A stretch of DNA of 64,000 nt, from contig NC_058368.1 of NCBI RefSeq assembly GCF_018350175.1, positions 70,060,001 to 70,124,000 on the forward strand, given 5' to 3'. Below, in pieces: positions 1 through 64,000 of this stretch. The DNA comes from Felis catus. Its lineage: Eukaryota. Within the stretch, counting starts at the first letter, position 1; each line of letters starts with the position of its first letter. The notes below the pieces were generated by a model, which ran no database searches, was not told where the DNA came from, and was given only the letters and a program-made list of their open reading frames with translations. The position numbers and the translations under genes are program-made.

Positions 1-630
1 TATTCATAGACTAAAGGACAAAACCACATTAACATTTCAGTAGACACAGAAAAAGCATTCAACGAAATCCAACACGTTCTCATGCTAAAAGCAGGAAACA
101 CACTAGGGACAGAAGGGAACTTTTTCAACTTGATAAAGGCCATTTCCCCCCTACGATCAGAAATAATACAGGGATGTCTGCCCTTGCCACTTCTATTCAA
201 CATTGTATCCAGCAATTCCACTACTAGATGCATCACAAGAGAACTGAAAACACAAAAACTTGTACACGAATAGTTGTAATAGCCAAAAAGTGAAACACCT
301 CCAAGGTCCGTCATCTGATAAACGGATAAACAAAAAGTGGTCTATCCATACACTGGCATGTTACTCAGCTGCAAAAAGGAATGAAGTACTGATCCGTGCT
401 GCCCCATGGGCGAGCCCTTGAAAGCTCTTATGCCAAGAGATAGAAAGTAGCTGAACAGCTGTCAGGAGCAGGGGAATGGCGTGGGGAGTTACTGTTAACA
501 GGTTCAGGGCTTCTTCTTGGAGTCACAGAAACGTTCTGCAATTATGTAGAGGTGATATGGCACAATGAAGATACTAAAACCCACGATTTTTGTACTTTAG
601 AGGGTGATTTATATCTTAATTTAAAAAATT
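1..630 (+). mobile_element. Old L1 fragments (ORF2 piece and 3' UTR)
   Basis: Degenerate ORF2-like text (EGNFFNLIKAI...QGCLPLPLLFNIV) followed by L1M-type 3' sequence (ataaacaaaaagtggtctatccatac; aaaaggaatgaagtactgat). Boundaries approximate. Confidence 0.75.
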
Positions 631-679
631 TGTGAGCAAACAAAACTTTACTGGGGCTTCTAATCAGATCATAAGCATA

Positions 680-1255
680 CAGGTTGAGAGGTTTTCACCC
701 ACATGGCCATATTCAGATAAGCGCCATCCACATAAAATATAGAACATTCCCAGAAGCATTGCAGAAGCATCCCTCGTGCCCCGTCCCAGTCACTACTCCT
801 CCCAGAGCAAACACTCTTCTGACTGCCAACCCTGAAGTGACTTTTGAACTTCAGATACATGGACTCCTAAGGTTCACATTCTCTGTGTCTGGCTTCTTTC
901 TTCCAACATGATGCTCGTGAGATTCACACACACAGTTGTGCACCTGTAACATGTCCATTTCTCTTTGAGGGACAGTATTCCAGTGTGTCAATACTCGAGA
1001 GTTTATTTGTTCCTTCTACTAATGATGGACATTTCCGGTGGCGTCTAGCTTTTGGCTATTAGTGTTGTGAACATTTTTCTATGTCTTTTGCTCTCAATAA
1101 AACATATTTCTTGAATGTGGAAGAGACTATCTAAGAATGCTGCAGAATGCTGGGTCTTGAGGTAGGGGTGAGATCCATTTGAGTTTATGCCAAATGGTTT
1201 TTCTAAGTGTTTGAACCAACTTATACTCCAGACAGCACAGTATGAGAGTTCCAGG
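680..1255 (-). mobile_element. Old L1 (L1ME-like) 3' fragment
   Basis: Typical antisense L1M 3' text (tctggcttctttc..., gatggacattt...tagcttttggctatt, aaccaacttatactcc...cagtatgagagttcc). Confidence 0.65.
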
Positions 1256-1388
1256 TTTTTATATAAAGGCAAAAATATTAAAAATATGTGGTCACCAGCA
1301 TGTCGGGAAAGGCAGGGCTTCCGCCCATATATTTTATGTGAATGAGCCTACAGCACCACTGACACTATTTTTTCTTGTCGTCTCTCAG

Positions 1389-1771
1389 GCTGCCCTACGA
1401 GGACAAAAAGATCCCAATTCCTTGTCAGTATCCCCCATTACCGAGCCTCTTTCTTAGCTGCCTTCACTGGAGAGAATCCCCTGCGCTGCACTGAGTGAGG
1501 GAACGCTTTCAGGAAAGGCAGGGGAGCAGACAAACTGGTCCTACCTGAGAAGGACTTGGAGGTAGCCTCACACTGCGTCCAGCTGTCCTTTGCTAATGTC
1601 CGTCTGGGCGGAGCCACTGGCCACTCTGTGGCCCATCCTCGTGGTGGGGGGAGCTGGGTAGTGTCAATGCTTCGGCAGAAAGAAGCCCTCCTTGGACTTC
1701 TTAGCATCTTCCGTTCATATACCTCCTCTATTTATCGGCATATCCAGTGACCTGTCCTCATTCCGAAACAA
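1389..1771 (+). pseudogene. HMGXB3-like (KDZ/Zisupton transposase-derived) gene relic, segment 1
   Basis: Follows a polypyrimidine tract and AG (1387-1388). The frame from 1418 reads FLVSIP-HYR-ASFLAAFTGENPLRCTE*GNAFRKGRGADKLVLPEKDLEV...GGATGHSVAHPRG...MLRQKE; a frameshift then gives LDFLASSVHIPPLFI (1692-1736). These match, in order, recalled HMGXB3 motifs FPASIPIT, APFFPPLMRGAVVVNTE, GSGSALV and VDLLASSRHWPPVYV. In-frame TGA at 1496-1498. Confidence 0.65.
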
Positions 1772-2471
1772 GTGTAGAAGACAGAAGTCAGCACGAAGGG
1801 AAAATACACCTAGGGAAACAATGAACCTTGTGAGAGAAAAAAAAAAAAACGGTGCTGGACGTGTGGCCACAGCTGCAGCTGTCAGCTTCCTGGAGGGTGA
1901 AGAAAGGAGAGATGCAAGATCAAAAGCATTCATGTTGTTCGCAAGACTTTTAAAAAGAGCAAAACCAAAAACCACAAGTAAAAGCAAACTGACCGGCCAG
2001 GTGCGGTTCAGCTTTTTCCGATGGGGAGACAGAGGACCCGCAGCCGGGCGAAGCCCCTAAAGCGACAGTGGCCATCAGTGCAAGGTGCCTTCAGCAGCAG
2101 CCCCCAGGAAGAAGCAGCGTAGCCCCAGTTAGATTTCTGAGGGACAACGGAGAGAGCAGAAAGGTCACTTCTTCTCTTGGGCTCAAAGATGACATCTGCC
2201 TGGAGGTCCCAGGCAGGAAAGGAGGGCATCATCTCTGGGGGAAATAGAGATGAACACAGGGCGTCACCCGCCAGTGCCGTGTTGGCCACACCTGCCTCGT
2301 CCGGTCTCTGCAGTAGATCCTTTCGTGGTGAAGACAGACTTCCAGGTTCTTCTCTGAATACAAAAATTTCTTGTGTTATCTGTGTCTTCGGGTAGAATTT
2401 GCCTCGTGCCCTTCTTCTCCCTGGGTCCAGGTAATTGCAAAGTGTTTATGGGGCTCCTGTCTTGGTTTCAG

Positions 2472-2886
2472 CACACGTGAGGAGCTGTGAGCGACCCAGG
2501 AGGGGTCTGGTGGCGAACTATAATCAGGAGCGTGGCAAAGCTGAGCAGCCCAGAGGATGGTGATCCGGTCCTGAGTGCCCCGGGAAAGCCACCTGACCTG
2601 AATTCCCACTTGTGTCATGCCTCTGCCCTGTTCTCTGGCCTATCAGATGGAGACCAGGATAGAAAATGTCACACCCCAAACGGGCATGAATAAAGGTAGA
2701 TCCGTACGTAGAGAAACAACATTTATCAATGTGCACTGGTCTAAACAGTCTTTGAAAATTCTTAGGGAGAAAATACGTCTTTCTAACGTCTCTGTGCATG
2801 GCCGTCATTTCAAGGGAACCGTGGGTCAGGTGCTGTGGCAGGTGGTTTCAAAGACACCCCCATACAAGCTCCTGTGGGGTCGGTAG
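2472..2886 (+). pseudogene. HMGXB3-like gene relic, segment 2 (C-terminal end)
   Basis: After a candidate acceptor (AG 2470-2471): LSSPEDGDPVLSAP (from 2541), LCPVL/AY (2621-2643), KGRSVRRETTFINVHW (2692-2739), FLTS (2780-2791) and QVV-KDT-YKL (2839-2871), across several frameshifts. Collinear with recalled HMGXB3 FSSPTEPPVSVSCP, LCPELAPY, KPNGVRQRPIAFDNATHY, DFLTS and EVVIRDTLYRL. Confidence 0.65.
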
Positions 2887-3944
2887 CAGCCTGCACCTCC
2901 GTCCCACAGGTGTGCACACGGAGGTTGTCAACTGGGAGCACAGCCAGCTGAGACTCCTCAGAAGAGGGCAGCGTCCTCCCTGCTCCGCCTTTCTGGAGGC
3001 AAAATTTACACACGATATGATGAAATATGATCACACACGATATGATAAATTTTGGGAAATTCTGGCCTAGGCGTCCAGAATAACCAAGCCAGAGAAACAT
3101 GTATTGCGTGAACATCTATTTTATTTTATTTTATTTTATTTTTTATTTTACTTTTTCTTGAAGTAAAATTATCTCTATTTGCAGATGGCATGATATTATA
3201 AATAGAAAACCCTGAAGATCCCACCAAAAATCTATTTTAGACATTCCTTAGCAGAGAGGATTTTAATAGTTACATCTTGAATAAATAGCTGATTTGGGGA
3301 GTCGAAGGACTCTTTAAAGGAAATGCTTGAAGCATGAAGTTTTCTTGAAGTGCTCTTACTTAAGACAGTTGAACTAGAATCTTCTTGCTTTTAGGACAGA
3401 CTCACCTGATCCGGGGACCCAGTGAGTACTTTGCAATTGGTAACCTCCATTTTGCTGACCTTTGAGCCTTCTGTCCTGATACTTACAGATTTGTTCCTGT
3501 AAGCATTTTGGTGGCTCAGTTCAAGACCTTCTAATATTTGAGCAACATACAAATGGAAAATTTAGGCTTCAGATTTCAGTTTCTTTTTGTAAGATTTTAT
3601 GTTTAAGTAATTTCTACACCCAGTGTGGGGCTGGAACCCACAACCCCGAGATCAAGAGTGACGTGTTCCATCGACTGAGCTAGCCAGATGCCCCTAGATT
3701 TCAATTTCAAGCACAAAGCAGGGCTATTTCTCACTTGATAGTGAGTTTACAAGGTGAGTGATCTCTAGAAACCTAAAGGGCACACGGAGGGATCACTCAG
3801 TCTGAAAATAACAAACACTCTAGAAAAGAAAGTGTTTTACTTTTTGAATGACCACAGTGGTTTTTTTTTTTTGGCTATTTATTATAACTAAGCCATTCCG
3901 TAAAACCTCAGGAAATAGGATTTAAAAAAACCTTTTAAAAATAT

Positions 3945-4082
3945 TTATTTTATTTTAATAATAAATAAAATAAATCTTATTTGTCAGCACAGAGCCTGAT
4001 GTGGGGCTCGAACCCATGAACCGTGAGATCATGACCTGAGCTGAAGTCTGATGCTTCACTGACTGAGCCACCCAGGCGCCCC
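3945..4082 (-). mobile_element. Carnivore SINE (Can-SINE), internally deleted
   Basis: Reverse complement of ggggcgcctgggtggctcagtc...tcaggtcatgatctcacggttcatgggttcgagcccc with an AT-rich tail. Confidence 0.85.
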
Positions 4083-6924
4083 AGGAAAGATGATTTAAAT
4101 GCCATGACGGATCCAGCTTCTCGAAGGCCTCGCCTCTGCTCAGCTACTCAAGTTATTTTTCAGACCTCAGAGCTGGTCATGTCTCTGTCTTCTGTACCCA
4201 CCACCTTAACAGAACCTTCTGGGGCTTCTCAATGGCTACAGGATAAATTCCAAACTCTAACGTGGCACATAAGATCCTTCACTCTCCAATGCCACCTTTG
4301 TGTCCAGGACCAGTTCTTATCACCTCAGACTCCATGTGAGAAGTTCCCCAAACACAACCATGTTTTCTAGATCCTTGTAGAAAACTCCCTATAGCACCAG
4401 TAGCCTCTAGGCTGAAATATCCTCCCCTGCTTTGAAACGTCCGTCTTTGTTAAGCTGGCCTGACTGTCCCTGGTGCTGTGTCCATTGTCCTGGATCAGAC
4501 ACTGATAACACGATGTTGTCCTGAGGGGGTCCCCAAAACACAGCACAGGGTGTGGCACAAGGCGGGTGGCCAGCATGCGTTCGTGCAATGAGTAAGAGGA
4601 ATGGGCTGACTTCTGACGTAATCGTGTGGTCAGCTTGTGGCTGCACCAGGGTGGGTGGTCCAGTCTCATGACGACCAAGAATGTGTGCCTCTCCTAGTTT
4701 CCTTGATTGCTTTGCGAGAGGGTGATAAGACAGAAGCAATGCCAGAATGGAATGGCTTGGCTTCGGGAGTGGATCCTCTGGCCTTGATCAGAGCATCATC
4801 CTCCCCCAAGTTACCCAAGACGGTGAAAACTCGTCCCGTTAGTTACCATGCATTAGCGCAAAGGTGTGTCCCCTAGCTGTCCTGGCCACTGTGTGCCACT
4901 CGAATAGAATGGACTAAAATGAGCTCCTATCCAAAGTCACAACCTCAGTGTCTCTGATGGCCTCTAGTCCTGCCAAAGTTTTTACTGGGCTACCAGTGAA
5001 AGGAGGGTACTGGAGCCGCTGGGAAGATGGACACTTAAGGGTGAGCTGTTCTTGGTAGTTGGAAGATTTAGAGTCTCGGCCATCAGGCTCAAGAGCCGGG
5101 TGCTGGGAGGCAGGTGGCCGCCATGTCTGGAGGTGCACTTGGTGACGGAGGTGTGCCCCTGGAATGGGGCAGCCCCACAGGGACTGGGGCCGGGCTGTGT
5201 GCCGATGCCCCCGGCAGGCCTGCTTCTACCCAACTGCCCTTTCATATGCTGCCCTTGGCTTTTTGATGCACAAGGTCCACTGGAAGCTTGTGGCTGAGAT
5301 GGTCATTCTTCAGGGACCCTAAGGAGAAGTTCGCGTCTTACCCTGGTTTCAGGACCACTTGGGGTTTTCTCCTGTAATTGTTTTACTTATCTATTGAAAG
5401 CTGAGTTTCTTTTCCACTGAAAAGCAAAGGTGTGTGCCTCCTGTGGGGGAGCGTCTGGGTCTTTGATTACATAGGTTTTGTCTTGGCCCCTCTCTTGCCT
5501 CTGTTTATGTTCTACCCATTTTTCCGCTTTCTACCTTACGATCTCCTGAAATTATTTATGGCACAATGTGAAATACAAAGAACTTGGCTAAACACATTGA
5601 AGACTTAATATGAATAAGAAAAGGCCTCTCTTTTTTTGCCTTATCTCTCCAGCCGCCCACGAGCTACCGTTGCCAGTTCTGGCTCGGGGAACATTGGCCC
5701 AGGGGACTTGGAGTTTGGTCCTGACTCTGCCAGCAAATCACTGTACCCTTTGAGCCTCCTTTTCCTGGTAGGAGGCTTACTGTGAAGTGATGCAGAAAAA
5801 CAAGATAAGCGCAAAACACTTGGGTCAGTGCTTCATCAGCACGGTGGCGCCTAATCATAGCAATAGGCCTCTTGCTGCAGTGGTGCACCCGGCCCCGGGG
5901 AATTCTGTTCACGCGTCCACCGAGAGGCCATCGAGAGCGGGCAGGCAGCTCGGGGGTCGGGTCCAAGTTGCTGCTGGTCTCCGGGCTCTTTGGCAGGTCA
6001 CAGAGATTATCGTTCTGGAAGTGGTGTGGTGGTGTGGGTGCACAGGGGGAAGGGAAAGGCTTCAAGCTGATGACTTTCAAATAGAAGAACATTCTGGAGC
6101 AATTCTGAGGCCTGAGAGGGGGTGGATGGGAGCTGTCAGCCCTGCCTTCTCAGCGCTTCCCCTGCTGCCCTCTGAGAAATGGAGACGGCCTCCTTGAAAG
6201 CCGTGCTTCTGGGCTTCCTTCTCCCGGACCCCAGATTCTGTGTCCCGAATGCCTCGTGCAGGAGCTGGCCGGCCTGCCCCCTTCTTCCCTCCCTCCCTCG
6301 CTCTCCTCTCTCTCTCCTGGCTTCTCTCAATTCCATGAAGCCAACACATGGAGAGTTTACTAGTCGCCAGGCACTGTGCTCAGCACGAGGAAAGACTGAG
6401 TCTGCTCTTGTGAGGCTTGTTTTCCAGGCAGGTTGTTCGGATGTTCAGGAAGTAACCGGGGCTGCAGTGGGTGGAGGGTTTCAGAGCTGCAGCCTCTGTA
6501 ACTGAGCAGCGAGTGCTCCGATCGTGAGGCCTAAGGGGGCTTTAGAGGCACTGGGACACATCACTGCCAGGTTTGTGAAGTCTTCTTATCTCCAGTTAGA
6601 AATAAAAATGATTAGGCTAGATCATTTCTTGAAATCAGTGTCTCGAAGATATTACATGAGTTGGCTATTTTGAGACAGCTTCTGTTGAGCGCTACATTTG
6701 CGGGGAAATTTGACTTTTGCTATCAGGCCCCTCTGGATTTTCGGCTGGAGATCGGGAATCACTTAAAGAAGCGATCCCCAAACTGTAATGAATGATGAAC
6801 CACCTGGGGTCTTGTTGGAATGCAGGTTCTGGGTCAGTAGGTCTGGGATGGGGGCCGAGACCCTCCAACAAGCTCCTCTACTCCAGGCTGTAACTGCCTC
6901 CTTCGTCACCAGCAAGGATTTAGA

Positions 6925-7143
6925 TCAAGGCCTCTAACTATGGCACGACTGTTATTCTGGGCCAGGTAACGCTTGTTGTGGGACAGTCCCTTGCACTGCA
7001 GGCCCTTAGCAACACTCCTGGTCTCTACCCACTAGATCCCAGTAGCAATCAACCTCTTCCCCTACTTGTGACAATCAAAAAGGTATCTCCAAACATTGCC
7101 AAATGTTCTGAGGGGCAAAAATCATTCCGAGTTGAGAACTACT
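6925..7143. mobile_element. MER20-like hAT DNA transposon
   Basis: Recognisable MER20 text: gtctctacccactagatcccagtagca...tgtgacaatcaaaa...acattgccaaatg...ggggcaaaaatc...gttgagaactactg. Confidence 0.75.
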
Positions 7144-7988
7144 GGATTAGATGATTCTCAAAGGCTTGAGTCCAGGTTTCTTGGCTCAAAAACCCATATC
7201 AAAAGCTCTCAGTCTGAAAACATGCATGCCACCAAGCCTGGGAAAGATGGCCCCAAAGCTGATCTCTAGATGCCCTTTTGAAGATACAAAGTCATGGATC
7301 CACCTGTCTTCACAACAGCAGTGACTGCTCCCCCAAAAGGCTGAGTACAATGGCATTTGCACTCTGAAAGAGACCCTGGTGTGTGGCATGACTGCAGCGG
7401 GGGTGACAGGGAGAGGGCGCCACACGGGGGCCCCACGACAGGAATGAGTGTGAGCCTACCCGGTGGGACAAGTGCTGTCCCCTCTGGCTCAGCAATGGAG
7501 CCTTCCCAGAGAGGCAAGGGGTTCAGATTCATCTAGATCAGCAGAATGTGTCCCTTTCTTTACAAGGGGACTTTGCTCCCCTTATCTGCAGGACCCAGGA
7601 GGGTAAGAGGGCTTTAAATGGAATTGGATGAGAAGCCAATGACTCAGCACCCACTGGGACAGAGGCAGAGGTCCAATGCTAACCTGAGAGAGAGGTGCTC
7701 CAGCCCCTGCCATGGATGAGGAGCCAGTGAGGTTGAAAGCCACAGAGAGAGCAAGCAAAGGCCACTGCACAACTGGATGCCCATGGATTTGAAAATGCAT
7801 TAATAGCTTTTATGGCTCCAAAGGAAAAACAAGACAGAATTTAAGCAGTTGGATAAACTACTGTGCTTCACAAGTAACAGGGATGACTCTTGGGATAGAA
7901 AGTTACCTACACAACTACTATAGGGAAAGCTCCAGAAAGAGTGCTAAGTGGGAGAATCATGCCGCCATTATCTAAGGAAGTGGAGGAG

Positions 7989-7990
<2 letters not shown>

Positions 7991-8079
<89 letters not shown>

Positions 8080-8080
8080 T
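7991..8080. repeat. Compound microsatellite (GT)n(GA)n(GACA)n
   Basis: Directly visible. Confidence 0.97.
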
Positions 8081-8244
8081 GAAAAAAAAAAACCCAAAGG
8101 ATAATCCAAAACACTTAAAATTGATTTTCTTTAAGGAACAGGAAAGAATAGAAGGTACAAGTGTAGAAGTTAAACTTCTTTAAATGTACCTTTTTTTCTT
8201 AGATGTTTGAACTTGGAACATTGGAAACTGACAAAATAAAAATA

Positions 8245-8710
8245 CACATTATTTTTTAGAATAGTTTTAGGCTCACAACACAATTGAGTGGGAAGTACAG
8301 AGAGATTTCATGCAGCACGTCCTCCCCCCCATGGACATCCTGCACCAGGGTAAGACAAATGTCACACTCCGTGAACCAACACTGACATGTCGTTATCACC
8401 CAAAGTCCGGAGGTTACATTAGGGCTCTTGACAATGTATGTTCTGTGGGTTTTGACAAATTCCTAATGGCATGCATCCCCTGCTACAGTATTTTACAGAA
8501 CAGTTTCACTGCCCTAAAAATCCTCTGTGCTCCACCTATTCAACCCACCCCCCTTAGCCCCATGGCAACCAACTGATGTTTTTATTATCTGCATAGGTTT
8601 GCCTTTTCTAGAACGTCACTTAGTTGGAATGACACAGTAGGTTGACTTTTCAGGCTGGCTTCTTCACTTATCAGTATGTATTTGAGTTCATTCCATGTCT
8701 TTTTGTGCTA
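8245..8710 (-). mobile_element. Old L1 (L1MB/MC-like) 3' UTR fragment
   Basis: ttttagaatagttttaggctcaca...ttatcacccaaagtcc...gtttcactgccctaaaaatcctctgtgctcc...gttttt attatct. Confidence 0.7.
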
Positions 8711-8894
8711 TGTGAATGTTTTCCCAAGTCATAAACAAAATTAAATTTGAAAAGAACAATCTCTACAAATCAGAAACAAAGTGATACAGATGACCTTGAC
8801 TATCCCAAGTGACTTTAACGCACACTAATTTGACTGGATATCCCTAGTTGGATGAACTCTAAAGACAAAATAACTGCAAAAATCGTTTGTTTGT

Positions 8895-10495
8895 TTCTTT
8901 AATTTTTAAATTTACATCCAAGTTAGTTAGCTTATAGTACAACAATGATTTCAGGAGTAGATTCCTTGATGCCCGTTACCCTTTTAGCCCATCCCCCTTC
9001 CCACAACCCCTCCAGCAACCCTCTGTTTGTTCTCCATATTTAAGAGTCTTTTATGTTTTGTCTCCCTCCCTGTTTTTATATTATTTTTGCTTCCCTTCCC
9101 TTATGTTCATCTGTTTTATGTCTTAAAGTCCTCATATGAGTGAAGTCATATGATATTTGTTTTTCTCTAATTTTGCTTAGCATAACACCCTCTAGTTCCA
9201 TCCACATAGTTNNNNNNNNNNNNNNNNNNNNNNNNNNNNNNNNNNNNNNNNNNNNNNNNNNNNNNNNNNNNNNNNNNNNNNNNNNNNNNNNNNNNNNNNN
9301 NNNNNNNNNNNNNNNNNNNNNNNNNNNNNNNNNNNNNNNNNNNNNNNNNNNNNNNNNNNNGCTATTGTTGATAGTGCTGCTATATACATTGGGGTGCATA
9401 TGCCCCTTCGAAACAGCACACCTGTATCCCTTGGAAAAATACCTAGTAGTGCAATTGCTGGGTCGTAGGGTAGTTCTATTTTTAATTTTTTGAGGAAGCT
9501 CCATGCTGTTTTCCAGAGTGGCTGCACCAGTTTGCATTCCCACCAGCAGTGCAAAAGAGATCCTCTTTCTCCACATCCTCGTAAACATCTGTTGTTGCCT
9601 ATGTTGTTAATGTTAGTCNNNNNNNNNNNNNNNNNNNNNNNNNNNNNNNNNNNNNNNNNNNNNNNNNNNNNNNNNNNNNNNNNNNNNNNNNNNNNNNNNN
9701 NNNNNNNNNNNNNNNNNNNNNNNNNNNNNNNNNNNNNNNNNNNNNNNNNNNNNNNNNNNNNNNNNNNNNNNNNNNNATGTTTTTTGGGTGTTGAGTTTGA
9801 TAAGTTCTTTATAGATTTTGGATACTAACCCTTTATCTGATATGTCGTTTGCAAAGATCTTCTCCCATTCTGTCAGTTGCCTTTTAGTTTTGCTGATCGT
9901 TTCCTTCACTGTGTAGAAACTTTTTATTTTGATGAGGTCCTAATAGTTGAGGTTTGCTTTTGTGTCTCTTGCCTCTGGAGATGTGTTGAGTAAGAAGTTG
10001 TTGTGGCTGAGGTCAAAGAGGTTTTTGCCTGCTTTCTCCTCAAGGATTTTGACGTTTTTTTGTCTTACATTTAGGTCTTTCATGTATTTTGAGTTTATTT
10101 TTGTGTCTGGTGTAAGAAAGTGGTCCAGGCTCATTCTTCTGCATGTCGCTGTCCAGTTTTCTCAGCACCACTTGCTGAAGAAACTGTCTTTATTCCATTG
10201 GATATTCTTTCCTGCTTTGTCAAAGATTAGTTGACCATACGTTTGTGGGTCCATTTCTGGGTTCTCTGTTCTGTTGCATTGATCTGAGTGTCTGTTTTTG
10301 TGTGTAGTACCATACTGTCTTGATGATTACAGCTTTGTAATACAGCTTGAAGTCCGGGATTGTGATGCTTTTAGCTTTGGTTTTCTTTTTTAGGACTGCT
10401 TTGGCTATTCAGGGTCTTTTCTGGTTCCAAACAAATTTTAGGATTGTTTGTTCGAGCTCTGTGAAGAATGCTGGTGTTATTTTGATAGGGATTGC
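8895..10495 (-). mobile_element. 5'-truncated carnivore L1 (ORF2 C-terminus and 3' UTR)
   Basis: Minus-strand translations [54 protein letters not shown] and LDHFLTP.TKINSK are L1 ORF2 C-terminal motifs; frame-disrupted and interrupted by two N gaps. Confidence 0.95.
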
Positions 10496-10825
10496 AAAAG
10501 TGGTTTTAAATGTTTTTCAACACTTGGTATTATTCAGTTCTTTTTTTTCTTTTTGAGATAATGTTGGTTTTACTATTCTGAGGTTGTCAGATATGTAATG
10601 TGGAATAAAGCAAATAGGTAATTATATTCTAATTCTACCATTCTTTTTTTTTTTTTTTAAATAATCTCTACTCCCAATGCGGGGTTTAAATGCATGACCC
10701 TGAGATCAAGAGTCCCAAGCTCTACCAACTGAGCCAGACAGGCACCCCTGATTCCACCATTCTTGACATTCTGAAAACTAGGGCTGTTGATGTGGAAGAA
10801 AGGAAATAGAAAAATGGAAGACAGA

Positions 10826-11020
10826 GGGGGCCTGAGTGGCTCAGTCAGTTGGGTGTCTGACTCTTGATCCTGGCTCAGGTCATGATCTCACAGTTCACGA
10901 GTTCAAGCCCACATCATGTTCTCTGCTGTCAGCATGGAGCCAGCTTGGGCTTCTCTCCTCTCTCCCTCTCTCTCTCTCTCTGCCCCACCATCGTCCCCCA
11001 TAAATAAACATTTAAAAAAA
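10826..11020 (+). mobile_element. Can-SINE
   Basis: tRNA-like head (gggggcctgagtggctcagtcagtt), CT-rich tract, aataaa/A tail. Confidence 0.85.
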
Positions 11021-11160
11021 TGAAATAAAATGGCTTCTCTTACTCCCTGCAATCAGTCCTCCACCCCTTGGTGCAGTTAGAATCATGTGTGAAAAGGAAA
11101 ATCACAGGTTAGCATAATTCTCACAAAGACTGGCTGATCAGATTTCTTGGTGTGGGATTC

Positions 11161-11183
11161 TTTTTAAATGTTTATTTATTTAT

Positions 11184-11220
<37 letters not shown>

Positions 11221-11359
11221 GAAAGGGAGAGAGAGAATCCCAAGCAGGCTCCACGCTCTCAGTGTAAAACCCGATGTGGGGCTCAAACACAAGAACTGTG
11301 AGATCATGATCTGAGCTGAGATCCAGAGTTGGGTGCTCAACCGCCCACCAAAGCGCCCC
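11161..11359 (-). mobile_element. Can-SINE
   Basis: T tail, (GA)n, gagatcatgatctgagctga, ends gcgcccc. Confidence 0.85.
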
Positions 11360-12526
11360 TGGAGTGGTACTTTTAAATGATGTGTGTTAATCTGTATCCA
11401 TTTGGAATTTCAACAGTGGACTGAGAAGGGGCAGACAGTGACGGATGGTAACAAGACTTACGGTGCTGATCATTTCACCATATACACAAATATGGAATCA
11501 TTATATTGCACACCTGAAACAAATACAATGTTCTATGTCAATGATGAATCAATACTATAAAGAGAAGGGGCAAGAAAGTTCAGAATCGTGCTGTGGATTT
11601 TTTTTTTTTTTTAAACGGAGTGGGGCGGTGATGAGAAGCCCTTTCTCAAAGCCCACTCTGCCTTCAGGTAAATTTCACTGAGAAGATTAGGAATATTGGA
11701 CAAAGACAATTATAGTGGCTTGGAACTCAGTTTGCCACTAGACCGGGGTTGCTGGCAATCTGCAGCACAGAGTGGGACTTGGTCACGCCAGCTGTCCACG
11801 ATGACACGTCCACGCCTCGGCCCCGTGGAGGCAGCTGCTGCCCAAGGCTCTGCAGGCGGGAGAGGCGAGACTGGCACCAGGAACGGGCTGCTCACTTTTC
11901 TTTTAAAGGAAACAAACTCCAAGTCCGGGAGGCGCTGACAAGCTGGTAAATCTAGAGGCTCCTACACAGTGTTTATCCAGTGCCAACATTTCTAAGGTAG
12001 AGGCAAGCAAAAATCTGTGGGTCAAGAAGTACTAGGAGAGTCAGAAAACATAAAGAAGATACCGCGATGAAATCCACAGAAATGTCGGTGGCGGTCATCT
12101 GGAAGGGATGGGACAGGGGGACCACGGATATTTTAATTCTCATTTATGGTTTTCAATATTTTATGCATTTCTACTAGGAGTAGGGATTGCTCTCATACTT
12201 AGAAAAAAAAAAGTATAGATGCTATTTTTATAAAGAGAGAAGGAGATAAAAAAAAAAGTTGATTGGATTTGCCTAGAACATGAGATTGTGATTGGGAAGA
12301 GGCTACAAGGGATAAGTGAATCTGTCCTAAACTCAACAAGTCTCAAAAGCCTAAAATGTCTAGAAATGCAAGGAATTCGAGTTTACAACCTGGGTGCATT
12401 CTGTTCATGTTTGGAATCTGCACATTAAAATAAAACTATCATTTTAAATATGTATAATGTTTACTTTAAAAGAGTATAGTAAGTGAAACTGTAGTATCTT
12501 ATACTTTACAGTTTTCTTTTTCCTAT

Positions 12527-12719
12527 TTTTTTAATGTTTATTTACTTTTGAGATAGAGCGCACGTGAGCGGGGAAGGGGCAGAGGGAGAGGGAGACAGGA
12601 TCTGAAGCAGGCTCCACGCTGTCCGCACAGAGCTAGTGCGGGGCTCAAACTCGAGAACCATGGGATCATGACCTGAGCTGAAGTCGGAGGCTTAACTGGC
12701 TGAGCCACCCAAGCGCCCC
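12527..12719 (-). mobile_element. Can-SINE (felid type)
   Basis: Full SINE body; flanks tctttttcctatttt duplicated on both sides. Confidence 0.9.
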
Positions 12720-13494
12720 TCTTTTTCCTATTTTTGAAAGTGTTCCACTTTTCCTCTTGGCTGCCAGGATGCCCGGAGCTAAATTTTGGGCTTAGTCCAT
12801 ATGGCACAGTATAATATACAGCCATTTCCTCCCTCCATTTCTCAACTTCAATTATATTATGGTTGCTTAGATATCCTATTTTATGCCTTTATAACAAGCC
12901 CACTACAGTTCTGGGGAGCAGATGGGGGTATAATAGTAACGAATGGTCTTACTTGAGAGAAAACCTCTGTGATATCAAGAGGAATAGGAATTTTTCTCAC
13001 AGATAACGAGGCTGATTTGCAGAGATAGTGATGTGATTCCGTGATTGATCCGCTTGAGCTAGAACCTAACTTTTCAGACTCCTCAGTCCTTCTTTCACTG
13101 CTAAGCTAACTAGTGGGACTTGAGGACGGCTCCTTGTGACCACGTCAGAGATGGTGACAGGAAAGGCATACTGCCTTCCATTCCTGGTTACCCTCTATCT
13201 AGAAGGGTGGAAAGTAGGTGACCCGGCGACATGCCCACATTGCTGTTTGTCCACTCCTAGGAAGCATGTTGTTAAGAACCAGTCACACAAGACCGCCAAA
13301 GCCAATGGTGGCAATTAATATTTCCCAATCTTGCTTTCAGAGCAAAGGCTAGTTCCTCCAAAGGCGTGCTGCCCTCATTTCTGTCCTGGTTTGGTGACAT
13401 TTTGTTCAAACTGTTGTTTTACCGAGGGTCCTGAGTCTCTCTATGTGGCTGGGGAAGCCCCTGTTCTCTTCCCTCATTGCTGGGAATCTTGCTG

Positions 13495-14150
13495 GGTTAG
13501 TTTCCTCGGGCTTCCATAACAAGGCACCATGGACTGGAGGCTTACACAACAAATTTATTTCCTCACAGTTCTGGAGGTGGGAAGCCAGAGATCAAGGTGT
13601 CGGCAAGGTTGGTTTCTTTTGAGGCCTCGCTCCTTGGCTTGCAAACAGCCGTCTTCTTCCTGTGTCTCTCATTGTCTTCCCTTTGTGCCTGTCTATGTCC
13701 TAAACTCTTCTTCTTCTTCTTTTTTTAAATTAAAAACAATTTTTTAATTTTTATTTTACTTTTTTACATTTTTAATGTTTTATTTATTTTTAAGAGACAG
13801 AGAAACAGAGTACGAGCAGGGGAAGGGCAGAGAGAGAAGGAGACACAGACTCCGAAGTGGGCTCCAGGCTCTGAGTTGTCAGCACAGAGCCTGATGTGGA
13901 GCTCGAACCCACGAACTGTGAGATCATGACCTGAGCCAAGGTCGGATGCTTAATGGAGTGAGCCACCCAGCCTCTCCCTAACCTCTTCTTATAAAGATGC
14001 CCATAACATTGGATTAGGGCCCACCCTGAAGGCCTTATTTTGATTTAATCACCTCTTTAAAGACCCCATCTCCAAATAAAGTCACATTCTGAAGTACTGG
14101 AGGTTAGGACTTCAACATATGAATTTGGGGAATGGGCACGATTTAGCTCA
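13495..14150 (-). mobile_element. MLT1 (MaLR) LTR interrupted by a Can-SINE at ~13740-13972
   Basis: atttatttcctcacagttctggagg...gatcaaggtgtcggca...ggattagggcccaccct...tctccaaataaagtcacattctga...ttaggacttcaacatatgaattt. Confidence 0.8.
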
Positions 14151-14735
14151 CATGCTCACCCTCCGCCTCCTGGTTTGGGTAATGGCTTTTGCAGAGGGTG
14201 GCCCTAGGCATCAGGCTGGCCAGGGAATGCCCACCCTTCTTGAACCAGTAGCTGACCATGCTCCCTGGTTAGACACATCTTGACTAGCATCCCAGCTCCA
14301 CCGCTTGCCATGTGACCTTTGGCAATTTCCTCCATTTCTCTGATGATTGGTTTCATCAGATGAAACCACCTCCTTCTTTATAGCAAGGTGCTGTGAAGAT
14401 TAAGAATAACAAGGTCTGGAAAGTGCTGCCTCCTGGGAGGAGCTGGATGAGAAGAGGCTATGGCTGATGACTGAGCAAATCGCCAGCTCACACAACGAGA
14501 CACAAGGCCTGTTCTACCCCTGAGCTGATGGGTCAGTCACACGGAGAACAGAGTCTGACCATGACAGTCTCCGGGCCTCCTCCCTGAGAGATACATCCTC
14601 CTCCGTTGGGCATCTTTCAGAGCTCAGCTCAATGTCTTAGGTCCAAAGAGAGAAAGTTCTTTCTCAACTTCTCTTGCACCTGGTGACTTCAACACCCTAA
14701 TGGTGGGTTTAGGTCTTGGATGCTGCTGCTCCAAG

Positions 14736-14972
14736 TTTTTTTTTTTTTTTTTTTTTTAATTTTTTTTTTCAACGTTTATTTATTTTTGGGACAGAGAGAG
14801 ACAGAGCATGAACGGGGGAGGGGCAGAGAGAGAGGGAGACACAGAATCGGAAACAGGCTCCAGGCTCTGAGCCATCAGCCCAGAGCCCGACGCGGGGCTC
14901 GAACTCACGGACCGCGAGATCATGACCTGGCTGAAGTCGGATGCTTAACCGACTGCGCCACCCAGGCGCCCC
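14736..14972 (-). mobile_element. Young SINEC_Fc-type SINE
   Basis: CpG-intact body, long pure T tail, flank caagtttt repeated at both ends. Confidence 0.95.
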
Positions 14973-15077
14973 TTCAAGTTTTAAAGTTTAGCAATTAAGC
15001 CTCTTTTGTGTTTTGTTCTTTTGTTTGTTTTGTGTTGTTTTTTGTTTTTTGGCCATGGTTCCCTTTACAAATCGTAG

Positions 15078-15640
15078 GTGTGATGGATGATTTTATGTGT
15101 TAACTTGCCTGGGCCACGGGGTGCCCAAANNNNNNNNNNNNNNNNNNNNNNNNNNNNNNNNNNNNNNNNNNNNNNNNNNNNNNNNNNNNNNNNNNNNNNN
15201 NNNNNNNNNNNNNNNNNNNNNNNNNNNNNNNNNNNNNNNNNNNNNNNNNNNNNNNNNNNNNNNNNNNNNNNNNNNNNNNGGACCCACCTCTGAATAAGAG
15301 AGAATTTTTCCTGCCTGACAGCCTTTTCAACTGGGACATCAACTTTTCCCTGATTTTGGACTCAAAATGAAACACTGGTTATTTCTGGATCTCAAGCCTA
15401 CTGACATTTAGAGAAGAACTACACCATAAGCTCTCTAGGGTCTCTTGCTTGCCAACCCACCTTGCAGATCTTGGGACTTGCCAGCTTCCATAATTGTGTG
15501 AGCCAGCTCCTTAAAATAAATCTTTATGTATATATATCTTTATACATCTATGTATATCTATATGTATGTATATCTTTATGTCTATGTATGTATAAACATA
15601 TACATACGTACATCACACGTACACCCTAGTGGCTCTGTTT
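15078..15640 (+). mobile_element. MLT2 (ERVL) LTR with internal N gap
   Basis: Starts tgtgatggatgattttatgtgttaacttgcctgggccacggggtgccca; ends gatcttgggacttgccagcttccataattgtgtgagcca...aataaatct. Confidence 0.8.
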
Positions 15641-16439
15641 CTAGTTCCCAGTGATTGCCATCAGCATACCTGTAGGTGCCACCACCCCATCCTAACCAGT
15701 GGGTCCACATTCCAGCAAATTCTAGTTAACACTGACTTCAAGGAACTACTGTAACCATTGTTCTTACTTCCTCCAAACAAGAGGAAGGTGTTTCTCCTTA
15801 GCCTTGATGGTCTGCCTCTAATACGTATACATCACCTGCATCCGAGGCAGGGGTGGTGTGGCCTCACCCCTGACCTGATGGCTTTACCCCTGGTGGTGTG
15901 GCTGAGCCCCTGCAGAGGGAGGTACAGAGGGTGAAAAATGAATTTGCTCCAGTCACATGCAGACAAGGAAGAGCAAGCTCCACACTTTGTTGCCCGTCGT
16001 GCTGCCCAACGTCTGTGCCGTATGACAAGCCCCAGGCCCTTGCTGGGCATCACACCCGCCTGTGGCAAGTTGCCTCATATGCCAAGAGCATGGGCTTGGT
16101 CTCCTGGGAGGGGTTCCCCCTCTTCGGTCACTGTGTGTCCTGCCCTACCGCAGATGGCTGCCCAGTGGAGGGGGTAACCGCTGCACCTGTGCTCCCGGCT
16201 CACGTCTCCGCAACCCTGTCTGGGCCACTCCTCCACACGGAACAGAGAGACAGCAGGACAGAGGGCAGATCTTATGTGGTCTAAAGGGACAGTCGCCAGA
16301 GTGGGCTCTGTGGGACAGTGTCCTGGGAGTGCCTCAATCAGTTAATTTGGGGAAACACTCAGTAGAGACCTATCTTGGAAGCAAAAGTCTATTAAAAAAA
16401 AAAAGGCTCGGAGAAGTGCTGTAATAGGAATCTGCTTAA

Positions 16440-16658
16440 CTTTTTAAAAAAAAATTATTTATTTTTTATTTTAGAAGGAAAGCAAGGGGGGGAGGGGCAG
16501 AGAGAGAGAGAGTGAGAGCGAGAGCAAGAGAGAATTTTAAGCAGAATCCACCCACAGCATGGAACTTGACTGGAGGCTTGATCCCAAGACTCTGGGATCA
16601 TGACCTGAAGTGAATTCAAGAGTCAGACGCTTAACCGACTGAGCTACCCAGCTGCCCC
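16440..16658 (-). mobile_element. Can-SINE (older subfamily)
   Basis: gggatcatgacctgaagtgaattcaagagtcagacgcttaaccgactgagctacccagctgcccc. Confidence 0.85.
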
Positions 16659-17399
16659 GAATCTGCTAATATTTTAAAAAGCGACATTTACCGAGGGCTT
16701 ACCAAGAGCCAGTCAGTAATAAGTGCCTCACTCATGCAATCCTCAAGACCACTCAACATGTTGGGAACTATTACCAGCCCCATTTTACAGATGAGGAAAA
16801 TGAGGCAAAGGAAAGTTTGCCCAAGGCCAAAGCGCTATTAAGTATGGACTGAATTAAGACACAACTCACCTCTAGTGGCTTCATTTCCTTGTCTTTTCCT
16901 ATTTGCTCGAGTCCCAAAACTACCATCAAGCTACACCAGGCTGTAAGTCCAAAGCAAATTGTAATTGGAACATTCGTCAGAAAACTTTGAAATTCCACCA
17001 CCAGCCCAAGAAAGAGGCTATGTTTTAAAGGAGCAAAATAATGAGACTGCCCTTGACCTCACGTCGTTTGTTGGAGAGCAATTTGGTGATGCCGGCTGAA
17101 TTTAAGATGCACGTTCCCTTTTGACCCAGTGATTCCTTCCTAAGATTTTCAGAGACAGGGACACGTGCAAAAATGAAATCACGGAGATGTCTTCTCTCTC
17201 TAGAAACTGTGACACCTTTCCCTTTATCTCTCAGTACATGGCCCTGGGAAACGGAAGCAGCCACAAAAGGGCACACACGCTCAACTCACCTCCCCCCCCC
17301 AACCAGCCCGTACCCCCCCACCCAGTCCTGCTGTCCTGCAGCCAGCCTCGCCCCCTCCCTCCCCACACCTGGAGCTCTTCCCTCTTATCCGAGGGCACC

Positions 17400-18899
17400 C
17401 CTCTTTGTCATCTCTCCCCTCTCTCTACTGGACTATTTTCACAGCACACAAACACGTTGTGATTGTGCCATCAAACACCCCCCAAACCCTCCCTTGGCTC
17501 CACATCTGGTTTTTCTAGCTATCATCCAATTTCTCTGCTTCCCCTTATGCTAAACACGCAGTAACTGCCCATACTCACACTCTCCCATTTGTCTCCTTTA
17601 CCCTCTCCCCAATCTACTCCAATCAGGTGGCCTGTCCCCCTCCATCAAGGTACAATCACTTCCACTTTGCCAAATCCAATGGCCAATTCTCGGGCCTCAC
17701 TTTATTCTCACTGGACTCTGCCAATTGCACCCTCCTTCTTGGCATACTTCGTTCACTTAGCTGTTGGGATTCCGCTCTCTTGGTCCTCCTGTGACCCTGG
17801 CTGCTCCTTCATGGCCTTCCTTATCCGTTCATCCTCATTTCTGGGACCTCTCACCACTGGAGGGCCCCACGACTCAGTCCTTGGGCTTATTCTCCATCCA
17901 CACTCACCCAGTGAGATGGTCTTATCTAGCCTCCATGGTGCTGGCTACCATCTAGACAGTAGCTCTCCTGAGCCAGGACTCTCCCCTGGATTCAAATGCT
18001 ATAGCCAACTGTGCTTCTGGTAGCATCACTTATAAAAACCTCTCAAACTTAACATGTCCAAAACAGAAGCCCTCCCACTGTGTCTTCCGTCTTCCTCACT
18101 CGGCCACTCCAGTCACCCAAGGGTTGAGGCTTAACACTCTGGAGTCCCCCTTGGCACCTCTCTTTCTCTCTTGACCCTGATTCGGTCTTCCGGCAAGTGC
18201 CATCAGCTCCCCATCCCCTCTATCTTCAGAACACCCTTGCTTCTCCTTTCCTGCTCTGCTCCCACCCAGTCATCCCCTCGTGAGGCCTCCCTAGGTCAAG
18301 GGCCCAGCCCACAAGGATCTGCCTGCTTTCAACAATCTCTTCTTCTTCACAGAGCAGCCAAACTGATCTGCAGAAAACAGAAGTCTGGTCATGTCAAGTC
18401 TGTGTCCAAAGCCTCCCAACTGCTTCTTATTTTAGCATCAGATGCAGCCAGTGCTCCTGAGGCCAACAGGGTCCCGCAGGACCCAGCTCTTGTCTCTCGC
18501 CTCATCTTGTCATCCTGGCTCACCCTGCCGCAGTCCCAGGGCTTCTGTGCTGCTCTAGGACCAGGCCACACACACTCCTGTTCCTCCTGTCCCAGACGCC
18601 CTGCCCCTCCGTGCTCTCCAGGCTTGCCTGTCGCTCGGGTATCTCAGATATTCCTCGGTCAGAGAGGCCTTTCCTGAATAGTCACCCCTGGGCCCGGCAC
18701 AGCTATCTCCCTGTACCTTGCTTTATGTCATGCCCATGGCCCCATAAGGCACAGTAAATGTCTGTCTGGCCGTCGTGTCTCCTTTCTCTAGAACACAGGC
18801 TCCACAAGGTGGAGCTTTATTTTGATCATGGCTGAATCCCCAGAGCTTAAAAGAGTGCTGGGCCCAGGAGGCACCCAGCATATACATGCTGAGTAAATG
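17400..18899 (+). mobile_element. L2 LINE remnant
   Basis: Pyrimidine-rich with L2 hallmarks (ttgccaaatccaatggcca, ctcaaacttaacatgtccaaaacagaa, gagaggcctttcctga, tgctgagtaaatga). Confidence 0.7.
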
Positions 18900-18913
18900 A
18901 TTTGTTTCCTTTT

Positions 18914-19136
18914 TTTTTTTTAATTTTTTTTTTCAATGTTTATTTATTTTTCGGACAGAGAGAGACAGAGCATGAACGGGCGAGGGGCAGAGAGAGAGGG
19001 AGACACAGAATCGGAAACAGGCTCCAGGCTCTGAGCCATCAGCCCAGAGCCCGACGCGGGGCTTGAACTCACGGACCGCGAGATCGTGACCTGGCTGAAG
19101 TCGGACGCTTAACCGACTGCGCCACCCAGGCGCCCC
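18914..19136 (-). mobile_element. Young SINEC_Fc-type SINE
   Basis: TSD atttgtttcctttt at 18900-18913 and 19138-19151; CpG-intact body nearly identical to the 14736-14972 copy. Confidence 0.95.
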
Positions 19137-19884
19137 TATTTGTTTCCTTTTTATGTGGCTTATGAACCCAAAAGTTTCACAGAAGCAGACTGATCAAAAA
19201 GAATTGTGGACCTGCCCACCGGAACATCATGTAGGCGGTACAGGGTTTGTCTTCCTAGGATTTGGATTTAGGTGGATGGCTTCGGAGGCTTTCCAAGATA
19301 TGGGAGATGAAAACAGGCTAACAGACAACATGAATGAGAAGGTCTCATTAATGTAAAACTCCACCTGACCATCTACGTGGCCACGTGCAGATAAATACCC
19401 GGGGAGAAGGTTGCTTTTCTTGGGTGAGCTGCTGCTGTTTTACTTGTCTTTTATATACGTGCTGTTTGGATTTTCTACGAGGTGCAGCTCTTGTCCTTGT
19501 AAACAGGGATACAATGACAGAGTGCTCTGGAGTCCAGCTGGAGGTCCAAGGGGAGGTCTGCAAGGGGGAGGGCGAAGGGGATGGTTCCTGCCCAGATGAG
19601 GTGGTTATGTCCAAACCACGGGGGAAGGCACTGAGTTCTGCTGTTCAGACCTGTGCTGCAGCTTTCTAGAACAGACATCATCTGTCTGCTGGGGTGACAT
19701 CCCAGGACAGAGGCCGTCTGGCCGGCTGAGAAATGGCAGTCCATTCACATGCAAGAGCTCCCCCCAGAGCAAACCGGGACACAGGGGAGAAAAGGTGGCT
19801 TTAGGGAACTTGACCGTCTCTGGAGGTGGGACTCATGTCATTCGCTGGTTTGTTTTGAGCGAGCGCTAGTTAAAACGATACCAG

Positions 19885-20250
19885 GTGGATTCGTTTCCCG
19901 TTGCTGCTGTAATAAGTCACCACGAACTTAGAGACTTAGAACAACACAGATTTATTATCTCACACTTCTGGAGGTCTGAAGTCCGGAATCAGTTTCACTG
20001 GGCCAACATTATGGCGTTGGCAGGTTTCCTGCCAGAGTCTCTAGAACTGAATTCTTTTCCTCGTCTTTTCCAGCTTCTAGAGGCTGTCTGCATTCCTTGC
20101 GCTGTGGCCCTTTCCCTATCTCGCAGGTGCGTTAAGCTAGCATCTACCGCTATCCCCCCATCACCGTCTCCTCTCTCATTCCCACTGCGTGCCTCTTATA
20201 GGGACTGCTGACTACACTGGCCCATCGGGCAATCTAGGGCAGTGTCCCTC
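19885..20250 (-). mobile_element. MLT1 (MaLR) LTR
   Basis: ttgctgctgtaataagtcaccac...acaacacagatttattatctcacacttctggaggtctgaagtcc...ttttccagcttctagaggctg. Confidence 0.75.
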
Positions 20251-20969
20251 AGAGACTGTTATTCAGATGACCACACCGGGTGACAGAGAGCCTGTGGTTT
20301 CCTGTGGACAATGAACAACACACAGTATTAAAGTACCAAAGGTCTAGCCTTCGATCCCATCAGTTGCTAAAGAGGGATGGGAAGTGATGGGTACTTTGGG
20401 CTGGGGGGCTGTGTGGGTGACCACAGGACTCCAGGGCAGGTTCTCGGACACTGTCCCAAGGCCAGTGTCACCCAGACACCTGCTAGGTCAGATCGCATCG
20501 ACACAGCTGCAAACTACATGAGTGCCGAGGGAATGACAAACGTGCCCTCCAAACTCTGCGGCTCCAGACTTGTCACACAGGGTTAAGTCAGACAGGAGAA
20601 TGGGGACACGCGTGCGGGCCCTGTGCGCATGGGAAGAGCTACGACGGAATTGGGAGAAGGTCACTTCATTACTTTCCTCCCAGTGTGAGACCAGCTTTCT
20701 CAGAGCAGGATTGAGCTTCACTGCCACATGTGATGGGCGTTCGTGTCCGTGGCTCTAAGTGGAGCCCGGTCACTTTGACACCCATTCTGCTGCTGTCCAG
20801 CTGTGGTCCTGGCTCAGACAACCCCACTAAAGGCAACAACACAGGCTGTGGCAGCAATGGGGGCGCTTGGCCGACAGGAGACAGGACAGGGCAGGCAGCG
20901 AGCAGCTTCGGTGCCCCTCACTCTGCATAGCCTTCCCATCTTGCCTATTTATTTATCCATTTATCTTTA

Positions 20970-21199
20970 ATTTTTTTTTAATGTTTATTTATTTTTGAGA
21001 GAGAGAGAGAGGGAGAGAGAGAGAGAGAGGGAGAGAGAGAGGCAGGGGCAGAGAGAGAGGGAGACACAGAATCCGAAGCAGGCTCCAGGCTCCGAGCTGT
21101 CAGCACAGAGCTTGACGCGCTTGAACCCACAAACTGCAAGATCATGCATGACCTGAGCCGAAGTCAGACGCTTAACCAACTGAGCCACCCAGGCGCCCC
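20970..21199 (-). mobile_element. Can-SINE (felid type)
   Basis: Full body with (GA)n and ccacccaggcgcccc end. Confidence 0.9.
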
Positions 21200-21214
21200 A
21201 TCCTGCCCCTTTAA

Positions 21215-23280
21215 TCAACCACTAATCTGGTGGCTCTCCGTTTCTATAGTTTTGTCATTTCAAGAACATTACATAAATGGAATCCTACCATAAGTAACCT
21301 TTAGAGCTGGCTGTTTGCACTCAGCAGAATTCTCGAGATGCACAGCACCCCGGTCTGGGTTACCGCTGAGGAGCACCCCCTGGCCCAGATGCGTGGAGGC
21401 ACCACCACCCAGTTACCCATTTGCCCGCTGAAGAGCGTCCAGGTTGTTTCCGGTCTGGGGCTGTTACATACAAAAGCTGATACAAACATTTGTACATGTG
21501 TTTTTGTGTAAATGGAAGGTTTCATTTCTCTGGGATGAACACCTAAGAGTGCCATTTCTGGGTCAAATGGTAGTTACATATGTGGCTTTTTAAGAAACTG
21601 CCACGCTTGGGGCGCCTGAGTCGGTTAAGCATCCGACCTCGGCTCAGGTCATGATCTCACGGTTCGTGAGTTCCAGCCCCGAGTCGGGTTCTGGGCTGAC
21701 AGCTTGGAGCCTGGAGCCTGCTTTGGATTCTGTGTCTCCCTCTGTCTGCCCCTCCGCTGCTTGCGCTCTGTCTCTTGCATTGTCTCAAATATACATACAC
21801 ATTAAAAAACAAAAACAAAAAACTGCCACGCTGTTTTCGCAGAATGGCTGTGCCATTTTACATTCCCAGCAGCAATTTACGAGTGATCTAGTTCGTCCTC
21901 ATTCTCACTGGCGCTTGGCGTTGTCACTGTGTTTGAGTTTAGTCATTCTGATAGGTGGCAGTGAATTCTCATGGGGGCTCTGATTTGCGTTCCCCTAACG
22001 GCTAATATAACGTTGAGCATCTTTTCATGGGCTTATTTGCCACCTGCATATCCCCTACCGGGAAATGTTTCAAGTCTCCTGGCCATGTTCTCGTTGGATT
22101 GTTGCTGCTTTTTTGTTTTTTTGTTTTTTTTTTTACTTTTGAGTCTTGAGTGTTTACGTGCTCTAGATTAAGTCCTTTGTCAGCTCTATTAGTTTGCAAA
22201 TATTTTCTCCCAGTCTGTATTTCCATCCTCTTAACAGAATTCTCTCAGAGCAAAAGTTTTTACTTTTGGTGAGCTTCAGTCTATCGCTTTGTCCTTTTAC
22301 GGATCATGCTTTTGCTGTCAAGTCTAGGGTCCCCAGTGGTGTCCACAGGCACCCCAGGACTGGGACTGTCCCTAGGCCAGTCTGGAAGAAAGTCCTGGCT
22401 CCTTTCAGACCTTCTCTGACACCACCCAGCAGGGGTGTTGAGCCTTGGGAGGGTGGGAGCCTTGCTGCCCATTCAGCCACTGCTGGTTGGGTTTCTACGG
22501 TGTTGGTTGGAGGAGAGCCAGCGTCACCCAAAAGATCTGTCTTGGTAGGCTGCTCTTTTCCTCTTCCTTTGGCTAGACAGAGCAGGCACGTAAGTTACCA
22601 TCTCAACCGTTTTAATTCATACAGTTCTGTGGCATTAAGTACATTCACAGTGTTCTGTGCAGCCTTCACCACCCTCCATCACAATGTCTTCATCTTAGTC
22701 AACTGAAACTCAGTGCCAGTTCAACACTACTCCCCACTTCCCCTCCACCCANNNNNNNNNNNNNNNNNNNNNNNNNNNNNNNNNNNNNNNNNNNNNNNNN
22801 NNNNNNNNNNNNNNNNNNNNNNNNNNNNNNNNNNNNNNNNNNNNNNNNNNNNNNNNNNNNNNNNNNNNNNNNNNNNNNNNNNNNNNNNNNNNNNNNNNNN
22901 NNNNNNNNNNNNNNNNNNNNNNNNNNNNNNNNNNNNNNNNNNNNNNNNNNNNNNNNNNNNNNNNNNNNNNNNNNNNNNNNNNNNNNNNNNNNNNNNNNNN
23001 NNNNNNNNNTTCTGGCTGCTGTGAACAGTGCTGCTATGGACACGGATGTACAAAATCTGCTCAAGTCCCTCCTTTCAGTTCTTTTGGGCATATGTCAGAA
23101 AGTGGAATTGCTGGATCATCTGGTAATTCTAGGTTTAATTTGTGAGGAACCACCATACTGTTTCCACAGCAGCCACACAGTTTCACATTCCAACCAGCAA
23201 AGCAAAGCATCCCGATTTCTTTCCATCTTCACCTTTTTTTTTGGTTTAAATAATAGCCACCATAATGGGTGCAAAGTGTT
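21215..23280 (-). mobile_element. Nested old L1 (L1MB-like) fragments
   Basis: L1 3' text (aaatggaatcctac...; gaatggctgtgccattttacattcccagcagcaa; gtgaacagtgctgctatgga). Interrupted by a SINE and an N gap. Confidence 0.7.
21609..21820 (+). mobile_element. Can-SINE inserted in L1
   Basis: TSD aaactgccacgct on both sides. Confidence 0.9.
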
Positions 23281-24459
23281 GTTGGTCTTTTTTTGTCTGT
23301 GCCCGTAGGAGTTTCCATGTTGCTATTTTCTTTGGCTCCAAGTATGAGATATAGGAGGAAAAATAAAAATGGAAAACTTAACACTGTATCATTCTTTGGC
23401 TCCCAAGGTCCCTAGCCGATCTGCTTTCTTCACTCTACNNNNNNNNNNNNNNNNNNNNNNNNNNNNNNNNNNNNNNNNNNNNNNNNNNNNNNNNNNNNNN
23501 NNNNNNNNNNNNNNNNNNNNNNNNNNNNNNNNNNNNNNNNNNNNNNNNNNNNNNNNNNNNNNNNNNNNNNNNNNNNNNNNNNNNNNNNNNNNNNNNNNNN
23601 NNNNNNNNNNNNNNNNNNNNNNNNNNNNNNNNNNNAGCGTTTTTAGTTGTATTCAGAGGAAGGGATAGGAAAAGTCTATGTACTTTATATAGTAGATATG
23701 CCATATCAAGAGAACCCAGAATCAAAGAATACACAGGTCTTCTCTTTTTTCTTAAAATTTACTAAAGAAACCAGACTGTGTGTCTTAAAAACTTTCCACA
23801 GAATTAGATTTTGTTGACTGCATTTCCTGTGGTATCATTTAACATGTTCCTCTGTGCCCTCTATTTCCTGGAGAGTTGGTAGAGACATGATCAGATTCAG
23901 GTTAGAGTTTCTGGCAAGAATCCATCATAGGTGGGATGTGCACTTTTTGTCTTTGTGTCCTTCTTTGGTGATATTAACTCCTTCAGTAGTTACCCGTTTT
24001 CTTTTCTTAAATCTTTCTAGTAGCATCATGAACTCCTAAGTTTAACTTTATATTTCCAATCCATTTCTATTATTATTCTTGCTGATGTTCTCTCCATGCC
24101 TGGCTACTAGCTAGAAGGAGCTTCTTTAAACTCTTTTGACAGGGCCTCAGGTGTTTTTTTGCCAGCACCCTGGTTGTCTGGTATGAAAAGATGTTCCAGA
24201 TTCATCTTGGACTATTTCTGCCCTAAATCTGGAATCAGCAATTCTTTGGGGAGCCCTGGATCCTTCTAGTAGAAAAGGTATTTGGAGAGCACAATTTGGG
24301 CACTGAGGGGTGCTCAGTAGCTATTGGCTTTGTCATTGTTTTTAGGCATCTTCTGTGAAACAAGTTAGGAAATAAGTGTTTAATAAATGTGCATTTAAGA
24401 TAAATATATCATGAATTCAAGTTGGTATTTCCACATCAAATTCAGAATGAAAGAGTTTT

Positions 24460-24680
24460 TAATTTTTATTTTTTAATTTTTAAATTTAATTATTATTATT
24501 TTTAGAGAGAAAGCATGTGAGTGAGAGAGAGGGGCAGAAGGAGAGAGAGGGACAGAATCGTCAGCAGGCTTTATGCTCAGCATGGAACCCGATGCAGGGC
24601 TCAATCCCACGAGCCTAGGATCATGACCTGAACCGAAATCAAGAGTCAGATGCTCAAATGACTAAGCCACCCAGGTGCCT
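24460..24680 (-). mobile_element. Can-SINE
   Basis: gatcatgacctgaaccgaaatcaagagtcagatgctcaa...ccacccaggtgcc. Confidence 0.85.
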
Positions 24681-25843
24681 CCAGAATGAAAAAATTTTAA
24701 TTTAACCTCTTTGTTCTTAAAGATGTAAGTTTTTTTCCTCTCATGCCAAAAACTTGGTTCCCAAGGATATCAACATAATAACTCACTTACTTTCACCAGG
24801 AATAAACATATGAGTCTCAGAAGAACAATACAATCTCACAAAAACAATACACCACTTCCACAATTACTGAAAATGGTTTTTGTTTATTAGTCGATCATTT
24901 ACTTATTTGTTGCCGCAATTTTTGTCCTTTGGGTATATCCCACTAGGAAGGTGCAGTGAAATTCCTATATGGTAAAGTCATTTGAAATAATTCCTTTGTG
25001 TTTATGTCATCAACTTGATATATGGTTATGCTCATTCATGTCATTTTGCTTTCAATTTTTAGGAATTAGAAAATTATTTTAATGTAATATTCACCTGGTC
25101 CTAAAGCCAAATCTATAAAGCAAATTATATTTGGACAAGCCTATCATCTAACCTCGTCCTCTACCTATCATTCTCTCTCGTCCCCCACAGGTAATACTTT
25201 AAAGTTTTTGTTTGTTTTCCTTTCCATCTAAAAAAACAGAAGCAAAATCTACTTATGTATATATTCTTCCTTTCTTAAATAACGGGTAGCATACCATTCA
25301 CTTTTCCCTGTCTTGTGATTTTTACTTACAGTATTCTGAAAATCACTCCTTGGCAGTGTACAGAGATACTCTTAATTCCTTTTTATAAGTATATAGTACT
25401 CTATTGTGTGCATGTATTGTAGTTTATTCAAGCGATCCCCTGTTGATGGAAATTAAATGCTTTTATCAATGGAGTTTCTATACTGAGTAACTCTGTCACA
25501 TGGTTAAACAAGTCCCTACGGAGGGACCTTTCAAGCTACCTTTCAAGTTACGTCCCAATTCTCAGCAGCCTTCTCCACACCAAGGAGCTGGCTCTGTTTA
25601 TGTACAGTACCTAGAGCTGGTTACTTCCCAGGTAGCAAATATTCCTGATAAGATACTAACTACACTCTTATTCTGAAAGTTACTTCAAAAAAATCTTATT
25701 GAAGGGAGAATAAGGAGTTATTATTTACCAGGTATAGAGTTTCCGTTTGGGATGATGAAGAAGTTCTGCGGATGGATGGTGGTGGTGATTGCACAACATT
25801 GGACTTAATGCCACTGAATTGTACACTTGAAAATAGTTAAAAT

Positions 25844-26050
25844 GGGGGACGCCTGGGGGGTTTAGTTGGGTAAGCATCCGACTTGGGGTCAGGTCATGAT
25901 CTCACTGCTCGTGAGCGCGAGTCCCGCATTGGGCTCTGTGCTGACAGCTCAGAGCCTGGAATCTTCTTCGGATTCTGTGTCTCCCTCTCTCCCTCCCTCC
26001 CCCACTCACATTCTGTCTCTCTCAAAAACTAAACATTTTAAATGAAAAAA
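25844..26050 (+). mobile_element. Can-SINE inside an L1 3'-end fragment
   Basis: SINE body; flank gttaaaatg repeated; surrounding L1 text (gtttgggatgatgaagaagttctg...aatgccactgaattgtacactt). Confidence 0.85.
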
Positions 26051-27555
26051 TTAAAACAAAGAAATTGTTAAAATGATAAATTTTATATGTTTCTCTTACC
26101 TCAATAAAAAAGGGAAAGATGTATGGGAAACATAAACAAATTACTTAAAAATAGCAATAAAATTTTTTTAATGTTAAAAAAATTTCCCCAATACACTGCT
26201 ACTTTATTGTGTGACTTCATACCAAAATGAGAATTTTATATGTAAACTAAATGATATTTTTAATTGGTACGGATGTACTCTGTCACGGGGTCAACAGTAG
26301 ATGTCTTCAACAAGGAGATGGCTCCTTTCTCCACGGCTGTAATAAATGAGGGTTGGTCACCTTCCAAGCTGAATCATATCTGACATGGCATCTGTACAAA
26401 TTACTCTCCAAGTCTAATGAAGAGATAGCAAGTTAGCACTTTCCAGACTTATATTTATCTTACTACACGGTGACTTGAGTTTTATGGTTTCTAAATAAGG
26501 CATTTATGACCAGGAAATCCAGCTCAGTGACAAAGGAGACATACTGCTATATCCATTCCTGCTGATGTTGGAGTCAAGGTTTATTACACTGCGCCGGGGA
26601 GGTCAGAGACTCAGGGCGAACCTTCATGGAGAATTGTGTTTAGCTCTAAATCCGGATCCGCTAATGGACGGGCTGTCGACTCTGGTGAATTGCCATCATG
26701 CTTCACCGTCTCTTCTTCATGCCCTTGTCTCCACCTATAAAATACGGACTTACCACTGACTGAGAATGTTTCAAAGACGCCAAAAGATCCTTGGCGTCTG
26801 GGTGTTCAAGATGTACATCACATTTTCTTTCCTCAACTGGTTATGTGAAAAACAGCCTTTAAAAAGCCTTCAAGTAGGAAAAGCAGCCATTTTACTTCTT
26901 GGGGCAAGACTCCTCTTCCTTTCATCGCTGTGACTACACGGGGCTGGGTGACAATGAACTCACCTGCCAGCCACCGGGCATATCAGAGGCAGGACCGGCA
27001 CCTACAATCAGAGCTGTCACTTGACTTGGCTTTCTTTGGGATGACACAGATCGCAGGGCGTGTGCACACATGGCTGCTGGCTCAGTGACCAGCTTGTCTC
27101 CGAGTAGTCATCTCAAAAGCAAGCAAGGAAACTGATGAAGATGGAACTCTCGACAGAGCCGAAGAGGAAAAGCCAGAGGGCACAGGTGTCTGTGCAGGCT
27201 TGGCAACAGCTAGCAGAATTCAGAGCCAGGCCACGGTGCAGCAGCGCATTTATCCAAGGCAACTGGCAGATCTGAGGTCTAGACCTGCCTCCTGAAATCT
27301 GTACCACGGAGACATACGCGGGGGCAGACAAAATGGTACCAGGATTCCCCATGTACCCAACCTCAGCTTCAACAACTGCCAACGTTTGTCAGTCTTGTCT
27401 CCTCCACCCAGCCCCTTTCTTTTCCTCAACTTTTAAAGCAAATTTCATATACCATGTTAGTTCACCGCCAAGTATTCCAATATCCTGGCCCTCTTGGGAA
27501 TGGCTAATAATAATAAATACCCAATATTCACTACCAGAAAATCAGCAATGTTATT

Positions 27556-27561
27556 TTTAAT
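27556..27561 (-). terminator. Poly(A) signal ATTAAA
   Basis: Plus-strand tttaat at the distal edge of the unique UTR block. Confidence 0.55.
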
Positions 27562-27627
27562 ACAGATGTGGTACAGAATGTTTACTTACAGCAGGGCAGA
27601 GATTCTAGTTAAATAAAATTAAAAACC

Positions 27628-27633
27628 TTTATT
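27628..27633 (-). terminator. Poly(A) signal AATAAA
   Basis: Plus-strand tttatt, followed on the minus strand by U-rich sequence. Confidence 0.65.
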
Positions 27634-27820
27634 TTCCCAAATATAAAATTACTAAATTAATGTCTCAAAAGAAAATATAACATGGTGAAAGCTTTAAATC
27701 ACACCACGATTCACCACAGGATTTATGGTTTACCAATTACATACTCCACCACTTTGGCAAAAGGATGAGATTTTTTAAAAGTTTATAAACCTAACAGAGC
27801 AAAGACTGTATACACCTCCA

Positions 27821-27828
27821 TATTGCAC
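27821..27828 (-). promoter_or_regulatory. miR-25/32/92 family 8mer target site (GTGCAATA)
   Basis: Plus-strand tattgcactt equals miR-92a nt 1-10 as recalled. A second 7mer-A1 site (TGCAATA) lies at 27867-27873. Confidence 0.65.
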
Positions 27829-27834
27829 TTTTTT

Positions 27835-28007
27835 TATGTACAAGGATAAAACAGTAAAGTCAAGTGTATTGCATATACTAAGAACGGCACCAATTTGTCA
27901 CAACGAAACTTAATGCAGAAGCGGATGTGAGGAGTATTAAAAAATGTAGAAATGTAATCCATGTATGTACAGAGTGTGGAGACTGTATTAACAAACTCAT
28001 ATGTACA
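27835..28007 (-). promoter_or_regulatory. Three Pumilio response elements (TGTACATA)
   Basis: Plus-strand tatgtaca at 27835-27842, 27964-27971 and 28000-28007, matching the UGUANAUA consensus. Confidence 0.6.
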
Positions 28008-28701
28008 TTACAATATCCTGTACTACTTTTAAATTTTTTAGCATAGTTTTGTTTATTAATAGAGGCCTTTGGTTCTAAACTGCTTGACTAGTTTTAAGCT
28101 CACATAGTTTCTTAAGCTTTCCTATTTTTTAGATGCGAGTATATGAGTATAAAAGCACTCAACCTTCTGGCTCACTGGTACAAAAGTTACAATGATCAGT
28201 TCCCTTAGGTCATCAAAAACTAGTCACAAAAATAGTTCTTGTATTCAACCTGAATGTGCCACAGGAAAAAAAATATTTTCAAGGTTTTCCAGCTTAGCCT
28301 AGAGGCAAACGTTACTCCAGCCTCCATTTCAGTGCTACTGTCCCTGCTCTGTACATTCCAGAACACATGTTTTCTCTAGGCCATTTATTTTAATACTACT
28401 CCGTAAGGAAGAATAAAATCTCACTCCAGCTTAAGAGAGTTCGCCACACACCCCCGTTAAGACATAATGAAAAGTTCGAATATTGCCAGCAAGATTTAAA
28501 AAAATATGTGTACCCTCTTATGACTCTTCTAGAAAATCGGCTATGAAATAACACCGTTCTTGAGTTCCTTTCTCTCCCATTCCCCTTCACTTCTTCTTGT
28601 GCTCGGTCCTCCCTGTGTCTTGCACGAGCCCAGTGATTAACTTTGGAAATCATCCTGAGTTTGCAAATGACAAAGCCCCACATACGGTCCGTGAGGCAAA
28701 A

Positions 28702-28824
28702 TCACACAACTGAGGACGAGCTGGTCATTCCGTGAACCAGGGTGCTTGTTGGAGTCCCGCTGATGGCATTGAAGATGTGAAGGGAATTCGGTAAAACGCT
28801 CGTCTTCTCCTCCAGTGGGCAAAT
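28702..28824 (-). CDS. DOCK9: DOCK9 terminal coding exon
   Basis: Acceptor AG at 28825-28826; ICPLEEKTSVLPNSLHIFNAISGTPTSTLVHGMTSSSSVV*; phase 0. Confidence 0.95.
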   Translation of the reverse strand: MCPLEEKTSVLPNSLHIFNAISGTPTSTLVHGMTSSSSVV

Positions 28825-29895
28825 CTTGAGGCACAGAAACACAACATTACTGAAGTGTAATGCCCCTAAAGACATTTCTCAAAATGGCGTGTTTCACGTA
28901 ACACAATTTATCATCCAATGGTCACTGTTACTCTGAATGATGGTATGCTCAGAGAGCTCGGCTTTGGCGGTTTGCAGAGGGATTGTGTCAGCTCATCTAG
29001 AAAATGACCTTTTTCAGATCAGGATTTTAAGGGAAAGTCAAGTACAATGGGTTTTGTTTCCTTTATAAAGTACTGAATGGAGCCTTCTCTTCTAGACTCA
29101 CCAGATTATAAGGTGGTGAAGTCTATCTTACACGTACTTGCCAGGGACACGACCTAGCCCTGTCGCTTGGAAAAGTCTTTTAAAATGAGTCCTGAGCATC
29201 TCTGTTTTTCCACTGGCTCCTTCTCTCAGGGTCTTACAGATTTCCATCCTGGGGAAGAGACAGCAGCTGCCCCTATGACCCTGAACAGGTCTCTCTTCAC
29301 ACTCGGTAATGCGGGGGAGAATTCTAGGGGCGAGACTTGACCTACTGACAGGTGGAAATTGAGAGGAACATACACAGTCAGAGGCTCCCCTGGGAAAACC
29401 AAAAGCAAGTCTACTCCAGGTCACAACCCTTTTCGCTTAAGGATTCAAGAGTTTAATCTTCACAGTTGTTGAGATAATGGAAAGTTCAAGGTGCAGTTTA
29501 GAGCACGGCACTGCGAGAAATGTCCATATGATATGGGAGCTTATTCTAACATTATCAGTCCACATTGTTTTCCTACTTTCTTCTCTTCTAGTGCCAAATG
29601 CTGACACCCACTGATCAAACTCTCTGTTACACAGCAATCTGTAAGCTCCATGGAAAAGACCTTGGGCTTTCTCCAAAAACTAATTTTCATGAGACCATCC
29701 CTTTTCTGCTTTATCATTCACACATGTATTTCTTTCATCAGTTCAATTTTTTTCTACTTTTCTACATGCCCGGAAGAGGGTGCCTCCCTCTGCACACACT
29801 TTATGCCAATGTCTGCAGTTATTCAAACTCAGTCATAACTTTACGTGAAGCAGTTTATCGAGGTTCAGAAAAATAAAATTAAAAAATGACATTAC

Positions 29896-29903
29896 CATCC
29901 CAT
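29896..29903 (-). CDS. DOCK9: DOCK9 8-nt alternative microexon (ATGGGATG)
   Basis: Minus strand reads ttgcttgcttttttttcctcctcttccatgctaacacattcag|ATGGGATG|gtaatg. Splicing to the last exon (A...) gives ...HEQ-M-G-TGA, matching the recalled short human C-terminus ...HEQLG. Confidence 0.8.
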
Positions 29904-30861
29904 CTGAATGTGTTAGCATGGAAGAGGAGGAAAAAAAAGCAAGCAAGTTAAAGATCAGACATTTCAGTTAGTTTCCTGCAAAAGAAATTTCCTAACTGGA
30001 TCGTCACATGATATGTTAACTGATATAAGTGGTCCTCGCTTTCATTTGAGAGACTGAACGACAATCGTGTAGGAAACCGGAAAAGGAGTTATGTGCAATG
30101 GAAGTACTCATGTTACTTGTGAAGAATGGCACTGTGATTTGGAAGAAGTCACTGTGGCCGATGGAGAATGGACCCCTACAAAATCAGTACTCTGGAAGCT
30201 GCTCTTTGACATGCACTTAGTTGCCTGGGTAGCTGCCCCTCTGACTACTGAGCCCACATACATGATCCTACTGAAAGGAGCTCATACAGGAAGGTGATAG
30301 TAGCCATGTAACCAGGAAAGATGCCCAAAATAACAAGGACTAGAGAAGCCACCATGAAGAATCCATTAGGGGACCCAAGTCAGTTGTGAACAGTCAAAAA
30401 CTGAACAACCCTGTTCTTTTAAGTGGCGAAAGAGATTTAATGTTAACAGAAAATTCTTTAAACTTAGGCTGGCAAGTCTTGGTCTTTCAAAGGATTGGGT
30501 GAATAAAAAGATTTCTAGGAACAAGCTAGGTATTTCTTTTTTATGCAAGTCTTGTTTTGCTTTGAGCCAGATTAGGGTGGGGAGGGACAGAGCTTCGAAC
30601 CACAACCACCTCTAAGAGTGACAAAAAGGAGGTGGGTGCTGCTCTCCTCTGGTTGTGTTAGATGTTAACAGGTGGGCTAGCTCTTAGCCCTTCCCCAGGT
30701 AACCTGCGCTCAGAGGGCAGCAGCGTGTAGCATGCTACATTACTCTTCAGATACCAAAATTCTGGAAGGACATCAGAAGGTTTAGGCCATCCCAGGGCAC
30801 ATGTGAGAACCCAACTAGCACGTGCTTGCTAAAAATGACAAGAACCGAGTGTGGCACTTAC

Positions 30862-31000
30862 CTGCTCGTGCATGATCTCGGAAAGCTCTTTCGCCATCTC
30901 CCTGTAGTTGGCCTTCATTTCTTCCTGGTACTCTAGCTGGTCCTCTTTGATCAGCCGCTCATTTACCGCTAAGGCTTGACCGCAAGCTTCCACAAATTGC
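30862..31000 (-). CDS. DOCK9: DOCK9 exon (DHR2 end)
   Basis: 139 nt, phase 2 to 0, [46 protein letters not shown]; ttcag/gtaagt. Confidence 0.97.
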
Positions 31001-31135
31001 CTGAAATGGTAAGAGAGAGGGAAATAAAGGCATGTTGAGGACAAAGAGAGAGTCCAACTGGTAGCACCTCTTTCTTGAATGAGCACAGATATGATGGCTA
31101 CTTGAAGAGAAAGAGACATTTCCAGTGTACTTTAC

Positions 31136-31236
31136 CTGAAAACTTCTTTAAGCAACTTCACTTTGTTGTCAGGGTATCTTTTTGTGTTTGTGTCATCTAG
31201 GAAAGCTCGGGCATATGCTAGTGGACCTGCGTTGAC
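31136..31236 (-). CDS. DOCK9: DOCK9 exon (DHR2, VNAGP nucleotide-sensor region)
   Basis: 101 nt, phase 0 to 2, [33 protein letters not shown](R); ctag/gtaaag. Confidence 0.97.
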
Positions 31237-32514
31237 CTAGATCAAGAACAAAGATTTTAAAGTATGTTATTATAAAAATGACCATTCTCATTGATTTGGT
31301 TTCAGTTGGCATGTGCTAACAACGCTGTTCAAGCTAGTCATGACTCCTGCCCTCCAGGAACTGACAATCTGAAAGAGGAAACCATGAACAAAGCTTGTAT
31401 TATTATATGTCATTTGATTTTATCACCTCAGACATCATCAGGGTGTTTGAGATGATGGCTCATTTTACGAAGGAGGAAGCAGAGTTTGGAAAACTGAAGG
31501 ACTTGTTCAAGGTTGAACAGCCAGTAAGCAAAACACTTGAGGTCAGAGCCCAAGTCTTCCAATTGGTATTTGTGCTACTCTACACTGACAGAAGGTCCAT
31601 GTGTGAGTTCAGTGAAAAACTAAAGAATATAGTATATTGGCCAATTTTTTAAAAACTGTTCACCTCTTTGAACTGTGTAGACAGCCATGGACAAATCGAT
31701 TTGCTATCTTCAAATGAAGTAACCAGCTGAGGTGTGCTGGAATGCCAAAGATTAGGGGCATTTAGCAACAGGATGAGTGAACCAGAACCCTGCATCTCTT
31801 GATTAGCCAAGAAGAGTTCCTTGAAGTTGGATAGTCAGGATACATGGGAATGTGGAGAGAAAGAAGGTCAGATACACTGGGTGGGAAAGAGAAAGTCCTA
31901 GGCATCTGAGATGGCGTGAGAAAGAACTTGACATGTGATTATCACATCATTTTCCCTGGTAGGTCTGGCGGGCTTGGAAGGTAAGTAAGTAGGGAGGGTC
32001 TGTCACTGTTGGTGAAGAGCTGGGCTGTGGTTCTGACCCACGGTAGGCATGACCTGTGCAGTAATGGCAGGAGAGCTGAGGTGTGGGAATTCATACCCGA
32101 GGTGGGGAGACAGAGGGCCACAGTGGTGGGAGATGGGCCTCCAAGTCAGGAACAACTAGTTAACCTGTGATGACTGCAGGTATCATCATACTGGTGTTGC
32201 ATGGGGAACTATGCTAATGATCTGGACATGACCCAAATGACCAATTACCTAAAATGACACAATATACTCAATTTTAAGGATATGCAAACAGGAAAGCTGA
32301 TATGATTTCATAAGGACTAACATAACCAGATCTTGGAGTACAGAGTCATATAGCCACCATGATGGCTCTGTCCTATACAAGAGCAACCCCAGTGAGGTTC
32401 TTGGTATAAGAATTACAGAAATACCTAAATAAAATGGTAAAGTTAATTTCCTATAGCTGCAACTTCACTGTTACCTTGGTGGGCACACACGTATAAAAAA
32501 AAAAAATCTCCTCA

Positions 32515-32710
32515 GGGTCACCTGATTGGCTCAGTCATTTAAGCGTCTGAGTCTTGGTTTCAGCTCAGGTCACGATCTCATGGTTGGTGAGTTAGAGCCC
32601 CACATTGGCTCAAGAGCTTGCTTAGGATTCTCTCTCTCCCTCTCTCTCTACCCCTCCCCTGCTCACGTTGTGTCTGTCTCTCTCAAAATAAAGAAATAAA
32701 CTTTAAAAAG
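32515..32710 (+). mobile_element. Can-SINE
   Basis: cctgattggctcagtc...ctcaggtcacgatctcatgg..., CT tract, A tail. Confidence 0.85.
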
Positions 32711-33234
32711 AAACTCATCATCATGGAATAATGATCTTTGCTTCTTAAAGATGATTGGGTATTTATAAATCTCTAAGGTCGCTGTCAAATGGAAGGGCAC
32801 ATTATGCCCTTTAGAAAGCTCAACCTGTCCAGCCCCACCCTTTACTGGCGCCCATACCCTCCGCTGGTATTCTGATAGAGGCTGGATGTTCCCAGGCTAT
32901 GTTAATGAGTGGTTTTGTTTTTATAGTTGTAGAAAAGTGTGGCCTGTGGACCCATTATGTAATTGCTCATGTTAGAATATTTATCGTATTCACTTGATAA
33001 CTTATTTTGGTACATAAGTCTTTCAGGTCATGAGGGAAGAGGTTGAAACATCTACAAGCCCTTTTGTGGTGAATGACATTTAGAAAATGTTAGGCAACCA
33101 TCCAGTGTGCTTTGATTAGAAAGGTAACAAGAACTGATTCCAGAAAATAAACGAAAAAAAACCTTAAAACTTACATATTACATCTACATGCAACTTTCAT
33201 AAATGTAAGACATTTATGAGATAAAACATAAGTG

Positions 33235-33389
33235 GGGGAGGCGCAGAGAGGGAGACACAGAATCTGAAGCAGGCTCCAGGCTCTGAGCTGTTAGCAGAGA
33301 GCCTGATGTGGGGCTTGAACTCACGAACCATGAGATCATGACCTGAGCCGAAGTTGGACGCTTAACCAATTGAGCTACCCAGGTGCCCC
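33235..33389 (-). mobile_element. Can-SINE (tail truncated)
   Basis: gagacacagaatctgaagcaggctccagg...ctacccaggtgcccc. Confidence 0.88.
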
Positions 33390-34324
33390 AAATGTAACCT
33401 TCTTTGAAGAAAGGAATTGGATATAAGGATGTGTGTGTATGTGTGTGTGTAAAACATGTGCTAGAATTACCTATATATACTTAAAAAAATCACTAAAGCA
33501 AGAAGCATACAAATCACTGGAAGGAGGTGATTTGCCAATTTCCTTGGAAATCATGTAAGTAAGATACCTTTTAAAAACCAATTATTTTGAAGTATAATAT
33601 ACAAACAAAAAGGTACATATACCATGAGGTCATACCTTATTGAATTTTCACAACTGAACATACATATATAATCAGTAGATAAAAAACTATCTTTTCACTA
33701 AATGGTGCACATTGCTTGGATAACTATATGGAAAAAATGTATCTTGACCCCTATCTGTTACCACATACAATAGATTCCAGCTGGATTGCAGATCTATACA
33801 GGAATACTAAACAAAGGAAGAAAACATAGGAGAACATTTTTGAAACAGATTTAAGAACGAAGTTCTTAAAGAGGGCGCAAAAATGTTACTAATTAAGGAA
33901 AAATTAATTAATTTACCATAAAATGAAAAAATTTCTGTTAATCAAAACAGACCATTAAGAGAGTGAAACTTAAGGTACTTTTTCAGATACAATTTTCATA
34001 GAAACCAGAAAACAACAGTTTTGTAAGGAACCCTACAGCTATTCACACTTCTTTTATTTAGAAGAGTCTTGATGTTTCCAGTTAGGCACCTAGAATTCCC
34101 CAAAGTACTAAAAAGACACTCCTCCAGGTGGGGTTGGGTGGGGGCCCCAAGTCTACCGCCCCCTTCTGGTATCAGGAGACACTGCACAGATACTGGAAGG
34201 TAACTGGGATAACCAGGTCAAGTAGGGATCTACACTAGACCTTGCTGGGCTTGAAATTTACCAAGGTCCAAATGAGCCCCTGCGTCTGTTGCCCTGTGGT
34301 TTGCTTTGACAGTGCTGGGCTCAC

Positions 34325-34515
34325 CTGAACGCTCACGCTGCCCTGGAGTTTGAGCTGCAGCTTAATCATGTCTACTTCGGCTGAGGAACACAGCTGCCGG
34401 AGCTCGGCCACCTTCTTACTCATCTCATCAATGGCTACTTCGATGGGGTTCAGGTCGGTGTGGTGCTGGTACATGACGGGGATCCGCTTCTTCACATAAG
34501 GGAAGCAGTGTATTG
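34325..34515 (-). CDS. DOCK9: DOCK9 exon (DHR2)
   Basis: 191 nt, phase 1 to 0, [64 protein letters not shown]; cacag/gtgag. Confidence 0.97.
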
Positions 34516-34691
34516 CTGTGGAGGAACGAGTCCCAGAAATGATGCCGCAGCTTGTATCGTCTTTACTACTATTGAGGTAGAAGTACTTATTATTCCCATT
34601 TTATAGATAAGGAACCCAAATCTTGCTAAAGTCACATGCCAGGGTTTCGTGGAACCACAGCACTGTCTTCTTTTATCACTGTGCATGTTTA

Positions 34692-34921
34692 TTTTTTTTT
34701 TAATTATTTTTATTTTTAAATATTTATTTATTTTTGAGACAGAGAGAGACAGAGCATGAACGGGGGAGGGTCAGAGAGAGAGGGAGACACAGAATCCGAA
34801 GCAGGCTCCAGGCTCTGAGCTGTCAGCACAGAGCCCGACGCGGGGCTCGAACCCACGGACCGTGAGATCATGACCTGAGCCGAAGTCGGACGCTTAACCG
34901 ACTAAGCCACCCAGGCGCCCC
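34692..34921 (-). mobile_element. Young felid SINE
   Basis: Perfect 16-bp TSD tcactgtgcatgttta at 34676-34691 and 34922-34937; CpGs intact. Confidence 0.95.
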
Positions 34922-36289
34922 TCACTGTGCATGTTTAATGACAGGTTGTATGGTGCAAAGTCAAGAGAGTTGGGTCTTTTTGTATATGCTTGAAGAAATT
35001 ACTATCATTTCCTGCTCAGTTTTCTTAACCATAAATGCCTTACCTTCCTTGGAAGTTGTGAGATCTGAAAGACTAGTAGGTGTAAGAGGGCTTTGAAAAC
35101 ATTAAGAACGGTACAGAGTTTTGAGATATCAACAGACAAGATTTTAAGTCCAGAAAATAGTTCCATAAATATATCCTTGAGAAAATTCACTTCTCTAGAG
35201 AATTTTGAATTACATGCTTGAATTTGCACAAATCAGAGAAATCAGTGAAAAATAACAAGTGAGAACATATTTCCAAGTATTTTATAAACCAGATATTCAG
35301 GCTGTTGAAGTCACACTAATCATAGAGATATTTTGAAACAGAAGTGAATAAAAAACAGAAATAAGAATATTTACGTTTTCTTATACTTTTTTCTCCCCTA
35401 CAAAAAAAACAACCAATAGTATTGTTTTCACTTATCATAATAAGATGCCTGAACGTATCAACAAAATGAATAGAAAAACAGCCAGTTCTAATTTGGGTCT
35501 GTTTTAAATTTCTACCTTTTTGCTTTACATGGCATATAAATATCTCTAATATCTTTATTTAATATATATTTATGAATAGACATGAATATAAATGCTTAAA
35601 AGCTAATTTTATTTTTTAACAAGCAAAAGTAAGACGGGAGTGTTACGCTTGGATCATTGCTGTTTAGTAAGTGGCTAGGGAGAGTTTACTTAGAAAGGCC
35701 TCAGTGAGAAAACAGGGCCAGCACCATGCAGCACACAGTCCAGGTGGGTCACCCAAAGTCTGCACAAAGCGGGAGGTGTTCAGCCTGCCGCAGCCTCAAG
35801 TCACACCCTGACAGGCCTGTTCTAGTCCCTCAATGTTTTATCGATCACAGACCAAAGGTCTGTGTCTCCTATTTCTTTTGCATTCCTTGTGGATGGTTTT
35901 TAAGTGGCAGCAGTGGGATTGATCAATCCTCTTGGAACCTGACGCTTCTTTGGTAGCGTGGTAAGACCTGGGCCTCGCTGCTCTCCAGCCGGGGAGCCAG
36001 AGGTGCACCCGGGGGTGGACAGAAAGCGCTTTACAGACTGCCACTGCACTGCCATGAGTAAGAAGTGCCGTGGAAGCGTTTCATGAGGGTAACAGTGGTG
36101 TCAAAACACAGGTGATTAGCGTAATCACAGTTATTTTTGAGTATTTCCAAGAGAACAGTTAATTCCACGGATGTCTGTGAGATGTACGCGGACTATACGG
36201 ATTTCATTCAGCGTAAAAGTCCTGAGTCTTGCGATGGTAAGTGGAGACTTAGAGAAGCAAGGGAGAGTATAATGATACAGAAAACTCAG

Positions 36290-36800
36290 AGCCTGTGCAT
36301 GAGCCCACCAGGTCCACGTGAGCTGGGATTCCCCTGCCTTCCTTGCTGGCCCCATCTTTCTTCCTCTCCCTCAGACTCACTCAGCTCCAGCCATGCCGGC
36401 CTGCTGGTTGTCCCCTGAATGTGCTGGGCACAAGCACCCCCACCCATTGGCTTTTGCTCAGACAGCTCCTTCTTCCTCCAGATGTTTGCGTGGCCTACTC
36501 CCTCACCTCCTTCAAGTCTGGTCTAAAGTGTCACCTCCTCAAGTGAGGCCCCTCTGGGCTACTCCATTTTAAATTGCAACCCTACCCCTTCAGTCCCACC
36601 TTTCTGATCTCCTTTTGCTTTTGTCCAGAACAAGTATTACCTTCCAACACAGGTATGTTTACCCATTATGTTTACTGGTTATTGTCTGTCTCCTTCTGCT
36701 AGAAGGAGACTGCCTAATGCAGACGTGTGTGTTTTGTTACAAAGCCAGGATGGAATACTGCCTGTGCTCCATAAATGTTGTGGAATCAATTAATGCATTA
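36290..36800 (+). mobile_element. L2 3' remnant
   Basis: ctccagccatgccggcctgctgg...ctccctcacctccttcaagtct...tgtcacctcctcaagtgaggcc...tgctccataaatgttg. Confidence 0.7.
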
Positions 36801-38069
36801 GTGTCCAAATGGCTAAATGAAAGAGCAAAGTGGCCTGGAGGGTGGAAGGTTAGGTGACTGACTGAGTGAAGCATCACGTTACTATAAAATGGCTGGACCT
36901 CATGCCGTGCGGCCTTTCAGGAAGGAAGGTGAGGAAGAAGGGGCTGAGGGGCATGGGTGCCTGTACAGCCTGGTGAGACTGAATAGAAGGTGAAGAGCAG
37001 GAGAATATTTCTACCCTGAGTGGGAGTCTGGGCAGGATTTGGAAGACTCTGGAATAGTGATTGGGAAGAAGCTCCATGGCAGGAGTTCCATGACAGGAAG
37101 AGAGGAGGGGGTTAAGTTGGGAGGCAGGCTCAGAAATTTACACAGAAGGGGTGTGGAGGTTTTCCTGGTTTTCCAAATGATCCCACAATTGCAGTGAACT
37201 GACTGACCTACCCAGGAAAGCAAGCCTTTGCCGGGTTCAGAGGTCAGGCAGGGCCGGGGCTCCCCCACAACTTGGATGGTCAAAGGTCTGGTTTGAAGGA
37301 AAGCAATGGAAGAAGAGCCTGAAGGATTAATAACATAGGGGAAAACTCTCAAGTTCAAAGTCTTTGGAATATCCTGGTCTGTGTGCCTGTAAAGGTTGAT
37401 ACGGAGCTCACGTGTTCTTAGTAGCATTTTTACAACCCTTTCTCTAAATCTTTATGCTGCCCAGTAACTATCCTTTTGATATTTGGAGATCTTTCAGGGT
37501 GAAAACTATACCTTTTTTGGGTATTTTGTTGTACTGTAATCCCCTTTGGCTCATTAGCAACCTCAAAAGGCAAGGGGACAACTGGTGGATAAGATCCAGC
37601 GAAATAAAGTACATTCTTGCCCCTCCTGGGTATCATTTATGATGTTCTTCAACACAAGATGGATAGTGTAAGTCTATCCATTTCACAGATGGGGAAACTA
37701 AGGCATAGAGAGAGATTAGGTGACTTGCCCGGGATCACAGTGAGCACTGCCCTGGGTCTGCAGGACGAGGCCCGGGCTCTGTACTGCCCATACTTTCCCA
37801 TCCCCACAGATGAGCCGACACCCCTGTGTTAACTCTGCCTCTCTCTGCAGCGGTGATACTCTGTCTCCTCTGTTCCGGCAGGTACAGAGCTTTGCTCTTG
37901 TTCTCTAGCTGATCAAAAACATTTCTGTGACAAAATGATAAACTGCGACCCTGAAGGAAATCTGGCCAGGGAAAACACTGTTTCTGAATCGATAATGTTA
38001 CCTGAGCAGAATAATCCTAATAAAAAATCCTGACCCTGACTCATCAGGGAACTGGGTTTATTTTAAGCG

Positions 38070-38245
38070 CAGTGCTTAAACTGGAGCGGCACCAGAGTCA
38101 CCTGGGGGGGCTTGTTCAACACAACTAGCCGGGCCCCACGCCCAGAGTTTCTGATTCAGCAGGGCTGGGCGGGGCCCACAAATCTGAATTTCTCCCGTTC
38201 CCAGATGATGCTTATGCTGCAGGTCCAGGAGCAGTGTGATAAGCA
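38070..38245. mobile_element. MER5A-like DNA transposon
   Basis: cagtgcttaaact...gagtcacctgggggg...gggccccacgcccagagtttctgattcagcagggctgg. Confidence 0.7.
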
Positions 38246-39637
38246 CGGACTTAAGGTCATGACTGTAGAGATAAATGCCCCAAGCTGGCATAGTGACCCC
38301 ACCTAGAAATGTAGTTATCTTGTCTAAGAAGAAGAATTTGCTACTGTGTCCATGAGAAGAACAACTCCTCTCCCCATGGGGAGGGACTACCATTTTTGAG
38401 GACAATACTGTTTGAATTTCACGTGTTATCATTACTCTAAAAGTAGTAGGGGCTCTTTCTTTAAGAAAGCAGGAGTTTTTTTTTTTTGTTTTTTTAATTT
38501 TAACTTTTATCTCAGTTCCTTCCTAGGAAGGGTGAAGAATTCTCTGTAATATGCTGTTCTGAGCTATTTTACAATGAGTCATGTTCTTTCTTTGGTAATA
38601 GCTTTACTGAGATACAGACTCACCCACTGAAAGTGTCCAGTTCAGTGGTGAGAGTGGAGCCCATGTGAAATGTGGCATCTTAACAGGGGTCCTTTCACTC
38701 ATCATCACACTGTTCCCTATTATTGCCCGGCAACATCGGCTTCTAGACAGAGCAATGGACACCTTCCTGGTTCTACTGAACTATCACTCTTTGAAACAGC
38801 GGATATAGACACACCTGGCTTTCTGAGCAGACCTCTCACCGACTTTTTTTGAGGTCAAGAAAGTGTTCTATCTTAGGTTACCCTAGTCACGCTGCTGACC
38901 CCAACCCAAGAGTGGACAAGGTCAAGTTCCCCCAGAGAAGGTAAGAGTCTACACTGTCAGGAACTAGGAAATGATGCAAAACACATTTCTGAGAATGGGT
39001 TATCAATGGCTAACCAGGGTCCAAGGATCTATTAAAGCTCCTGTCACAGCTGAACGGAGAGCCTCTGAAGGCAGTGAGCTTCCTGCTAGGGCCGGTATCC
39101 AAGCTGAGGGTGGCCAGCCACTCTCAGAGATGAGACACAAGGGATCCAACCTCATATCCTATTTATTCACTCAGCCTAAAATCCCTGACCAGGTTCAGGC
39201 CGGGAACTGTGTGAGAAAGACATGTAGGGGTCTCTTCCTGTGAAGGAGACACAGAACCGTATGCAGGGGCTCTTGAGGCCCTGGGCCTGGAGAGGGGTCT
39301 GCATGGGTTTCAGAAGGTGTCTGTAAGTCACCTGAAATTGTGTGCAAAAGCTCTCTGAGGAGATAAGGGCCCACTGGTTTCATCAGATTCTAAAAAAGGG
39401 TCAGTGACTTGACTTCGGGTATGAACTTCTGGTTGAGCAGAAGAAGAAAATGTTAACAAATAGAAAAATGTCAGGAGTATTCAAAAGTAAGCATTAGATA
39501 AATGTTAAAATGAAACAGATATCTGGGGAAAGTTAACTAAGCCTGAAGGGCCCTTCCTTCTAGAAGCTTCTGGATCCCTTCCAGAGAACTCTTTACCTTG
39601 GTGTCCAGGCTAATGTCTGTATGGGATTCTGGAAGGT

Positions 39638-39950
39638 ATTATGCTAAGCGAAATAAGTCAGTTAGAAAAAGAGATCATATGATTTCACTCCTAAGTGGAA
39701 TTTGAGAAACTCAACAGATGAACACAGGGGAAGGGAAGGAAAAATAAGATGAAAACAGAGAGGGAGACAAACTATAAGAGACTCTTAAATACAGAGAACA
39801 AGCTGAGGGTTGCTGGAGGGGGTGGGGTAAATGGGTGATGGACATTAAGGAGGACACTTGTTGGGATCAGCACTGGGTGTCATATGTAAGAGATGAATCA
39901 CTGGGCTCTACTCCTGAAGCCAAGACTACACTGTATGTTATTTAACTCGA
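39638..39950 (+). mobile_element. Carnivore L1 3' end
   Basis: attatgctaagcgaaataagtcag...acagatgaacacaggggaagggaagg...tgggtgatggacattaaggaggacacttg; same family as the 3' UTR at 8.9-9.2 kb. Confidence 0.9.
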
Positions 39951-40139
39951 NNNNNNNNNNNNNNNNNNNNNNNNNNNNNNNNNNNNNNNNNNNNNNNNNN
40001 NNNNNNNNNNNNNNNNNNNNNNNNNNNNNNNNNNNNNNNNNNNNNNNNNNNNNNNNNNNNNNNNNNNNNNNNNNNNNNNNNNNNNNNNNNNNNNNNNNNN
40101 NNNNNNNNNNNNNNNNNNNNNNNNNNNNNGCAACGGTAC

Positions 40140-40350
40140 CTGTCAATATGGTTCGCCGTTTGCACTGCTCCTCAACCCCGCCCTGCCTTTTCCCAGTCTG
40201 AGTGAAGGGCATCTCAAACATGAAGCGGCGAATGTTATGAGATCTCTCAAATTCCGTTTTCCTTTCTTGCAATTCTTTTTCATCGAAGAATGGAATCACG
40301 TGAGTCACCTGGATGTATGCATACTTGGAATCCAGATCCTTAGGGTTGAC
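40140..40350 (-). CDS. DOCK9: DOCK9 exon (DHR2)
   Basis: 211 nt, phase 0 to 1, [70 protein letters not shown]; aaag/gtaccg. Confidence 0.97.
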
Positions 40351-42243
40351 CTTTAAGGGAATAAACAAAAGGGGAGATTGGTGCTATTTGACGGACTCTT
40401 TCAAAGCATCCCTAAGCTTGTCTTTCCACTTCTTATTAATACAAGATTTGGAAAAGTTTAGAAAAGTGGAAAAAAAAATAGTACAACAAACACCCACATA
40501 CCCACCACTTAGAACGATTGCTAATGCTTTGTTCAAGTACATACACACACACACACACACACACACACGCATACGTGGACGCACACTTACACATGTACGT
40601 ATAGACTTTTTGTTGTTGTTGTTGTTGTTGAACCATTTCAAAGTAAGTGGTATCCATCATGGCACTTCCACCAGCATCTCTTAAACAGGAGGACATTCTC
40701 CTCCATGACCATAATGTATATCATACCCAATAAAACTAACTTAATTCAACACCCAGTCCGTTAAAGTTTCTCAAATGTCCCCAGAATGTTATTTATCACT
40801 ATTTGTGTTTGAACCAGAATCTAATAAACGATCATATTTAATCTAATATTCTCCATTTTTTTTTTCTGACACTGAATTTTTTTTAAGACATCATGTTAGT
40901 TTTCTTGCTGAGTGACTCCCTGTCTGGATTCTCCTGCTGGCTTCCTGAACTGCATTTTTACATATTTGGCTTAGAGAGAAAAATGTTTATTTTAGTAATA
41001 ATGTTTAATACCTAGAACCTCAAATTATAATTAATCCACAGATTATATGTAAATAGAAGTGGACGAATTAATACAGGCACAGACTAGTCTAAGACTAATC
41101 TAACGATAAGTTTAGCTCCTGATTAACTCAGCACATAAACGCTTTTAAAACTGCATTGCTACAATTCAATTAGCAGTGCTCTAACATCTGTGACGTGCTA
41201 GATAGAACATTAAACATAGATATTTCCCATACAAGCCCAATAGCTAATATATTAGGGAGACAAATGAATTTTGCACAAATGAATTGTATTTAAGCTTGTA
41301 GAGCAATAAAAGGGGAAGGGTGTGAAAGAAATGAGGGCAAAGAATTTGGAGACAATTCTGGAACTGGGGCTGACAAATAAATAAGGCCAAGAAGGTTTTG
41401 CTAAAAGCCTCTAGTTATCATGAGCCACTGTCCTCTCAACAGGAATGTTTGTGAAGAAAAATGAAAAATGGGTATGGACGTGCCTAAAACTTTGGAAGTT
41501 AAGAAAATACATAAAGTCATGAGTTATTAACTTCTATTTTAGAAATAGCCATCCGGCCAATCGCTACAACTGTGTTCAAACCTATGAAATGTGACTCTCC
41601 TTAGCAGAAGCAATGTAAAAGCAGTGGAAATGCACATGCTTGCCTAGTTCTCAGTGGTATTTCCCTAGTTGTCATTTCCGAAGTTGTACGTGCGAAACAG
41701 GAGCAACGGAGGACCGGTGTTTGGGGGAAGGGAAGAAGGTCGGGAAGGTGTTCCAGCTGTTACAAGGACAGCGGATTGAGGGGGAAGAAGAATGCACATG
41801 AGGGTCCCGAGGAGAGGCTGTCACGTTGAAGCCACAGCTTGACACAGACAAAGGTTTCAGTTTCAGAGAAAGAGGCAAATTGGACCTGGGTAGTTCAGTT
41901 TAGGAAAAAAGTAGGCCTTCAAAAGGTCCTGTTAAGGGTTCTGGTTAAAAACAGACCAACAATGTGTGTCTATCCCTTTCCTTCACGCAACTCTCTGGTA
42001 TAGAATTCACCTGTGAGGACCAAGGAAAGAGGACAGAAGACAGCAGTGGGTGAGAGAGTTTAATGAATTTCTGGAAGGCAGGTGCAAGGAGGTATGCTAC
42101 CCAACGTGGCAGAGACACCGTTTTCCCACGCAGGTGGGGCAAGGAAGGTTTCTGAGGAAAACGGCACCTGGTGATGACAGAGGTTCTAATCTAAGTTCCC
42201 ACAGAGGGATAACCAGTGAGTCAGGGTATCTCTCTGAGGCTTG

Positions 42244-42860
42244 CTGCTATGGACTGAACGTCTGTCCCCTCCAAATTCATAGGGTGAAATCATTTTTGTT
42301 TTAAAGATTACTTATTTATTTTGAGAGACAGAGAGTGAGGGAGCACAAGTGGAGGAGGGGCAGAGAGAGAAGGAGGGGAGAGAATCCCAAACAGGCTCTG
42401 CACCACCAGCACAGAGCTGCACAGAGTCCACCATCAGCACAGAGCCCAACTCGGGGCTCAAAATCACGAACCGTGAGATGGTGACCTGAGCTGAACCAAG
42501 AGTCAGATGCTTAACCAGCTGGGTCACCTAGGCTCCCCTCATAGGGTGAAATCTTAACCTCCAGTGTGATGGCACTGAGGCAGGAGGTGACCAGGTCATG
42601 AGGGCAGAGCCCCCACGAATGGGATTCATGCCCTTCTAACAGGGGCCCCACAGAGACCCCTCACCCCCTCCACCATGTGAGGACACAGGGAGGAGATACT
42701 CATCTGTGAACCAGGAAGGAGGACCTCACCAGACACAGAAACTGCTGTGTTTCTAGGTCTTGACCTAGGTTTTCCCAACCACCATAACTATGAGAAATTC
42801 GTGTTGTTGATAAGCTGCTCAGTCTGCAGTGTTCGTTACATCAGCCCGAATGCACTGATG
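42244..42860 (+). mobile_element. MLT1 LTR split by a minus-strand Can-SINE (~42300-42538)
   Basis: LTR start tgctatggactgaacgtctgtcccctccaaattcata; SINE TSD catagggtgaaatc on both sides. Confidence 0.85.
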
Positions 42861-43109
42861 CCCATAGGGGACCAGCAATAGGATTCGGGTGGCCAGGAGA
42901 GGTGTGGGGTGGAAATCAGGGTGAGCATCAAAGTCTATTCGGAGTGGTGAGGCCCCAGGTTCCCTTCCATCATCCCTGCTGCACAAGAGAGGAGAGGTTG
43001 TTCCTTAGAGGAAGTGGTCTGGAAAAACAGGTCCCACATTCAGCCCGCAGGCTGAATAATCAATCAATACAATATCATGACTATGAAACATTTCCAAACA
43101 TGGTCATAC

Positions 43110-43256
43110 CTTGCCAGAATCCTGTATCATTTTCACATTTTCAGAACCAAATTTATCTGAGTAAAGTTTAAGGAGTCTCTGGGAAATTTCTGACAGAGGC
43201 GTGAGTTTGGGTTCTTTGTAAATATACTCTTTTCCATCTTCATCTTCAAAGAATCC
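43110..43256 (-). CDS. DOCK9: DOCK9 exon (DHR2)
   Basis: 147 nt, phase 0 to 0, [49 protein letters not shown]; acag/gtatga. Not in the ORF track. Confidence 0.97.
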
Positions 43257-44095
43257 CTGTGACATAAAGCACAATTAGAGCTGTTCCCAGGTATAGCCCC
43301 AGGCTTACCACCCAGGAAGGGTTCTTGTGTTATAGGGGTTAAAAAAAAAAAAAAGGTGGGAGGGAATGATTCTAAAATAAAGTCCTACTTAAACAGGCTC
43401 TCTGAATAGGAAGGAAAATGATAATAATGTGAAATCAGGTTGCAAAGATAAAAGAAAACACAAAACTGCAAACTCATTCAAGAATGTTGAGTGAAATGAA
43501 AGACTGGGGACTCGAGACTGTTCTCTCATGATCTAATGATGGGATTCAAGCCTGTTTCACATTCCCAAGAAGCAGAGCTCACTATGAAATGATTCGGCAG
43601 GAAATGTACACACCTCACATCTCATGCCTCCCCCATTTTCACAGGATTTTACGGCATAAACAGCAACATTCCAGTCTGGAGCAGCTCTGGCAAACGTTAT
43701 GGCAAACGTTACCTGAAGTTTGTATAAATTCTATTTTGCTTTACTTAGGAGAAAAATATGAAAGGGCTGGAGCATGGCATCAGCAAAGAATTTCATGATC
43801 ACCAGTTGATTATCATGTGGTTTAGCACCAATCATGTCTGCTGAACACAGCAAGGCTTAGAATTGCATGGGAAGTGAAAAAGGTTGAAAATTTTAAAGTC
43901 CAGATTGGGGTTAATACTTGAAATTAAAAAAAAAAAGTTTCTCGTCTAAAAATAAAAGAGAGAAAATGGTGCAAAAAACACAGTATATTAAAAAAAAATG
44001 CAGGCTAACATGAGACAAATAACACCCACATCAAACTAGTGTAGATGCAGTAATTTCACTACATTACTTGCTTTTTAAGCATTTACTGTAATTAC

Positions 44096-44131
44096 CTCCA
44101 CATCTGTTTCACTGTCTGTAAACTGGTATTG
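44096..44131 (-). CDS. DOCK9: DOCK9 36-nt cassette exon
   Basis: ttttataactttatag|CAATACCAG...GTGGAG|gtaatt = QYQFTDSETDVE, phase 0 to 0; matches the recalled human insert AAQYQFTDSETDVE apart from the leading AA. Confidence 0.9.
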
Positions 44132-44815
44132 CTATAAAGTTATAAAAGACAATAACAGGATAAATTGAAGGTTATATAGTGCTCACAGAAAACCACACGC
44201 CCTAAATAAATGGATTATAATTTATATCATTTAATCATGTTAGAGACTTTGGAGGTTAAACTTTCAGTTAAATTTAAATGAACCCTTTTATACAGGGTTT
44301 CTGAAATATTACAACAGTAAATATACTTGTGGAGATATTATATTACAAAATAGAGAGATGCACAGGGAACAAAGGAAACCAGAAAGTCTTAATTTTGATT
44401 TTAAAACATGCAGTGTACATGTGTAAGGAAACAAGTGATTTATTTCTGTAAATGGAATAAAATGTTAATTTTTTTTTTTTTTTGGAGTTTGTAATGATTG
44501 GACAGATATACATACAGACTTGAAAAGGAAACTTGCAAGTCACACGGAAGTACCAAAGATGCCACTAAAAATNNNNNNNNNNNNNNNNNNNNNNNNNNNN
44601 NNNNNNNNNNNNNNNNNNNNNNNNNNNNNNNNNNNNNNNNNNNNNNNNNNNNNNNNNNNNNNNNNNNNNNNNNNNNNNNNNNNNNNNNNNNNNNNNNNNN
44701 NNNNNNNNNNNNNNNNNNNNGAACACTTACAAAATACAACTTTATAGAATTAAAAAACAAACAAAAAACCCCAAGGATTTAGAAGGACGGTCTGCGGAAC
44801 AGAGAGGAGCCTCAC

Positions 44816-44929
44816 CTGTCCAAAGAAGGCCACTCGGAAATATGTCCCCAGGAGCCTGCGGCCAGAGTGCATGACCTCAGTTACTTTGCTGTAGGCCCGG
44901 TGTAGTGTATCATACAGATGGGCTAGCCT
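44816..44929 (-). CDS. DOCK9: DOCK9 exon (DHR2)
   Basis: 114 nt, [38 protein letters not shown]; ttccag/gtgag. Confidence 0.97.
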
Positions 44930-45657
44930 CTGGAAAACAGGACAAAAAACCCATTTCTTCCCACTTGTAACTAGTAGGATCAATTGTAAAATAATTAAAT
45001 GAGAATGAATAAGTAAAAATTCCTTGGACTTGAGTAAAAGAAACAAAAACAAACAAACAAAAAACCAAAAGACCAAAAGACCAAAACCCAAAAACCAATG
45101 GTAATGCACAATGGTAATGACCATTTTCTCGACTACAATGTTTTCTACCCAGAAAGCCACCTCGCGTACCAAGGACCCATCGAATCTCCACATTGTGGTA
45201 AGCAACTTGTTTTCAAGTTAATGTGACATGTTGGAGATGGTAGAGTCCTACGATGACATTTTCAGTCTCTGCTTTTCCTACTTTCTTTGATAAGCTCAAA
45301 GAAGCTGGACAACTCCCCACCCCGTACCCCCCAGCCCAGGAAGGACGACAGGGACGCCGGCTTCCCATGCAGGGGAGCAAGGAAGAGCTCTGAGGAAGAA
45401 GGCACCTGACGATCATAAAACTCTGTTCTTGGCAACCTTTCAAAAGTAGAGTGCCACAGTTACCAATCCTTGTTTTTTGAGATTTGGTGTCGCATAATGG
45501 CTCTGAGGGTGGTGACCTCCAGCATCACACAGAGGGTCAGAGGCCACATGGTCATCTCTGACTGGGGTCTGCTTGCTCTCTTTGCATACAAGAAGGTCTG
45601 GGTGTATGTGTCGTCCCACCGTCCCCTCAAAGAGGAAGAAACAAACCACTCTGATAC

Positions 45658-45780
45658 CTCAAAATCTCTCCGCTTCTCATAAATGGGGATGATGAGTTTA
45701 TAGATGTCAGCGATTAGCTCATAGCGTTCAGCCTTCCAGAGTCCATCTGCACACTGCTCTAGAAGCTCCATGAGCACATC
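45658..45780 (-). CDS. DOCK9: DOCK9 exon (DHR2)
   Basis: 123 nt, [41 protein letters not shown]; atcag/gtatca. Confidence 0.97.
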
Positions 45781-45959
45781 CTGATCAAAGAAAAAGGCCA
45801 CCGGCCAGAGAACAGTGTTACGGGAAACATGACAGCGTATTCTTTGCAGAATGCTTAACCGGTTAAGAGGGTTAGGAAGAAAATTTCAAAACACATAATA
45901 TTTCTAAACACTAACTTCCACACTTGTTATAGCTCATCACTATGCTCTTTTTCTAAAAA

Positions 45960-46157
45960 AATCTTTTATGTTTATTTTTGAGAGAGAGAGAAAGAGTGTG
46001 AGCAGAGGAGGGGTAGAGAGAGAGGGGGACAGAGGATCCGAAGCGGGCTCTGCACTGACGGCAGAAAGCTTGATGTGGGGTTCGAACTCACAAAAAGTGA
46101 GATCATGACCTGAGCTGCAGTTGGATGCTTAACTGACTGAGCCCCCCAGGTGCCCCC
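45960..46157 (-). mobile_element. Can-SINE
   Basis: SINE body; flank cactatg(c/t)tcttt duplicated. Confidence 0.88.
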
Positions 46158-46634
46158 ACTATGTTCTTTAATGAGCCATTTTTCAGTCATTTACAAGCAG
46201 AAATGCAGGGTCACAATGTATGACCGTGTAATAGTTAATACCATGGGAAAAACTGACATTGATCACTTCACACAGTCTCTCAATTTTTGTTGAGTTCTTT
46301 TTATAATTAGAATTTCAATTTTTTTCCTTTCTGAGAAACGACAATGCTGAAACACACAGTTATTTAACTGTGGCTTTAAACCCAATTAGACACCTCAGAG
46401 CAATTTAGTAATGCCACGTAGTGGGCATGATGCCTACCACACCAACATCGTTTCCTCCTTTCCTTGGAAGTTTCTACCTACTGGAGTTTGGGTGGTCAGC
46501 CCACCTCTATTAAAGTCCTCGAACTTTGAAGGAAGCTAACACTTGCCATGACACAAGGGCTGGGGCATGTGGCTCAGGTGTAAACTAATCAGCATAAATC
46601 TATTTCCTGGCCACACTGTTTCATTTTAAATATA

Positions 46635-46652
46635 TTTTTTTAATGTTTATTT

Positions 46653-46702
<50 letters not shown>

Positions 46703-46858
46703 AGGGTAGGGTAGAGGAGGGACACACAGAATTTGAAGCAGGCTCCAGGCTCTGAGCTGTCAGCACAGAGCCTGACGTGGGGCTCGAACTCAGTGACAGT
46801 GAGGTTATGACCTGAGCCAAAGTCGGACACTTAACCGACTCAGCCACCCAGGCGCCCC
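46635..46858 (-). mobile_element. Can-SINE
   Basis: TSD tggccacactgtttc; long (GA)n. Confidence 0.92.
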
Positions 46859-47184
46859 TTGGCCACACTGTTTCCAAAGTGGACATGGGACCTAAACAGA
46901 CCAATCAGGGAGAATCTTAGGACTGAAGTGAGAGAAGTTTTCTCACCAGCCCAGACAGGAGAGGCGGCAGGGAACATGACAGGGGCTGACATCCATTTCA
47001 TGGCCAACCAGGGACCCGTCTGCCTTAGTAACAGAGTGGAGAGCTCCCCCTCCCTCCCAAAACAACTATGTCATAGATAACTCTGTAAAACATTTGCATC
47101 GATTGCTGTCAATCTCTCTGTAATTTCCTAAGGGAAGACAATTTACTTGATCTTTATTATTTAAGCCCATTTGAGTGGGGTTTC

Positions 47185-49290
47185 ATGAACGATGTTGAGC
47201 AAATTTTCATGTGCTTATCTGTCATCTGTATAGCTTTGGCAAAGTGTCTATTCAAATCTTTGACTCATTTTTCCACTGGGTTATTATTATTGACTTTTGA
47301 GAGTTCTTTACATATTTTGCATAAAAGTCCTTTACCAGACATGTCTGTACTTTTCTCCCAATCTGTAGTTTGTGTCTGGAATTTTTGATCAGTGTCTTTT
47401 GAAGAGCTGAGGTTTCTAATTCTGATGAAGTTCAATATATCAAGTTATTCTTTTCTGGATTGTGACATATTATATTGAAGAAATTTCTAACACAAGTTGG
47501 CAAAGATTTTCTCCTATGTTTTCTTCCAAAAGTTTAATAGTTTCACAGGTAAGTTTATGATCCATGAAGTAATTTCTCAATATAGTATAAAGTATGGATC
47601 AATTTTTTTATACAAATGTCCTATTGTTCCAACACCATTTGATGAAGACTACTATCCTTTCTTCATTGAATTGCCTTTGAATCCTTATCAAAAGTCAACT
47701 GAACCGTATGTGTGTGAATCTATTTCTGGTTTCCCTATTTTGTTCCATTGATAGAGGTGTCCATCCTTGTGCCATTTAATACCACAGTTTTGATTACTAC
47801 TACAGCTTTAGAGAAGGGTGTCTCCACAGTGACAGTAATGATATTTTGAGCCACACAATTCCTTGTTCTGGGGGTCTGTCCTGTGCACTACAGAATCTAT
47901 GGCAACATCCAAAGCCTCTGCCTACTAGATGCCAGTAGCAGTACCCTCTCCTTTCCCCCTTTCCCCTAAATGTGACATTAAAAACGTTTCTAGCTACAAA
48001 TTACCAAAAGTCCCCTGGGAGATGGGGACAAAATGATCCCAATTGAGAACTAATGCTAATTTATAGTAACCTTAAAAGTCAGATAGTATGACTCGTTGAA
48101 TTTTTTCAAAACTGTTGTGGCTAGTCTCTTCCTTTGCTTTTCCATATACATTTTGAATCCATTTTGTTAATTTCTACCAAAACTCCAGATGGGAGTTTGA
48201 TCAGAACTGCTCTGAATCCATAAATCAGTTTAGGGAGAATTGATACCTTAACAATATGGAATCTTCCACTCCATATATTTAGGTCTTTCATTTTTTTTGT
48301 CACTGTTCTGTAGTGTTTAGCATAGAAACCTATATAGATTTATATCTAAGTTTTTGATGTCATTATAAATAGTAATGTTTTTTTAATTTTGAGGGTTTCT
48401 TTCAAGGAAAGTGCTTTACTGAGTAAGATTTAAAGTCATCCAGCACACCTGTTTGTAGGAATAATATAAAACAATCACTGATAGGTGAAACCATGGTATA
48501 AGAATCTCTAAACGTGAAAAAGGTTGAATGCTTTTTGAATATTGATTTTGTATCCTGTTATCTTGTTAAACTCAATGTTAGTAATTTCTTTTGTAAATTC
48601 TTTGGGAGTTTCTCTGTCACAAAGACAACCGTATCTAATATGAATACAGGCAGTTTTATTTCTTTTTCTTGCCTTATTGCACTGGCTAGGACATCCAGCA
48701 CGATGTTGAATAGGAGTGTTGCAAAAACATATATTCTTGTTTTGTTTCCAATTTTAGGGAAAAGCACTCAGTCTTTCACCACTAAGTATAATGTTAGCTG
48801 CCGGATTTTTGTAGATAATCTTTTTTATTTTTATTTTTGAGAGAGACAGGGACAGAGTGCGAGCTGGTGAGGGGCAGAGAGAGAGAGGGAGACACAGAAT
48901 CCAAAGCAGACCCCAGGCTCTGAGCTGTCAGGACAGAGCCCGAAGTGGGGCTCAAACCCATGGACCGTGAGATCATGACCTGAGCTGAAGTTGGCTGCTT
49001 AACCGACTGAGCCACCCAGGTGCCCTGTAGATAATCCTTTTTAGGTTGAGGAAGTTCTTTTCTCTTCTTAGTTTTGTTGTTTCTTTTTAGACCATGAATG
49101 GATGTTGAATTTTTTCAAATGATTTATCCACATCTATTGAGATGGTCATACAGTTTTCTTTATTCTGTTAATATAGTTAATTATATTGATTGGTTTTCCA
49201 ATGTTGAGCCAACAGTGCAATCCTAGGGCAAAGCCCACATGGTCATGCTTTATTTTTCTTGTTTCTATATTGCTAGATTAAATTTGCTAA
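47185..49290 (-). mobile_element. Old L1 ORF2 remnant with nested MER20 (~47815-48052) and SINE (~48820-49025)
   Basis: Minus-strand translations GRFHIVKVSILPKLIYGF and LLFNIVLDVLASAIRQEKEIK are L1 ORF2 motifs; SINE TSD tgtagataatc. Confidence 0.85.
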
Positions 49291-50124
49291 TATATCTCTT
49301 AAGGCCAGTTGCCTTTACACATGTTTGTATCCTCTATTATACTGTAAATGAAGGGTAGGACCTATGGTTTTCACTAGTAATCTAATGTTTCACTTCAGGC
49401 CTAATGCCAACAGTTAACAGACCCAAAGAAAATAAATACATTAAAGTAGCTGTGAATCAATTTACCGGAAAGTAATGTTGGACTTAAAAAAAAAAATCTT
49501 TAAAGCAAGACATTTACCTCTTCTGTCATGTTTACAACATACAAATCGTAAAACTGTCAAATCGTGAATTTCACAAATCGTGAAACTCGGAGCCAGTGCT
49601 TATAAAGAGGTATACCAGTTGCCTCAAACTTTTGTTGCAGGTCTTTTAACTGCAAACATTAAATATTGTCTAGTAACTACGGTACTAGTCCTAGTATGTA
49701 GTACTATGTTACTACATAGTAATAGCCATAGACAAAGAAGAAATCAGAAAAGGTTCTAACTCCCTCTCTTCCCCTTGTGCATTAGAGTTGCACAATAGAG
49801 TTTTTGGGTAATTTCCTGTACCAAATTCCCCAGACTGGGAGACTAAGATTTGAATACTGTTCTTACTCCTGTTTAGTCAAACTGGAAACATATGGAAAAT
49901 TTAATAACGATGAAACCTGAATTCAAGTAGCATATCAATGGACAGCTGAGTTAATGATGGAAAAATCTGTCATATTCGGTTAAAAAAGATGGACTTCAAC
50001 CAGGGAAACTCTCTAGAATGGTTGGAAAATGGGAATGTTTGATAAAGTGAATAGAGTTTAGTAAATAATTGAAGTAAGTATCACAATCTGATGGCAACCG
50101 GCAATTAGAAAATAACATGCCATT

Positions 50125-50346
50125 GGGGCGCCTGGGTGGCTCAGTCGGTTGAGCGACTAACTTTGGCTCAGGTCATGATCTCACAGTTTGTGAGTTCCAG
50201 CCCCACGTCGGGCTCTGTGCTGACAGCTCGGAGCCTGGAGCCTGCTTCAGATTCTGTGTCTCCCTCTCTCCCTGCACTTCCCCACTCATGCTCTGTTTCT
50301 GTCTCAGAAATAAATAAACATTTAAAAAAATTAAAAAAAAAAAAAG
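50125..50346 (+). mobile_element. Can-SINE (felid type)
   Basis: TSD agaaaataac(a/g)tgccat. Confidence 0.92.
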
Positions 50347-51825
50347 AAAATAACGTGCCATCAATTTTTTATATGCTACTGGATGTTATTTTATCTTTTT
50401 TTCTGATTCAGGAGGCAGATCTGTAGTTTATCACTCTGATATCAGTTATTATTACAAAGAAATGGTGATATGTACTATAAAAGCAAAGTCTGTATAGATT
50501 TTACTCAAAAACAAACTAAAAATGGCTTCTATAACAAAAAGATAAGTCCTCTCATTAAAGTAGAGTGTGGATTACTGAACATCAAAGTTTAATTTAGTCA
50601 GGTAAATTATTCAAGCCAATGTCAAGTCTACAAATACCTAGACATTTATAGACATGTATAGGCATAATATTTTGAGTAGGAATAACCAGTAAGAAAAAAA
50701 AAAAGAAAAGAAAGAACCAGTAATCATTGATAGTTCATTTTGAGAGACCGTATGTCAATACAAAATTGTAGAGTCGTAGAAACTATGATGTCATAGTAAT
50801 TAAACACTGGGACATATATGAGTAATATTCTCAATATAATTCCATGTATTAATTTACTTAGGATTCTCAGCAATCACAGCACCTGAAAACCAGAGCTAAT
50901 CCAGACAATGGCTGGACAGTGATGACCTTGAAAGGTGGTTATACAGAAAGCCTAATGGTTTTATCACCTCGCTTAAAATTTAAATGCCAGGATATATCTT
51001 CTAAATTGCCAATCCACGCAAAGTGTAAGTAATTACTGGTTGGAAAAAAAATCCTCAATGAACTTAATGCATTTGGAAAGCTCGCTTTTTATGTTATTAG
51101 ACTGACCTTAAGAAGATCTCAGTACCCTAAGCTCACAAGCCACTGAGACAGCTGTTTAAAATGTAATTAGCCAGTTCCGTTTTTAAGTGTGCCATAGCAA
51201 TGCAACTGAGGTCACTGAGGACCTGTCTGTGGAATTAGCACACTAATGCTGTGTATGGGGGTGTGTGTGTGCACAAAAAAGCCTATAGTAGCCTGTGTAT
51301 GTGCAGTGTATTTAAACATTTTCATTTAAATGTCACTTGTTCCATCTGGCATTAATTTAATCTAATCATAATTCTTATGAAACTAAATGTTGTCCCTATT
51401 ATCTGCCATTTAGAAAGAAAGTAAATGCGTGACTGGGCTTGAGCAATGGCATACTTCATGGCTTAATTCACATCTCCACCATATTATTCTTCTCAAGTTA
51501 GAGTTGAGAATCCCTTACAGCAGAATAATCACTTGGGATGCTTGTTAAAATACAGATTCCCAAAATAAACAAACCAAAACCAAAACCCAAACCAAAACCA
51601 AACCAGATTTCAGACACCACACTCACCCACCGAATATGGGGATTAGCGGAGCAGGGGAGCTTGGGAATCTAAGTAATTTCTAACTAAGCACACTAAAATT
51701 TGAGGGCCACTGTACCAGGTGAAGCTTTCTGAGGCAGGTACATCAGTTATACATCCTCAAGCTAACACATGGCACAGAGCTAGTTTATAGAATGAATCAA
51801 TGTACGTAAATATAGAAATTTCCAT

Positions 51826-52055
51826 GGGGAGCTTGAGTGGCTCAGCCAACCAAGCTGACTCTTAATTTTAGTTAACCATCCAACTCTTCACTTCGGTTTG
51901 GGTCACCATCTCAATGTTTGGGAGTTTGAGCCCTGCATCAGGCTCTGTGCTGACAGCGTGGAGCCTGCTTGGGATTCTCTGTCTTCCTTTTCTCTGCCTC
52001 TCCCCTGCTCTCTCTCTCTCCTTCCCCCACCCCAAAAATAAAATAAATTAAAAAT
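51826..52055 (+). mobile_element. Can-SINE
   Basis: TSD tagaaatttcca; head region rearranged. Confidence 0.85.
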
Positions 52056-53363
52056 TAGAAATTTCCAGGTCACAAAGAACTCAGACAACTTCTAGCTGAG
52101 ACTGTAAGGGACTGTGGTTTTGGTGTTTCTCCTCAATGGGAAGAAAGCATCACACGCAGTCCAGTGTCCCGGGGCAGGGGCCATACCTTGCTCACACTGC
52201 TATCTCCAGTACCCTGTTTAGTGCCAAGGAAGCTCGGTAAATATTTGCAAAATGAAGCGGGACATATACGTCCTGGTGTGAGCCAAGGGTAGAGCAATTA
52301 GACAAGCTGCATGGGTGAAGTTCACCAGTCACTACTGCAATGACCTGAAGGACTACAAAAGTGCCTCCACGGATATTGATTTTGGGGTTACAAAGAAATT
52401 TCAACAAGTGGGCAACTGGTCAGGATGAACTGTATTTTCTATTTCCCCTCCTAGAGTCCCTCTTGGCCCTGTCCTTCCTCGCTCTGTGCTTTGGGAGGTC
52501 AAAGCACCAGACCACTGGCCTGCATGCTGGGCTCCCTGTCCTCTGCTCCTGGCTGAGTTCAGAACATGGAAGGCTCAGTAGGAGCCTAGAGGGCAGGAGG
52601 AGAGGGAGGATGGGGTGGCTATGCACTTGCCCCTCTCTGCCAGGGTGCAGGACTGAGCTCACCCCTAAAATTTGTCAGGCGCCCCCTCCATGTGGTTTCT
52701 CTCCCCTCCCCTGGCCCACAGGGTGTCGGGTGGTAAGCTGGCTGTTGCTCACCTCAAGGGTACTGAGATATTACTTACTGGTTTCTCTATACCCTGTCCA
52801 AACTTTTCAAAATAGTCCCTTTATTAGCCTTTCTTCAATGTCCTGAGTATGCTACCTATTTCTTCATGGGATCCTGCATGAGGGATCCCCAAAACTTCAC
52901 GGGCTGTGTAGAATTTTGACATCACAGGGGACTCGGAATTCTTCAATCTGCACGGACTCCAAATTGCATAACAGAATTGTAAACAGGATGGGATGTTTCT
53001 TTTTATCTAATCAAAAGCAGCTGGGAGGGAGTCTGCTCTTTAGATCAGAGTCCGGGAAGATGAACTGCGATCAATAAAAACCCATCTGTGGTCTGCTGCT
53101 AGGAGAACTGTGTATTTTTATGTAGCTCAACGAAAATCCTATTAGGAGAGCATGAGGCATTTAAGTACATCTAATAACACAGATTAAAAGGGCAATGATC
53201 TTTATTAAGCTATATGTTACACACCTATTCCCATCAGCTTTCCCCAAAACTCCTTCTGGGAGAGAAATGTTCAACTTTCTCTTTTTCTTGAAATGTCCTG
53301 ATAGCCAAAGCAAAAATGTGTGTGGCAACTTCTGTTTCCTGGCTTTTAGAACACGTTATTCTT

Positions 53364-53585
53364 GGGGTGCCTGGGTGGCTCAGTCAGTAAAGCCTCCGGC
53401 TTCGGCTCAGGTCATGATCTCGCAGTTTGTGAGTTCAAGCCCCACGTCAGGCTCTGTGCTGATAGCTCAGAGCCTGGAGCCTGCTTCCGATTCTGTGTCT
53501 CTCTCTCTTTCTGCCCCTCCCCCACTCGTGCTCTGTCTCTCCGTCTCTCTGTCTCTCTCTCAAGTAAACAAACATTAAAAAAAAT
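53364..53585 (+). mobile_element. Can-SINE (felid type)
   Basis: TSD agaaca(c/t)gttattctt. Confidence 0.92.
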
Positions 53586-54459
53586 TTGTTCAGAACATGT
53601 TATTCTTTCAACTCCCAGCTAGTTTCAGTCTTGATGTGCAGGGGTTGCACACGACTTTATAACCCCACCGAGTCATACCCTAATCATTATAGATCGTCAC
53701 GTACTATGGACCTTGTTAAATATTTACCAACTTTATGCTTCAAGGACAGGGTGGAAAATCCATATTCTGGAAATAATTGATAAAGTTACCCCCTCACATG
53801 TTTAGTGATCAGACTGGATGCCATTCACAAATTTCCTCAGGAAAGCCTGCACATGATTTCCTAGGCTGATTCCCTCGCCGGCAGTGATTACTCCAGCCTG
53901 ATACTTAGTCAGATGGGCTGACCTGAGCTTCATTTATCATCCCCGCGGGACAGGTTACTGAGAACTGTTTACTTTCAACTCCGTAGTTGTTCTTGGCATA
54001 GTTGCTTTCCTTACCAAATTCTAAACAAAATGCTAGACTCCAGAGGTCTGTTTAGGCACGGGGGACTAGGGTGCTTTCTGCAAGGAGACAATACATTCAA
54101 GCCTCTTCTCAGAGAAGAACCCAGTCAAATACCTTGAAGGAGGAGTTCAAAGCCAAGAGCGTGCAAGCCTTATTGCCTCAGTGACAGGTTGCACACTTCA
54201 GAGCAAAAATTAAAAATTACCTTTTGCCCAGGCATTTCAAGGTAGAGAGGCAGCTGAACTATTAACGCCATGTAATAACAGGCCTTTTTTTTTGTTGTTG
54301 CTGTTTTTTTTTTTTTTTTTTTAATCCTTCGGGCTACTCAGAAAACTTTATTGTGGTTAAAGTTATTTTAATATTTACATGTAAAATGCATTCAATATAT
54401 TATCTTTCTTTTTCATGCTTACTTTTTAATTGAGAGGTTCATTTGAGACCAATTGAGGA

Positions 54460-54938
54460 CAGTGGTTCTTAAACTCTGGGGGCTTAAGACCCCTTTATAT
54501 ATCATTGAAATTATTGAGAATTCCTTAAAAATGACTGAGAACTTTTATGTATATGGGTGTTATCTCTCAATATTTACATATATTACATGGACTGGAAACT
54601 GGAAAATATTAAAAGGCTTATTAATTTAATTAAAATAATAAACCTATGTTAATGAAAAAATAACATTTTTTATGAAAAAAATTTCACCCCTCCCCCCCAA
54701 AAAAAATTAGGGGAAAAAGTAGCACTATTTTACATTTTTGCAACTCTCTTTAACATCTGATGTCATAGGAGAAACCTGAATTCTCATATTTGCTTCTGCT
54801 TTCAATCTTTTCAATATGCTGTTCTGGACGATGTATACAAAGAAAGTCCAGTCTCACACACACATCCAGTTGGAAAAGGAAGGACCTCAAAGACTTCCTA
54901 AAAGGTCCGGGGTTCCCTCAACCACACTTTGAGAACTG
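54460..54938. mobile_element. Non-autonomous hAT-like DNA transposon
   Basis: Terminal inverted-repeat-like ends cagtggttcttaaa ... tttgagaactg; family not assigned. Confidence 0.6.
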
Positions 54939-55608
54939 ACTCAAAGTGTAATCTGCTAACATGTCCTGGTTAAGGTCACTGAAGATGTCTGATCACGGCT
55001 CTACTTACTGGGCAAGAACACGATTAAAAGTCATAATATTAATCGTAGGACCTCCACATCATAAAAACAAATACAACAGAGGAAGAATGTATTTCTTTCT
55101 TTCTCTGTTCTTTCTCTCTACATGAAGAAACAGACAATTTTATTTTTCTTTATTTAAAAGACAGGCAGGATCAACTAGCTTTCCCTTGACTGTTTCATCC
55201 TGTCCTGAGCTGAGGAGAAGCGGGCACACATGAAAAACCTTTCTGGCAGACATTGATCAAGAGGAAATTCAGGGAACATAAGCAGACAACTGGCATTTGC
55301 TCAAATTCCTAACTTTATTTCAAAGCTTTCTGGTTCCAGATAAGTGGCTGCAAGGTGATCCTGTTTTGGCAAGAAAATTACAGAAATTGCCATGATGATC
55401 TTAGGTCAAACTTTCTGATCTCTATTGGGGGTAGGACGGGGTGGTCTTCTTTACTAATGGTGAGAAGAATCTGGACTAAGGCACTCCAGTGGAGGCAGGG
55501 AACCAGGTCTGCTCTGCCCTGGAGCCCAGTCTGGCCTCTCATGGCTTTGAGTGTCTGTGGACATGGGGGAGAGGTCAGTGCTGGAGACACTGATTTAAAA
55601 GTCAGAGT

Positions 55609-55647
55609 GGCCGGTTAGTTCAGTTGGGCAGAGTGTGGTGCTAATAA
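55609..55647 (+). pseudogene. Tailless retropseudogene of the 5' half of tRNA-Ile(AAT)
   Basis: ggccggttagttcagttgggcagagtgtggtgctaataa matches the recalled tRNA-Ile-AAT 5' 39 nt at 35 positions and stops just after the AAT anticodon (55643-55645). Flanked by taaaagtcagagt (55596-55608) and taaaagtcagatt (55645-55657). Confidence 0.85.
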
Positions 55648-55995
55648 AAGTCAGATTAAAATAGCAATAAAACCCATGAACTGGAGAAATTAATGGCTGG
55701 AAAGAATGAGAAACCTTCTGGTCAGAATACTGCACCTATTACCACAACTGTTTGAGCTCTCAGCTTCACTTCCCTCCTAAATGAGCTGCTCAAGCTCTTT
55801 CCAGAGACAAGGAGGAAATCCTCGACAGGGGGATGGCGTAGCTTTCGCTGCTCTGTGTCAGCCGTCTGGAGCATTATTTTGGTCAGAGCAAAGTGTGCAG
55901 CCAGCAGCCGCCCAGAGAAAACCCTCGTGTGCAGAGCACAGCCGGCCCTGAGACACTCCATGACCCAACAAGCCCACGCTCGCCAAGGCGCTCAC

Positions 55996-56102
55996 CTCGT
56001 TGAAATGGACGTCTTGCATTCCGACATCTTCCATCATGGAGGCCTCCTCGTCTATGTTTGGGGTAATGACCCTGAAAGCTGTGCATCCTTGTCTAAACAT
56101 GC
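55996..56102 (-). CDS. DOCK9: DOCK9 exon
   Basis: 107 nt, phase 1 to 0, [36 protein letters not shown]; ttctag/gtgag. Confidence 0.97.
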
Positions 56103-57522
56103 CTAGAATGGAGACAGCAGGGGAGAGAGCTGGTCACTGACCCGCAATTGGATGGACCTGGAGGGCTCTCCCTGCCTGCCACGTTTCTGTGCTGAATGAC
56201 ACGACTGACTTTGAAACCTCTTATGTCTCAGGCTCCCATTCTCACAGGGAGCCACTGGGTGCTTTTCATCTGCTTCCTCATAGTTCACCTCACCTCCCTC
56301 AATTCTTTGCTCGTTTTAATTTTTCACCCACCTTTATTAACATATATGTAATCCTTAAATAAACCATAAATAAATGGAAACACATATTGGATCCAATTAA
56401 TAGTTAAAAAAGTAACATTAATTTGACTTGGTAAGATGGACCATGCTCAGATACCAAGAAAAATAAAGCCAAAGCCAATCAAAGCGAAACACAGGACTCA
56501 AAAAGGACTGTTTCCTTCAAGCTGCCACCTCCCCAACTCTGGCTGGGGGTAACCCAGAACTCGGATTAGAACTCGCTCTTCTCTTTCACAAAGCATTCTA
56601 CCAAGATGTAACTCAAGAGCCGCAGCCATGAGTGGAGAGCTTGTCTTAGCTGGTTCCATATCTGCTGCCCGAGGGGTAAGGAGAGGCCTTCTTTCTTCCC
56701 CAAAACAGAAGAGCAGGAGCCCGTACAGCACGAATGCTTCAGGGGCCTGTGCACTCAGATTCTCTGGGGGAGATGGTAGAAGGCTGGAGCTGGGATAAAC
56801 AACCGGGATAAGGATAAAGGCCTCAAGCGATAATGGCCCATTTGGGGCCTTCACTCAACTTGGGAGTCACTGGGGAAAAGTTCTGTGTCAGTTGGACAAT
56901 GCCAGCTGGGCAAAGGTGATCAAGTACAGAAAGGACCTCAAATGTCTTTGCCACTCTATTTTGAGATCACTTTACAATAAAACAAAACAGAAGTCAAAAC
57001 TTGAATGGAGACCTCCCCTAATTCAGAGAAAAGAGGAGTATAGAGTATTTTGAAATCAAGTCCCGAAAGAGTAGATCGTGACGTCAGGTATTTTTCTGCG
57101 ACATGATGGTCAGGGTTTCGGAGCCATTCACGGGTTGTCTGAGGTCTCTGCCACTGTCCCACCGGAGACTTGCTCTTATTCTTTGGAGACAAAAGCTTCC
57201 CCTATGGCAAGCATTAATCTAGGAGCTTGAGGCTATGTTAATGTACAAAAAGCAAAACTACAGAAGCCAACCACCCAGGTTTCCAGTAGAGAATACGTTT
57301 AAATATGCACCTCAGCTCCAGGGGGACAACTACAAGGGTGGCCCAAGTGCCTCCGGTCCTTGCACAGGAACAGATTGCCATGGAAACCGGAGAGGAAAGG
57401 AAGGGAGGGAAAGAGAGCCGAGCCTATCCATGCAGCGTTGCAAAAGAAAACCCCCACACCTCTAAGTGTCATGTGGATGGGGCAGCGGGGGCCCTGGGGG
57501 CCGGGCCCACCCTCAGGCTCAC

Positions 57523-57600
57523 CTCCCCGGCGCCTCCTCTGGCAGGTGCTGTGGCTGTAGGGGAAGAGGGGCAGCTCCGGACGGAGGGCTATGTCTGCTT
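57523..57600 (-). CDS. DOCK9: DOCK9 78-nt cassette exon
   Basis: gtgtttag|AAGCAGAC...GGGGAG|gtgagc; phase 1 to 1; EADIALRPELPLFPYSHSTCQRRRRG, resembling the recalled variable insert in human and mouse DOCK9 between YLTRK and G(V/M)FRQGC. Confidence 0.85.
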
Positions 57601-58453
57601 CTAAACACGAGGAAATGTGTTACCTGACAAAAGGTCTCAACAGGAAATCATGCTAGTAGCAAGAGAATATGGAGCCCTTCTTTAATTTCTTTCTCATTTG
57701 GGCTCTGATGTAGGATAAGCCTAGACTCCCTTAAATTCCATTCCAAACAGCCAGCTGTCCCAGAAATACAGAAATTCCCTGGCCTTGGCACATGACTTTA
57801 TATCATTTCTCACTTTGTAAATGTACTTCTTGTTGGCCAGATCTGGTGCTGCTGTGCTCTAGGACACAGGCATACGTGACCAGCTTTTCTAAAAACCTTG
57901 GTGTTCTTGATTTCAAACTGGAAATGAACGACTGGTGTTTAACCAAAAGAACCTGTGAACGAATTCATGGCCTGCTCATCTGGGAACAAACACATAATGC
58001 ACAAATGAGCAGCACCCACACACTCCTGCCTTCTCCTCCTTCCCTGGGGAGGCGAGGTTTCTAGCCAGCAAGGCTGCCTTCCCACATAGTGAAGCCAACT
58101 GGGCCGCGGTTCCAGAAAACACTGTCAAATAATCTCCTGTTACAATTGCCATTTGATTGATAAACAGTTCCAGTGGGAATCTGAAGGGAAAATAAATCTC
58201 AGCTTGAGATTGGCCAGTCAAGGACACCCAGATGCAAAGCTCATTAACGAGTTTTTTGCAAGACAGAGCCATTAGTTAAAGGTTATACAATAACATGCCA
58301 TACAGTTTTGTTTTTGATATTGGCATTTCTGCTGTGCCTACCAAGCCAAGCAAATGTGAATAAAATAATGAATATAGCGTACACACACACAGACACACAG
58401 ACACACAGACACACACACACACACAACAAATCCAAACCTCCCACCTCCCGATC

Positions 58454-58501
58454 TTTCTTTGTACAGTTCTGTATTCATTTCTTTGTACAGTTCTGTATTC
58501 A
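58454..58501. repeat. Perfect 24-bp tandem duplication
   Basis: tttctttgtacagttctgtattca x2. Confidence 0.95.
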
Positions 58502-58530
58502 TTTCACAAAACACAGGAATCATTCCTTAC

Positions 58531-58588
58531 CTTTCCGCGTGAGATATTCTGCCACCAGGGCTGTGACATGGACATAACACATCGCTGC
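58531..58588 (-). CDS. DOCK9: DOCK9 exon
   Basis: 58 nt, phase 0 to 1, AAMCYVHVTALVAEYLTRK; ttgtag/gtaagg. Confidence 0.96.
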
Positions 58589-60019
58589 CTACAATAAAAG
58601 ACACATGCTTCAGAATCATGTCATAATGCTCACGGACAGGAATCTAATGGCTGCACGTACTTACAATAGGTCTCAAGGGAACTAGGGGTTCTAATGGCTG
58701 ACATCTTACCTTTTGAAAAAGGTAGAACACTTCACATAAAATGAAATTTTGAAACAAATTGCAAATTGAGACAAATGGTAGTAAATATACTAAGTCTCAT
58801 TTCTATTTTGAATTACTGAATTTTAACATGAAAGATAAAAAAACATTTTTTCTTATACTATTGAAAATTCCTGCATCATTTCTCCTAAGGTAAAAAGAGG
58901 CCCATTTGAAGAAAAGGTGTGTGTCTTCCTAGATTCTGGGAGAAGTGCTCATATTTCAGCAGCTAATATATTTTTCTCTCAACTTAAGAAAATGTAGTAA
59001 CTACTTTCCGACATAGAATTATAAACCAAAATTATAACTTAATGTTATAATTAATGTTAGATAACATTATAAACACCTTAAAATGAAAGAAAAATAAAAA
59101 TAATCTTTTGTTTTTTTTTTTACTAAGTTGCCACAGTGTTATAAAAAAAAAATCACAAATAGCTGTTGGAAATGAACCTGATTCTGACGCCTGAACCCCT
59201 GGTTCTTGTCAGAATGACAGAAAAATCACCCCTACCAGTAATATGTAATTCACTGTTATCACAGCTAAAATATAGTTCAGAATAAATTTATGGTCAAACA
59301 GAATGAACTTCTTGAATAATCAATACATAAAAATAGTTACATGAAACTTTCAGATGTAGAACATAATTTTACTAATTTAGACAATTAACAGAAGTTTAAA
59401 AGTAAAAGCATGCTTCTTTAGTAATACTGTTGATCATACCTAAATGTCTTAGGCACAAATCGTAAACACAGTTTTTGGGGGAACAAAGAACCTGCCATAC
59501 AGCCTACTGCTTTCTTTGATTTTGCCCCTTTTACAGACGATGTCATGGAGACCCAGAGGGGTTAACAATGGACTCAATGTCACAGACTTAGTGAGAGTTG
59601 GACGTGAGATTCGGTCTGTCCCTGGGGCCTGCGCGCCTAGCTCCCTGCCGCCACTCTGTCTACTAAGGGAAACGTGGCCCCTCTGTACAAGGGTAGTGCT
59701 CTCACACCTACCACATCCACAGACAACAGACCACCTCAAAAAGGAAACAGCAATGTCCTATCATTGCTTTAAGAACAGGAAAATTAAACTTCATCATAAA
59801 AGAGCTGGATTTTAGGACTAGACAGAAGTTTCGATGCAGGAGCTGAAGAACACACTGGAATCAGCAGGCCACCTATGTGAACATAGGTGCTAAGAGCTTT
59901 CAGAAAATGCTCTCTTGTGGCAGGAACATGCCTCTACCGTGCTGTAAACTACCGAGATGCTTAGAAGACTATGAAGTATCACTTCTTTAATTACTGGGAT
60001 ATTTTCTTAAAATTGGTTT

Positions 60020-60217
60020 CTTTTCTTTTTTTTTTTAATGTTTATTTATTTTTGAGTGAGCGGGGAGGGGGCGCAGGGGTGGGGTGGGGATAGAGGATCT
60101 GAAGCAGGCTCTGCGCTGACAGCAGAAAGCCTGATGTGGGGTTTGAATTCATGAATTGTGAAATCGTGACCTGAGCCGAAGTCAGATGCTTGACCGACTG
60201 AACCACACAGGTGCCCC
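60020..60217 (-). mobile_element. Can-SINE
   Basis: TSD ttaaaattggtttctt; lies ~80 nt from a DOCK9 donor site. Confidence 0.9.
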
Positions 60218-60296
60218 GTTAAAATTGGTTTCTTCTAGCGAATGAGACACAACTAGTTTCTCCCAAAATCCCAGATTGAGAGGCTTGCAGGACTAC

Positions 60297-60512
60297 CTCA
60301 GAGAGATCCCCATTTTTGACGTGGATCCTGGCCATGCTGTCCAGCCACGTCTTCCTGAGCTCGGGAGTGCTGGCATAGGACTTGGCCAGACTGTACTGGA
60401 GGTCTACCAGCATCTCCGGGTCATTCTCGTGCTCCTTCATTTGGGCGGTGGCCATCAGAACTGTGCGGATCCTTTTGGTCAAGTCCTTCACGTCCGAGGA
60501 GAAGGTAGTGTG
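60297..60512 (-). CDS. DOCK9: DOCK9 exon (DHR2 start)
   Basis: 216 nt, [72 protein letters not shown]; tttag/gtagtc. Confidence 0.97.
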
Positions 60513-60606
60513 CTAAAGCAAGGTGGAAGAAGGACACACGGGTTCAGCTGTGTTCTGCCTGTCTGCACACACACCAGATGATGAGGCAGTCTTGGGGGCC
60601 ACCCAC

Positions 60607-60720
60607 CTTGATGAGCCTGTCACTGTTGGCACAGTTGTTGATGATGGACAAGGACTGCTGGAATCTGGTTCCCCCGATCCCAACAACATCTGCTATCAGC
60701 TGGCTGACAGAAATAATGAC
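60607..60720 (-). CDS. DOCK9: DOCK9 exon
   Basis: 114 nt, VIISVSQLIADVVGIGGTRFQQSLSIINNCANSDRLIK; ctaag/gtgggt; 94-nt intron to the next exon. Confidence 0.97.
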
Positions 60721-61199
60721 CTTAGGGACACACAAATGTGAACAGATCATTTCACCTTCAAATGACTCCCTAAACTTGGCTCTTGTCTTCAGTTAGGATG
60801 TGCAAAGTTTTGAGCACAGATCATTTTAGTGCAGGAAACAATGCCTGAGTCATCTTTTTCCCCTTCCAAGAACCATTCCAGAAGGTGACTTTGCTATCCT
60901 TAAGTATTTTGTTTGCACAGCAAAATGCTAATCAGGAGGACGTAGGCACGAGAATCAGATAAGACCTTATCACTTGGATAGTTACTCGCTTTCTCTAATA
61001 AAAAGGGAGACCTTATCATTTACCCCATCAGTTACTGGTTTGAGCTTATACACACTAAATATTCAATAAGTGGACTGTCCTTTGTATTTTTTTATTAAAA
61101 CATTTACATATTAGCTATGCAGTGGGGGAGGGGGGAGCACCTGTCTTTACTGGGGTCTGTGAAGTGCTCTGCCTTTACTCAGTTACACAAAGTAAAAAC

Positions 61200-61800
61200 G
61201 GGTGTCATCCTTATTCCCTCCTTTTCCTTCACCATCCCCTCCATTCCTTCACAATCAATCTTTAAGCACTGTGAACTCATGCTCTTCTTCTAACCTTGCC
61301 ATGCCTGGTCTAGGGCACCATCCTCTCTGGCCTGGATTTGACCAAGGTTTCCCCAAAGTCTCTCTAGTTGAGCCCTTGACTCCCCTGATCCATTGTCAGC
61401 TCTAGGTCCACGCGATCTCTCCAAATATGCAATGATGTCTTCTTGACTTGCTCTCACCCGTATTCTTAATTCACCATGAGGATGTCGTCCAGCTCCCTGG
61501 ATAGGCCCTTCCCCTGGTGCATCCATGGCCTGACACATGCTCACCCTCTAGACGTGCTAACCTCTGTTGGTCCTTCCCATCTTCTGAGAAGCCTCCCTGC
61601 CCTGGCCAGATGCCCTTCCCTTCCGTGGTGCACTCAAGTTCCTCTATCACGGCACTGGGGACAGTGTACCGACAGTGTACAGACAGTGTACAGTCTGTCT
61701 TCCAGTGGACTGTACACTCCATGAGGGCCAGGGGAGGGTTGTTTGATTCATGGTTGTATCTGTGAATTCTAGCATGTAGTTTGCAAACAATAAGTATTTA
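61200..61800 (+). mobile_element. L2 remnant
   Basis: gcaccatcctctctggcctggatt...gaagcctccctgccc...ctccatgagggcca...tagcatgtagtt...caataagtatt. Confidence 0.6.
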
Positions 61801-62318
61801 CTTAAAAAAGGAATAAACACAGAGATAGAAAAGGCACTCCTACATGAGTTTGTAGAAAAAGGGAGTCTATAAAAATACTTAAGACTTTTCCATATCTTGC
61901 ACGGTTCCTAGAGCAGAGCATCTGAGACATGTTAACTCTGGAGGGATGGTAGGTATGTCAGTAGATGGAAGACAGAAAAGAACCACTATGGACTTCCTAT
62001 GTTTTTCAGCTAAGATGTTCGCTATTGGGCATCCTCACGTAGATTCTAATAGATTGTGATTCAATGGAATTTCAGTCGGTCCAATACCGAGTCAATTTTC
62101 AAATGTCCCTTTACCGACAGAAACACATTCTGGGCCCAAATCTTACAATGTGGAGAATGAAACAAACCAAACCAGTGAACGTGACTTTCCAATTTTCCAT
62201 TGCAAGGCCATACCTTGTTGTGCTTACACTGAGGTCTATCGGTAAGCGTGACAAAATCTTCCTGCTAAAACAGAACCCCATAGGGTACACCCGCGTTGAA
62301 AAGTGAAACTACACGCAC

Positions 62319-62501
62319 TTGCAAATGCGTCCGGACAAAGGACTTCTTTCCAGTGTAGTCGAAGTTGTTCCTCATGAGGAAGTACAGCAGCTGGGAGGCC
62401 TCGGTTCTGATGGAGCTCAGCTTGGAGTTGCAGCATTTCAGGATCTCGTAGCACAGAGCAGCACACATGTCGGCCCTCCCTTCATAGAACGTCGAGGGAA
62501 A
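62319..62501 (-). CDS. DOCK9: DOCK9 exon
   Basis: 183 nt, [61 protein letters not shown]; cccag/gtgcgt. Confidence 0.97.
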
Positions 62502-62617
62502 CTGGGGGGAACAGCAGAGAGCGAGGCCCACGTGGTGATCAGTGCTCCCTTCAACCCCAGGTGCAAGGCAGACAAGTACGGTCATCGACGAGGACATCCC
62601 CCAGGGAAGCAGCTCAC

Positions 62618-62755
62618 CNNNNNNNNNNNNNNNNNNNNNNNNNNNNNNNNNNNNNNNNNNNNNNNNNNNNNNNNNNNNNNNNNNNNNNNNNNNNNNNNNN
62701 NNNNNNNNNNNNNNNNNNNNNNNNNNNNNNNNNNNNNNNNNNNNNNNNNNNNNNN
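62618..62755 (-). CDS. DOCK9: Inferred DOCK9 exon hidden in an N gap (upper boundary predicted)
   Basis: Donor G|gtgagc abuts the gap at 62618; branch-point CACTAAC at 62780-62786 on the other side; gap size fits the recalled 138-nt preceding exon. The coding bases themselves are not visible. Confidence 0.6.
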
Positions 62756-62969
62756 NNNNNNNNNNNNNNNNNNNGCTTGGTTAGTGAGACCCACTGGACA
62801 CCTCAACTGGGTTCCACACAATTTTCAGACTCAAAGGTTCAATTTTCTAGGTACTAAGACAACTTATAATTTAAACAAACTCTGCCATGAATCTCTAGGA
62901 AAACACAGAATCCTCTTGTAATACAAATAAGCCTACAACAAATTCATGCTTTGGAGAGTCTGCTTTTTT

Positions 62970-63188
62970 TCTCTTTTAATTAAATGTTTTTAATGTTTAT
63001 TTTTCAGAGAGAGAGAGAGAGAGAGAGAAAGAAAGAACACCAGCAGAGAAACGACAGAGAGAGGGAGACCAGAATCCAAAGCAGAGCTGTCAGCACATAG
63101 CCCGACATGGGGCTCGAACCCATGAACTGTGAGATCATGACCTGAGCCGAAGTTGGATGCTTAACCGACTGAGCCATCCAGGCGCCCC
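62970..63188 (-). mobile_element. Can-SINE
   Basis: SINE body; flank tgctttttt duplicated. Confidence 0.88.
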
Positions 63189-64000
63189 TGCTTTTTTTCT
63201 AATAAGGGAGGGACTAATCATAAAACTTCCTAGCATTCTGTAACGTGGTTTAAAGGACAACTATTCCTCAGTACTGATTTGGCTTCTATTTATTTACTTA
63301 TTTTTACTGTTTACCAGCCACCAATACAGAGGTAATCTTTGTGACATCTTAATTCCAACAAAGAAGTGCCATTACAGGTTTTGGCTGATTAGTGGGCTGG
63401 AAAAAACCACTGAAGTGAGGTCCCCTAAAAGTAAGTTTTTTTTCCAGGCTTCTCAGGGGACCCTGTTAAGTGATGAATAATAACCAGACAGCTTGGTAAG
63501 GTGGAAAAACATACAGGCTTTGATCAGGCCCCATTGATCATGTGCATGGATCTGCACAGGTAAACTGAGTCTTCCTCTTCCCACCCATAAATGGCGACCC
63601 TAGAACTGACCTTGTGCAGACACTGCGAAGACGTGAGTCAAGTACAGAAAGTGTCTGACGCATCCTTGATCAGGCTCAGTAAGTGGTGCCGGCAGGATTT
63701 TAAATATCATGGATTCTACTTGACAAAGCAAAACAGGAGGGCCACAATTCATACCTCTCATCATTCTGCGACGGCTTTTCACACCAGCAGTAAATTCATA
63801 CTAATTGAACACTTTGTTCAAAACTCTCATCAACTGCTGAACACACAGGTAGATATAGATGTCACCGAGCTAGAGGCCAGCATGCAACCATTGTGCCTTA
63901 ACGTATGTGACACTAAAGAGCTACATCTTCAAATACAGATAAGCCTGTCTGCACAAAGGTGTGTGTGTTTGGGACAAGTAGGCAAACGTGATGATAAAAA

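Follow-up and report, generated by a model that had tools for sequence, protein, structure and literature searches.

MYPT1 exon 24, SERCA1 exon 22, dystrophin exon 78 and synaptojanin-1 (145/170 kDa forms) are familiar examples of small cassette exons, late in a gene, that shorten or exchange a C-terminal docking tail and escape NMD; all are longer than 8 nt, and their functions have been worked out. The closest described counterpart of the exon considered here belongs to human DOCK9 itself. The supplements of PMC7935315 catalog an 8-nt DOCK9 exon, HsaEX0020667 (VastDB id; chr13:98796206-98796213), whose PSI is 0 with GFP and 97.6 with SRRM4 in HEK293 cells, 0 in NPC and 82.6 in neurons, and 0 with eMIC-deleted versus 68.8 with wild-type SRRM4 in MCF7 cells. 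The same source gives a mean PSI of 0.03 over the eight non-neural tissue types having a value, places the exon among 131 exons common to six cell lines, and puts DOCK9 mRNA in neurons at 4.5 times its level in progenitors. In zebrafish, the tables of PMC12626424 pair an 8-nt exon of dock9b, DreEX0028047, with HsaEX0020667 as its ortholog and give it a PSI of 63 in neural tissue, 55 in endocrine pancreas and near 0 elsewhere, with a dPSI of -42 on eMIC loss. An 8-nt exon of dock9a, DreEX0028031, has PSI values of 41 (neural) and 42 (endocrine) in the same tables, where no event ortholog is listed for it, and in the eye at 5 dpf it falls from 70.4 in the wild type to 0.85 in the mutant (PMC9303857; 12 of 18 supplement files searched). 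The human event id is named in no main text of the literature searched, and Dock9 rows are absent from the supplements of two mouse microexon papers (PMC7821500, 8 files; PMC4387716, 5 of 6 files). Two other reports concern separate events: the NOVA2-regulated Dock9 exons, which are 68 and 44 nt long among two of the six rows of PMC4633719, and the DOCK9 microexon given in PMC8627023, which is 6 nt long.

The window, i.e., the whole 64,000-nt stretch of Felis catus DNA that we analyzed, carries the 3′ part of DOCK9 on its minus strand, as traced by a tblastn exon chain, and all features described below for the window lie on that strand. The constitutive coding exon that immediately precedes the switch (30862..31000) encodes the final DHR-2 helices and ends with the residues EQ in phase 0 at the donor CAG/GTAAGT; its residues are identical (46/46) to positions 381-426 of chain A of PDB 2WM9, human DOCK9. 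In the last DOCK9 intron, 958 nt downstream of the end of that exon at 30862 and 1071 nt upstream of the start of the last exon at 28824, we found the candidate exon CAG-ATGGGATG-GTAATG at 29903..29896, which is 8 nt long with AG/GT flanks and falls within the 3-27 nt range of SRRM3/4-dependent neural microexons. Its eight bases (29896..29903) comprise a Met codon, a Gly codon and the TG of a TGA stop, an assignment resting on the sequence, the matching protein ends and the catalogued orthologs. The coding part of the last exon (28702..28824) yields a 40-aa tail if the microexon is skipped and, if it is included, provides the A of the TGA and is thereafter 3′ UTR. Two further observations concern the same gene. 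AATAAA/ATTAAA hexamers in the 3′ UTR at 28394, 28057, 27633 and 27561 suggest alternative polyadenylation. Upstream, a 36-nt exon at 44131..44096, encoding QYQFTDSETDVE, likely corresponds to HsaEX0020665, another DOCK9 exon that responds to SRRM4 (PSI 0 to 41); no match to the catalogued 6-nt DOCK9 microexon turned up in the part of the intron with this 36-nt exon that could be read.

Translation of the window gives a 40-aa tail ending SSSSVV when the microexon is skipped and, when it is included, EQ followed by MG and a stop, of which the microexon supplies the TG and the last exon the A. If the microexon is included and the downstream intron retained, the reading is MGW-stop; the tail is lost either way, and a vole model ending LGW matches the retained-intron reading. 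By the NMD rule, decay is triggered when an exon junction lies more than about 50 nt beyond the stop. Here the stop is completed at the last junction and, unlike that of a poison exon, has no junction after it. NMD would therefore not be expected, in agreement with the high PSI values.

The acceptor has an AG-free zone of 70 nt that opens with a branch-point-like ACTAAC (29967..29972, or -69..-64) and includes a second such sequence, TTTAAC (29947..29952, or -49..-44), either of which may be the one used; TGC also occurs at -42 and -38 in the same 100 nt, and the 30 nt before the CAG are 80% pyrimidines. A further CTAAC at -13..-9 is probably too near the AG for use as a branch point. The pyrimidine tract, with CUC/UCU words (29920..29939, or -36..-17), keeps a distance of 17 nt from the AG, and between the two lies a UGC at -15 (29916..29918) that is likely an SRRM3/4 enhancer. 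This is the arrangement described for SRRM3/4 microexons, with UGC between the branch point/pyrimidine tract and the AG and with the tract distant from the AG (bioRxiv 2024.09.17.613571). The same preprint describes the class as tending toward strong donors; the donor here, GTAATG (29890..29895), comes out weak, at 1.2 bits versus 8.8 for that of the upstream exon, on a rough matrix that gives approximate values.

How often would such a site occur by chance? In a scan of AG-(3-27 nt)-GT candidates the thresholds were the microexon's own values, so that its own pass is by construction; it was the single pass among 3183 sense candidates, and one of 3215 passed in the antisense control. The acceptor signature is rare, yet alone no proof of an exon; the proof comes from other species. 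Two more short AG/GT candidates on the minus strand, one of 3 nt at 38626 and one of 18 nt at 33653, clear a loose filter without UGC and are probably chance; three do so on the antisense control. The first-pass annotation, made from the letters of this DNA, had also named an RBFOX motif. That TGCATG is present (30210..30215), but it lies 307 nt upstream of the microexon and is at chance level, with 6 sense and 11 antisense occurrences in 33.8 kb; it is probably outside the switch, and RBFOX as the regulator is unsupported. In RBFOX-enhanced cassettes (U)GCAUG is enriched directly downstream of the exon. One GCATG at about +125 (29765..29769) is a possible RBFOX site of this kind, although near chance against a background of 0.93 per kb.

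We infer that HsaEX0020667 is the ortholog of the microexon in the window because the gene, the length, the order, the spacing from the 36-nt exon (human 12.4 kb, here 14.2 kb) and the two-residue human end agree, these being features of layout and product rather than an alignment of the flanks. Protein ends were compared in 415 DOCK9-like proteins from two protein searches (the best 120 of 343 and the best 120 of 1441 matches) and two cluster look-ups (no more than 15 members of each cluster). Of the 415 listed, 300 continue past the EQ anchor with the long tail, seven end MG, five end LG and one, the vole model, ends LGW, the remainder being intron read-through (55), an end at EQ (1), other ends (15) and proteins without the anchor (31). 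The EQ-[L/M]G ends (12 of the 415 listed) include human PDB 2WM9, mouse BAC32480.1, Nannospalax (mole-rat), Dromiciops, koala, platypus, cormorant and sea eagle. Several of these are predicted models, which would nevertheless seem to read each genome's own exon, since MG and LG differ between species. Human 2WM9 was accepted as a short form because of its LG letters and not its chain length, which alone is uninformative: DOCK10 constructs too stop 2-3 residues past EQ. By protein ends, the short form is present in placentals, marsupials, platypus and birds, and the published tables extend the 8-nt exon to fish.

The exon thus belongs to the ancient and already known SRRM3/4 microexons, and Felis catus presumably splices it as human and zebrafish do. 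Much of the first-pass annotation held up: that the 8-mer is a real exon agrees with its flanks and frames and with the matching protein ends elsewhere, the stop across the junction and the swap to Met-Gly were recovered on translation, and membership of the neural SRRM3/4 class is borne out by the acceptor layout and the published human and zebrafish tables. Its human short isoform ending EQLG is matched by 2WM9, its expectation that the event was known in human by the catalog entry in PMC7935315, and its prediction of escape from NMD by the position of the stop at the last junction and PSI values of 83-98. The exon is, however, older than it had implied, reaching birds, platypus and zebrafish.

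What does the cell lose with the tail? The 300 long-tailed proteins passed a HIFNAIS filter, so that the invariance of HIFNAIS is by construction, and hold 49 distinct tails. All 49 begin with Ile, the codons of which start with A, and for that reason the TG+A stop can form throughout; by these sequences the A at the start of the last exon is fixed across jawed vertebrates. It may be older than the switch, the last exons of DOCK11 and mammalian DOCK10 likewise beginning with Ile. Conservation within the tail is highest over the internal S-L-H-I-F-N-A-I-S-G-T stretch, and Felis catus DOCK11 has a stretch like it. The AlphaFold2 monomer model, made for a database DOCK9 C-terminal fragment from a 49-row alignment, reaches moderate quality, with a mean pLDDT of 68 and a pTM of 0.52. 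It closes its last helix at residue 554, three residues short of the junction at 557, and pLDDT stays below 50 over residues 563-597. The switch is thus predicted to remove a disordered appendage and to leave the DHR-2/GEF domain intact, and the crystallised human DHR-2 chain (2WM9) is the short form.

We are confident of the following reading, for which the sequence, the frames and the matching protein ends are observed here, and neural inclusion and SRRM3/4 dependence in human and zebrafish. In neurons and pancreatic endocrine cells SRRM3/4 likely favor the acceptor and with it inclusion of the microexon; the 8 nt added would place their final TG next to the A that opens the last exon, and DOCK9 would then end EQ-MG, without its conserved, predicted-disordered 40-residue tail but with the Cdc42 exchange domain whole. 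The lost tail would be a docking segment consisting of the internal motif and, in placental mammals, a PDZ-like end, and the switch would alter the location or partners of DOCK9 and not exchange catalysis. A bolder version, which we regard as possible but rather doubtful, is that the last intron of the DOCK-D genes is a shared tail switch. SRRM3/4 would in DOCK9 delete a hitherto unrecognised docking motif shared with DOCK11, LH[IV]F[NC]AISGT, in neurons and islet cells and so redirect Cdc42 activation; the short form in the DHR-2 crystals would be a neuronal minority isoform, and non-neural cells would have a differently targeted protein. No binding partner of the 40-aa tail was found in the literature searched.

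It is just as doubtful, in our view, that the exon is regulated as described and the tail swap affects cells little, as a form of mild tuning. The GEF domain is predicted to be untouched, zebrafish srrm3/4 phenotypes are marked and are contrasted by their authors with single microexon deletions, and an analogous tail swap in EVI5B left RAB11 binding unchanged (PMC12626424). Against this stand the persistence of the 8-nt length and the stop between fish and mammals, apparently with both fish paralogs included, and the strong conservation of the long tail. Text searches, which included PMC6419433, PMC7551865 and PMC13663769 and had subscription papers, VastDB and bioRxiv supplements outside their scope, returned no functional study of the exon or the tail swap.

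Somewhat less probable is the proposal that the exon is spliced as described but that its main effect is the loss of a PDZ-binding end, which would free neuronal DOCK9 from PDZ scaffolds. A class I PDZ-binding motif is a C-terminal [ST]-x-[VIL]. The tail in the window ends SSVV and fits it, but the PDZ-ligand label of the first-pass annotation is weak: of the distinct long tails only 28 of 49 fit, and the other 21 end in Ala, marsupial, monotreme, bird and frog forms among them, such that the motif is not kept across orthologs. Mammalian DOCK10 often ends SAEV, and PMC3436506 reports that DOCK9 co-purifies with AMPA receptor complexes, both in keeping with a PDZ role, but the literature searched held no data on PDZ binding by DOCK9.

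That the exon serves instead to lower DOCK9 output, as a poison exon or through stalled splicing of the last intron, with no stable short protein, is very improbable. The exon does shift the frame, its donor is weak and the vole model retains the downstream intron, but no junction follows the stop, PSI reaches 83-98 and DOCK9 mRNA rises in neurons rather than falls (PMC7935315), and the short form is on record as mouse and human sequence. Least credible of all is that the 8-mer of Felis catus matches AG/GT by chance or is a relic no longer spliced: none of the 19 carnivoran DOCK9 models among the matches listed has the short end and one antisense site passes the same filter, but the main mammalian cluster was represented by only 15 listed of its 4364 members, the 8-mer encodes the exact MG end of mouse, platypus and birds, and the acceptor features are intact.

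Both exon and regulation had thus been catalogued already, and Felis catus adds a species and not a kind. The DOCK9 microexon ranks among the most switch-like SRRM4 targets and has been kept from fish to mammals, and it deprives a Cdc42 activator, one reported in dendrites and spines, of a conserved tail. For annotators it carries a warning, in that 8-nt exons are rare in gene models (short ends in 13 of the 415 proteins listed), and for experimenters another, in that a short cDNA used in non-neural cells would have the wrong end.

Compared with the systems described so far, the microexon in the window shares with human HsaEX0020667 the gene, the 8-nt length and the order relative to the 36-nt exon, and the human DHR-2 chain also ends in EQ plus two residues, but these are Leu-Gly in human and Met-Gly in Felis catus. 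The zebrafish dock9a and dock9b exons are likewise 8-nt neural and endocrine-pancreas exons that drop on srrm3/4 loss (PMC12626424, PMC9303857); they differ in that one flanking intron is only ~100 nt and the dock9a exon has no listed human ortholog, and the likeness is drawn from tables, not sequence. Among the paralogs, Felis catus DOCK10 has a 76-nt cassette in the homologous last intron (C17:207867040..207866965, minus strand), with an AG-free zone of 80 nt and the donor GTATGT. It shifts the frame of the last exon, and the joined tail occurs in 5 of the 120 DOCK10 proteins listed, all rodent; a sturgeon model has a stretch like it. A preprint whose main text does not mention DOCK9 places DOCK10 among ancient dual-coding genes (bioRxiv 10.64898/2026.05.28.727796). 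Both paralogs exchange their tail through a frameshifting cassette in this intron, whereas that of DOCK10, at 76 nt, is not a microexon and gives a new 45-aa tail in place of the two-residue end of DOCK9. The last exon of DOCK11 (on C47, about 4.6 kb after the matching exon) has the LH[IV]F[NC]AISGT stretch in common with the DOCK9 long tail, and its upstream donor is GC, not GT. The last introns of DOCK10 and DOCK11, searched over 5-6 kb for AG/GT candidates, showed no convincing 8-nt exon of this kind; the neural microexon of zebrafish dock11 in the published tables is 12 nt. The closest tested analog is the 10-nt microexon of EVI5/evi5b, which is also driven by SRRM3/4, lies at the 3′ end of the gene for a small-GTPase regulator and changes its C-terminus; it differs from that of DOCK9 in that EVI5 is a Rab GAP and that its partner binding has been assayed and found unchanged (PMC12626424).
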